In this document: positions 1 to 64,000 of the stretch, one piece after another
Position numbering within the stretch: position 1 is the first letter of the stretch
Layout of the letters: each line of letters begins with the position of its first letter
Position numbers and translations under genes: made by a program
Notes under the pieces: model-generated
What the model was told of the DNA's origin: nothing
Databases searched by the model: none
Seen by the model: the letters and a program-made list of their open reading frames with translations, nothing else
NCBI RefSeq assembly: GCF_018350175.1
Contig: NC_058368.1
Coordinates: 30,630,001 to 30,694,000 of the forward strand
DNA length: 64,000 bases
Source: Felis catus
Taxonomy: Eukaryota
Reading direction: 5' to 3'

Positions 1-611
1 CACAATGACAGAGGCATGTTATGTATTAAAGACATTTACAGTGCATGAATTGACAATCTACTTTTCAAAAAGGCAAAATGATGACTCTCTTATAAAGATA
101 AAATAAACACGTGTCAGAAATTTTATTCAGTTCGTTAATTAATGAGAAAATCAGTAAGATACTGAAACCGGTTCAAAGAGCATTTGAAAGGCAGGGGGTA
201 AGTGTGTGCGTATGTGCAATTTAATCAGGAAAGTCAGGAATATTTCTGGCTTTGATACAAACAGGTGAATATCTTATAGTGAAATAAAACATAATGTTTG
301 GAGTTCTCCATTCCGTAAGACAAAAATTATTTACTTATTTCCTGGATTAAAGTCTACAATTTAACGTATGACTTCACTTATTATAAGGGCTTTAATCAAT
401 AGGAAATAGTGATTTGATGTCAGTATATACCCCTAGATGATATTTAAGCAACTTTCCCTCATAAATGATATTGAAAAGATGTGTTTTCCTTAAGCCTGGG
501 ACTACAATCCATGGACTATGGCAGACGGGCAGCATTACCAAACACTTGCATAGTGAAGAAGGTGCCAGAATCGGAGTGAGGAGGCCCATGTAGTGGTGTA
601 GGCATTCTGTT

Positions 612-1052
612 AGTCTGAAAAGGCTACATACTCTATGATCTCAACTATATAAGATTCTGGAAAAGGCAAAACTGTGGATATAATAAACATTTTGGTGGTT
701 GTCTAGGTTAGGGGGAGAGAGGGATGAATTGCTGAAGCAGAGAGGATTTCCAGGGCAATGAAAATATTCTATATGGTAATGGTGGATATATGTCATTACA
801 CATTTGTCCGAACTCAGGGATTATACAACACCAAAAGTGAGACCTAATGTAACTATGGACTTTGGGTGGTTATGGTATGCCAGTGTAGGTCCATCAACTG
901 TAACAAATGTACTACTTTGGGGAGGGACTTTGATAATGGGAGAGACTATACATGTGTGAGTATATGGGGGTATATGGGAAATCTCTGTGACCTCCTCTCA
1001 ATTGTGCTGTGAACCTACCCCTGCTCTAAAAATAAAGCCTATTAAAAATAAA
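612..1052 (+). mobile_element. L1MC-type LINE-1 3' end fragment
   Basis: Diagnostic L1MC 3' UTR blocks (aaaaggctacatac, actatggactttgggtg, tgtaacaaatgtac, ggaaatctctgt) ending in aataaa and an A-rich tail. Confidence 0.85.
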
Positions 1053-1597
1053 TATATAATTTATTTTAAAAAAGGAAAAGATGTTTCCCACAATTTTAGC
1101 TTATTTTTAAGTTTTGCCTGATTTTTCACAAAAGAGTGAATTAATATGTTCTTCCTAAAGGTATCTATTAATTGAGTATAGGAACATTGCAGCTAAGGGT
1201 TTGCCATCGAAGTGCTGATCCTATTAACTTAAAAATTCAGTTGCATAAAATGACCAATTTTACTACCATTGCCAGATAATTGAGGCCTCACTGTAATGGC
1301 TTGGTGATTTGATTTCTCACCATTGTTCTAAATATGCTTTGGAACTTACTCTTTGAGAAGAGATTACCTTTGAATATTTAGTATCACTAAAATTAATGAT
1401 TATAATGCACAGAATTACAATAAAAATCTTTGAACTCCAATTGAAGTCAACTTGAAAATGGAAGGTAGAGATTCGTGTTTTAAAAAAGTAGTTAGGAGAT
1501 GACTGCTTCCCATATGAACAATTAATAGCTTTATTAATCATTTTGAATAAGAAATAAAGATACATACACTAGGCTTCTGTTAGTGTTTATATGAACA

Positions 1598-1700
1598 CTA
1601 GAATGTTAGAACTGGAATGGACCAGGGGTGCTGTTGATCACCCCCTCCATTTACAGGTGAGGAAACTGAAGCAAAATCACAGATTGTTAGTTATTATGAA
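1598..1700 (-). mobile_element. MIR SINE fragment
   Basis: MIR core ccatttacaggtgaggaaactgaagc. Confidence 0.6.
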
Positions 1701-3850
1701 ACACTATGTGACTAGCAAAGTAATACACAGTTTTGTTCTTAACATATCTCTTACATGTATGAGGTCTAGCTAATTGCTAATTGCTGAATCATTAGAGATA
1801 CATAGGATAGCACTAGATTTTTTTTTATAGGTAATGAAATCAGAATCTAGAACTGAAATGACTCATAAAACATAACCAGCCTCATTATATGGAGGTTTCC
1901 ACCTACCAAAGCAGCTGGATTTTAAAAAGTGGAAATATTTTGAGACAATAGTTGGGGGGAGGGCAGGGGAAAATGTATGAAACTTGTGATTTGTTCTTGA
2001 ATAAAATTGTATTTCTGCCCCTTCCTCCCAAATTTATGTTTCTAGGGGATATGACTAATGTTGATGAATTTAAAAACTTTCCAGAAGATTTTATTCTTTT
2101 TGTAATTTTTGTAGGTACAGGGCCCCTTTAAGTACAAAATGTGATGGTTTAGAAGACTGGTGACTTCAGTATTCTGGTGTAGAGAAGATCTGAGTTGAGG
2201 GATGTAGGAGAAGAAAGTATTGTCTGCTTCCCACTTCCAAAGTGCATGCGTGTCTCAAGAAAAATCACCTCTGCCTGGATGTGGCAAAGATAACATTTCT
2301 TTAAAAATGTTCTGATGATCGGTAGCACAGAGCTCAGAAAAAGCAAAAAAAAAATTAAATGGCTGGTCAATTTAAACAGTACAATGTTGAACTACTACAA
2401 AATAATAGTTCTGTGATCTACCTAATGATAATGCTCAAACCAAACTCCACAGACAGAACAACTTTGTCAGAATCATCAGTGTTTGTTATGTTAGGACTGA
2501 GGATGAATCAGTGTCAGGGTTCATTCTTACAGGCATGGCTTTTCTAGGTGGAAAAGTTTGTCTGTGGGCTATTGGGTAGTTCACAACATTGACACAGAGA
2601 GCAGAAACCAAGGCTTGGAGGTAGGTGAGAACTAATGAGGTTGGGGTAGCTCAGCCACGCAGTGGTGATGGGTACGGTCGAGTTCTACCTCTGGCACCAT
2701 GGCTACTGGACCTGAGTCACTGCCTCCACTCTATTCTTGGATGCTATAGCTTCTACTGTCTCTGTGAATAACTTCTCAGTCACTCTTGTGGTTTTCTGGA
2801 TTAATTCTTGGGTCATTCCAAATTCCTATCTCAAGGAAGCACTGCCTTGGCTAAGTATCTTCTTTAATTTCCCTCGTTTGAATAATTGGATAGCGATCCA
2901 AAATTGGAAGAACACGTGGGAACTGTTACAAAGAGAGAAAGGGGGGAGGAGACTTTCCACTACACTAGTCCCAGCCCAAACGTATTGAATGAAAATCTTG
3001 CAGGAAATGATGAGAATCAGCGTGTTTAAACAAATATAGTCACTTCTGCTTTGATGTGACATAGGTGTTCCTAGAAATCACCATACTATACAAAATAGTA
3101 TAAAGACCACAGAGGTTATGAGAAAAGCAGCACTCAAAAACACGATTGGTGATACACTAAAAAAGATAAGCTAGCGAACACAGCAGTGAAGTTTGACATA
3201 CGTTAAATGGCTAAGAAATACGGAAACACTACATTAGAAATATCCCTTTATCCTGCAAAAGACCTGAGGTTTGCTTGTGAAGTGGGCATTGAAAGGGTTG
3301 TAGCTTTTGTTCTTGGTACGTAATTGTCACCTGAAATGGAATAGGAAGCTATAATATCTGAGGTGCCTGAGTTTGGTTCGTAACACCTGTGGTGTAGTGA
3401 GGTAGCTGGTAGACGTTACAAGTGTGTTCTTGGTTGTATTTCGTGTATTCCCACATGGATCGGTGCGGTGGTGAATTTTTCCGAATTCACCTGTGTTTCT
3501 CCGGATGATGTCTCACCTGAACAAAAAAGAAATCTGCATTATGCTTGAATGGTGTACCTAATTGCGTACCAATAATGTTGGGACAAAATCACACTTCGAA
3601 ACAACTATTAGAGCAAAATTGACTGTACTTCTGTGTGATTCTTAGGTATACCAAAGTATTAACACTACTAGGGTTTTGGATCTCCCCTGACTATTCCAAG
3701 TGCCCTTCCTGTTTAATACCCTCTATGAGGTAAGGCACATGATGCCCTAACTGTCTTATTTGGTGGGTGTAGGTGTGGGAGAAGGGACATTTTCCTCTTT
3801 TCTCTCCCATGTCTTAAGAGCTGACTTACAAGTCTTCCCTGTGGACTTTT

Positions 3851-4075
3851 ATTTATTTATTAAAAAAAATTTTTTTAATGTTTATTTATTTTTGAGACAG
3901 AGACAGAGCACGAATGGGGGAGGGACAGAGAGAGAGTGAGACACAGAATCCGAAGCAGGCTCCAGGCTCTGAGCTGTCAGCACAGAGCCTGATGCGGGGC
4001 TCGAACCCATGGACCGTGAGATCATGACCTGAGCTGAAATCAGAAGCTCAACCGACTGAGCCACCCAGGCGCCCC
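3851..4075 (-). mobile_element. Carnivore SINE (SINEC_Fc type)
   Basis: Reverse complement of ggggcgcctgggtggctcag head, (CT)n region and A tail; imperfect TSD cctgtggactttta/cctgtcatctttta. Confidence 0.97.
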
Positions 4076-4169
4076 CCTGTCATCTTTTAAATCACTGCAC
4101 TCTCATCTCTTAGAGTACCCACTTCCCCAGACTCCATGATCCCAGACCCAATGACTTAGATTTTCCTCT

Positions 4170-4325
4170 CTACCCTACCACCTAGCATCATCTTCAGGAA
4201 TTTTTCAACTTATTTGGTGGTGTCTCCGTTAACACCTTGATCCTACCTTCCTGAATAGCTACTGATCTTAACTTTCCACAGCAGCTACTCCCAGCCACAG
4301 CATCGCCTCCAGTCTTGTTTACCGC
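4170..4325 (+). mobile_element. Possible degenerate L2 endonuclease-region fragment
   Basis: catcatcttcaggaatttttcaac and cagctactcccagccacagcatc resemble L2 segments encoding the ILGDFN and PTH..GHTLDL motifs; very diverged. Confidence 0.35.
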
Positions 4326-4881
4326 CTGTCTCCGCTGCATATTAGTAAGCCTGCAGCAAGTTTGTGTCATTTTGTGTCATTTCCCCTGGTTTCCTCTATC
4401 TCTCAGGTAAAATTTAAGCATGAAACATGCATACTGTTTCGCAAAGGCGTTTCACATTTGTCCTATCTCCTTTGCCTGTGTGCAAATTTCTAACGCAACC
4501 ATGGAAGTCTACATTGGCCCGCGGATTGCCCTGCATTACCAAATTGTAAATAAGAGCAGAATGTTAGGATTCAGCTAATACTAGAAATGCTGCAGCCTTA
4601 CATTTTCTTCACATGAAAAACCATATGAATGTCCTTTTAATACAAAGACTTTTCTTCTGTATTTTAGTCCTGGCTGCTGTGTTTTTAACTTTTCATTCTG
4701 CTGGGGAGATTAAAGACAGAGGATCATTATGAGTCTTCTAAGAAGCCAAGGGACTGCAGTTAGATTAAAAGCTATTTATTCTGCACTTTGTATTTTCTTT
4801 GGTCCTTATTTTCAGATTGAACATAAGGTATCTGCAGCACAGATTGCTTTCAGAAAGATGAATTTGACTAAAAATCATACT

Positions 4882-5530
4882 ATGCATTCATTCAATAAAC
4901 ATTTATTTTTGAATGCCTCCTATAATTCAGGGTCTCTGCTAGCCCAGGGCACATAAAAATGAATGAGAAAACCTTTTTGTCTTTAAGGAGCTGTAGTGGA
5001 TTCCATGGTGCTGTGCCCAGATACCATCACCCCAGCTGCTTGGAATGTTGGTGGCTAACAGCTCTTAGCTGAGTCCATCTTTTGGCCTTGGCTATAACCA
5101 AAGAAAGCCTCCTCATCCAAGGTCATGCTCCCTTCCCAGGAGGAAACCCCATTTAATGACCGGTCAATATGGGATTCTTTCTTTGGCCCTAATTTAGGAC
5201 AATTCTGAAAGGCCGTTCCAACTTGAGAGCTCCTCATAAGATTGGCTGAGGCTTTCTTTGTAATTGCATGAGTTCACAGTTCAATTTCTCCCTCTGTCCA
5301 ATCCTGCTTCCTTCACTCCCCACGATTTTTGATCTTGAGAACACAAAGCACTCTCAGGTAAACCTTCTGCATGCATGTCTGTATTCCAGAATCTGATTCC
5401 TGGGGAATCTGCCTGCAGTGAGAATTCACCGTCTGGGTGGAGGGGCCACAGCATTAGCAATTGTGATAATATTTTGAAAATTACTCTAGTAGATGTAAGT
5501 CTATGTCATTAGGAGAGACGCATTTTGCTC
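4882..5530 (-). mobile_element. L2 3' end, split by the LTR16-type insertion
   Basis: cattcattcaataaacatttatt L2 tail at ~4884; L2-like sequence resumes after ~5419. Confidence 0.6.
4992..5418 (+). mobile_element. ERVL solo LTR, LTR16C-like
   Basis: TG start; blocks ccaaggtcatgctccc, ggacaattctgaaaggcc, ttctccctctgtccaatcctgcttccttcactcc match LTR16 family. Confidence 0.8.
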
Positions 5531-6188
5531 AGATTGGGGTAGAAGTGGGGTCACACCTACATGGAAGGAGAAACTGTCACTGTGGGGGAAATCATGGTGT
5601 TTAAAATAAGGCTCGAGGGAGGAGGACACAGAGATAAGCTTCCGGAGTTGGTACTGCTATGGTTACTCTCTACTTCAGACCAAAGTGAATGTGTTTTTGA
5701 GTTTTCAACAGTATCATATTTTTTGTCCACTTAATTACTTTTGACAGTAGTCTTTCTTGGGACAATTAATTACCTTTATATTATACATGAGGAAAATCGC
5801 TTAAAAATAGGCTCTGTTATGCTACTAGTATATAATAAGTTGATGGTTTGGCCAGGCCATTTATTTGAAAGATGACTGGAAAGTAAAGATCTAGGGAGGG
5901 TTCAAATTAGTTTACAAATTAATTCCTCCTGTTTGCAGCAGAATATGATTCTACTTATCATGTCCTCACGGACTCAGTCTGAAAATATTTTATGACATTC
6001 ATGTACATGGCACTTTCAATGTCCCAAGCTTTCTTTTTTCTACTCCTGCCTCTTGTTTAACATTGTTCTTCTGCCCTTTTCTTCTGACTTAAAGTTGACA
6101 GTTATCTACAAAAACTGTATACAACAAAAATGTAAGTATTGGTGATCTACCTGATCTTTCAGTTATTTCTTCTAAGTCAGACCTTTCA

Positions 6189-6407
6189 GGGGCGTCTGGG
6201 TGGCTCATTCCGTTAAGTGTCTGACTCTTGGTTTTGGCTCAAGTCATGATCTCGTGGCTTCATGCGTTCGAGCCCCGCATAGGGCTTTGTGCTGATAGTG
6301 CAGCGTCTACTTGAGATTCTCTCTCTCCTCTCTCTTCTCTCTCTGTCCCTCCCACACAGTTGCTGTCTCTGTCTTTCTCAAAATAAATAAATAAACTTAA
6401 AAAAAAG
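6189..6407 (+). mobile_element. Carnivore SINE (older felid subtype)
   Basis: ggggcgtctgggtggctca head, B-box-like gttcgagcc, (CT)n, aaataaataaataaac tail. Confidence 0.95.
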
Positions 6408-7929
6408 CTTTCAATAACTGTATTGGTAAGGCACATTGTAAAATCACACATGTGCTTGCTTATTATAGTATGACATATAATATCATTCATTCTCAAAATT
6501 ATCTCTGTTTTTCATCCAATATTATTCTCAGTATGGATGCATATGGCACAACACATATTCCAAACAAACCTTCGTTCTTTTTCCCCCCAACTTTTTTTTC
6601 TTTATTTAGGAAAGACAGTTTCTCAGTGGCTTTCAGAACTTACAGGTATTTAATTAAATGTAGATTGTATGGTACATTAGTGGCCATCAAACATTATGTC
6701 TTTCAGCAGGCAATTAAAAAGGGCAAAATATCCTAAATGAATTTTTAAATACGTTCTTCCAATCATTAAGCACAGTTACCATGGCCATATTTTGTAAATT
6801 TAAAATACTGGAGTTCTCACAAGTATGCTTGTCACAGTCGTTTTTATTGATGATCTATCTGAGCTCATTTCCTAGCTGAGAAACCTTGTCGGTCAATTTA
6901 TTCCAACATAACACCGTTTGGTTGGGTGGTTATTAATCCTGTAATTGTTCACGGCATGCCAGGAATAATTCAGTTAATTATTACAATATGTCTTACTTTG
7001 CCATGCTTCTCTATGTCAAAATACCCTTTGCATATATTGGGAGAAAAGTCAGATGCTTACTTAAATTCTAGACATAAAAATTGATTACTAACTAAAAATG
7101 TAAAAGGACAACATTTTTTGTTTGCCCTCATAGAGTATCTGCTGGCCTAAATGTGGTTTGATGAATTATAACCTCCTGATTTTAATTGATGCATCACTTC
7201 TACTTTTTTTCAAAAGAATTTGGAAGAAGGAATCACTTTAACTGAGTATTAGTTTCAATTAAGTGCCATAGTGTAACAATTCACCCTCAATCATATTAAA
7301 AAGAGAATTTTATTTTTTTCCGATCCAATATATGGAAATAGAGCTAATGCCTACAGTTCCATTATGGTCATGAAATTAAATGTTGTGCAGTTAGGTAAAA
7401 AGTGTGATGATGTATATAATAACTTTCATGCACAGAATTAAATTCAGTTAAAGGTATTTGGGGTTGGATATGGCTGAATGGATTCTAGAATGTAAAAGCC
7501 CATCAATAAAACATAATAATGTATGGATTATTACATTCTAACACTCACAATAGGTTATTTTAGTTCACTATAGAAATGGAAAATGCAATATTCATTATGC
7601 AGCACTGTGCTTGCATTAAATCAAATTCAGCAGAGACCTTCCCTAAGAGAGGGGAACATAACCACTGCTTTATAGTTAGCTTCTTTAGCTAACTCTAACT
7701 TACAATAAACAAATCACCATGTGCTTGTTAACCAAATTAACATCCTTCTCTCAGGTCAAAGGAACAACTGTATTAATTGGCTGTGGGCTAAAGGACTCCG
7801 AAGGAATTGTAAAGCAAAGATGATTTCATTCCTGTTGTTGGTGATGAGGGAGCATAGATACAAAATAATAAATAAAAGATGCATTCTATTTCATCCAATA
7901 AAAATCACAGGCATTAAGGTGGAATCTAT

Positions 7930-8130
7930 GTTGTTAGCTAGAGATCACTTAATTTGGAGTCAGTGGTACTCTAGATTTGCTACATGGTTTTGTGAGTTTG
8001 AGCAAGTCATTAAATCTTAATTTACCTATAAAAATGGCATGCTAATACTTTGTAGGTTGGACATAACAGTGGAATGATAAGTATAGGAGACCTCTTTTTG
8101 TTGTCTAAACACTGTAAAAGATATTAAGGT
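7930..8130 (+). mobile_element. MIR SINE fragment
   Basis: tgtgagtttgagcaagtcattaaatc...cctataaaaatgg MIR core. Confidence 0.55.
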
Positions 8131-8290
8131 TCTAAATGTGCACCTAGACTATTTAGAAGTATATACCAGATATATAAGATATAAGATATATCAGGGATAA
8201 AATGACCTATTCATTACTTCTGTTATCTATTCATTTTTCTGAAATACTTCATAGGTTAACAAATTTTATGATATTTTTGGTATAGATGAT

Positions 8291-9020
8291 TGTGGTATAA
8301 TAAAGAATATATCGGCTCTTTGTCCCTGGTTCCTCACAGAGAGCCTGAAAGAGGCATAGAATTTCCTGAGTGATGAGTGTCTTTTCTATGCTAATGAGAT
8401 GACTCATCATAGGCTTCTGTAGATTCAGGACTAGTGACCCTTCACCAGAAACACCAGCCGCGTGATTATCACCTCAGAACTTTGGGTCAGCCTGACCTCC
8501 CGATAGGGGAAGGGAACTGGAAACTGAGTTCTATCTTGTGGCCAGTGATTCAATCAGTCATGCTTACATAATGAAACCATAATAAAACTCTGGACACAGA
8601 GGCTCCTGGAGCTTCTTGATGGGTGAACCCAATATGTACAGGGAAGGTGATGTACCAGACTCCTCTGAGAAGAGGCAGGGAAGCTCAGCTTGCAGGACTC
8701 TCCCAGACATTTCCCTTTGTGACTCTTCTTTATCTGATTGTTCTGGAGTTGTAAGTTTTGTAATAGAGCTATAATCATAAGTACAACAGTCTCTTGAATT
8801 CTATGAGGCATTCTAGTGAATTTAAAGCTGAGGGGATCCTGGGAAGCCCTAAATTTGTAACTGATCAGGCAGAAGTGTGGGATGCTCCAGGGATTGGTGG
8901 TTGGCATCTAAACTAAGGGAACTCTTGTGGGGAACTGAACCCTTAAATCTGTGGAGTCTGCCACAGGATAATTAGTGCCAGAATTGTCCTGCAGTGCTGT
9001 ACTTGGGCGGAAACAGAACA
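8291..9020 (+). mobile_element. MER21-like solo LTR
   Basis: TG start; blocks gtccctggttcct, tatgctaatgag, caatcagtcatgcttacataatgaaacc, cccttaaatctgtggagtctg typical of MER21B/C; right end approximate. Confidence 0.8.
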
Positions 9021-10149
9021 TTTGTGATAGATAAAACAAAACATTTCCCCTAAACGTGACAATATGATTGCAAACTGAACAAGAAGTCCCATAAACATTA
9101 GCACCAGAAATGCATAAGATACCATGCTCCATTTTCAAGGGAATATAAATTCTACAGAGTACAAAATGCTCTGATAAAAGTCAGCTTAATTAAGCCACAT
9201 AATGGGCTATTTTCGAATTTGCAAATGTAGTTCTCTTTTTTTAATCAATTGACTTTCAGGTGTGCCAAAAATTTAAGGGACAATGTGGTGAAACATTCAA
9301 CATGGTTATACATCTATTATAAAAGTCTAGAAATGCTATAAAATACTTATAAAATACTGTGTTTTTTTAAATGCAGGTTGAACTTTAGATAACGTAATTG
9401 CAAATGTCCAGAGAATAAAAACAAAGAGGAAACTAAAATGCTGCAGGTGTCCTATTTGAAGGCGGATAAGAATGGTGGAAGGGCATTGGTTTAGGTAGTA
9501 CGCGCGCTGCCCGTGTAGAGCCAGGAGAAAGTGTGAGACCCACAGATTTGAGAGTTGGAACTGAGGTCACCATGCTCATAGCGGGATCCTTTGAGGGGCT
9601 TCATGCTCAGTAAAAATGTATACTAAAAGGAAAAAAAAACCTTCTATTTTTTTTTTCCTGGTAGTCTGGTAGATTTTGTAAATTGAACTCCACTCTTACT
9701 GCATGTATTAAAATGTATTAATGGGCTAACAAGAATATAAAGCATACAAAAAGGCCAAAAACTAAATAAAGGCAGATGTTTTAGAGGAAAGAGAGCAGTG
9801 GAGTTGGCTTAGGCCTTCAGGTTGTTTGCCTCATGTGATAAAAACTGGCATAGAACACCCTAGAAAGGTATTCTAGTAGGGTACAACTGATAACCAATAA
9901 ACTGATTCCTTATAGGACTCCTCTGCAGAAAAGGTACCTGTCTTGAACTTGGGGCTGAATAGAGATGAGAAAAATTCACTGTGAAAATTTGTATCTAAAA
10001 TCTAGACCACTGGTGGATTTGCAGCTCAAATCCATGTTATATGGTAGGTCTGATAAACTCAAGACAGATACCTGGCACATTAAAAAAGATCCTCTCTGGA
10101 GGAATTAACATGTCATACTAGGACTCATAATTTTCACAGATAAAATTTT

Positions 10150-10369
10150 TTTTTAATTTTTTTAATGTTTATTTATTTTTGAAGGAGAGAGAGACAGAGG
10201 AGTGTGAGTTGGGGAGTGGTAGAGAGACAGGGAGACACAGAATCTGAAGCAGGCTCCAAGCTCTGAGCGGTCAGCACAGAGCCCGACGAGGGGCTTGAAC
10301 TCACAAACCGCGAGATCATGATCTGAGCCAAAGTCGGATTCTCAGCCAACTGAGCCACCCAGGAGCCCC
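10150..10369 (-). mobile_element. Carnivore SINE (SINEC_Fc type)
   Basis: Full-length body; perfect 16-bp TSD tcacagataaaatttt at 10134-10149 and 10370-10385. Confidence 0.98.
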
Positions 10370-10498
10370 TCACAGATAAAATTTTAAGACATATGTGAAA
10401 AATTGCACAACATTCAAAGGACCAAGTCATCATGGATTGCATTCAATAGAAATTATAGCATCAGATATGCTAAGAATTCAAGAAGTATCTATTTCAGA

Positions 10499-10503
<5 letters not shown>

Positions 10504-10548
<45 letters not shown>
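10504..10548. repeat. (CA)n microsatellite, ~22 units
   Basis: Uninterrupted AC run. Confidence 0.99.
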
Positions 10549-10554
<6 letters not shown>

Positions 10555-10557
10555 GAT

Positions 10558-10912
10558 TGTCTTAGCCTTCAAGTTGCTGTAACTAAATGTTACAGACTGC
10601 ATAGGTTATAAGCTTCAGAAAATTATGTTTCATAGTCTAGAGGCTGGAAGTCCAAAACCAAGGCACTGGCAGTTTTGGTGTCTAGTGAGGGACTACTTTC
10701 TGGTTCACAGTGCCTTGTGGCTGTGTTGTGACATGTGAGAGGGGCTAGGGAGCTCTGTAGAATCTCTTTATAGGGCACTAATCCCATTCTTGAAGTCTCC
10801 ACCCTTTTGACCTAATCACTTAACAAAGATCCATCTTGTAGTACCATTGTCTTTGATGTTTGGGATTTCAACATATGAATTTTAGGGGGACATAAACGTT
10901 CAAACCATAACA
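10558..10912 (-). mobile_element. MaLR solo LTR, MLT1A-like
   Basis: TG...CA ends, perfect 5-bp TSD atgat (10553-10557, 10913-10917), blocks gaggctggaagtccaa, gggcactaatcccatt, ttcaacatatgaattt. Confidence 0.92.
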
Positions 10913-11045
10913 ATGATAAAATAAATTTTTGAATAGATTGAACATAACTGTATGGAGACTATTAAAATGAATAAGAAGATTTGAAGAGCAACCATATAGA
11001 ACTCAAGAAATAAAAATATAACATATTAAATTAAAAAGTCAATGG

Positions 11046-11279
11046 GGGGAGCCTGGATGGCTCAGTCAGTTAAGCGTCCGACTTTGGCTCAGGTCATGAT
11101 CTCTCGGTTTGTGAGTTCGAGCCCCATGTCAGGCTCTGTGCCGACAGCTCAGAGCCTGGAGCCTGCTTCGGATTCTGTGTCTCTCCCTCTCTGCCCCACC
11201 CCTGCTCGTGCTCTGTCTCTCTCTGTCTCTCTCTGTCTCTCAATAATAAATAAACGTTAAAATAAATAAATAAAACAAA
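11046..11279 (+). mobile_element. Carnivore SINE (SINEC_Fc type)
   Basis: Full-length body; TSD taaaaagtcaatgg at 11032-11045 and 11280-11293. Confidence 0.98.
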
Positions 11280-11913
11280 TAAAAAGTCAATGGGTAGTTT
11301 TATCAGCAGTTTAGCCACAGCTGAAGATAGTGAAAAAATGAAGAGAAACAAGCTAAAAAACGGTTAAAGATAAGTTAAGAGACATGGTTGAATATTATTC
11401 AGAAATTATGAAAGATTTCTATCCTGAGATTCAAAATAGGATCTGAAACTGATGTCTACATTTATTGCAGTGAATTTAAGAAGCTCCAAATATAAGGGAA
11501 GATCTTTACGGCAGAAGAATAAAATGGATCATCTCAGAAGGAGTGAAATTTTGCTTGAAAAGTGAGTTCTCAATAATCATGAAACCCGGAAGATAGAAGA
11601 TCTTTTTTAATATGTTAAGGTAAAAAAAAAACTGCCCGTCTACAATTGTGTACATAGTGAAAATATCTTTCAAAATGGTGATACAAAAGGAGATTCAGAG
11701 AAATCTAAAAACTTTGCCACTAACAGACTCATGTTGATGGGAATTCTAATGCATGTGCTTTCAACAAAGAGAAAATGATTGCATATGCAAGCAAAAATCA
11801 TGATCAAAGAAAGTAGTGAATATATGGCTGAACAAGCACTGATCGTAAGGAGCAAAATGATAAAATTTTGTGAAATTTTAAGAAGCATATATAAAAACTA
11901 TGAGACAATTGTA

Positions 11914-12222
11914 TACCTAAAACTAATATAACACTGTATATTAACTACACTGGAATAAAAAAAATAATGTAAATGAACAAAGGACTAAAAAAGAGACACA
12001 AACCAAAAAAATGGATTCTTAACTATAGAGAATAAACAGAGGGTTACCAGAGGGGAGGTGAGTGGGGGGATGGGTGAAATAGGTGCAGAGGATTAAGAGT
12101 ACACTTATGATGAGCACTGAGTAATGCACAGAATTGTTGAATCACTATATGGTACACCTAAAACTAATATAACACCATATGTTAACTATATAGGAAATTA
12201 AAAAAAAAAACTTAACAAAAAA
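11914..12222 (+). mobile_element. Compound carnivore L1 3'-end insertion (two tandem 3' termini)
   Basis: L1_Carn-type 3' UTR (gggttaccagaggggag, gatgagcactgagtaatg, acctaaaactaatataacac); 12-bp TSD gagacaattgta at 11902-11913 and 12223-12234. Confidence 0.9.
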
Positions 12223-12976
12223 GAGACAATTGTAATCCATAAGTTAGGAGAGAATGACTGATGTTAACGTTTTCTAAGTACCTTACATTGGAGGAAGGTA
12301 ATGAGATTGTTTAAGTTTATGTATTGGTAATATGAAATAGAGCATATAACTTCTGAAGTAGAGGGGAAATTATGTATAGCATAAGAAATACCTTTGCTCT
12401 GATTAAGAAGCAACCTTTTAGCAAACACTGGTATAAAACAATATGTTTTTCTTTTTAAGATTAGAACTTGGGAGAAAAAGAAAAAAGAAAAAGAAAGAAA
12501 ATCTGACCACCAACTCAGGGTGATGACAAAGAGGTTTGCCAGGTCTGCTTCAGGTTTGAGTAAGTATACAAAGCTGGAAGGTTTCCCTGAGAATCTGTAA
12601 CTAGGGGAATGTATTTCATAGCATATAGGAGATTATGTTTACATTACTTGCATGATCCAGGAGTCTACTATTCAGGATATTATCATTAAGATTGGCCTTT
12701 AGCTAGTAAAACCACTCTGGGGACTAGTTGAAACCTGAAAAATTTCTCTGCATGCATGATGCCTCAACTCAAGCTGCACAATATCGGGGATGTTGAACTC
12801 ACAGTACAGACTTATACATACACAAGAAAGAAATACATACCAAATGAGACTCAGCTGAACAACAAACAGCAGAAATAGTCCACAAAAAACAAAACAGAAC
12901 AAAACAAAAAACCAAGCAAACATAAGATACATAATTTGAGAATATTTAAAACAATATGATAAAAGTCACTGAAGAC

Positions 12977-14964
12977 AGGAGAGTGACATCAGCAGGATGA
13001 TAAAATGGGAAGTCCTATACCTGCCAACCAAGAATACTATATCTGATGAAACTGCCCTTCAAAGATGAAGGAGAACTAAAGATCTTCCCAGATAAACAAA
13101 AATGGAAGAAGTTTATTATGACTGGATCTGCCTTTAAGAATTGCTAAAGGGAGTCCTTCACATTGGAACAAAAGGCAACTAGAAAACAACACGAAAGCTT
13201 ATGATAATATAAAGATCTTTGATAAAGGAAAATGAACACATTTTAGACAAATGCAAATGTAGTGTCCTATGATATTATAATGGTTGTGCATAAGTCCCAT
13301 TTAATTGAGGCATAGAATTTAAAAAATAAAAGTGTAAAATAATAATAACCATAAAACTATATTAATGGATAGAAATTATTAAAAAATTATTTTTGATGTC
13401 AATAAAATAAAGTGGGGGCAGTGTAAAAGAGTTTATATATGTAATCAAAATTATCAGCTTAAAACAATTACAAAATGGCAATAGTAAGTCCTTCCCTATG
13501 ACTAATTACTTTAAATGTAAGTGGATCAAATTTTCCAATCAAGATACATAGAGTGACTGAATAGATAAAAGACAAGATCCAACTAAATGATGTCTTCAAG
13601 AGACTCACTTTACATCCAGGGACATACATAAGCTAAAAGTGAAAGAGTGGTAAAATATATTCCATGCAAATGGTAACCAAAAATAGGAGGGTAGCCATAC
13701 TTACTTACATCAGACAAGACTGACTTTAAGTAAAACAATGTTATGAGAAAAAAAGAAAATTATATAATACATTATCAATTCTCTAAGATGATACAACAAT
13801 TATAAATAAATATGCATCTAACAAGAGAGCTCCATGTATGTGAAGCAAACATTGACAGAATTAAAGGGATAAATAGACAGTCATCTAATGATAGTAGATC
13901 CTAACAACTAACTTTCAACAATGGATGCATCAGCTAGACAGAAGATCAGTAAGAACACAGGACTTGAACCAAAATTGTGGACCAATTGGACTTAACAGAC
14001 ATACGCAGAACACACATCCTTCTCAAATGTACATGGGACATTCCCCAGGAGAAATCACATGTTGTGCCACAAAACAAGTCTTAAATTTAAGAAGACTGAA
14101 ATCATATCAAGTCTTTTTCAACCTCAATGGAAGGAAACTAGAAATCAGTAGCAAAAGAAAAAACTGAAATATTCACCAGTGTGTGGAAATTAAACAACAT
14201 ACTCTTGAAAAACTAATGAGCCAAAAAGAAATCATGAGAGAAATAGAAAATATAATGAGACAAATGAGGATGAAAACATAACATACTAAAACTTATGAGA
14301 TGTAGTAAAAGCAATACTAAGAGGGAAATTTATGTGATAAATATCTACTTTAAAAGAAAAGAAAGATCTCAAATCAACAACCTAACTTTATACCTCAAGA
14401 ACTAAAAAAAGAATAACAAAATGAACCAAAAGTTAGCCTAAAGAAGGAAATAATAACATGACAATAACAGAAGTAAAACCAATAGAGAATAGAAAAAGAC
14501 AAAATGCCTGCTTTTTTAAAAGATCAAAACAATTTACATAACCTTAACTATACCAAAAAATAAAGAGAGAGGTTTAAAATAAAAGAAAATCAGAAATGAA
14601 AGAGGTGACTCTACAACGGATGCCACAGAACTAAAAGGAACATAACTATATATTTGTATATAGTATATACAAATATACTGTAATGAGATGGCTAAATTTC
14701 TAGAAACATACAATCCACCAAGATGACCTCATGAGGAAATAGAAAGTCTCAGTAGACTTATAACCAGTAAAGAGATTGATCGAATAATAATCAAAACACC
14801 TCACCACAGAAACCAGCCCAGGACCAGATGGTTTTGTGAAAGAGATGATTCTTTTTCTATTGTGTAGCTTTGGGACTCTTGTCAATCATGATCAAATGTA
14901 CTATACACTTACAGATGGCTAAGATTGTAAATTTTATGCTATGTGCTTACCAGAATAAAGAGAG
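12977..14964 (+). mobile_element. Rearranged L1MB-like LINE-1 (5' tip, ORF1 end, ORF2 N-terminus, short inversion, 3' tip)
   Basis: Decayed ORF2 endonuclease motifs (attactttaaatgtaagtgga = ITLNV.G; NGRKLEISSKRK in ORF 13925-14167; SPGPDGF at ~14816-14836); degenerate 16-bp TSD 12961-12976/14965-14980. Confidence 0.88.
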
Positions 14965-14980
14965 AAAAATAATTGAAGAC

Positions 14981-15640
14981 GTAACTGAAAGAATAAAAAA
15001 GAAAAAGAACCTAAAAAAAATAACACAAGTGTAGAATGGTAAGTAAAAGACCACACTGAACTTTTAAACTCAAGAATATTGCCATTGAAATTTAAAACAC
15101 AAAAGTGGGTCAAACAGAAGATTATATTGAGCTGAAGAGTGAATTAGTAAACTGGGAAACAGACTGTAGAGGTTACACAGAATAGAGCAGAGTGAGATTC
15201 AGAGATGGAAAATATGAACAGTTCAGAGACGTGGAGGAGATAACGAGATGTTTATCAAATATCTGACTGAGTTTCTGGAAGAGGAAAGCAGGGATGAGGA
15301 AAGTACAAGACTTCAAGAGGTAAATTGTTAGAAAATTGCTGAAAGACATGATTACTCAAATTTAGGAAATACAAAGAATTCCAAGTGGATTAAAGATGAG
15401 TAAATCCACACCCTGACACAGGTTATTTAGATTGTATAACCCTACAGGCAAAATAAAGGTCCTCTGAGCAAAGAAAAAAAAAGATAGATCTTAACAGGAA
15501 GCGAAGACATCTGCAAAGAAATAACAAACTTCTTTATCTAAAAAGGAAAATTAGAAGCCATAAAAAATTTAAGATCTTCAAGAGACTAACATAAACTAAA
15601 AAATGAATGTAAAATAAGTTATAGAATTCAGGAGTAGATT
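14981..15640 (+). mobile_element. Ancient HAL1/L1 ORF1 remnant (probably continuous with ~12500-12960 and ~17020-17290)
   Basis: gctgaagagtgaattagtaaactgg, gagatggaaaatatgaa, taaatccacacc ORF1-like blocks. Confidence 0.6.
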
Positions 15641-15689
15641 TGGACAAGAACTATTTTAATGTAATTCCTTCTGATTTTTGAAAGAGGCC

Positions 15690-16982
15690 ATGAAGTAAGT
15701 GAGAAGGCAAGCCACAGATGAATACTTACACTGATAAGCGACTGACATCCAGAATAGGTACAGAATTCCTACAAATGCACAAGGGAAAAAACAAACAACC
15801 CACTAGAGTAAAAAAGACAAATTTCCTTAAAAGGGATGCAACTAAAGAAGATGGCCAATGGGCCAATTAACATGTTCATAGATACAAAAATAGTATGTTC
15901 ATAGGTACAAATCATCACTGAAATTCAAACTAAAACCACAATGCACAGCCGTCAAAATAGTTAAAATTGAAAGAAAAGAAAAACAACTGACAAGTGTTAG
16001 AGAATCTGTTGATCAATTAGAACACTCTGTAGAGGAAAACAAAATGTATTTCAGTGAAAAACTATGTGTTGTCTAGAGGACACTCCTGTAAGTCATTTGA
16101 TTCTGGGTTTTGCTTGTCTTTAAGCTATTTTACAACAATGCTTCGTCTACAAGGGGCATGCTCTTTCTGGTTCGCTGATTCTATTTCTGTTTATTCTCTT
16201 TGAACTATTTTCAACGCGACATGAAAATGTTTTCCTTTAGATTCTCTTTCAACCTCATTATAGCATGGGCCTGCTTCTCTCGCTGAATTTGTTAAATAAA
16301 ATGTTTAACGTGTTCGTTTTTCTATCTGCACGAGAGTCATAACTTTATCCTATTTTGAATGTCGTCTTTTGATCCGTTACACTTCTGGTGGAAGTATGAA
16401 ATGGTAAAACCAGCAGTATTAAATGAAGTGAACACATTCATATAATATGTATATATCTCTACAGAATATGTACATACATGCATCAAAGACAGAGACAAGA
16501 ATGTTCATGTTGAGTTTTATTTGTAGTAGTTTATGACCAGAAACAATTCAAATGCATACAACACAATGGTGAAACAAATCGTATTATAATTAGGCAATGA
16601 AATCTATGTGTCAGTGATAATTAAAATGAACAACAACAAAAAGAAACCCTGTGTAAAACATAAACGGATACTGTACTCATGACATGGAATGAAAGAAGCC
16701 CAAATAAAAAACTGTATGAAAAATTCTACTTACATAAAGTTAAAAAATAGGCGGATCTCATCTATGGTGTTAGAAGTAATTACCCACTGATGACTAGAGT
16801 TGTTTGGAGCCAGGGGAGTAGTAACTGAAATGGGGCATGAGGAAGGATTCTGGGGTGGTAGTAATGTTCTACTCCTTGCCCTGGTTTCAGTTATATTGAC
16901 ATGTTCCCTGAACAAAAATGTACCAAGCTACATGTGTCTGTTTCACATGCATTTCTAAACGGGTGGTACTCCAACTAAATAG
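15690..16982 (+). mobile_element. L1ME-type ORF2 end and 3' UTR, split by an LTR-like insert
   Basis: aaggcaagccacaga, taaaaccacaatg, ctggtggaagtatgaaatggt, tctatggtgttagaagt, ggggcatgaggaaggattctgggg blocks. Confidence 0.8.
16028..16381 (+). mobile_element. LTR-like insertion (~354 bp), family not recognised
   Basis: Cleanly interrupts L1ME, TG...CA ends, aataaa ~85 bp from the 3' end, CpG-rich; TSD not clean. Confidence 0.6.
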
Positions 16983-18559
16983 TGTATGTATTTGTGTATA
17001 TGCTACATAGATATGTTAAAAAGTGGATAAAATAAAAACATTTTTAGACAAAAGTATATGACCCAGAGACTTGAGCTGAAAAAAAGTATTAAAATATGTA
17101 TCAGTAAGAAGAATATTCTACTTGGAAGGCATGAGATGCAAGAAACAATACTGGGCAGTTATCTTTAACACGAAGGCTAAGTATTGGTCACTGGTGTTCA
17201 GGTTATGAGAGTATAAACAGGGCAGAGCTAAAACACAGAGTAATAATAGCACATATGACAGAAGGAAGTTATGAGAATTAAATTTATCCTTAGGTTAAGC
17301 CACAGGCTCTATCCCAGTGCACCGGTTCATTGCTCTTGACCTTACATTTACAATCGCATTTGTGCTCTCTGCTCCACTGAACCTCTTCTGCTTCCCAGGT
17401 TGCCCTCCCTCAGGCCATCTCGGTTTACTCCCACCCGCTCTTAGCCCCCAGGATCCTCATCAGTGCCAAGCCCCAGATTCTCTGTTCCCTTCTCCAAGAG
17501 GTGTGTCAGAAACAGGATAGTTATGAATACTGACTTCTGTGCAGTTCCGAAAACCCGTCATGCTCTCTGCAATTTCCCACTTGAGCTTTGGCACTGATTT
17601 CCTGTTCCCCTAAGAGTGCCAGGAAACACTTTAGGGTTATACAAATTTAACCATCGCAGCAGCAGCTGCTTCGGAGCGTTTTACTTTGTTGTTCTCTCTG
17701 TTGTCGTCATTGTTGCCATTACTTACCTCTCATAGCTTCTGTCAATTAAGGTATGGATGATAAATGGACAGTGAATGATTCTATGTAGGCCAAAGAAGAT
17801 TTTCTTTGTTCTTGGAATGAGACTTACTCTGCTGAAGTTTGCTCTGCTTAAATCACTGGCACAGCAAAATCACCGAAGCATTCTCTGGAGGAGTTGAGGG
17901 TTCTCTATTCTGCACAGGCTGCTTTTGAGTTATTGATACGGTGCGACAGAACAGGTGGTTGAGACGTTTGTTGGTATCATTCATTAAGGCACATATCCTT
18001 GTACTTTCTGGGGAATATTTGAAAGCCATATGTGAATAATTTTTGGACTTTTCAGTCAATTTGGCTCATATGTGTTGCTGCTCCCAACCATTCATGCAGA
18101 TATCAAAAATTGTCTAGAAAATTATTCTGAGAATTCTTAGCTGCACTCAAGGCAAGGTTTGTAAGATGAGAAACGTGTTTGTTTTGTGGGGATCTTCACT
18201 GAAATGTGGATGCAATATTGTCGTGAAACTATCCTGAGAGTAAACATTAAATTAAATCATGCAAAAATTTCTATTTGACCATGTTGATCTATAAAAACAG
18301 GAATTCTATGAATAGTAAAAGCAAATATATGCTCATTAATATTTTACTCAGAAAATGAAATCATAGGATCACAACTTATATTTTGTTTACATATACCTGA
18401 AGTATTTTTCTAACATTATTTTTCAGAGGGTAGTGGCCAGTTTTCAGGTGGGGAGACTCTCTGTGGCATGAATTTAATTGAGAGAGAAACAGACTGAGAC
18501 AAAGCTTTATCCAAATTTTCTTGCATGAATTCTGAAAGTTCTATTAATTGTCCCTATGC

Positions 18560-18680
18560 CTTGACAGATAGGGAAGATAGAGACTTGTCTATTCCCTTTC
18601 ACTTTGAATCGTTAGCACCCAGAGGAGCTCAGAACTAGTAGATAGTCAATCAATATTAGCATGGATACACAAATGAGTGC
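18560..18680 (+). mobile_element. L2 3' end fragment
   Basis: agagacttgtc...agtagatagtcaatcaatattagcatgg resembles L2 terminus. Confidence 0.45.
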
Positions 18681-19129
18681 CTTTATTTTTTATAGCCAGT
18701 GACTCGGAAGATGAAAAGAAACTCATTAATTAAGCACCACCATATTCTAGGCACTCTTTACTTTGTAATATTTATTAGAATTCCTTATCACAAAAGCAAT
18801 ATATTTTTATTATAAACAACTTCAAACATTCCAGAAAGCTGTAACAGAAAATGAAAGTCCATCTAATCTGGTTCCCAAGGTAACCATTGTTTACATGTTG
18901 TAGATCTTCCCCTGGCTTTTTTAGATTATGTATGTTCGCATACTATACATTTCAAGTCTTCCTGAAAACCCAAATCCAAGCTATTGACTTGGGCTTAGTA
19001 TTGCTTTGCTCTATCATCATTGGAGTCCTTTTCTCTTTGCCCAACAGTAAAGTTCAACTCCTTCTTCTCAGAAATGATGGAAAGTCTTGAGGACAAGCCT
19101 TATAAATAAGATCCAGAGACTTGGTTCTC

Positions 19130-19250
19130 TCATCCTCACAATATCCCTAAGAGCAGGCATTTTTAACCACTTCCTTAGTGAAAAAACTCCAGGATATCAA
19201 GGGACTTGCCAGAGGTCACACAGCTGGTTGAACTCTGAGCTTGCCTCACT
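19130..19250 (-). mobile_element. MIR fragment
   Basis: atcctcacaatatccct...aagggacttgccagaggtcacacagctgg. Confidence 0.6.
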
Positions 19251-21968
19251 GAAGTATCTCATGTACCATGGATTTGGGCTTGTCTTTTCTATATAGTAGC
19301 AAAATCCAAAATAAAAAGGTCTTAGTTGCTCTAGACCTCCAGAGTTAGTGTTAAATTATCCATGTACATGGAATGGTTGAGTAAAGTTTGCTCTTAAAGT
19401 TTGTTTCACATTTGTTGTAAGCTGAGAACAGTGTTTGAATTTGAATTCAAATGTCAACACTTTAGTTTCATTTAAAATAATCGAAGAGAAAACCCACACG
19501 GTCCAGTTTGGTGGGATAAAGGCAGCGTCTGGCACCAGTAGAGTAGAAATATGTAGATTTGTTTGAAAACTTATGTCACAGTAGCATAAGTTAAATTATT
19601 AAAAATTATCTTCAGAGAAGAAAACTTTAAATTATATGCCTTAAGAAAAGATACATCATAAAATAAAGTAATAAATTAATTGGATTAAAGGCGTAAAGAA
19701 CGTAAAGATTTATCTAGAAACCCAGAGCTTTGCAAATTCTCCTCTAACTGGTAAAGGTTTTGTTTCTGTCTTCCCGAAGGAACCTTTGAATTCCCTCTTA
19801 ACAACCTTTGTGCACAAAATGTGAAAACATTTATTTGTAAATAAAAATCACTTCACTGACTCTTGCACATTTTAGAAATGCCATTGATGCCTGGGTATCT
19901 CTAGGTCAACGTGAGAGCTAGTTTGATGAAAGAAAGGATACCTAAAGCCGTTACAAAAGAAAAATGGTGACTCATTCGAAACCTTTCGAAACAGAAAGCT
20001 GTAGGAGGCTGCCTAATCATTTGTCTTACAAACAGAGCATATGTTCACATACCGGTGTCTTATAAACCTGAAGGCATCAGCTGCATTTGTCACGAACTCC
20101 AACCCAATATTTGTCTTCAATCATTTTTAACCCGAGAGGCCTGGATGATACAAACCCAATTTAAAGGCTAACAAAATTGTCTTCCCCTCTCTGTATTGCA
20201 ACAAGTTATATACCTCATATAAAGAGGGAGGCCTTTACACTCGCTCTGATCCTGCAGCGGCTTATTTTGTCTCAGCTTTTCAATAATCGTCTAACAACCA
20301 TTGTGCCAAATATTTAGATGTGTTCAGGACGCCCGGTTTGTAGAATCGTTTTGTGTGTCCCCTCTCCCCACTCCGTCTAAGTTGTGCTGTGGCCATTTTT
20401 ATTTTCTCTGGTGCAAAGAGAAACCCCAAGTGATTGGCCAGACATACAATTAATATGTCCGAATTGGTAATGGGTTCAAAGTGGCAGCACAGCAGGAGAC
20501 CCTGCGCCTGGATTTCGCAGATAGAGAGGCCTCCCAAAAGTTCAGACCAGGGGAAGATTTCCAGTCTCTCAGCATCTCACATGTACATACAACTACCTAG
20601 CCCATGGCGCCGTTGTGGGGATTAAATCAAAGAATATAACACAAAACATAATTGTGTCACCTATGTGAATTTCCTTTTTCCTCCACGGATGTCGATTTGA
20701 TTAGCTTCCACTTGACAAAAATAGTCAGAAATAGTCAAAAATAGTTGACCTTTTCCTTTTCCTGAAAGGGATAGGAAGTAGAATCTCCTGGATTTTAGCC
20801 TACCAGGTTTTTATGCTTGCCAAAATAAATTACAGAGATAGTTTGGCTCTATCTTGAAGATAGAGCACTAAGAAATTGGGTCCATCGCCGTCATTTTCCT
20901 CTCAGATTCCTCTCATCTGTCACAACACAGTAGTTATGAAAAATGAAACCATAAATTCAATTTAGAGGGCAATTTGCAGCTAATCTTTGGAGTAATTCCA
21001 GTGTGAATAATGCAACAATTTGGATGCATGGTCAGTCAATTCAGCCCCGATTTATTAGTATTTAAGAAATCTTTCTTTCATTAATGAAAATTATTAAACA
21101 AGAGAAAATAATTTCACCAAAATTCTCTACCTTCCTATCAGTGCTTCCAGTTCTGAAAGATGGCTACATTGTTTGTTGAAATCATGATGACAAATACAAG
21201 CTTTTGGGTTGTTATTTAAGACACAAGATGTGTTTATATTTTGCACAATAATTCTTTCTAGGTCTTGAGTGAACTGTTCAACCCTAGGTTATATCTGCCT
21301 TTTTTCTCTCATATCATTCCCATTAGAGTTAACATTTTGAATATCTCAGCAGAAGGACCCTGGGATTTGCTATTGATTTCCCACACTCCTTACACCTTGA
21401 AGGATGTATTAAAATCTAGTTGCAAAAAGAATGACATTTTTGTTCATGTCTAAGAGTCGAGTTTATCTGAGATTTTTCCTGGTTATTAAAACTCTGCATT
21501 TTGACACATCCAATATACTCTGAGTCAGTGAACTTACAAGCATATGTTTAAATAGAAGGTAACATCACATTAAAACCTATAAAGAACAGTTCTTAGAAAA
21601 TGTTCACACTCCTTTTCTGTGCTGTATTTTATTGCATGGGCTTTAACTGTTAATGTATTTAAATATATAAACAGGTATTTCAAAACAAAGCAAAACAAAA
21701 CAGAGATGTAATGTCTTCTCTTAAAAATGCTTTTTTTTTTTTGCTTCATTATTTAAAAAAAAAAAAAAGCTTATTTCATATTCATTCCCCCCTCTCTATT
21801 TAACCACGTAAAAGTCAGGGCCGTGAATTGTCCAGATTTTGTATTATTCCATTAAGCAGGGACAGTACTTGCATTCCTAGACAAATAAAATCCCCTTCAG
21901 TTTTGGCATTTAAATGAAGTAAACAAGACGTGAGAAATGGCCTCAAGGTTGTTGTGGTGAGCCATAAC

Positions 21969-22034
21969 TCACCTAGAACACAGGTGTTGTATAATGCAAG
22001 GTCACCTATAACACAGGTGTTGTATAATGCAAGG
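21969..22034. repeat. 33-bp tandem duplication, 2 copies, 1 mismatch
   Basis: tcaccta[g/t]aacacaggtgttgtataatgcaagg x2. Confidence 0.98.
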
Positions 22035-22486
22035 ACAGAGGGCGGAGGGCGTGTACTTGAAAGATGCCATTGTTACGCTGGCCAATAGAGCTCTGGATAT
22101 TATAGTGTTCCATTGTATGCAACGTAATCTAAATTGCAGACTGCTCAACTTTACCATGAAGTTTAGCCAGAGGGTATATATTGTAACCCTTTATGCACAG
22201 TAGGTATTCCATAAATGCTGAGCAGAATCAAGACTTTGAAGGGAGAGAGCACATGAACATCTTTCTTACAGTCTGACTTCAAATCACATGAGTTGATAGT
22301 GCTAAGTCCAGGTGATGTCTGTTAAAAACAAAAACAAACAACAACAACAAATCAAAAAAACAGACAAAAATCCAAACCAGCCCTAGGGCAGTTGTTCAGG
22401 ACATCCATTGAGGCATCCATTAAGCTCATTAGCAGAGGGTAGGTATGCTTCCCCTTTGTAAGAATCTTGCTCTTGAATGTAGATTC

Positions 22487-22516
22487 AAGGTACAGAAGGT
22501 ACAGAAGGTACAGAAG
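22487..22516. repeat. 9-bp tandem repeat (aaggtacag) x3.3
   Basis: Direct reading. Confidence 0.97.
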
Positions 22517-22639
22517 ACCCTTACACTTGAACTCTCCACACATTTGTTTGCCCTGTTGCTGCAATTCTTTCTTGGATATTGTCTCTTGACTCTCTTTTTA
22601 AATTAAGTTAAATTAATTGATTAATTCATGTGATGATAT

Positions 22640-22862
22640 TGATGGATTAATTAAAATTCCTGTTAGTTAACACACATTGGTTTCAGAAGTAGAATTCAGT
22701 AATTCATCACTTGCATACAATACCCAGTGCTCATCACAACAAGTGCCCTCCTTAATACCCATCACCCATTTAGCTCATCGCCCCCCTCCTCCCTCCATCA
22801 ACCCTCAGTTTGTCCTCTATCCTTAAGAGTTTCTTTTGATTTGTTCCCCTCTCTTCTCTTCT
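22640..22862 (-). mobile_element. Carnivore L1 3' end
   Basis: cccagtgctcatcacaacaagtgccctccttaatacccatcaccc and caaccctcagtttgt = antisense L1_Carn 3' UTR. Confidence 0.9.
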
Positions 22863-23186
22863 TTGGGGTTGAGGATAAACCTAGAGCAGAGAGGAGAGGC
22901 AGATGTACTTCTACACCTCTATATTTAGCAGGGCATTGGCCTCAGCTCTGCCATTTCTCACCTGCCATGAGGTAAAGGTCAATTCTTTTGCTGGATCAGG
23001 GGTTCCACCCTAACTTCATCTCCTCCAAATAGCACAGCTTTAAAAAAAAAAAAAAATCCCCCATCCATAATGGTATCTGTACTCTCTTCACTTTCATATT
23101 GTGGAGATGACATGATATTCTACCAGAAACCCATTTTTTTTTTTTGAAGTGCTGACTCCTTTATACCTAATTATTTGCATGACTGG

Positions 23187-23402
23187 TTTTTTTTTTTTTT
23201 ACGCTTATTTATTTTTGAGACAGAGAGACAGAACATGAATGGGGGAGGGTCAGAGAGAGAGAGGGAGACACAGAATCCGAAACAGGCTCCAGGCTCTGAG
23301 CTGTCAGCACAGAGCCCGACCCGGGGCTCGAACTCACCAACCACGAGATCATGACCTGAGCTGAAGTCGAACGCTCAACCGACTGAGCCACCCAGGCGCC
23401 CC
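23187..23402 (-). mobile_element. Carnivore SINE (SINEC_Fc type)
   Basis: Full-length, CpG-retaining; TSD tgcatgactg at 23176-23185 and 23403-23412. Confidence 0.98.
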
Positions 23403-23660
23403 TGCATGACTGTTTTAAGTTTTAATTTATACACTATTTCTCTGCTTAGAAAGGAAGCACAACTTTGTTTTTTGTTTTTTGTTTTTTTTTTTTAATTTTT
23501 TTTTTATTTTCTGTCACCCACAACACAAAAACAAAAAAGCACCCTGGTAGCTGAAAACTTAAGAAATTTACACTTCCCATTATATCAGAAGAAAATACTT
23601 CTTCCTAGGCTTTCAATTATACAGGACCGTACTCCCTACAGCACCTGAGAATGAAAATGC

Positions 23661-23790
23661 CCAATCAGGACAGGAAATGTTGGAGGTGGAGATTTCCTGG
23701 CCAATCAGATCACTGGTAGGTCTTCAAATTTGGTCCAGGCAGCTCAGAGGTGCCTTCTCTTCCTGGGACCTGTGTAAGACTGGTATGTTT
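23661..23790 (+). promoter_or_regulatory. Candidate promoter module: two CCAATCAG boxes enclosing an inverted ETS-motif pair, followed by a splice-donor-like site
   Basis: CCAATCAG at 23661 and 23701; CAGGAAAT 23671-23678 and ATTTCCTG 23692-23699; CTG|GTATGT at 23780-23788. Motifs only. Confidence 0.3.
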
Positions 23791-24429
23791 TTGTTTGTTT
23801 TGGCCTTCCTGGTACTTGCATTAACTTCTGTATTTGGATATCTGAGTAACTTTGTGAAGCATTATTTACCCTACCTACAATCCTGTCGGTTTATTTTATT
23901 TACTTATTTTATTTTTAAAGTGGGAGTTAACATGTCTGCTTATTTGATTAGCTAAGTTTAGCTCTTTAAAGGGAAAAAAAATAGTTGTTTGCTTGGTCTA
24001 CTACAGTAGTGCTTTTTTTTTTTTTTCTTTTTTCTTTTTTTCCCCCTTGCCTATTCGAGTAGGTGTGTTAATTCAAACAAGTTCGAAATGTTCATATTGC
24101 ATCTCGGGCTTAATTTCTCTTAACCTTTTAGGTAAAACACACAACATTTGCATTTATTCCAGCAAAGACCTGTCCCTCTGTGCTGTTTCCAAACATCATA
24201 CCCTTTAGTTAGAGCTAAGTAGGTCATGATTTTTATTATGCTTTTATCATTGTATTTACATGTGTTTAATATTCTGATTGCCTCTCTAAACTTCTTTGAG
24301 TTTATAGACAGGGTATAATTAACTTGGGGGCACTAGGAATTTTTATAGTGTGTGATACATAGTAGGTAATCAATGGCTTTGAGTTGCAATCTTGTGAGTA
24401 TAACAGCTTCCAGGTGATACGTACTGGGA

Positions 24430-24830
24430 TCCTTTCAATTCAAAGTGTGTTGTGTGGTCTGTCCCTCAGGAAGAGCAACATCCTCTGGGAGCTTGTTACA
24501 AATGCAGAATGGCAAGCTCCACCCCGGACCTACTGAATCAGAATGTGCATTTAGCAGGGCATCTGAGTAAACCTGGCCTACCTGGTACTTACTCCACCCA
24601 CCGACCCCCCCCACCCAGGTCCCCAAGTGATTTCTATAAAGGTTTAACAACACTGTTAGAAATCTGTAAGTCAGTGGTTCTGCAAGTGTGGACCCTCAAC
24701 CAGCAGGCTTAACATCCCCTGTGAACTTTAACAGGGCAAGTGCTCGGTCTAAGCTCAGCTGTATGGAATTAGAGACTGATGGCGCAAAGCGAGATCTTCA
24801 GAGGATTCTGTTGCAGGCTCAAGTTTGAGT
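24430..24830 (+). mobile_element. Two adjacent MER5-family (hAT-Charlie) elements
   Basis: gggagcttgttacaaatgcagaat...gacctactgaatcagaat (first copy to ~24655); cagtggttctgcaagtgtggacc...ctcaagtttgag (second from ~24672). Confidence 0.8.
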
Positions 24831-26239
24831 TTGAAAATACCATCCTCCTTCCCAGCCTTCTCTGGAAAAATAAAGAGAATCAATACCAGCCGTGGAATAT
24901 AATTGATGAAAAGTAGATTCATGACCTCAATTATATGAATGACTAAAATATTTATTTACTTCACTTAACAACTATAGAATCTGGCCAATAAAGTCAGTGA
25001 TGTAAATTTGAGAATGGAAATGGAATTATAGGAATAACATTTAAAAACACGTATTAATTTATTTTAACTCAGAAGTACTTTCATAGCCTTACACTTGAAA
25101 GTAATATTCGTTATTTTAGTTCAGGCTGTTCATTTAACCACTTGAGAACATGGAGGCTGAAACAGTTTCAATAGTATGCCACAGATAGATGAAAGGTATC
25201 ACATCCAGGTCAGTGACGTCTTCGGTTTATCATTTAGCCTGTAGATGTGGTAACTTTATTTTTTCTAGCCATTGTATTTTTCCTGAGTGGAGCTATCACT
25301 TCTATAAAAACATCATAAATGGATGGAATTTGGAGACTTTGTATAGCAACTCCCTTATTTTACAGACAAGGATACTGAGATGCTAGGGAGCATTATGAAT
25401 GCTTTCATACTGCTGTATGGCTGGGATATTCTTAGCAAAATAAATGATAAGCTATAAATATAGAGAATAATATATAAATAAAATATTTTTTTCTAGATAC
25501 ATTCATTCCTCATATTTCAAGGGCATGAGAGCTAGAGCTGCTTATCTCTTTTATTGTGGAACCATCTGCTGTCATTCAAGGGATAATAAAATCTATTGCC
25601 CCTGGAGCCAAATGCTTGCCTTCCTCCTTTTCTTCCCAGTGAGAATTTGTTTACTTTATGAAGATAAAGTCTTTCTCTTTCTCCTGTGGAGGGTGGCAGC
25701 TGAGAGGACAGCATGTCGCTTACATAAACTGCTAGATGCATAATTTTGGGGTTCTATTCCTGTGGTGGGGAAACAAACAAACAAAAATGCTGTAGTATGC
25801 ATAGGCTATATCTGGTTCTTTTTTCATTGCCCCGAAGGGGAAAAGTGGGGCATAAGGAATCAATGAGTTTATTGCGGTGAATAATAGGCTGTTCCTGACC
25901 CAGAGACCTTGTGTTTTCTTTCAGGGTAGTATAAATAAACAAATATATTAAACATGTGTCAGAAGGCTCACAGAAGTGAAGTGACCAACCTGAAACTCAG
26001 TTTAAAAATGCTACAAAAAGGGGAAACTGTCTTTCTCTTCTTCCTGTTGTGTTTCTAGGCTCATTCTATTGTCATTTCGTTTAGGCTTGATAAAGTAGGT
26101 AAATAGTCAAACATATACTCAAATTATTTGAATCTGCATTCAAAAAGCCTGCTTAATTTAGGAAAAAATAGCATTTACTTTATTTCTTAAGCAATTACGG
26201 AGTTTCAAGTTACCTTGTTGAATGTAAGGTTCAAGCAGA

Positions 26240-26385
26240 CCTAGGTTGTTTCCTCATCTCTGCCACCCTCTGACTCATAAGCCTCTGTCTGTTTATATGT
26301 AAAATGGGGATAATAACATTTACCTTCTATAACTATTGTAAGAAATAAGACAATAAATGGAACATAGCATCTGGTACATTGTATC
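26240..26385 (+). mobile_element. MIR fragment
   Basis: tgtaaaatggggataataaca MIR core. Confidence 0.7.
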
Positions 26386-26394
26386 TTAATTCTA

Positions 26395-26520
26395 GTTTTA
26401 TTCTCAGATATTTCAAATAAAATAACTGAGGTCCCAAAGTGATTTCTCAAAAGTCATAGGGAATAAGAAGGAAGGAATTGAACCAAATCTTGGACTCATG
26501 GTTCATTGTCTTCCTGTAAT
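26395..26520 (-). mobile_element. MIR fragment
   Basis: aactgaggtcccaaagtgatttctcaaaagtcatag...ttgaacc. Confidence 0.5.
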
Positions 26521-26576
26521 GGTCTTTGCCTCAATATATCACATGAGAATAAGTGGCCAACCCCTCCTTTGGATTT

Positions 26577-27060
26577 GCAGGGTAGGAAAAGTTTTTCTTC
26601 ATCCTCTTAGGGTTCCTGGCTCAGTCTGAAAATTAAACTGACAAAGATTAATAGGAGAAAAGCATGCGCATGTATTTAATGTAAGTTTTGTGTGGCGTGG
26701 GAATCTTCAAAAGGAAATGAAGACCTGAAGGAACAGTTAAACCTAACTATTTTTAAAATAGGTTTGATGAAGAGTGGACAGTCATGGAGAAATAGGGTAG
26801 GGCAAAGACTATGAAGTATAGTAGACTGGGGAATTGAGCAAAGCCTGCTCATTGGGATTCTTATTCTTCCGTCTGAGAAGGATGTTCCTTAACCCTGGGT
26901 ATAGGGAGGGCACCTCTCAGGGTCTTGTGACCTGCTTCAGGGGAGTGGGGGAAGACAGAGTGACCTTCCCGCATCTGCTGTTTTTCCAAACTCCTTCAGC
27001 TTAAGGTACTCAGTATTCCAAGGTGGGGTGTTTTAGTGTTAGCATGTTCTGAACATGTTC
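26577..27060 (-). mobile_element. ERV1 solo LTR, MER89/MER90-like
   Basis: Minus strand begins ...ttcagaacatgcta...caccttgg...ttaagctgaaggagtttg, typical of this group; other end aaattaaactgacaaagattaataggagaaaagc. Confidence 0.8.
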
Positions 27061-27433
27061 TGGCATATTAGAGTAATGGAGGGAGATGTTTAAAAATACA
27101 GCCCAAGAGTACAAACATAAACGAAGTATTCAAACAGAAGGAAAAATGGTTCTTACATCTGTTAGGTTTCGGAGGTACGCAGAGGAGTAGAAGCAAAAGT
27201 GGAAAGAAACACATTTTCAATAAGTGAAGATCTCCTTTGAGTTTTGACTGTTGGTCTTGTGTACACCGTCTTTATTAACTGAAAGAACAGGATGAATATC
27301 AGTAAGTTTTATCTAAGGAGCTAAGTCCATATTTTCTGAATCCTAAAAACTGGAAGAAAATTAAGTCCTTGTACATTTGATTTTTCTCACCATTTAAGAC
27401 ACTACACTAGAATTTTTTATCCAGTTCTGTCTT

Positions 27434-27645
27434 TTTTTTTTTTTCAATGTTTATTTATTTTTGGGACAGAGAGACAGAGCATGAATGGGGGAGGGGCAGA
27501 GAGAGAGGGAGACACAGACTCAGAAACAGGCTCCAGGCTCTGAGCCATCAGCCCAGAGCCCGACGTGGGGCTCGAACTCACGGACCGCGAGATCGTGACC
27601 TGGCTGAAGTCGGACGCTTAACCGACTGCGCCACCCAGGCGCCCC
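27434..27645 (-). mobile_element. Young felid SINE (SINEC_Fc)
   Basis: Many intact CpGs; perfect 16-bp TSD tatccagttctgtctt at 27418-27433 and 27646-27661. Confidence 0.99.
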
Positions 27646-28035
27646 TATCCAGTTCTGTCTTGATGCATCTTTAGTTAGCTAATCAAGACATAGGACAAAA
27701 TATAGAGTCATCAAAAATTATACACTAATTTACAATATAGGGTACATTATGTTCACTCCTATTTGAACAAAAGGACATGGACTGTTCTGTATGTTTGCTT
27801 TTACTTTTTCTGGAAAACAACCCATAAACCCTATTCATGTAACAGAAATGAATGATTTTGGGTTTGCTTTCATTCTGTTTTTGGTGCAGTGGGAACTTAG
27901 AAACCCTTGTGATACAACCCAAGGAGAGATCTTTCTTTTTTTAAAATTATTAGCCTCTAATAATTTCACCCACACCTAATTTGACAGGATTTTTTTTAAT
28001 ATCTCCTGTTTTTCGAAAATCTCCCAAGCGTTTAT

Positions 28036-28219
28036 TCTATTTTTATTTTAAAGAAAGCATGAGTGGGGAGAGGGGCAAACAGAGAGGGAGAGGCAATCTT
28101 AAGCAGGGTCCACGCTCTGTGTGGAACCTGACGCAGGGCTCAATCCCACGACTCTGGGATCATGACTTTAGCCGAAATCAAGTCAGACACTCAACCAACT
28201 GAGCCACCTCAGGTGCCCT
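28036..28219 (-). mobile_element. Carnivore SINE (older, shorter subtype)
   Basis: gggatcatgac...ctgagccacc; TSD aagcgtttat/aagcatttat. Confidence 0.93.
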
Positions 28220-31083
28220 GAAAGCATTTATAATAGTTATCACAAAACAAAGTGTTCTTTTTTTATGTTCCTATTTCATATTTTATTAAATTATGTAATT
28301 AAAACTTCCATGAGTGGGCCTGAAAACAAAGATAATCGACTCTTAGTAAACGTAAAACTCAAGTGGAGAGGACAACGTGCATTGGTATACCAGAAAGATA
28401 AGAGAACGATAATGATTAATTTTGTTCCCTTATATTTCCTTGGATTTAATGAAAAGCCATGGAGTTTTTAGTACAGATTCCACATAAAAGTTTTTCAGCG
28501 CCGAATTCTAAATATGCTAAATTTTAAAAGAGTTGTATCAATATTTTAGGCTGGCAGCCTTATAAACACATGGGTTGCAGATCTCTGCAATCAATCTCAC
28601 GATCTTTTAAAAGGCAGTATTGTTGAACTTTGGCATTTAAACATTTTTCACTGACTATTCTTCCTAAAACATGTATGATGTTCATTATGTCCTGAAGTAA
28701 TTTAAGAAATAATCAAAGTTAATCAATGCCATAGACTGACAAATTGCTTTGCACCACCAAATTCACATTTAAAACATTTCCCTCGATAGTGTTTTAAATC
28801 CTCCTCAAACTTGAATACTCTCAGGTTTATTAAAAAAAAAAGTTTCAATTTTAAATCCTATAACTATAGAGATAATTTTCATTTCATAAAAGCATTGAGA
28901 TGATTAATCAATGATTTCTAAGTGTATCACAGATAGAAATTGCAGGCCTCGGTGATGAAAATTATAAATTATAACTGTTCTCACCCTTCACCTTTTGAAG
29001 ACAAATTTGAAATACCAGATGGGTTAAATTTGACGGCTGATTAATAGAAATGGAAAATAAATTTTTAAAAAGGATCCATGATCTCATTCTAAATTGCTTA
29101 AAGAAAAAATTTTAGGTTTACTCATTTATAAGAAAATTTTTATGGAATAATATAATGTGGTTTGCAACACAGGAGTGAGAAACTTAGGAGAAGCTTAGCG
29201 TGAGAATTTTACTACTTAGTTGTACAATATATGAAATCTAGTGGAAGAAAATATTTCAGAAGTTTGGCATTGTCTAGAATAGTAAAAATAGAAATTTAAA
29301 ACTGGTCCATTGACTGCCCACCCCCATTATAATAATAAGGCAAGTAGGTCACCAAAAGGAACTTGGTAGGAGTAAAATCCATAAACAGAACTTTAATCTG
29401 AATTGAATGCATAGAAGATACCACTAGGATAGCGTTCAAGAAAAGGGTCTTAATTATTCAGAAGTCAAAATTGTTGAAGGAATGGGAATTTTTAAATCTT
29501 TGTTGGGATTACTGGATATCTAAGGCCTATTTACATTGTTTCCATCTCTTAAAATGATTTGGGGAAGGATTTTGAAATTGCCTCAGTCAATGTGGGTTCC
29601 CTGTGTTGTGTATACTGTTGGCATTTAAGACAAATCTAAGAGTTCTAGTAAATCGTGAGGTTGAGTGCTTTGTGAAGACACAAACTGTAGGATAAAGGGA
29701 TTAATCTAGTCATGATTTCTGCATGTATGGTTTTTCAATGCATTTGTCCTCTCTTGTTTCTAAGATTTTTGGATGCCTGGACCTAATTACTTGCCACCAT
29801 GATACTTGCACCCTGTTCTCTGCAAATAAATAAAGCCGCCAATAAATAATTATGGTGGTTTTTTCGGTCCAGGAGATTTGCAAATTCGGGGATTCTTAAG
29901 AAGTATTGTGGTAACTACATTCTATTTCCTTTGTTAGAGGTAAACAGGAAAGGAAAATTAGTAATAATTAAATTTGGAGAGTTGGGAAGAACTTTCAGTT
30001 GTTTCTCTTCCATCAAATACTTTTTATACAATTTCTCTAGTTTGAAAATTTGAGTTCTGTGAATGTGAGATCTAGGATCAGAAAAGGTTTGAGGAGTTGT
30101 TTTCCTTTGTACTGTGTTACCAGCAGTTCTGTTGACCTTCACCCAAATGGCAGTGAGACCACAGCTGAGGGGAAAGCTGTAGCACCACTGAGGGAGGCCT
30201 GCTGCATGGGGAGGAGGGTGGCACAAAGGCTCTCGAAGCCAAAGAGGTGACTGACGCTGGTGCTACAGTTACAAACATAAACATGGTGGAAGCAATATGA
30301 CCGAGGCAGCGGTGGCTTAAGAATTTGTGACTTACAGGCAGACTTTGAAGAATGTTGGCAGCTCATTGCCAAAATGGTAGAAGAAGAGGGGGTTGAGAGA
30401 TTGACGATTTAGGGAGAAAAAGTAGTGTCAAGGAAAGAGAAAGTTGGCTATTTGGGAATAACGTTCCCTCACACATAGGTCGGTTCTACCCTAGGCTGCA
30501 ACCTAAAGGCTCTGGTATTCTTTTCATCATGGGAAATGGCTCTTAACTACAAAGTGTGATTGGAGTGTGGAGGTTTTATAAACTGGTTTTTAACGAGTGG
30601 CCTGTTCAGTGCTTCCACTAGCTTCCTTACAGAGAAACAAAGACTATTAAAAGTTCAAACACTATTACGAAGAAATACTAGTTCAAACTATTTACAGTTT
30701 ATAGCCAGGTTTTCCTCTACACCTCTCCCCACCTTCCACCTCTTAGCTCGCATTGCTCGAGTTGTCCATCTCTATGACTAGAAGGATTGAAAAACTCTTC
30801 TACCTTATATCTGAATTTGAAAGAAATCCAGATATGGGCCAAAAACTGACTTCTCCCTGAAAGCTGAGATTCTTGTTCTTTGGCCACAGTCTGATGTTGC
30901 ACATTAAGACATAAAAACTTTATCCTCATTTCCAATTAAATTATCAGAGGAAGGAAGCACTAGTGAATACACATCATTCATTCAACTACCTTTTGTGGGC
31001 ATCTAGATAAGCCAGAGCCAATGATTGTAAGAATTTGCAAGATTTCTCTAAACTGATTTGTTGTTTTGGATATTCCTTTATTT

Positions 31084-31152
31084 CTTTAAAAAGTTGTATT
31101 TTTTTTTTTAATGTTTATTCATTTGTGTGAGAGAGAGACAGAGCAGGGGAGG

Positions 31153-31196
<44 letters not shown>

Positions 31197-31326
31197 GTGT
31201 CCAAAGCAGGCTCCAGGCTCCAAACTGTCAGTGCAGAGCTCAATGCAGGGCTCGAACTCACAGACCTCAAGATCATGACCTGAGCCAAAGTTGAACACTC
31301 AACTGACTGAGCCATCCAGGTGCCCC
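31084..31326 (-). mobile_element. Carnivore SINE with expanded (GA)n
   Basis: SINE body, (GA)~18 tract; TSD tcctttattt at 31074-31083 and 31327-31336. Confidence 0.97.
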
Positions 31327-31626
31327 TCCTTTATTTATTTCTAATAATTAGTAACAGATCTCTGTAAAATGAAAGCTTGTCCAGAAAGAGCAGGAAACTG
31401 AGAAGACTATCTCTGTCCTGGTGCCACACTCCCTTTTCCCTGGTCTTAGGAAACGCTCAGACCTAGTGCCCGGGAAAAGTGGTCCACTTGTGTCCTAGGA
31501 ATGGTCTTTTATTAAAAAACAGAGAAGACTCAAGGTGCTACTCTCTGACGCTTCATAATCATCTATCACCATGTAAGATATACACAGTGAAGTTACTAAT
31601 GACTTAAATTTATTTTTTATTTTTCT

Positions 31627-31848
31627 TTTTAAAAATTTTTTTTTTCAACATTTATTTATTTTTGGGACAGAGAGAGACAGAGCATGAACAGGGGAGGGGC
31701 AGAGAGAGAGGGAGACACAGAATCGGAAACAGGCTCCAGGCTCTGAGCCATCAGCCCAGAGCCCGACGCGGGGCTCGAACTCACGGACCACGAGATCGTG
31801 ACCTGGCTGAAGTCGGACGCTTAACCGACTGCGCCACCCAGGCGCCTC
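31627..31848 (-). mobile_element. Young felid SINE (SINEC_Fc)
   Basis: Near-identical to 27434-27645; perfect 16-bp TSD tattttttatttttct at 31611-31626 and 31849-31864. Confidence 0.99.
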
Positions 31849-34522
31849 TATTTTTTATTTTTCTAAAGAAACATTTTGTCAAATATGAAATGAGAGAAAT
31901 CTATTTGGTTTCAAAGATTACTCATGCTTTCCTTGCCCAGGTAAAGAGTACCAGAGTGGCTGTAAAAACAATGTTAATGTTTTTGGGGAGGCTAAAACAT
32001 TTCTGCTATATGATACATCCAAAGCTACATCATGAAAATGATACATTAGTACAATTTTTAAGGAAGCTTTCAGAACCAAAGATCCAAAGAAATTCCCACA
32101 ATAATTATTCTTTCTATTTAATCTTTGCTGGTTTCCTTCCAAGATCTTTTAGAATGCCTTTCTTTTTCCTGTTTTCTTTCATCACTATTAACTTTTTATT
32201 TAGGCAATCCTGCTTTTTGTCACAATTATGAGACTTTTACATTTAGAAAACTATGGTTAATATTCTCTGAAGTCAATTAGATATTCCCCTGGCATAAATA
32301 TAAACTATAAGATTTGCTATTTTTTACTGTCCATTTTTTTTTTTTTTACCAATCAACTGTGAACTTGTTTTCACACCAAGCACTATGCCTGGCACAAGGA
32401 CAATGGTTATGAATTCTTTGGTAAATGGATGGCAGTGTTATCTGCCAGAATTCTACAAACACTCACAGGATCTGAACGATTTTAAACTCTTTCAATTGAG
32501 CAATTGCTATACAACAATACGATTTTTGCCCTTACAGCTAGAATTTTGTTGGCTTCATGATAAGTGTTTATTGATGATGCTGTCAATGACACAGTCATCA
32601 GAATAAAAAATGAAAAAGCATAGATCCCCTTGCAAGAGAAGGATGGATAATAAGCTTCTGTTTCCTCCTGAATTACATATTGTACAAACACAGAACAAAT
32701 ATTTATATGAACAGGTAAATAATTTCTCTTGTTTAGACAGGTTAAAAGAAGATTTCCTTCATGGTGGAGACATAGTCATTGCTTTAGGTAGAATGCATAA
32801 TACCCTTGTTTACAGTCTTAAGGGAATAATTCACGTGTGTGTATTTGTGTGCATGTGTGTGTGTGTTTTCCCTACTTGCTTTTTTATTTCATTTGCATTT
32901 CCAAACTGATTCTTCATTTCAGAAGCTCAAATTGATTCATTTGAGCAGCCTTCCAAATCTTCCACTGCGCTTACATTGTTCAGTGACATGTACTCCTTCC
33001 CCCTACCCCAACACTCATAATCCCCATCTCAGTACTAGAAGAGTGCTTTATCACCTATCCATGGTGGCTATTAATAGGCTGCTGAGCTAACTTGTCATTT
33101 CTGAAGTTTATTTTTATATGAAAGAAGGATAACATTTTGTTGTTTTTCTGCTTATGTAATTGCTGTGCTTAAAGAAAGAACCTTTTGTTTTTACAGTTTT
33201 CAAATTTTTTGTGAGTCTATCCATTAAACAGATTTGGAACAACAGGTAAATGGTATTGAACTGTGATTTGTGCATCTTTCATGCCCTGTTGATTTTGAGA
33301 TAAATCAAGATTTCATTTCCTCATTTTATGAGTAAGATAAAAATCTGATTTCCAAAAATAAGCAAACAAAACAAAAACAATTTACACACGGCATTCTCTC
33401 TGTTATACCAGTGAGCTGTTTACACCCTCATATTGTAGCATTCCAAACAGTTCTTATATAAGATATTAGAGCAACTAGCCTACAGAAGCATGCTGGGAAT
33501 TGCATGCCGTTACGGTGTAAAATAATGCAGGTCCCACGAGGCCAAGGCCCGTGCTTAGCTTTCTTTATTACCAGTGCCATCAGATAGTGTAGCACACGGT
33601 GCACGCTCAAGAAGTGTTTGAGAAAAAGGCAGCCTGGAATAAACAGTTCCGTAGGAAATGCATGCCAGCTTGCAGTCTTAAATTACTTTCATTTGTATTT
33701 ATACATATACGTGAAGTTTCATGAGTAGTAAGAAAATAATAGTTAATTTTTTGAACAGCTCTTGGATGCTAGGCAGTGTGCTAAGGACCGTTATAATTAC
33801 TCTTTCAATTTTAGGAGGTCAATTTTAGCCCACTTAGAAGATGAGGAAAATGAGGGACGAGAGTGTATCTGGAGTCCTTTAAATGCAGAAGGGTTTTCTC
33901 CATCTGAGATAGTGTAAATGTGGCTGTGTTTGAAGTTAGGTGAGAGATAAGATACACTTTTATGTATTCTGGTTTGGGGAAACCATGACTCAATTAATCT
34001 CCACCTGATTCTGCCATGTTGACTTAGAAAAATGACTTGCTAACTTAGGTTTTTCAAAGCAGTAGAATTTAAAATGAAATTAAAATGCATATTAGCAATT
34101 AAGCAAGGGTATGTTTCTTCCTCTTTATAGAGATGGTGGTTTAGGTTTACCATTTCAAACACCGGTGAAAATAAAAACGTAAAATATGACAGACCAAAGG
34201 CCAAAACAACCACTGTATCATCTATTAATGCAATTTCAAGGCAACTGGCACCATGGTGTCTCTTTTCCCAGATAGCGATATTACTATTTAATCCGTGATT
34301 ATAAATTTAAGAGTAAACATTAATAGTTGATGCCATTTGATTAAAATGAAAATCGCCCCAAATCTTTGGGGATTGTCACCCATTCCTTGTTTACAGATGC
34401 ATGAAACTTGAACATTTTCCTTTTAACATTAGAATTGGCTTCGCTTATAAATCCCATCACCGACCCAGAGGGTGTTTCTGCATAGCTGTCAGGGATGGAT
34501 AGATTCAAAAGAGGCAGCAGGC

Positions 34523-34544
34523 GGGAAGGGCGGGGTGGGGGGGG
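34523..34544 (+). other. G-quadruplex-forming motif
   Basis: GGG-AA-GGG-C-GGGG-T-GGGGGGGG fits the four-G-tract, short-loop rule. Confidence 0.7.
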
Positions 34545-35494
34545 CTTCCTATCAATAACTGGTGTCAATGATTAGCTGTTTATCATGCAGAGCTGGGGAT
34601 AATGAAGATGGGGAAGAGAATATTCCTGGTGGTTTTAAAATCCAAACATCACTATTTTCTTGACCACGTAAAAAGTGTATATTTATGTAATTCATGCATT
34701 AAGAAAAACATGAATGAAATGTTAACATTATTGAAATGTTAACATTAATGAAATGAAAACGTTATTCAGGTAGCAAAAAGACATTGATCATTGGTTATTT
34801 TGGTGACAGAACAAACTCTCCTGTGTGTCACAATACCACCTACTGTCCGTCTATTCCCTGACGTTGAGAGGCATATTTCTCCACTAGCAGGGCTTTGGTA
34901 GAAACACAAAGCCCTGCCTGTGCGGCACCTCAAAGGGCTTTCTGTTGGGTCATGTTTATCAGGGATCCATTTCCAGCCAGCATTAGGCCTATCTAGGCTT
35001 CATATTCATCAGCTGAGAAATGAGTTCAGCCATTTAGTGACAGAAACGTAGAATCAATTAATAAGCAATAGAAAACTCTAAGACGATAAAGACTTTCCCA
35101 GTATTAAGCAAATTCTATATTTAATGGCTTATGAAAATGTACTTCTATGCCATATATAAAGGAAAAAAGAAGAAAGAATCCCAGCAGAAACCCTAAGTCT
35201 TAGTGGGACTTGTACTTAGCATTTTATTAACTTGTGTTGGTCCCTTTTTTTTTTTTTTTTTTTTTTTTTGGTTATAAACAACAGTTCTTCCCATATTGAG
35301 AACTAAGAAGAAGGAAGGTGGATAGGGAGGTAGACCAGTTGCTGAGCCCTACTTTGAGGCCACTTTCCCTTTCCCTGGCAATCTTGTAAATGTCTATAAG
35401 AACTGGTGTCATGTTTTATTATTCATTCCCTCTTCAACTCCCTTCAGTTTGGTTTCTATCACCTCCTACTGCTGTCTGATTACCAATAGATACC

Positions 35495-35645
35495 ACAATA
35501 TGCTTATAAAGTAAGTGCCATTTTAATTTTATGGATGATGGGACTCAGGGAACAGGCTCAGGGAAGTTAAAGGTCTTGCTCAAGCTCACGCACTTATAAG
35601 AAGTAGACTGAACTTAAAACTGAGGTTTTTCAGCACTAAAATATG
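35495..35645 (-). mobile_element. MIR fragment
   Basis: attttatggatga...aggctcagggaagttaaaggtcttgctcaagctcac. Confidence 0.6.
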
Positions 35646-35875
35646 TATTGCAAAATTTCATTTCAGTGCCTCCCTTTGTCTTCACTCCTTGGTTTGGCAT
35701 AAAGCCTTCCAGTTTCTCTCCTTAAACTATATTTTTATCTTTCTCTCTGTTGTGCATTATAAAGACCCCTTGCACAGCCATATTAGTTGGGTATTGATTT
35801 TGCAGGATCCCACTTACTGGACAGAGTGCCTGCCGGCTGTGCCCTCAGTGCCCCATATGTATTTAATCTTTACAA

Positions 35876-36084
35876 GTTTATTTTGTTTTAATTTTACAAT
35901 GTTTATTTTTGAGAGACAGAGAGAGGTGGGGAGGGGCAGAGAGAGAGGGAGACAGAATCTGAAGTAGGCTCCAGACTCCGAGCTGTCAGCACAGAGCCCG
36001 ACATGAGGCTCAAACTCACAAACCATGAGGTGATGACCTGAGCTGAAGTCAGAAGCTCAACTGACTGAGCCACCCAGGAGCCCC
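35876..36084 (-). mobile_element. Carnivore SINE (SINEC_Fc type)
   Basis: Full body; TSD tttaatctttacaa at 35862-35875 and 36089-36102. Confidence 0.97.
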
Positions 36085-36790
36085 TGCCTTTAATCTTTAC
36101 AACAAGACTGGTCAAGGCCAGGGTGAGTTCTGTGGATTTTTCAGGCAGGCTAATTTGCTCCCCATCAAACAATATTCTTCACGTATTTGTTCAGCATTTA
36201 ATTAGATAGGACAACGAGTCTTGAATAAGGAAGAGACACACAAATGATACTCCTTCAGGTGACCAGAGCAGCACAGTCTACTTTGGGGGTTGGGGTGGGA
36301 AAGCTTTACAATTTCTTCTCTGAAAACAGTCATGGGGATGGCAGCTTTAGGTCGCATCGCCTTTGGCAAGGATGGGCTAGGAAGCTGTGGACTACTCATT
36401 ATATGCTCCTTCTCAATCCAGATGGCTAATCAAAGTGTTCCTTCTAACCACACACAATCTTTCAAGAACTTTCTAGAACTATAACTCTCTCCATCATTAT
36501 ATTTAGGAGATGTTCTCTGACCCCTTACTGATTAGTGCTCTGTATATCTGACCCAGATGACCTGACTTGAAACTCTCATTGATAACAGCGTTATTATTTC
36601 CATTTAATGGAAGGATACTAGCACTCAAACCCCATGGAGTTCAAACTCCATGCTCTTTTCCAAGTAACGTATTATCTTTCCTCTGAACTTCAATTTTCTC
36701 ACTTCAGAGTTTATACTTGCCACTTGACCTGCCCAGAACATGGTTTTACTTTTTTCTATGCCTGTTCCATCAGCCTTGGCTACTCTTGAC

Positions 36791-36962
36791 TTTTTTTTTA
36801 ATGAGGTATTTATTGACCTACAGTATTAGTTTCAGGTGTATAACATACAGATTAGACCATTCTATGTATGATGCAGTGCTCACCATGTAAGTGTAGCTGC
36901 ATCTGTCAACATTCGACACTATTACAATATTATTGGCTATATTCCCTATGCTGTACTTTTCT
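36791..36962 (-). mobile_element. L1 3' end (L1_Carn/L1MA-like)
   Basis: Poly-T then ttagtttcaggtgta...tgctcacca...tattggctatattccctatgctgtac. Confidence 0.85.
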
Positions 36963-37199
36963 ACTTCCTGATGGTCTTTCCAACTTTGGCTTTTAGGATT
37001 GAAGGTTAAGCTAGTTTTGTCTCCTTATACTGCTGCTCTTCGGTCTTATAGTTCCTGGTCCTATATTGTGAAAGGGTTCCATCTTTATCTACTCTTGTGA
37101 CAGGAGTTACTTTGGGATTAAATGTTAACCAGTCTCACTCCTTCCACTCTTTCTACCCCTTCTCTCCAATATGTTCTCACCGCCTCTGTTTTCCCTCCT

Positions 37200-37850
37200 G
37201 GCAATGGTCTCCCAGAAATTTATTTATGTCACTAAACTTTCTTCTACATTTTGAATTACTAGTGGACATTTCCACTTAAAAACCCTGCCAAGACATCATT
37301 GATCTTTTCTTAAATTCGCCCCTGCCCTCTCCCAAGTTTAAGCTGGATTCCTCTCCATCCATTTTGCCACTCCCAGGATAGACCAAGTTTTAACGATTAT
37401 TGCTTCCCATGGCTTAATTTCTGTCATGGCTGCTTAATTTCTGTTATTGCAGCTTCCACAAAACTCATCTCTCACCTCTTAAGGGCAAGACTCGTGGGAG
37501 AGGTTCTAACTGATCTCTCTGCCTCCATTCCCTCCTTCTACCAGCATGTTTTCGATGTTCCTGTAGGATCAGCCTTCTGAAAATCTAATTTGTGTCTATC
37601 ACTGCTGTGTTTACAAAACCCCAATATTTTCCTCTGTGGGAGACTAAGATCCTACTCCTTAGTACTTCTAGGCAGACCAAGAATTACTTCACCTTATTTT
37701 GTTCTCAGGAATGCTTTGTGCCACTTTGCTCAGTGATCCCCAGTAGACTTGCTCTCAGTGTCTCCCATCTGACCAGGATGCCTCTTTGCCTCTGTAATCA
37801 CTGCCATTTTCAAGACCAATATACAATAGTGTTTCTTCCATAGATCCTTC
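37200..37850 (+). mobile_element. Degenerate L2 fragments
   Basis: tggacatttccact, ctaactgatctctctgcctcc, ctttgtgccactttgctc L2-like blocks; approximate limits. Confidence 0.5.
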
Positions 37851-38812
37851 TCAGACAGCACCCCTCTCCCAAGGAAAAGACTTTGTGGTCTTCTCTGGAC
37901 AATCCCAACTGCAACCAGATCTTTCTTTGTAGCCGGTGAATTCAACCACAGCTCGGTCATTTCCCGCTGCTTGTAGGTCATTGCCTGTCACAGTGGCAGG
38001 CAGAATTGATCCAGGAAGTATCTCCATCTATCAGTAAGACAGCCAGAATGACTCGATCATTCGTGCCCAGTCACGATCCAGTCACTTTGATAGGAAGACA
38101 GCCCCTGCCACAATGTCGTCCTCTTGCTTCATTTGCACCCAGCTCTGGTTTTGAAGTGGGGGAGGGGTGGGGAAGGCAAATTGTAACTATCGCTATTCCA
38201 CTTCATACTTTATGTTTTAAACTGTCACATACATTTTTGAGCATAATTATAAGTCAGTAAATTTTATTGGCATGAAGAGATAACTTTACAGTTTTAAAAA
38301 GATGAATTTATTTTTGGTTGCTGAATCAAATGCAATTTAAAGTTTCAGGATGTTTACATTTTATTAGTAACAAATTGATAGCACATGGGTTTCTTTCTGT
38401 TTCTTACAAAGTCAGCAGACCTACTTTCACTCTATTTTGTTCTATTATCAGAGGAGTTTTTTGATACGTGTATAAGCAAATATTTTCTTATAGTGCAGCA
38501 GAACTGAGATGCTAAAATGTTTTAACAAATCAGGTTTTCCAGTTAATTTGGGTTTATTCAAACCCAAGATACTGAATGTCTTTGATTACTCAGGGGTATT
38601 TCTAGATATGAGACATCCTAAGATTGTATTTCAGCACATTCATCTGCATATCATGAAGTTTTCATAAGTACAAACTTTTTCTTGAGTTTCACAGGACTAA
38701 TCTCAATTTAGACCAGCACGCTTACTTATCACCAGTTTGCTTTATAAATCTTTTAAGTAAAAAAACAGTAAGTGAATAGCTAATATTTACTGAATACCTA
38801 ACTCATTGTATG

Positions 38813-39008
38813 TAGAGATGCCATATTTAGGGAGTAAAAGTGCAAGACTGACAGTTACATTTAAATTTCAGATAGTAATGGATAGTTCTTTAGTATACAT
38901 AGGTCTCAACAATATTTCAGGCATGTGTATACTAACAATTATTCATTGTTTATGAAACAATGAAATTCAAGTGTAATTGGATGTTTTGCGTTTTATGTGG
39001 CAACCCTA
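38813..39008. mobile_element. MER53 palindromic hAT MITE, inserted in a MIR
   Basis: Termini tagagatgcca...tggcaacccta, internal dyad symmetry, 8-bp TSD attgtatg/attatatg. Confidence 0.9.
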
Positions 39009-39016
39009 ATTATATG

Positions 39017-39185
39017 ATTTATGCTATTTTTTTTTTACAAGTTGGTGTAATTAACCCCATTTCACAGACAGTACAGGCTACCATTATGAGACTTTAAAGA
39101 ACTTACCCAAAGGTCATAAGCTAGTATGTGAAAGAAGGGTTTGTACCCAGGTCTGCTGAACTTCAGAGCTGAAGCTCTCATTCCT
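39017..39185 (-). mobile_element. MIR (remainder lies at ~38775-38812)
   Basis: ccccatttcacaga...aacttacccaaaggtcataagctagta...acccaggtctg. Confidence 0.7.
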
Positions 39186-39507
39186 TTCCTTCACATTAAG
39201 TTCCTAGAATTGGAATTTGGGGATGAAAAGTAACAGAGATTTTTAAAGGCTTTTGATTATTACCAATTTGCCTTCTAGAATGTGAACAGATTTATACTTT
39301 TACCAATATCTATTTCCCTGAACCTGTACCAACACTGGCATGATTTTCAAAAATCTTCACTAGTTTAATAAAGCATAGACTAACCTTTATTGATTATTCA
39401 CTTGATTTTGGTGAAATTGTTCATTTACAAGACTATTAGTATTCTGTTTGAGAGGTTCTTATTTTTTAAAGTTGAAAATCTGAAAGCCAGCAGGTATAAT
39501 GTTTCTG

Positions 39508-39697
39508 CAGCTTGAGTCTCAGACTTGAGTGTGCATCAGAGTCACCTGAGGGCTTGGGAAAGCACAGATTTCTCCTTCCCACTTTGAGAATTTCTGATTC
39601 AGCAAGTCTTGGGTGAGGCCAGAGAATTCTCATTTCTAACAAGTTTCCAGGTGATGTTGATGCTGTCATTCTGGGAACCATACTTGGAGCACCACAG
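39508..39697 (-). mobile_element. MER5A DNA transposon
   Basis: tgcatcagagtcacctgagggctt...ttctgattcagcaagtct...catttctaacaagtttccaggtgatgttgatgctg. Confidence 0.92.
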
Positions 39698-40122
39698 GCT
39701 TGTTGGACGGGCCTAAAGCTCATAGTACAAAGAATAGCTACATATGCCATTCATTGGGTAGCATTACACTTGCTACCGATCGCAAAGTTAGAACCCCATG
39801 CAGGACAAGAGAACTGCTGTAATCAAAATCTGAGTATCAAGCTTGATAGAGGACAGGTCCTTATGGTTAATTGTAAATAATGCAGTAAAACAGTTTTTCA
39901 GCTAATTTGTCAAAGATAAATAATAAAAGCATCAGCTCTTTAGGCTATGGATAGAACTTTAGTATTTGTCTCCACTGTACAAAAACCAAACTCTGAGTGT
40001 ATGAAGAACAATGGCACACCTTTCCCTAAGTGGTTCAGAGAAGCCATCACCAAATACATATATATTTGGTGTGCTTTTAGTTGAGCACAGCCTTCAGGTA
40101 AGTACTGGTCAGGAAGTAATTA

Positions 40123-40549
40123 CAGATCTTCCTCAGCTTATGCTGGGGTTATGTCCTGATAAACCCATTGTTAAGTTGAAAAGTTGACCAGAAGTCAAAA
40201 GTGCATTTAATACATCTCATCTACCAAACATCATAGCTTAGCCTACCTTAAATCTGCTCAGAACACTCCCATTAGTGGGCAAAATCGTCCAACACAAAGC
40301 CTATTTTATAATAAAGTATTAAAAATCTCGTGTAACGTATCAAATATGGTACTGAAGTTCAAAAACAAAACCAGAATGGTTGCAGCTGTATTGGTTGTTG
40401 ACCCTTCTGATCTTCTCTGCCAATGCCCGGTATCAGGAGAGAGGATGGTACTACATATCGCTAGCCTGGGAAAAGATCAAAATTAAAGCATGGCTTCCAC
40501 TGAATTCCTGTCACTTTCACACCATTGTAAAGTCAAAACATCCTAAGTC
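40123..40549 (+). mobile_element. Tigger5/MER47-family DNA transposon
   Basis: TA then cagatcttcctcagcttatgctggggttatgtcctgataaaccc; acacaaagcctattttataataaag; right TIR missing. Confidence 0.85.
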
Positions 40550-40589
40550 CTTGACCTTCAGTCCTTGATGCTAGGAAAATGTACCTTTC

Positions 40590-40695
40590 TGAGCTCTGTG
40601 GACAGGGACCATGACTGTCTTGGTCATTGCTGCATTATCCGCATTTAGCACAGTGCTGACAGGGTATCGGAGGTCATTGAATGTACGATGAGTGA
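40590..40695 (+). mobile_element. L2 3' end fragment
   Basis: gagctctgtggacagggaccatg...ttagcacagtgctgaca. Confidence 0.6.
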
Positions 40696-41583
40696 CTATG
40701 GGAAAGAGTTCTAAGTTCCCTCAAGCTTTGGCTCAAGATCGTTTCAGGTTTTACTTATTTTGTAAGGGGTCTGTGAAAGGGGGAAATAAAGAGGTAACTT
40801 GCCAAGAATAAGGAATGTAACTAGTTCTGGGGTGATATCCTTTAACAGAGTGAAGGGAAGACTTGATATCTTTGTAGAATAAGATAAAGTAAGTGAAAAT
40901 ATCATAATGCCTGACCTGAGAATGGGGGCCTCAGAAGAAACTTCTTCCTCTTAGGCAGAGCAGGATGAGTTTTAGAAAAGGCAGGAATATGTTAAAGGTT
41001 TTGCTCTGTATTTTGGGTCAGAATAGCAGGGATTTTGTTCATTGGTAGTAATGACAGAGAGACTCCTATAAATAGGACTTTTCTAAGGCACTGAGCCTTA
41101 TACCTTGGAGGGGCGAAATGGCTCAAGGGATAACTTCGGGAGAGAAACCTGGCCAGTATCATCTGAAGTGAGGAGTACTTTGTTACTGCTCAGCACCCTA
41201 TATGTGCTTCTGACCTCTGGCTGATTAAAACCCAGCAAGAGGTTTACTTACATCAGGACCCTACTATGAGGCTTGTATGCCTCTGATAATTTTGCATGTT
41301 ATAGAAAAAGTTCCTTTTAATCAGTCAGAAAAAAAAATCATAGTATCCTTATCCCCTTTCGTTCTTGTTCATTTGACGTCTGTGTCTTGGCCTTAAAGAC
41401 CTCCATTCCCCAGTGACTTCCCATGGCTGACCAGTTCCTTGACATGGAACATTGTCCCTTGATGACTTATTGACTTGGTTCCTTTGGCATCCATGTTTTG
41501 TTATAGCTCAAGTTAGGCTGCGTGCCTTGCTATTCACTGGGCATACAATAACTTTTCTTGGAATCGTGACTACACACACTGCT

Positions 41584-41676
41584 TTTTTTTTTTTTTTTTT
41601 TTTTTTTTGCTTTTTTCTTTTGGTTTTGTTTTGTTGTTGTTGTTTGTTTTTTTTTCTTTTCTTTTTTTTTTTTTTT
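41584..41676. repeat. T-rich low-complexity tract
   Basis: Poly-T, (TTG)n and T-rich runs. Confidence 0.95.
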
Positions 41677-41799
41677 ACCTCTGTCAGTCTTCCACCTTCA
41701 CCTTCACATTTACCTACCTCTTCCCATCACTTATTTTTTAACTTGGAGTTTCCCTTACCTGCTGTCTCTTGACTTTCCCACCTTCACCCTTCTGTTAAA

Positions 41800-42031
41800 T
41801 GGAGCACTCTTTCTTGTGTTTCCCTAGTGCTCACTTTTACCATAATATTAATTGTATGGTATCATTGCATTATACATACTTGTTTTCTAGTTTACTTCTA
41901 CCATTAGCCCTGGAAGATTTATGAAGTCAAGGACAGAGTTTCAGTCATCATTATTCATTGGATTCCAGACACTCAGTAAGCATTATAGATGTTCACGGCA
42001 TCACAGTTGAATGAATACACAAATGAATGAA
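41800..42031 (+). mobile_element. L2 3' end
   Basis: Ends gttgaatgaatacacaaatgaatgaa. Confidence 0.6.
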
Positions 42032-42184
42032 GGCAGCAGAGCCAAGAAGCCATATGTGTTTGAAGAAGTGGTTTGAGAGGGGGAAAAATAGTCATGAGCG
42101 AAATTGGCACAGTGGACAGGACCAGAATATAATCTTCTACTGATCTGTCTTTCAAAACTCTGCTGTTTTCTTACCTTTAAATAG

Positions 42185-42676
42185 AAACTGCATTCTTCGT
42201 TGCAAAAAACAAAACCTATCCCATTTAAGGTGAAAGGGATCTTATAAAGGATAGTAGGAGGCATCCATGTTTTCCAAGAGGAAAAAAAGTTAAACTTAGG
42301 CGGTCAGCCAGGAACTATGCCCGTATTACACATTAGGCTGTCCCACAGGAAACTCTGCTGCCATTGACCCCAGGCACAGGTGACTTACATCAGGGCCTCT
42401 GAGCATGAGAGTCCCTGCTTAGACCTCTACCGTAGCTGCCTCTGGGAACTGAACACCCTTCTGCCCTTTGCCCCTTCGCATGATTCTGCCCTCTTTACAT
42501 CATTTCCTCCCTAAGAAGTCTCAGGAGCATGTTTCTGACTATCCCTCCTACAGAACCTGCATATCTGTGTCCCAGCTATAAGGGAGACTGGCAAAAGTCT
42601 TCCAGGAGGGAATCAAGACTCACAGGTAGAAAGTAACAAAACCTAGAAGATGTGAATAAGACAAATGTCCACTATA
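42185..42676 (-). mobile_element. Old MaLR LTR (MLT1K/L/N-like)
   Basis: ccagctataagggagactgg block and aaatgtccactata terminus. Confidence 0.6.
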
Positions 42677-43699
42677 CTACCTTGACATGCATGGGAGCTG
42701 GAGGTTACATTAAGTAGCTTTTTGAAATCCTTTTCTTGTAGGGCTCTGTGGCATCCATTAGTTTTTACAGCTGGCCTTCATAGAGCCTATTTTTGAGTTT
42801 TGAATAGACAGTTTTTTTTTACACAGATTATTGCATCTTTTTTTATGGCTCCTAACATCTCAGTGCTGATGTTCTCTCCTCTATTGCTCTTTGGAAGACA
42901 TACCAGTAAGTATTTTGCTCTCATTCTGTGATCTCTTAGAATGCCCTGATAACCCCCAATTTTTTTTTTATTCAGTTTGAACAGTGTTATTGACATTTTA
43001 AAAGTGAACAAGTTGACACTGAAATTACATAAATGATGGCAAATAGCAGAAGTTCACATTTGGTCATATCCCAAGCACTTGATGGCTATGTCTGAACCTA
43101 GGATCTTAAGGGAATATAAAGGCCAAAATTAAGGGCTGACATAGGTAAAGAAGGATTGGGTGGTAATTTTAGCCTTTAGAGCCTCTCAAGGAGTTCTAAG
43201 GATGCCCACTTAAAAGGTGAAATTAGAAAATAAAGAAGAAAGTTCCACTAGGTTTGATTTTTTCTTTCTTTTTTTTTTTTACTTCGCTTTCCCCAAGCAG
43301 TTTTGTGTGTTTGACTTGGAGTTAGTTGCGTCTCATGATAGCTGTTGAAGTCAGTGGAGCTGGGTTACTCCTCAGCATGCTCACCAATAAACATTTGCTT
43401 TAAACAAACACACCATCCTCCAAATTACCTTCTTTCTCCCTATGCAGTCAATATTCTGGTAAGATCATAAATCTGAAGAGAAATTATTCAGCCAAACTCT
43501 TCTGTTTTATTAGCTAAAGAGAATAAAGGGTAAGATGGTGGGTGGGGGAGGCGAGGAGGCATTCTCAAATCTCTCAGCAGAACCAGATTTTCCAATGCAG
43601 TGTCTGCAACACCACTTTTCCCCTTACAAATTGACATCCATTGTCTCTATTGTTGCCTACTTACTGCTCTCGATAGTGCTCTCAGGTCACAAGAATGTC

Positions 43700-43970
43700 A
43701 AGTACTGTGGCATTTTCTTAGGACTCAGGCCACTTTACCGGTGAACTACATTCCTGTTTTGCCTTTTACCCAGAATTGTATGGCATTTGCCTTGCCTTTA
43801 TTTCCAACTCTGTACTTGACTCTGCCTCCTTCTTTTGTTTCAAAAAGTGGGTATTTCCAGAGTTCTACCCCTGGTTCTTTCCCCAGCATTCTGTGCACAT
43901 TGACAATCAGATATTGAACCGTCTCCAAGTCTTCAATAACCACATCTACTTAGATGATTTCCCAAATTTA
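43700..43970 (+). mobile_element. L2 reverse-transcriptase-region remnant
   Basis: tcaataaccacatctacttagatgatttcccaaat resembles the L2 YADD-encoding block. Confidence 0.5.
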
Positions 43971-43994
43971 TGCCATACCATTACTATCTGAATA

Positions 43995-44228
43995 TGGTTG
44001 TTCAAGATTTAGGAGATTTGTCCAAGCTGGGTGGTTATTTCCCAGATCTAACCATTATTAGCTGGGCAAGCTATTCAGCCTCTTTGGGCCTCAATTTCTC
44101 CCCTAGAATATGAATATTGAAAAAGTACACCTACCTTATAAGTTGTATGAAGATTCACAGTACCTAATAAAATTGTTAATGCTTAGACAAGTGGTTAACA
44201 TAGTTAAGTGCCATATACATGTTTGCTG
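43995..44228 (+). mobile_element. MIR, near full length
   Basis: tgggcaagctattcagcctctttgggcctcaatttctc...aatgcttagacaagtggttaacatagttaagtg. Confidence 0.8.
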
Positions 44229-45414
44229 AATCAAATGAAACATTGATGCGGAAGTCATAAACATATAGGTGATAAAGTGGTAGACATGGAAGGAAAACAG
44301 ACCAGGAGAGCCTCAGAAATGAATGTAAGGTCAAGGAGTAGAAGGGGAGACCACATAGTGAAATATCCTATACTGTACCCTATGGTAATGGATATTCTTA
44401 TGCTTTCCACCCTCCTGACAGCTTAGTTCATCCTGCTCCCTCTGACTGGATTATCACTCACCATCATGTGCACTTGTTTGACATAATACAAATCCTGCTT
44501 GTTCTTCAGAGGTCATTCCAACTTGTTTCCTCACTAAAGGACTTTGTGCTGAGGTCACCATCCCTGTTTTTAGAACCATCTTCACATTGAAGCCTATTGC
44601 TATCTGAGTATCTTCCTAAGTTATATGGAAAATTTCTTAGGGTATAAAGTTCATATCCTACATAAGTTTGTCTTCCTCGGGCCCCCTGATGTCCTATCTT
44701 CCCTATGGTTGGCATTTAGTTTTCAAATAACCATCAAATAAATGAGTCACATTATGAATTGCTATAGGTTATGGAGGATGGAGTGGGTGAATAGTGAAAA
44801 TGAGCAAGTCAGGCCACTGTCTTCCTCCCCACAGTCAGTAGGTGATATAACACAGCTGAAATAATTTAACACAGGTGACTATGTCAGCCAATATTTCCGT
44901 GTTTTCCTGACAACTATTACTTAGTTCTTATAAAGAAATCTTAGAGTTGATGCCTTAGAATTTTTCTGACCCAGTCCTCTCCTTTTTCTGAGGAGGAAGC
45001 TGGGTGTGGAGAAATCAAAAGCCTATGTGAAGTCCCCCTGGGGAGTTATTGACAGGCAGCGGGAGTCATAGAGACTGGGCACCTCAGGTTGCTTCAGCTG
45101 CTTCATAGTGTTTAAAAATCTCTGAGCCTATTTGTTTTTACTTATGGTAGTTGTCTATTATCTGTGGAATTAGCTGAATATCTGTGTAGTCTTGTAAGCA
45201 ACTGAATGGGTGTTCAAAGTAACTGTCATGGATTTTTCCAGTAGTAGGATTCAGCAGTGGTGATGTTGTCTACATGAAGCTCACCTAAAGTGACATTACT
45301 GATGCTAAATGACTGTGCGGGAGATGGTTGGTCCAGGGTGGGGATCTAGATCTCTTGCTTCTTCATCTGGGGGTGTTTATTATACTATGTTACTGGTGAC
45401 TTGGTGCATCTCCT

Positions 45415-45774
45415 AGACTAAAGATTAGGCTACTTGATGTAAACCCCAAAATTTCAGTGGCTTTATAAAATAGCACTATTATTTCTTGCCTCTGTCCCAA
45501 TCCAATGCAAGGCAAGGAGGAGGAGCTCTAATCAATTCAGTCCTCTGTGGACCCAGGTACTTACCAACTTGTCCTCTTGATCCAGCTACAGGAAAGTTGA
45601 GGGTCACGCCAGAGGATCTGTGGGAGCAAAGTGGCCAATTGGAGGATCTTCCTCCAGCCTTCATTCCTCCAGTCAGATTTTACCCCCATAGCCAGAATTG
45701 TCCAGAAACGTATCACAGCTGAGTGCACAGGAGGGAAATGGAAGTCGGTGAATAAACAAGCTGTTTCTCTTACA
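45415..45774 (-). mobile_element. Old MaLR LTR (MLT1I/J-like)
   Basis: aaaccccaaaatttcagtggctt...ttatttcttg start and ggtgaataaacaagctgtttctcttaca end. Confidence 0.55.
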
Positions 45775-47443
45775 AATACTATTTTTTAAAACTTCCAAAG
45801 TGCAATGCCTGTAAATGATCCTGTTTGATCTTAGTCTGGGGGAGATTGCAGGTCAGGGGAATTGTATTTGCCTATATAAGGCTTTCTCCCGTGCTGTTAG
45901 CATACATTCTTGAAACAATTGCTAAGACAAGCTGTACCACAAACGATATCATAAAAACTTCTAGCTACCTGGCTTTAATTTTTCAGTTTTTAATCAGGGA
46001 TACCACATTTCTTTCAGGAGGTCCTATTAGTAGGATGATTCAACTAATGTTCTGCACTTTTTGTGTGTTAACACAAATGTGAAACTAAAAATGTGTCATT
46101 TGCCCATTTTTCATTGCGTTCAATGATTTTAGTTCTAATTAACTACATTAATTTATTTGGTTTAAAATTTTTAAATGCCAAACATTAAAAAGTAAAAGTT
46201 GGCATGCCTGAAAATGTCTTGAACAATTAGGTTGGTTCTTAAAACCACTATGTCTGTTAGATGAATGTAAGTGTTTCATATGACTTGGAAAACATAACAG
46301 AGAAAATAGAACATTGCTTAAATACCCTGAGCGTCACAAGAGTATATCAGGACCACTATTTAAAAAACAAAAAACAAAAAAAACAAAAAAACACTGCTAC
46401 ATCCCATACTCGGACAAGAATTCAAAGTGTTTCATCATATCATTGGATATATACACTAGAAATTCACAATTCCCACCTTAACTCTTTATGGAATTAATGT
46501 GTTAAAAATGTGATAAGTAATGCAGGAAATCATAAATGTTGCTTTTTAGGAAATGAGTTGATTTAAAATGACAAAGTGACTTTGGAAGCAGAATACGGAA
46601 TAATTTAGAGCTTATTAAAAGGATAATACATTATTTAAAGAATATAAAAATGTACAGAATTTTTAGACAGAAATATAATGAAGATATGTACAGTTAACAT
46701 ACAAATTTTACTTTTACTAGTAGTCCTGTAAAAGTGATTTTCATTAAAACTCCATGTAGTTAGCATTTTTCTTTTTAGAATACCAAAGAAAATTAGAAAA
46801 TAGGATAGTTGTACTTAGGTTTTGTATTAAAGTAACACTAAGATGTTCTTAAAATTTTAAAAGAAATTAAAATGATGCTTACAAAATACCCTAAAATCAA
46901 ATTTAGTGTTACAAAAAGATATTGGGTCATGGAGAACAAAATGCCTTATTGGGCTTAGTTACTTCAGTAACAACATTCTATTTGGATTCTAAAAAGATGT
47001 TAATTCCCCTTAGTGAACAAAAGTTCTTTTGAATATGATATTGCTTCTATTTTTATGCTGTTAGAGGCCAAAATATTTTTTTTATTCTTTATTACAAGCA
47101 CTATTCAGAAAGTTAAGAGCATGAGCTCAGTGTTTGAGTATCTTTCAACCAACAGAGCACTATCATTATCCACCTCCTGAGGTATTTCTTTTTCTCGCTG
47201 AAACCCTCTGCCAACCAAGGAAGGCCCATTAATCTACTTCACAGACCCAACAATGTTATTCTTTTTGAATCAATGAGGCAGAGCTACATTACATGTGTTA
47301 GTAGTTATATATGGATTTAGGCTAAGTAGCCTATTTATCTGTGTTCTCATTCAGCCATTTTGTGTTATGGCATTTAAAAAAAAAAGTAAAAAAACAAATT
47401 CAGGTACTGTATAAAAATACAAATAATTAAAAGTAACTTATGT

Positions 47444-47616
47444 GGGGTGCCTGGGTGGCTCAGTCCATTAAGCATCCGACTCTTGATTTTGGTTCAGGTC
47501 ATGATCTCAGGCCATGAGATCAAGCTCCGTGTAGGGCTTCATGCTGGGCATGGAGACTGCTTAAGATTCTCTCTCCCTCTGCCATTCCTCAACTCACACA
47601 AGCTCATACTCTCTCT

Positions 47617-47648
<32 letters not shown>
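47444..47648 (+). mobile_element. Carnivore SINE (older subtype) with A~31 tail
   Basis: ggggtgcctgggtggctcag head, gactcttgattttgg, ctgcttaagattctctc; no clear TSD. Confidence 0.95.
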
Positions 47649-47652
<4 letters not shown>

Positions 47653-48489
47653 ACAAACAGCAGTCTATTCAACAACCTCCCATAGCTGAAACAGTTATTT
47701 TTTAAAATATTTACAGCTCTCATATTGCTTCTATAACTATAAATAATCAACATTTGATCTTATATTCTCTTTTAAGGAAGGTGAAGATATAGCTTACCAA
47801 TAATTACCCCATCCATCTCTCTACTTCTTTTCTAAATACAAATTTTTAGATCCTTGTCATCAGTCTGTTGGTTTACTAAGCATACTTAATATGCATAAAC
47901 TTGAACTTCTTGTCCCAGAAAGCCTAGGCTATTTCTCTCCTATAGTATAGATGAGGATATTAAGTACTTGCATTCTTTCTCCCACCTTTCATCAATGATC
48001 AGCATCTATCAGCCATAACTTGACACACTATTAAATCAACACCTTTTAGATTCTTTTCTGTTCCTTTTAGATTATAGAGTTGAAAACTATTAAGTATTTA
48101 CCTTATGATAATGGAAACACTGCTCCCGAGGAAGCAAGCTGGTATGCCATGATGAGATATTCTTATTCTGTTTGTCTAATAACATAAGCCCTGTGAACTC
48201 TATGGAGATGATATCAAAGATCAAGTTCCAACAGATTGTCTTTTCTCACTTTCCATTAATTGATCAAAACTGTGCCACATAGTTTAGCTTGGTTAACATT
48301 GGGTAAAGTTAAATTCTCATTTATTTCATTTTATTTGTTTTTGTTAAATTATAGATTTCCACATTGGATAATGGTTGAGAAGAGTTCCTTGTACCTTCCC
48401 TTGAGGATAATTTTGCCCCTATCTTACTGATTTCCTGTTGTTTCTTTCTAGACTAGCTGTGTAGGCATCTTTTGGAGATTGTTGTTTTT

Positions 48490-48514
48490 TGTGTGTGTGT
48501 GTGTGTGTGTGTGT
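48490..48514. repeat. (TG)~12 microsatellite
   Basis: Direct reading. Confidence 0.97.
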
Positions 48515-49719
48515 TTTTTTTTTTTTTACCACATTCTTACATCCCATGTCTGTTTCCATCCTCAAAAGGTATATGAGAAGTAAGCTCACATTTTTATATA
48601 TCTTATCTTATATCTTATCGCTCACACACACGCAAAAGTACAAATTGATACATTTGTGTGTGTGTGTTGGAAATTTGTCACTTGCTTATTTTGTGACCCT
48701 TCCTCTGATGGAAGCATTGCAGCTCCCTTTGAGCTCAGTGAGTTGTCAGTGTCCAAAAAGATTCTTCCCAACTAGATTACACATTATGTTCCCAAAGTAT
48801 AAATCCCTGATATTTTTTCTTTCTTTAAACTTGCATCCCTACATTGTTCAAATAAAATCATTATAATAATTTTAAAAGTATTTGACAAGCATTTCAGATT
48901 ATACATGATTCTCCTTATATTAATCTCATTTTTTTTAATGGTCAGTGACAACCTTGACTAAGAGAAATTTTAACACAGCACTATATCATAACCACTAATT
49001 TGCCAAATGTTTCTATGAATAGCTTATTAATGTTCTCAGATCCTACCCCGAATCCCTGAATTCTAATCTCTACGGGGGATATCCTGGAAATAGGTACTTT
49101 AGAAAATCTCCCTAGCTGTTTCTAAATATTAGCCAAATTTGATAGGAAAAAAAAAAGGCTACATGATTTGCATCACCACTCATATTCAGACTTTTGGTTA
49201 TTAGTTTATATTTCATGTTTACTTGAGTATTGATTTTTATGTTGATTATCTGATTTATTTACATTGCTTGATTGCAAGGTATGTCATTTTGTACATTGAT
49301 TTGCTTTACTGTGCCATGTGAGTAGAAGGTGAATTTAGTTTTGTGAGCAGTCATAAACTACAACTCGTCAGGACTCAGTATCTATATCTATAGTTATAAG
49401 CAATATGTTCTTTTAGAACCCACAACCAGTGATCAACATTTACTATTTTTATTTCCCTAGTAAAATACTTTTATTATTTAAGAAACTGAAGGAGGGTCTA
49501 CATAAGTGCAGCTGAACCAGATGGAGCTCAGATATTTAGACCTTAGAACATAAGAAATTATTATAGTTCCTCAGAACAGAGGTGCATTCTGATTTCCTAT
49601 CTCTGACAGGGACAGCAAGAAGATTGGGGGCATCAGGTGGTGGTAGTTCCTCATGAAATGAACCTCGAAAGTGACAGGACAGATCCTGAACCCTCCTCTT
49701 TCTTAAATACTGGTCATGG

Positions 49720-49990
49720 ACTAATTGTATCCATGTATTTACCAAATCCCACTTAATTTGTTTCTATTTCTTAGCTCTTCTGCTCTGCACTGTTAATGAA
49801 TTCTGTATTTTTATTACCTACTCTGTAAAATAATAGGGCTTGATTTTTGCCCTAATTTGTTTTCTATAGCTTCAAGGACCGTTCCCTCATGTAAACATCC
49901 TGGATAATTGTGCACGTTTGTGTCCACTTTAGTCACACTGTAATGCTCTTATAGATACCAATACAGCCTTTTCAGACATTTTCTGTAGAG
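49720..49990 (-). mobile_element. Possible CR1/L3 LINE remnant
   Basis: taatgaattctgtatttttattacctactctgtaaaata...cctaatttg...agcttcaagg resembles antisense CR1/L3 ORF2 3' region. Confidence 0.45.
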
Positions 49991-50263
49991 AAGAAAATTG
50001 TTTAGGGATGGAAGCTACTGCATCTCTTTGGCTATTTTAATTTTCTCTTCTGTGGATCTTTCTAAGTCATGTATTTCTTCATTAACGCACTCAACTAATA
50101 GGTACACTGAGTCTTTTGTGTAAGGCTTATTCTTTGGGTTTTATGATGATCACTATTAATGCGTTTATGAGCATTTTATATTTATATGTTCCATGTATTT
50201 AATCAGAAAAATAACTGGCTATGATTTTTGCCCTCTAGAAGCTCTCAACGGAAGACTACCATC

Positions 50264-50531
50264 TTTTTAAAAATTTTTTTTAATGTTTGTTTATTTTGGG
50301 GGGGGAGGGAGAGGGGGGGAGGGAGGGGGGGAGGGAGAGAGAGGGAGGGAGGGAGGGAGAGGGAACTAGTCGGGGAGGGGCAGAGACAGAGAGAGGCCCA
50401 GAATCTGAAAGCAAGTTCCAGGCTCTGAGCTGTGTGCACAGAGCCCGACATGGGGCTCAAACTTAGGAGCCATGAGATCATGACCCCAGCTGAAGCCAGA
50501 CGCTCAACCAACTGAGCCACCCAGGCACCCC
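50264..50531 (-). mobile_element. Carnivore SINE with expanded G/A tract
   Basis: SINE body; the (CT)n region is replaced by a G-rich purine tract at 50298-50363. Confidence 0.95.
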
Positions 50532-50568
50532 AAAGTCTTCTAAAAACTTTCTTGACTAGGAAAAGAAC

Positions 50569-51480
50569 CATTCATTCCTTCATTTTTCATTCCACGCGTG
50601 TCTATTGAGTGTCTATCATGTGTTAGATCAGTATTCTAGGTGTGGGGATGATGAGGTCATTGATGAGGAAAAAAATGTCCGCATTGCACTTATATTCTGT
50701 TTGTGCGGGAGACACAAAAATAAAATTGGACACGTTAACTAATAGTATGATAGGTACTGACAGGAGAAAAAGTAAAGCAGGGAGAATGTGAAATGTTGGA
50801 GGGAGATTGAGGTTTTTGGTAGGTGTCAGGGAAGGCTTCAGAGAGCAGACTTTTGAATGAGGGCCTGCAGCCATTGAGGGAACTGACCTGAGTATTTCAG
50901 GCGAAGGAGAGAGCAGGTGCAAAGACCCTGAAATGGGAGCATGCTGGTTTGAGTGATCGGGATGGTATGGTCTGAGCACAGAGAAGGACAGGGAGTGAAA
51001 AGAGGTAAGGTTGGAAAGATCATGGGAAGTCAGATCACACAGACCTTCCACATAAAAAAATTTGTCTTGTATGCTGATTGAGAAGAGAGATCTCTGGAGG
51101 ATTTTGAGAAAACATTGTTGAGCCTATTTGTAAAAGCATTAGCTTTGCAGTCCCATTCAGGCAAGGATCCAGGGAGTCCAGGAGAGTGGCAAGAAAAGCA
51201 GACCATTGTATTCATCCACGTGACAGATGGTGGTGGTTTGACCAAGGGGATGGGCAGTGGAGTGGTGAGAAAGAGTTAGAGTGCGAGTATATTTAGAAAG
51301 CAGAACTGAGTAGGCTTTTTGAGAAAAAGAGATTTTTAAAGGAATTGTCACGTCTTTTGGCCAAACCAACTAGAAATAAAAGATGCTAACTGAGGTAGGG
51401 AGGATTATAGAATCGATTGGTTTAGTAGGGCATTTTAGGAGTGACTGTATTCGAACCATAGCATAACTGTAATATAGTGA
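50569..51480 (-). mobile_element. L2 3' ~900 bp
   Basis: cattcattcc tail; tcagggaaggcttc, gtgcaaagaccctgaaatgggagcatgctgg, gatggtggtggtttgaccaagg blocks. Confidence 0.88.
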
Positions 51481-51481
51481 G

Positions 51482-51799
51482 TATAGCAGGATTCTTGCAT
51501 AGAGAGTGATGACACAGAGGCTCTTCTTTCCAAGATGCAACTTTATTCCTGCTGGCACCACGTAGGTGGGTTCGTACCCAAAGAACTGAGCCCCGAATGC
51601 CACGTGGCGTAGTTTTTTTTTTTTTATATATTTTTTTACTTCTTTGTCTCCCCAAAATGGTAACACACAAGAATGTTGTCTGATTAAGTGGTCACATGTT
51701 AGAAGGTCATGAGGGAATTTGTCACATATGGGTATAGCCAGGTTGCCTTGAGGTTTTTTTTTTTTTTTTTTTTTTCCTTAGGGAAGGGACCCTACCACA
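51482..51799 (-). mobile_element. Solo ERV LTR (318 bp), probably carnivore-specific
   Basis: Minus strand: tgtggtaggg start, TATATAAA, ggggctcagttctttg, AATAAAG, ...ctgctata end; near-TSD tgag/tgaa. Confidence 0.8.
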
Positions 51800-51806
51800 T
51801 GAAGTC

Positions 51807-51998
51807 TTTTTTTTTTTTTTTTTTTTTTTTATTGAGAGAGACAGAGTGCGAGCAGGGGAGGGACAGAGAGGGAGGGAGACACAGAATCTGAAGCAGGCTC
51901 CAGGCCCTGAGCTGTCAGCGCGGAGCCTGACACCAGGCTGGAACTGATGAACCCTGAGATCATGACCTGAGCCGAAGCCTGAGCCACCCAGGTGCCCT
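51807..51998 (-). mobile_element. Carnivore SINE with a short internal deletion
   Basis: gacctgagccgaagcctgagccaccc lacks ~15 nt present in the other copies. Confidence 0.95.
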
Positions 51999-53299
51999 GT
52001 AATGAGGAGTTTTAAATTGAGAGTAGAATTGTATTCTGCAGATGCTTGTTGGAATATAGTGCTGTTAGAATGTGGGTCTAAGCAAAATCATCACAAGGTA
52101 AATTAAATTACAGGCTCTTTAGAGTATCGAGTCAGTTCCTGGAAATGACCTGGAGATACTTTCCGTTTGTTTGTCTCCAACTGCTGGGATGTGAGAAGCC
52201 TTTCCTTAGTCATTCCATAGATTCCAGGAAAGAGAGCCTCAGGGGATCTTTGAAGTACTGTAAGGCCTTTCTTGAATTCTACTGAGCTGCTTTCGCCCCA
52301 GCTCCAGGGTGGCCTTATGCTGGCTGCAGAGATCCAGGCTTCCAAGGAGCTTCTGCTCTCTTGCTACAGATTCTTAGACTATCCAAGAATTTCTCATAAA
52401 AGTTCTATTGCTGACACCGGCCACAGCGGCCAGCAACCTGAAGGCTGTGTTGGCAGCCATTAGCCTTAGTTCCTGGCCATACCCAATATAACACCACATT
52501 GAGTGGCATTCTGGCCCTCTCTGCATTAAGACAACAATAGAACTCCATGCGGCAATATTTTACTTCCTCAGAAGAATATAGTTTATATCTCCTTCAAGAC
52601 TTTTCCTATTAATATGCAAATATTAATCCTTAGGTATTATGGCTTCACAAATACAAAGTGACTCTGGGTAAATGCAGGGAAGAAGAGAATTTTAAGAATG
52701 TGGGTCTCCCAGAGGGAAACTGAATTCTGAAGAGCAGTTCAGCAGGAGAGAAATTTGGTTTTTCTGGCCCTGCAGGCAGTGGCCTGAAGTAGTAAACTCT
52801 TATGGGATCATAGATGAGATAAATGAACTCTAATCATTTTCAGTTCATTACAGGTCTCAAGAGTCCAAATCTCAGAAAACGAGTAACTCATTGGATCCAT
52901 TGGGCGAGTCAGTCCTTATGCCCACACGTTGGGCATGTGACTGACCTTTGCCTGTCAAAAGGTATTTAATAAAATGGTGTTATCAGCAAAACGGAGGAAT
53001 AAAGGCTGAAAAATCTCACAGGTGTCTACCACAAGGGATGTTTTGAATCAGAGAAGAAAAGTATAATTGTTAAACATATTATTGAGGGCTTTTTGAGGAA
53101 GAAAAAAAAGAATCACCTAGTAAATGAGAAAGCTTAGAGCCCTATCTTGGACTAGGATGACTTTCAGAGGAAATGAGGTGAAGTATGCAAATTAATTTTT
53201 TTAAAAAATCAAGGTAGGGAAAGGCATCCAACATGAAGGAGAAAGTCAAGGAAAAAGCCAGAAGAAACAGAAGTGGCAGAATTCATTATTTTAAAAATG

Positions 53300-53660
53300 A
53301 GTAGGATTAGATTTGTCAAAAGAGGACCAGAATAACTAGAAGGCATACTATAAAGTTGGGGAATGTATATTATGTTTAGTAGTCAAAGAGTTAATATTTC
53401 TAATAGCTCCTACAAAGCAATATGAAAAAGGTGAACACCCCAATGGAAATATGAGCAAAGAACTTTAACTGACATTTTACAAAGAAGAAATGTAAATGGC
53501 CAAGTTTATATGTGAAAATATATTCCATCTCCCTAACATTCAAAGAAATAAAATGAAAATAACAATGAGATGTCATTTTCACCTACTAAATCGTCAAGGA
53601 TATTAAAAATACTATATCAAGTATTTAGGTGAATACAGTGAAAGGGAAGCTCTTGGTAAT
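53300..53660 (+). mobile_element. Old L1 (L1ME/MC) ORF2 3' fragment
   Basis: gctcctacaaagcaat, acattttacaaagaagaaatgtaaatggccaa, acaatgagatgtcattttcaccta. Confidence 0.8.
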
Positions 53661-54113
53661 GGTTGGGCGTTTTGGGGGCTCGATTGTAAGGACATGTCTT
53701 TTTAAACTGAGGTTTTAATAGTAAAGATTTTGTGGCAGTTTTGTTGTTGAAAATAAACCAAATTTGGTCTGCTGAAGCAAAAGAAATCCTTGTTGGGAGG
53801 GATCGTGGTATCTCCTGGAATTTAAGATGGTGCTGAACAGCCAGGCCTTGGCAATAGCAGGAATCCGGAAGCTCTAAGAAACAGATGGAACAGAAGTCTT
53901 GACCCTGGGAAGAATCGAGGCAGAAGAATCCTGGGAAGGATCTCTTCTCTCTAGAATGCTCTCAATGTCACTCTGCCTTGCTACATAGCAAGGTGCCTTG
54001 ATAAGATTCCTGGAAGGTTGTTTCCAACCTATGCTAGAGGACTCTACACTAGAGCTTTGTCATGTGTGAAGTGTAGTTTCTAGAGAATTGTGCTGTCTGA
54101 CATGTCATTTTTA

Positions 54114-54316
54114 AAAAATATTTTTAATGTTTATTTTCGAGAGAGAGACACAGAGCTTGAGTGGGGGAGGCACAGAGAGAGAGGGAGACACAGAATCTGA
54201 AGCAGGCTCCCAGCTGTCAGCACAGAGCTTGATGCTGGGCTAGAACTCAACAAGCCATGAGATCCTGACCTGAGCGGAAGTCTGAAGCTTAATTCACTGA
54301 GCCACCCAGGTACCCC
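54114..54316 (-). mobile_element. Carnivore SINE
   Basis: TSD tgacatgtcattttta/tggcatgtcattttta (54098-54113, 54317-54332). Confidence 0.97.
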
Positions 54317-54786
54317 TGGCATGTCATTTTTATGCAAACTAAACTAGAGCTAGGAGAGGGGAAGGAATATCAAGAATGATCAGTGGTACTGCCCCTGATA
54401 AATCTTAACTCCCATCTGAAAACCAACCAATCAGTATTTTTTTGGTGCTTATTTTATGTTAAGAATTATGGCAGGCCCTAGAAATTAACATACTTATATT
54501 ATGTATAATTGTTAGTCTTTAAGAAAAATTGCCTCTTGATCTCTTGCTAGCTCAGTTCATTAGATGTCTTCAGGCATGCTTTTTGGTGTCCTGTTTTTGT
54601 GGTGGTTCTGCATGATTTAACTTGCAATTTATAGACAATATATCATATATGCTTTGTACTCTACAGATCCCATTTGTAGTCTTTTTTTAAGAAAAATATT
54701 GGAGCTTTATCTTGGCTTGCATATGTTAGGAAAATTTCAAGTTCTTATAATTCTCTAATTAAAAAAAAGCCACTTGAGAGGTCAGG

Positions 54787-54961
54787 TTTTTTTTTTTTTT
54801 AATGTTTATTTATTTTGAGAGGAAGAGAACGAGTCTGAGTGGGGGAGAAGCAGAGAAAGCGGGAGAGATAGAATCCCACTCTGACTCGGACAGGGTTCAA
54901 TCTCCTGAACTGAGCCAAAATCAAGTCAGATACTTAACCAACTGAGCCACCCAGGCACCCC
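54787..54961 (-). mobile_element. Carnivore SINE, internally deleted
   Basis: TSD gagaggtcag/gaggggtcag; head ...ctgagccacccaggcacccc. Confidence 0.93.
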
Positions 54962-55179
54962 GAGGGGTCAGTTTTTAGGCAACATACATTATTAGTCAAC
55001 TCTAAGTTACTTATTCAAATATCTGTAGGTAGCAAGCCTATGTTTCTGAATATTTTATATTTCAAATTTTTTATTAATGAAAGCAGCCCAAATCAATTTT
55101 TAATGAGATATAACAGAACAATATTAGAAAAGAAGAATGGGGTGGTAATCTATATATGAAAAATGATATATAGATATAA

Positions 55180-55370
55180 AGCACAATAATTAAAATCATG
55201 GACCCTGTCATTTAATAGCTGGATGACCAAAGGTAAATTGTAAACCTTCTGTGGGTCTAATTTTCACTATGTTAAATATGGAGGCATTAATAGTTTATAC
55301 CTCATAGTTTTATGTGATAAGTGAGCTAATATATATAAGGAGTTAGCAAAGTAACCAGCAATAACTTTAA
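55180..55370 (+). mobile_element. MIR fragment
   Basis: taatagctggatgacc...tacctcatag...gagctaatatatataaggagttagca. Confidence 0.65.
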
Positions 55371-55589
55371 TCAGTGGTCACTTTATTAAATATCAGGTAC
55401 ATTGGAACAGTGATACACATAGATGACAAGTAGGAAGTACAGAGCCTATGTATTCTCCTAGGTTAATTTACGATCAACTCATTGTTTAAAGAGCTGGATT
55501 AATATGATGGTTCAAAAAACTTGAAATATGACCTACAAAAGTTAGAGTATTGAACTCAGAAAGTGAATATAACACTGATTTTAAAAAAA

Positions 55590-55855
55590 ATTTAACACTT
55601 TATTACATTCTTAGGTAAGGTTTAGGTTCTGAGATAAATGGAAAAGAAGAAGGCAGAGATTTTCCATATACTCTCACCGCTACACATACATAACTTCCCT
55701 CATTATCAACACTTCACGCCAGATGGTACATTTGTTACAATTGATAAAACTACCTTGAGCCATCGTAATCCCTCTAAGTCCATAGTTTACCTTAGGTTTC
55801 ACCTGCTGTTGTTTACTCTGTGGATTTCGACAAATGTACAATGACGTGTGTCCAT
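55590..55855 (-). mobile_element. L1MC-type 3' end
   Basis: ggtacatttgttacaattgat, aagtccatagtttac; same family as 612-1052, opposite strand. Confidence 0.85.
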
Positions 55856-56544
55856 ACCTCTAGTTGTTAAGAAGTGTTAGTTGGCATTGCGAATGGTTAA
55901 AAGATGGTCTAGAATTGGTTGTAGGCCATATTGTCCAAATGGACCTTCTGGTCTTTGAAGCATTCGTTTTCAGCCTGAGTAGCATTTGCAATGACCGTTG
56001 TGGAGTCTTAAAGATAAGCTATTAAAAAGGCAAGACTTTATTTATTCAACCTTTGTTTACCTAGAAGCAGCTGTTATTTTCCAGAATTACCTCAAAGAGA
56101 AGCAGAGCAGTCAGACTGGGAAAGGGGAGAGGAAAACCTGAACAGAGTGGTAAGGCTGTGAATTTAAAAGTGATGAATAAGAAAGACCAAAGATGGGATA
56201 GATGAATTTTCAGAGGACTAGCTTCCTGGGGGGATGGGAGGGGCAGTTGTGGAGAGGGTGGAATAAAACTACAAGATCAGATATTCTCATTTACATGTGC
56301 TTGCTGGCATTCTTCTGACAGAAGAAAAAATATATATAATGGGAAAAGAAATGTAAGATGTCATCCCACATCAACAAATTTGATATTCAGGGGATTCATC
56401 TGAATTCCCATTTAGATGTGTTTAAAAAAATATCAACAGCAAAACAACAAACAGGTGGTAGTGGAAAATTAAAATATCCTAAATTGAGTGAACTCCTGTA
56501 ATTATAAGATCGGCTTCAGGCCACCTATCAATTATACATTTAAA

Positions 56545-56650
56545 GTACTGGAGGACAGGGATTGCAGCTGACACATCTTTGTATCCCCCGAAGCAGTGAG
56601 CACAGTGACTTGCATATAGCAGATATTCAGCAAATATTTGTGGAGGGAAT
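56545..56650 (+). mobile_element. L2 3' end fragment
   Basis: catctttgtatcccc...agcacagtgacttgcatatagcagatattcagcaaatatttg. Confidence 0.7.
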
Positions 56651-57937
56651 TCTTCATGGAATGCAAAATAGGTGGGGGACCTGGTCCTTACATTTCTGGA
56701 GCTTCCACTTTTCAGGGACAGACCAAACTAATGAACATCCATTTACTGAACAGCATTTATAAAATGCAAAATGCCTGACGATTTCGGTGATCATAACTTA
56801 AGAGTAGTACGTTTTATGGTTTTGCAGAGTCAACAAACACAATTTTGAAAAAAAAAAATCAGTGTGATTCGGAGTATGTACAAAGGACTATGGAGAAGAT
56901 AGACACGGATGTGGTCTTTGAGGAAAGGGAGTTTTAGAAAGGTGAAATGAGAACGTAAGATACGTAAAATGCAGTTTTAACACCATCGGCTTCAAGGTAA
57001 ATTACAAAAATATTAATATTTATAGTAATTGAACAGAAAGGAAACAAAGGAACAGTAATGAATGGATATATACTGAACTTTATGAATTCCATATGAAGCT
57101 GCTATTTAAAGACATCATAATTTATTTCTGCATGATGGAACTAGTGACTGGCACACTGCTAAATCTATTAGAGGAAATACGTCTTTTGGTTCAGTTAATT
57201 CAATTCCGCAAGTATTTATTAAGCACTTATCTGAGCAAAGCACTATAGAATCATCCATGGACAAGCAATTAAAATTTAACTGGTTCAGAGAATATTTGCT
57301 ACATTATTTCACTTTAAAAAGAGTTAACTGTTACCATATTCCCTTCTTGATCTTCTTCTAGAAGTGCCCTAATTTAGAGGTTTGAGATTAGAATAAATAT
57401 AGTATCACTCAAGCTGAGCATCTCCATTTTCATACCCACACTGGGTTTAGAGAAATGGCATTACTAAAAAAAAAATAGCTTGTCTCCTTAGAATGCCATT
57501 TACAATACACTTTTACACTAATTACCTCATTGGCTCCTCAGAACAAACCATTAAAAATGACTGGATAGATAGAATTTTTTATTTTGCATGTCAGGAAACA
57601 GAGGCTGAGATAGTTTATTTTTCAAGAGCTTTCTACGGGTTGGTTGGAAATCATGCTTTGAGTGCAAGATCTTAAGAAAAATAAAATTTTCTTTCAACTA
57701 TATAATGCCACAACAGAAGTAGCCATGTTGCCACATTATGCAGTGAGGAGTTTAATTTATGGAAGTTTTTCCACTGTTTGTGAGAAGCTCGAAGAGTACT
57801 TGGTAAGAAAAACTCAATGACCTGGTCCTCTGAATGGTCTGCTAGGGTCACGTGTCTAACTATTCAACAACATAGCTAGGTGAATAAAATGAAGGAGAAA
57901 AGGACACAAAATTTTCAAAAAAATTGATCAGCGTGGT

Positions 57938-58195
57938 CTGGTTCTTAGCCAGGAAATTTTGCCCTGGCCAGAGAAGAGGAGATAATCTGTGGACATTTTT
58001 TTTTTTAAATTATTTTTTTAGTTTTAGCGAGAGGGAGACAAAGATTGAGAGAACACAAGCAGGGGAGAAGAACAGAGGAAGAGAGGGAATCCCAAGTGTG
58101 GAGCCTGACGTGAGCTTCAATCCCACAACCCTGGGATCATGACCTGAGCTGAAGCCGAGAGTCGGATGCTTAACCGACTGAGCCACCCCTCCCTG

Positions 58196-58239
<44 letters not shown>

Positions 58240-58445
58240 ATTTTTAGAGAGTGAAAGAGCATGAGCAGTGGACAGTTTTGGTAGTCACAACTGGAAGGGT
58301 AGGTCCCACTGACAGATAAAGGCTAGGGATGCTGTTAAGTATCCTACAATGCACAGGACAGCCTACTACCACCACCACTAACACACACAGCAAAAAAGTA
58401 TCTGGTTCAAAACATAAATGCTAATGCCGAGGTTAGCAAAACCTG
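57938..58445 (+). mobile_element. MER20 DNA transposon, split by a composite SINE insertion
   Basis: ctggttct...attttgccc left arm; ttttggtagtcacaactgg...agggatgctgttaagtatcctacaatgcacaggacagcc right arm. Confidence 0.88.
58001..58193 (-). mobile_element. Carnivore SINE (older subtype) inside MER20
   Basis: gggatcatgacctgagctgaa...ttaaccgactgagccaccc. Confidence 0.93.
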
Positions 58446-58494
58446 GGATAGACCAGTCCAGGTAAAAATAAGCTAACATTTAAAATACATGAAA

Positions 58495-58707
58495 GAGGCA
58501 CCTGGGTGGCTCAGTTGGTTAAGCATCAGACTTCAGCTCAGGTCATGATCTCATGGTCCATGGGTTGGAGCCCCGCATCGGGCTCTGTGCTGATGGCTCA
58601 GAGCCTGGAGCCGGCTTCAGATTCCGTGTCTCCCTCTCTCTCTCTGCCCCTTCCCTGCTCTCTGCTCACTCTCTTTCTCTCAAAAATAAGTAAACATTAA
58701 AATAATT
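58495..58707 (+). mobile_element. Carnivore SINE (SINEC_Fc type)
   Basis: gaggcacctgggtggctcag head through ctcaaaaataagtaaacattaaaa tail. Confidence 0.97.
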
Positions 58708-58779
58708 TAAAATTTGTGAAGTATATGAATATTGAGGTGCTTCTGATGATTACACAATCTCTAACTATCACGGTATTTT

Positions 58780-59010
58780 TGTTGTTTTTTTTTTTTAAGA
58801 TTATCTTGAGAGAGGGTGCAGGTGTTTGCACGTGGGTGAGTGGGGGAGGGGCAGAGAGAGAAGGAGAGAGAGGCAGACAGAGAATCCCAAGCAGGTTCCT
58901 TGCTGTCAGCACAAAGCCCCTTGCAGGGTCTCCATCCCACTAACTGAGATCTTGACCTGAGCCGAAATCAAGAACTGGGCACTCAACCCACTGGGCCGCC
59001 CAAATGCCCC
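58780..59010 (-). mobile_element. Carnivore SINE (older subtype)
   Basis: gagaatcccaagcagg...gacctgagccgaaatcaaga...tgcccc. Confidence 0.93.
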
Positions 59011-59799
59011 TCATATTCTTCTTGTTAGCCTTAAATCATCTGAGATTTGGGAGTTGCCAAATTCACCTATTTCCCTCCATAAATATTTACTTCCTCTGTA
59101 GTGACAGTTTGAAAAATAAAGAAAACCATTCCCTCATGATTCTTGCTGTCATATTACCATTGTTACTATTTTTTTGAGCATCAAATAATGCTGTAGGCTT
59201 GGTGTACCACTTGCCTTTGTTTAGTTAAAACAGGCATTCAGTAAAATGATTGCTAGTCAAGGGAGGGCAAGTCACCAGACTCATGACACAGAACTAAGGA
59301 AACACACATGTCCTGGTCAATCCATCACTTCTTGTATGGATTTCTTGTTGAAATAGTCTGAGGGCAACTTGCTTTGGTCAGGTCGCTTCCATAGTGCATG
59401 GATACATCTAGTAAAATTGCTTAATTTGGGAATCATCAAACAACTGCTGTTTGTTCCCATCAACGTAATATTTACAAGCGTACATTTGGAGGACAAAAGG
59501 AAAACACCAAAAATGAAAGCAGAAGCCAGTTTGTGGAGATTCTTGTACAACATACAAAGGAGTGTGAACTTTATCCCATAGCTGGCGGAAGACACAACTT
59601 GGGTTTAATTACAAGTGTGTCCAGGGTGGTCAGCTCTGCTTTTTAGATAAATCAATTTGATGGTTTATGTGGATGATGGATTTTCATCAAGATGAAAGAG
59701 GAGAACAATGAGCGAATTCTGGGTCTGTTATTACACCAATAAATATTTGTTGACTATATTAAATGATTAAATTGTATGCAGTGAACTTGTATCAAGACA

Positions 59800-60092
59800 C
59801 ATTTGGCTCTTGAGCAACACGGATTTGAACAGTGCAGGTCCATTTATGTGTACATTTTATTTGATAAATATAGTAAGAGTACTGTAAATTTATTTTCTCT
59901 CTTGATTTTCTTACATTTTCTTTAGCTTTATTGTAATACAGTATATAATACACATAACATGCCAAATATGTGTTAATTGACTGTTAGCAGTAAGGCTGTT
60001 AGTAAAGTTTTGGGTGAGTTGGGTTATACATGGACTTTTGATTGCACAGGGGAGTCAGTACCTTAACCCCTGCATTGTTTAAAGGTCAACTG
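59800..60092 (+). mobile_element. Tigger2a-like DNA transposon
   Basis: TIRs catttggctcttgagcaac / attgtttaaaggtcaactg followed by TA. Confidence 0.88.
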
Positions 60093-60224
60093 TATACAGT
60101 ATGCATACTATCTCAGCTAACTTTTACTTCATTCATTCATATAAACAACAAATATCGAGTGGCATATTTTGCGACAGTCTCTGGACAGTGGCTGCATGCA
60201 ACTCGTTGTAGAAATCTATAAACT

Positions 60225-61314
60225 GAAAAAAAAATTACCTTCCCACTACATTTTCAACACACAGTACAAAGGAAAGCCAAATGTAATAATCACTCCTATT
60301 CAAAGAGGGGAAGAAAGGGAATCACACAGTAGTCATTGATAGACAGCTATTGTGAAAGGCCAATGGGTGGATGCTGTGAGACCCTTTATTCTGGGTATCA
60401 GTGATATTCTTTGATAGGCTCCACTTCTGTCCTGTGACTAGCTCTCAAGTTCATTGTTCTCCAAGGCTTTGACTCAACCCTCTCGGTGGTCTTTCCTGTT
60501 CTACGATACTTCTTCCCGACATCTGAGGGAGGCATGGAAGAAAGGCCTCCTCCTTGGTGCTGAGCTGCATTCTCAGTCTGCCACCTGTCCTTACAAAAGT
60601 TGGGGGCCAATAATTGTTTTACTTCAACACTCAGTCTTTTTTGGTCTAGCTTTACAGCACTTTTGGCAATATAACTCTCTCAAACTTTTTAATATATTTG
60701 ATTCTACTCACCACCATGTGCCAATATATCTATAGACTTACAGACATTTTGAGATTATTAGACTTCTATAGATTGTGTTCTTAGCTACTTTTCGCTGAGC
60801 CATTTTGTTGGGGGAAAAAAAATACTGGAAGACCTCTTAATCCAATCAAAGGTCTTAACAAAAAGTCCCTCAGACTGGTCTTTCTTCCCAGCTCTCTCTC
60901 AATGTGAGTCATTTAAAGTCTTGAAGAGACTGGAGAGGAGAATCGGTTGCATCTTTGAACTTTGAAAGTTCAGGGATATTTGGATTCTCTTGTTCGCTTC
61001 TTATTCCTTCTAGTAAATAGGCCAATCATTTCCTGAGCTCATTGCCTTCTCTTGATGCTTATCAACTGCAGCTAGGAACAAGCTACTTGCGCTGAGTATT
61101 CTGTCTCCAAATCTCCTTGCCCAAACCTGAAGATTCCAGAGTCTTCCTTGTGAGTTACTTTGGGTGACAGTGTTGCCACGTATCTGGCCATAAAATGTCA
61201 CCATTTGCCTGGCCTCAAATAAATTCCTGTGCTGCTTTCCACTCAGCTGCATAGCCACATGACCCGTTCCTCAGGTTTTTGCTCTGCCAGCACCCACCTC
61301 CCGGGTATCCGTTT
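60225..61314 (-). mobile_element. MaLR internal sequence (MLT1-int)
   Basis: cactcctattcaaagagggg block; LTR junction cagcacccacctcccgggtatccgtttc. Confidence 0.65.
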
Positions 61315-61760
61315 CGATATACCCTATTGCTACAGTGGTGCTATGAACCCAGTACTCCTCAGATGCCAGTGGTTTGCAAAAATCTGTATTGATTTCTCAT
61401 CCACAGATCTGGATTGGCTGCAGCAGCCCTACTCCAGGCCCTGGGCCAGTTGCTGGTTTGCACCACATACCCTCTCACTCAAGAATGTAGTCTGAAGGAG
61501 CAGCTCTTACATGGGCACACTGTTGTCCTGCTACAGCAGAGAGGCCAGGAGGGATTTCAGTGGATCAGTAAGCTTGTAGTGACCCAGAAAGAGTCCACTC
61601 AAACATGGCTCTTGGACTTTTACCCCTGTTCCATTGGCCGGTGCACATCGTGTGGCCAAGTGCAACATCAATGGGATGGGCGGTGAGTATTCCTCCCAGG
61701 GCAGGTGCACAGGGGAAAGTGGATCTTACTCTAATATACTAATACTCTAATATAATCCTC
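61315..61760 (-). mobile_element. MaLR LTR, MLT1H-like, attached to the internal sequence
   Basis: ctattgctacag start; ttccattggcc...tggccaagtgcaacatcaatgggatggg block. Confidence 0.7.
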
Positions 61761-61781
61761 TATAAGAATTCAGTGTGTGTT

Positions 61782-61928
61782 GGGGTGCCTGGGTGGCTCA
61801 GCAGTTAAGCATCTGACTTCTGCTCAGGTTATGATCTCGGTTCCTGGGTTTGAGCCCTGTGTCGGGCTCTGTGTTGACAGCTTAGAGCCTGGAGCCTGCT
61901 TCAGATTCTGTGTCTCCTTCTCTCTTCC

Positions 61929-61976
<48 letters not shown>

Positions 61977-62010
61977 GTCTCTGTCTCAAATAAATATTAA
62001 AAAACAAAAG
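61782..62010 (+). mobile_element. Carnivore SINE with long (CT)n
   Basis: TSD tcagtgtgtgt at 61770-61780 and 62011-62021. Confidence 0.97.
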
Positions 62011-62103
62011 TCAGTGTGTGTGTGTGTGTGCAGGGTATGTGTTGGAGTCTATGTGGATCCATAGGAATCAATGTTTCCTTGGATTTGTAAACACTTGTGT
62101 TTA

Positions 62104-62135
62104 AAGACTATACTTTCAGGGATCATTTCTATAGT
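62104..62135 (+). pseudogene. U3: 3'-truncated (tailless) U3 snoRNA retropseudogene
   Basis: aagactatactttcagggatcatttctatagt equals the first 32 nt of mammalian U3 snoRNA as recalled; flanked by 17-bp direct repeats gtaaacacttg[t/g]gttta (62087-62103, 62138-62154); no poly-A. Confidence 0.92.
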
Positions 62136-64000
62136 TGGTAAACACTTGGGTTTAAAAAAGCAGTGGTATTTGAAAACACCAGCATTTCCTTTCTTCTGAG
62201 TATTCAGAGTAGGCATATTCACAAAACAATAAAAAAGAATAATTCACCTAATTCTTTTCATACACCATAAAATATAATTCAGAGGGTGAGGATGTATCCA
62301 CTTTCTGTCAGCTGTTTAAAAAATATGGCCTGGAGTTATTGTGTGCTCTTTAAGGTCACTTAGACATTATGAAACTCGTAATTAAATTTAAAGTTTGGTT
62401 TGCTAGCTTGATGCTTATTCTTAATTGAAAGAGATTAATTACCTTTCAAAGAAAAGTTTTAGAAAAGACTGTTTCAAATTCTACACGTCCATAAATATGG
62501 CATGTTTGCTATGGAACAAAGAGCATAATTTGCCACAGATTTTGAGAAATAATACTTAACCTGAACATTTCTTTGATGTTTTAGCTTAATTCTGGCGCAT
62601 CAGCCAGGAGAAAAATAGAGTACTCAAGTATCAATTTAACATGGAAGAGAGATGACTTTGTCATTAAAAATCAATCAAAAGTAAACCTTCAAAGTTCAAA
62701 AAGGAAAACTATTAAAATGAAAAAATGGCTTTTATAAGTAATTTTACTTTAAAATTTTAATAAACGCATTAAAATAAATATAATTTAATGAAAGAATAAC
62801 ACTGATCTGTTGCCATGGAAAAACCTCTTTGATACTATAATGACAAAAAATTTTTAGATTAAAAGAAAATCTTCACGAGCGAGAAGAAAATGATGTATTG
62901 TTGAGGAAGAAAAAAAACACAGGAAGGAAGAAACTCGCATCACAGGAATAAGTTACTGTTCACCAGACATCCGAGGGGGCTGCAGGGCCCCACAAGGAGA
63001 GCGAGAATCCTCCCCTAAAACGGACCTTAGTGGAAAGGACTTTTTTCTTCCAGCTCTGGGAAGTGTTCTAACATAGGTTAAGTCTCCAGCTTAGGACTGG
63101 AATGCACAGACAAGGGTCTGTGCCAACTCCTCGGTTTTGTTTAGTAGAACGTCCAAACTAAGCGTGCTTGAAACTCCTGCTCTAGGTAACTGTTCACTTG
63201 AGTGTGACGGGTTCTTTCTCACTAGGCTTTCAACTTCTTTTCTCGTACATGACCTCCTCCGTGTTTGGCCTGATGCATTCGCCTGCCACCAGGAGCCTGA
63301 GGAATGTCACGGCATGAATGCAAAGACAACAGGAGAGAGGCTATTCCACGGACGCCCAAGATGATGACTTTTCAGGTCCCCAGTAAGGCCATAGGCTTGG
63401 GGTTTGGTTTTACCTGAAGGGAAAAGTATTGTCTAAATTTCTCCATTGACTTCTCTAACTTTCTCCAAAGCCTGGATTTCTTAATGGTAGAATTTTCATA
63501 CTTGAGGGAGCGGAGACAACAGCCCAGAGCCCTCTGTCCCAGTTCATCTCGGTATGGAGGTGGAGTGAGGAAGGAGAGCTTGTTTGACCCCTGTTCGGGT
63601 CTTCCACTTTGTGGGAGTCAAGTGACTTATGCCATCTGGCAGGGTGGAGGGGAAAATGTAGACATGAAGGTCTTTGATCTCATTTCCTGTCAGAACACTG
63701 TGGGGAAATCGATGTGGGGGCTAGAGCACCAGCTGTAGGGTGGTTGCCTCAGGTTGGAAGAGGCAGTTCACTGTGGGAAGACAGCCGTGTGCAGGAGGGT
63801 AGGCTCCAGTGTTGGTAAAGTGATTCAAAGGGAGGGTACAGAAGGAAGCCAGGTGGGCTGGCTGATAAGCATGTTGGGGAGATGTGGAGGGAGGGCGGTC
63901 ATTGTAACTGAGTGAAAAGGCTCTGAAGTCAAGAGCTGCCCTGCAGCTCACCTGGGTGAGGAACTACATGTGAATTATTGCTAGACTTTTAGAGCCAGAA

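Follow-up and report, generated by a model that had tools for sequence, protein, structure and literature searches.

A tailless U3 snoRNA retropseudogene at a palindromic target site in the cat genome

A real and well-preserved tailless retropseudogene of the U3 snoRNA lies near the end of a 64-kb stretch of Felis catus DNA (the window, whose positions are used throughout). It begins at the first nucleotide of U3, breaks off after the first stem-loop without an A tail, and is bracketed by a direct repeat longer than chance would give. We consider it very probable that LINE-1 made the copy by internal priming (target-primed reverse transcription). The cat locus is a further tailless U3 copy, and its sequence suggests that it is ordinary and inert and would matter little as it stands; at most it may be useful as a presence/absence marker for carnivore phylogeny.

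Identification of the U3 copy

Using cmscan, the Rfam U3 model (RF00012) was matched on the + strand from 62104 at model position 1 (E 4e-5, 31.2 bits), which bears out the original prediction of a U3 5′ end starting at nt 1. This is the sole Rfam match with E < 1 across 61800–62500. Over 62104–62135, 29 of 32 positions match the Rfam consensus, including 20 of the 20 upper-case positions (alignment judged by eye), and we take this segment to be nt 1–32 of mammalian U3, letter for letter. What the model aligns after about nt 36 is forced and does not represent U3; the U3 portion is 32–36 nt out of the 219 positions of the model. Its stem-loop presumably carries boxes A′ and A. In U3 itself these boxes are placed in the 5′ stem-loop (PMC7430653).

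The gathering score of RF00012 is 34 bits, and since the match falls short of this curated cut-off, Rfam annotation would miss the copy: at the gathering threshold a single match, to a tRNA-like SINE head at 3986–4070, remains in the whole window, and none to U3. The locus is to that extent a reminder that the cut-off misses copies this small. As for a functional U3 snoRNA gene, which would be full length, with hinges, C′/D and B/C boxes and a score of at least 34 bits, only the first 32–36 nt are present. The A tail is likewise absent, as had been noticed from the sequence beforehand, the longest A run within 62130–62150 being 3.

The presence of the filled site was checked in sequencing runs. 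In 20 of the 24 listed runs, from one organism, all of the 159 words sampled from 62030–63500 are found (fraction 1.00); 14 of these 20 runs are possibly the window's own source, and 6 are from 6 further studies. Three runs of a second organism contain 0.04 of the words, which is neutral as evidence. Since 20 runs hold every sampled word, the U3-filled allele appears to be real and common rather than an artefact of assembly, although the words were sampled across 62030–63500 as a whole; an empty allele may also exist.

Table 1. Features of the U3 locus, in window coordinates
Feature	Coordinates	Strand	Basis and remarks
Left target-site duplication copy	62087..62103	+	17-bp core, starts GTAAACA; extendable to 62084-62105 with two mismatches
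Palindrome in left copy	62088..62103	.	Perfect 7-bp arms 62088-62094 and 62097-62103, 2-nt loop
U3 snoRNA 5′ end, nt 1-32	62104..62135	+	Rfam alignment from model position 1, E 4e-5
Ambiguous 3′ junction	62136..62139	+	Alignment and inference
Right target-site duplication copy	62138..62154	+	Differs from left at 62149, breaking palindrome; GTAAACA kept
T/A step, downstream duplication edge	62150..62159	.	Consensus scoring; role inferred
Composite 75-nt hairpin	62084..62158	+	29-nt arms, 76% complementary

The flanking duplication

The U3 segment lies between direct repeats (62084–62105 and 62135–62156) that are identical at 20 of 22 positions with a spacing of 51. The mismatches fall at left coordinates 62086 and 62098, so the 17-mer core is identical at 16 of 17, as had been predicted together with the spacing. 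At both differences (62086/62137 and 62098/62149) the left copy has T and the right copy G, which may be chance. With 1 difference in 34 repeat sites, divergence could lie anywhere from 0.07 to 16% per site, a range too wide for dating.

The original prediction gave the insert as 32 nt. There are indeed 32 clear U3 bases, but the 17-mers enclose 34 (62104–62137, that is, 51 minus 17), of which 2 are other bases. These two, 62136–62137, may be U3 nt 33–34 or a mutated repeat edge, while 62138–62139 are common to the repeat and to U3 consensus positions 35–36 and are a candidate priming microhomology. Three readings of the junction follow, under which the duplication would be 14, 17 or about 20 bp long.

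To put the locus and control positions under a common rule, we assumed a 32-nt insert and searched for repeats with one mismatch, ending at most 3 bases from the insert start and beginning −3 to +15 from the insert end. By this rule the locus gives 19 bp, whereas none of 3980 control positions reaches 17, the longest being 15. The flanking repeat exceeds chance.

These results bear on the least probable of the explanations weighed here, which we regard as extremely unlikely: that the locus is what a 3′ deletion left of a longer U3 copy or of a U3/LINE-1 chimera, or that a U3 fragment and a local duplication were juxtaposed by chance. Chimeras with truncated U3 do exist, and those described (10.1101/2025.02.02.635956) resemble the cat locus in having a truncated 5′ U3 piece in sense orientation; the cat locus, however, has no LINE-1 or A-tail sequence between U3 and the right repeat. 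A deletion would have had to stop at most 2 bases short of that repeat and to remove every LINE-1 or A-tail base, and chance juxtaposition is opposed by the control search, where repeats this long did not occur.

Comparison with known tailless copies

Schmitz et al. in 2004 are said to have named the tailless retropseudogene class. Earlier, Bernstein, Mount and Weiner (1983) reportedly described self-primed U3 pseudogenes about 70 nt long. The cat locus is like these in its 5′ U3 part, the lack of a tail and the flanking direct repeats, but its copy is half as long and has homology to the target at its 3′ end. Tailless snoRNA copies were also reported by Kojima (2010), where LINE-1 duplication lengths peak at 14–16 bp (PMC2912911).

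The filters given by Noll et al. (2015, PMC5322556) allow up to 5 nt missing at the 5′ end and ask for a 3′ truncation of at least 10 nt, a length of at least 30 nt, more than 69% identity to the source consensus, no oligo(A) tail, and repeats of 8–35 nt that are at least 70% identical and at most 15 nt from the 3′ end. In the cat copy the alignment begins at model position 1 (62104), 32–36 nt of 219 are kept with 29 of 32 identical to the consensus, no A run in 62130–62150 exceeds 3, and the repeats (16 of 17, or 20 of 22) are separated from U3 by no more than 2 nt, with none of the 3980 controls reaching 17. All of this falls within the sequence filters, and the original assignment to a known class, that of 3′-truncated, tailless U3 retrocopies with a target-site duplication, holds.

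The cat is outside the genomes covered by that screen, as described, and U3 copies are counted there in human only. Its supplement gives 38 human tailless U3 copies, or 37 without duplications (PMC5322556). From the published coordinates we calculated lengths of 32–88 nt with a median of 42; 16 of the 38 are at most 40 nt long, 4 are at most 35 nt and 8 fall at 65–77 nt. With 38 such copies catalogued, 16 of them no longer than 40 nt, the class, the source RNA and the size were already known. The expectation that a copy this short is easily missed is therefore right for the Rfam curated cut-off, but does not extend to the class, which a screen with a 30-nt floor has not overlooked. The cat locus shares with this U3 subset the source RNA, intact 5′ end, 3′ truncation, lack of an A tail, target-site duplication and length; it differs in species and site, in its palindromic target, and in departing from their logo, TT/WAAAAWW.

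A second comparison is with the truncated snRNA copies of Doucet et al. (2015, PMC4476161), which are attributed to internal initiation where a single-stranded stretch of the RNA pairs with the nicked target. LINE-1 internal initiation, short complementarity at the junction and homology 5′ of the cleavage site would be common to both. The spliceosomal snRNAs treated there are primed at purine-rich stretches, whereas the bases shared at the cat locus are not purine-rich.

Origin of the insertion

We infer the following course of events. In a germ-line setting, LINE-1 ORF2p would have nicked the bottom strand of the empty site near 62086–62089, and the freed 3′ end, rather than annealing to a poly(A) tail, would have found a few complementary bases in U3 RNA at about nt 32–37, just 3′ of the first stem-loop. 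Reverse transcription would then have run through to the U3 5′ end, and a top-strand nick 14–20 bases downstream, at a T/A step, would have primed the second strand, such that the target was duplicated. This matches the original suggestion of an L1-made copy, which we find the likeliest origin, and priming at nt 33–37 is plausible given the consensus match at 35–36, or 4 of 5 over 32–36.

In a sense-oriented copy the bottom strand should be nicked first, where the duplication begins on its upstream side. The candidates at 62087–62090 each have 2 mismatches to TTTT/AA, and about 8.5% of positions do as well. By pyrimidine/purine pattern the strongest of them is 62087 (5 of 6); a nick there would yield a 17-bp duplication, with the last two bases of the primer pairing with U3 consensus positions 35–36. 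The agreement of 4 of 5 bases over U3 32–36 would suit a nick at 62084–62085, the site with the longest microhomology, which has 5–6 mismatches to the endonuclease consensus. Complementarity at the breakpoint would be 2 nt, or 4 of 5, against a range of 2–18 nt in Noll et al. (PMC5322556), the reference here being the pan-eukaryote Rfam consensus. At the other edge, the step 62153/62154 is a candidate for the second nick on the top strand, where it has 1 mismatch to the LINE-1 endonuclease consensus.

The bottom strand of that same step is a perfect endonuclease site, the only one; under the standard polarity no such site is called for at this downstream edge, and its position counts against the account. 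So does the breakpoint, which is not clearly single-stranded as the truncation points of Noll et al. (PMC5322556) are: the fragment folded by itself has a stem that stops at nt 33, but in the Rfam consensus pairing continues to position 41 and leaves only 36 unpaired. In U3, the hinge that follows the stem-loop of boxes A/A′ is described as unpaired (PMC7430653).

Other features fit LINE-1. Its duplications are reported to span 7–20 nt, and we counted the repeat of 17–22 bp as fitting this range; the top-strand nick of ORF2p is placed 7–19 nt away and mostly off consensus (PMC7617806). In vitro the endonuclease is described as promiscuous, cutting many non-consensus sites (PMC12809410). The machinery has been active here, with 15 SINE-head matches in the window, 13 of which have a candidate target duplication.

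A first nick that follows the consensus only loosely would also be expected if a short U3 cDNA or RNA fragment had been captured at an existing staggered break, by endonuclease-independent LINE-1 priming or by end-joining, possibly favoured by the palindrome. The target is palindromic, with an arm of 7 against a largest arm of 4 and none above it among the 13 SINE duplications (automatic calls, some probably wrong), and the insert stops near where the stem-loop does, as a degradation fragment might. Against capture, the duplication is clean, 14–22 bp long and without a target deletion, which is typical of endonuclease-dependent insertion (PMC2912911, PMC7617806), and the readiness of the endonuclease to cut off consensus in vitro (PMC12809410) weakens the argument from the first nick. 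Among the SINE duplications, moreover, the start shows 2 mismatches in 3 of 13 and a larger number in 2 of 13. Finally, for 5S and U2 copies Noll et al. (2015, PMC5322556) found no truncated RNAs that correspond to the breakpoints. We consider capture at a break unlikely and retain LINE-1 internal priming as the probable origin.

The product would be inert, the insert having no promoter, no hinges, no C/D boxes, no U3 3′ domain and no A tail. The locus was also rejected as a source of miR-U3, which derives from about nt 40–90 of U3 (PMC7430653) and hence from outside the insert.

The palindrome and the composite hairpin

The left repeat was predicted to be a hairpin in itself, and it is one, with perfect arms; in the right copy the palindrome is broken. 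Such hairpins occur at 84 of the 63983 17-mers of the window (0.13%), in 40 sites. Modelled as a free structure the left-copy hairpin is weak (−2.6 kcal/mol, with 73 of 200 shuffles as good), and on these values we judge it too weak for extrusion unaided. The palindromic landing site is uncommon, though only slightly so, and it is a single case chosen after the fact.

The palindromic duplication lengthens the U3 stem at either side, and a 75-nt hairpin results. As RNA it has a predicted energy of −17.1 kcal/mol, and 16 of 786 GC-matched 75-mers are as stable; its z-scores are −2.06 as DNA and −1.78 as RNA. The palindrome also places a GTTT/A site on each strand, at 62088|62089 on the bottom and 62102|62103 on the top, as mirror images separated by 14 bases. 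Nick pairs by a looser rule (at most 2 mismatches below and at most 1 above, 12–18 apart) are found at 525 of 63960 positions.

From this a more adventurous idea can be drawn, to which we give very little credence: that the palindrome is not incidental but allowed symmetric nicks on both strands, and that it created in one step a 75-nt hairpin of about 23 pairs, a candidate microRNA-like gene if it is transcribed and cut by Drosha/Dicer. If true, a tailless snoRNA retrocopy could have given rise to a lineage-specific microRNA-like gene in one step, and the locus would matter more if the hairpin gave small RNAs. A literature search returned no paper in which microRNA hairpins come from palindromic duplications, and the two LINE-1 cleavage sites are described as generally not palindromic (PMC6895275). 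An enrichment of palindromic targets among tailless copies genome-wide would bear on how LINE-1 chooses its second nick, a choice that is still open (PMC7617806, PMC12809410).

Forkhead motifs

The duplication also doubled GTAAACA which, like the looser RYAAAYA, we take to be a forkhead motif. The copies at 62087 and 62138 are 51 bp apart, as originally predicted; of the 21 occurrences in the window (8 on the + strand, 13 on the −), no other two lie within 60 bp of each other. Shuffled sequence gives 10.5 occurrences of GTAAACA in 64 kb, with 1 of 100 shuffles reaching the 21 observed. For RYAAAYA there are 202 occurrences, and 52 pairs of neighbours lie no more than 60 bp apart. The chance that any 17-base duplication carries the motif is 0.4% for GTAAACA and 3% for RYAAAYA. 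No reverse-strand copy of either motif is present in the palindrome. A literature search on target duplications doubling a forkhead site found none by title or abstract opening.

The pair could have been kept for a regulatory role, as a paired forkhead site or through processing of the hairpin to a small RNA. Its singularity within 60 bp among 21 occurrences would speak for this, as would the rank of the 75-nt hairpin in the top 2% of GC-matched windows. A typical Drosha substrate, however, has a stem longer than about 23 pairs, the hairpin's z-scores are only −1.8 to −2.1, and its right arm is already mutated. The pair itself is a by-product of duplicating a motif found once per 3 kb (RYAAAYA, 3 per kb); the predicted doubling stands but the regulatory meaning attached to it is unsupported. 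Nor is a CpG island nearby (CpG o/e 0.15 at 62001–62500). The 64-kb window as a whole is AT-rich and apparently non-coding, none of its 39 stop-to-stop frames of at least 90 aa being recognisably protein-like by eye. We regard retention for a regulatory role as quite improbable, and prefer to see in the locus a presumably inert LINE-1 product.

Other features of the window

The 15 SINE matches in the window are to one tRNA-derived head, presumably that of carnivore CAN-SINEs. One SINE, at 61784–62007, stops some 80 bases short of the U3 copy, on its upstream side; it is tRNA-derived, with a (TC)n tract, an A-rich tail and then a short GT repeat, and has a candidate target duplication of 14–16 bp (61765–61780 and 62006–62021). 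Just upstream of it, 61240–61740 resembles what we take to be a decayed MLT1/MaLR long terminal repeat.

An E-value scan of 1–62000 against Rfam gave 6 matches, among which no second snRNA-type fragment was judged real. The weak matches to SCARNA7 at 10487–10641 (E 0.036, 25.8 of 65 bits) and SNORD10 at 4607–4745 (E 0.25) are far below the cut-offs and are probably chance or low complexity.

At 57998–58273, a minus-strand SINE-like copy stands beside a pure A run of about 50 bases (58181–58237) and further SINE-like bases; two insertions may abut or be nested here, or the assembly may have been joined at this point. A CpG-containing stretch of different character at 51460–51800, between L2-like sequence and a SINE and with T runs at its bounds, is perhaps a small retroviral-LTR or retrocopy fragment. 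The SINE at 31713–31846, which keeps many CpGs (o/e 0.68 in 31501–32000) and has a perfect 16-bp candidate target duplication, is probably among the youngest in the window.
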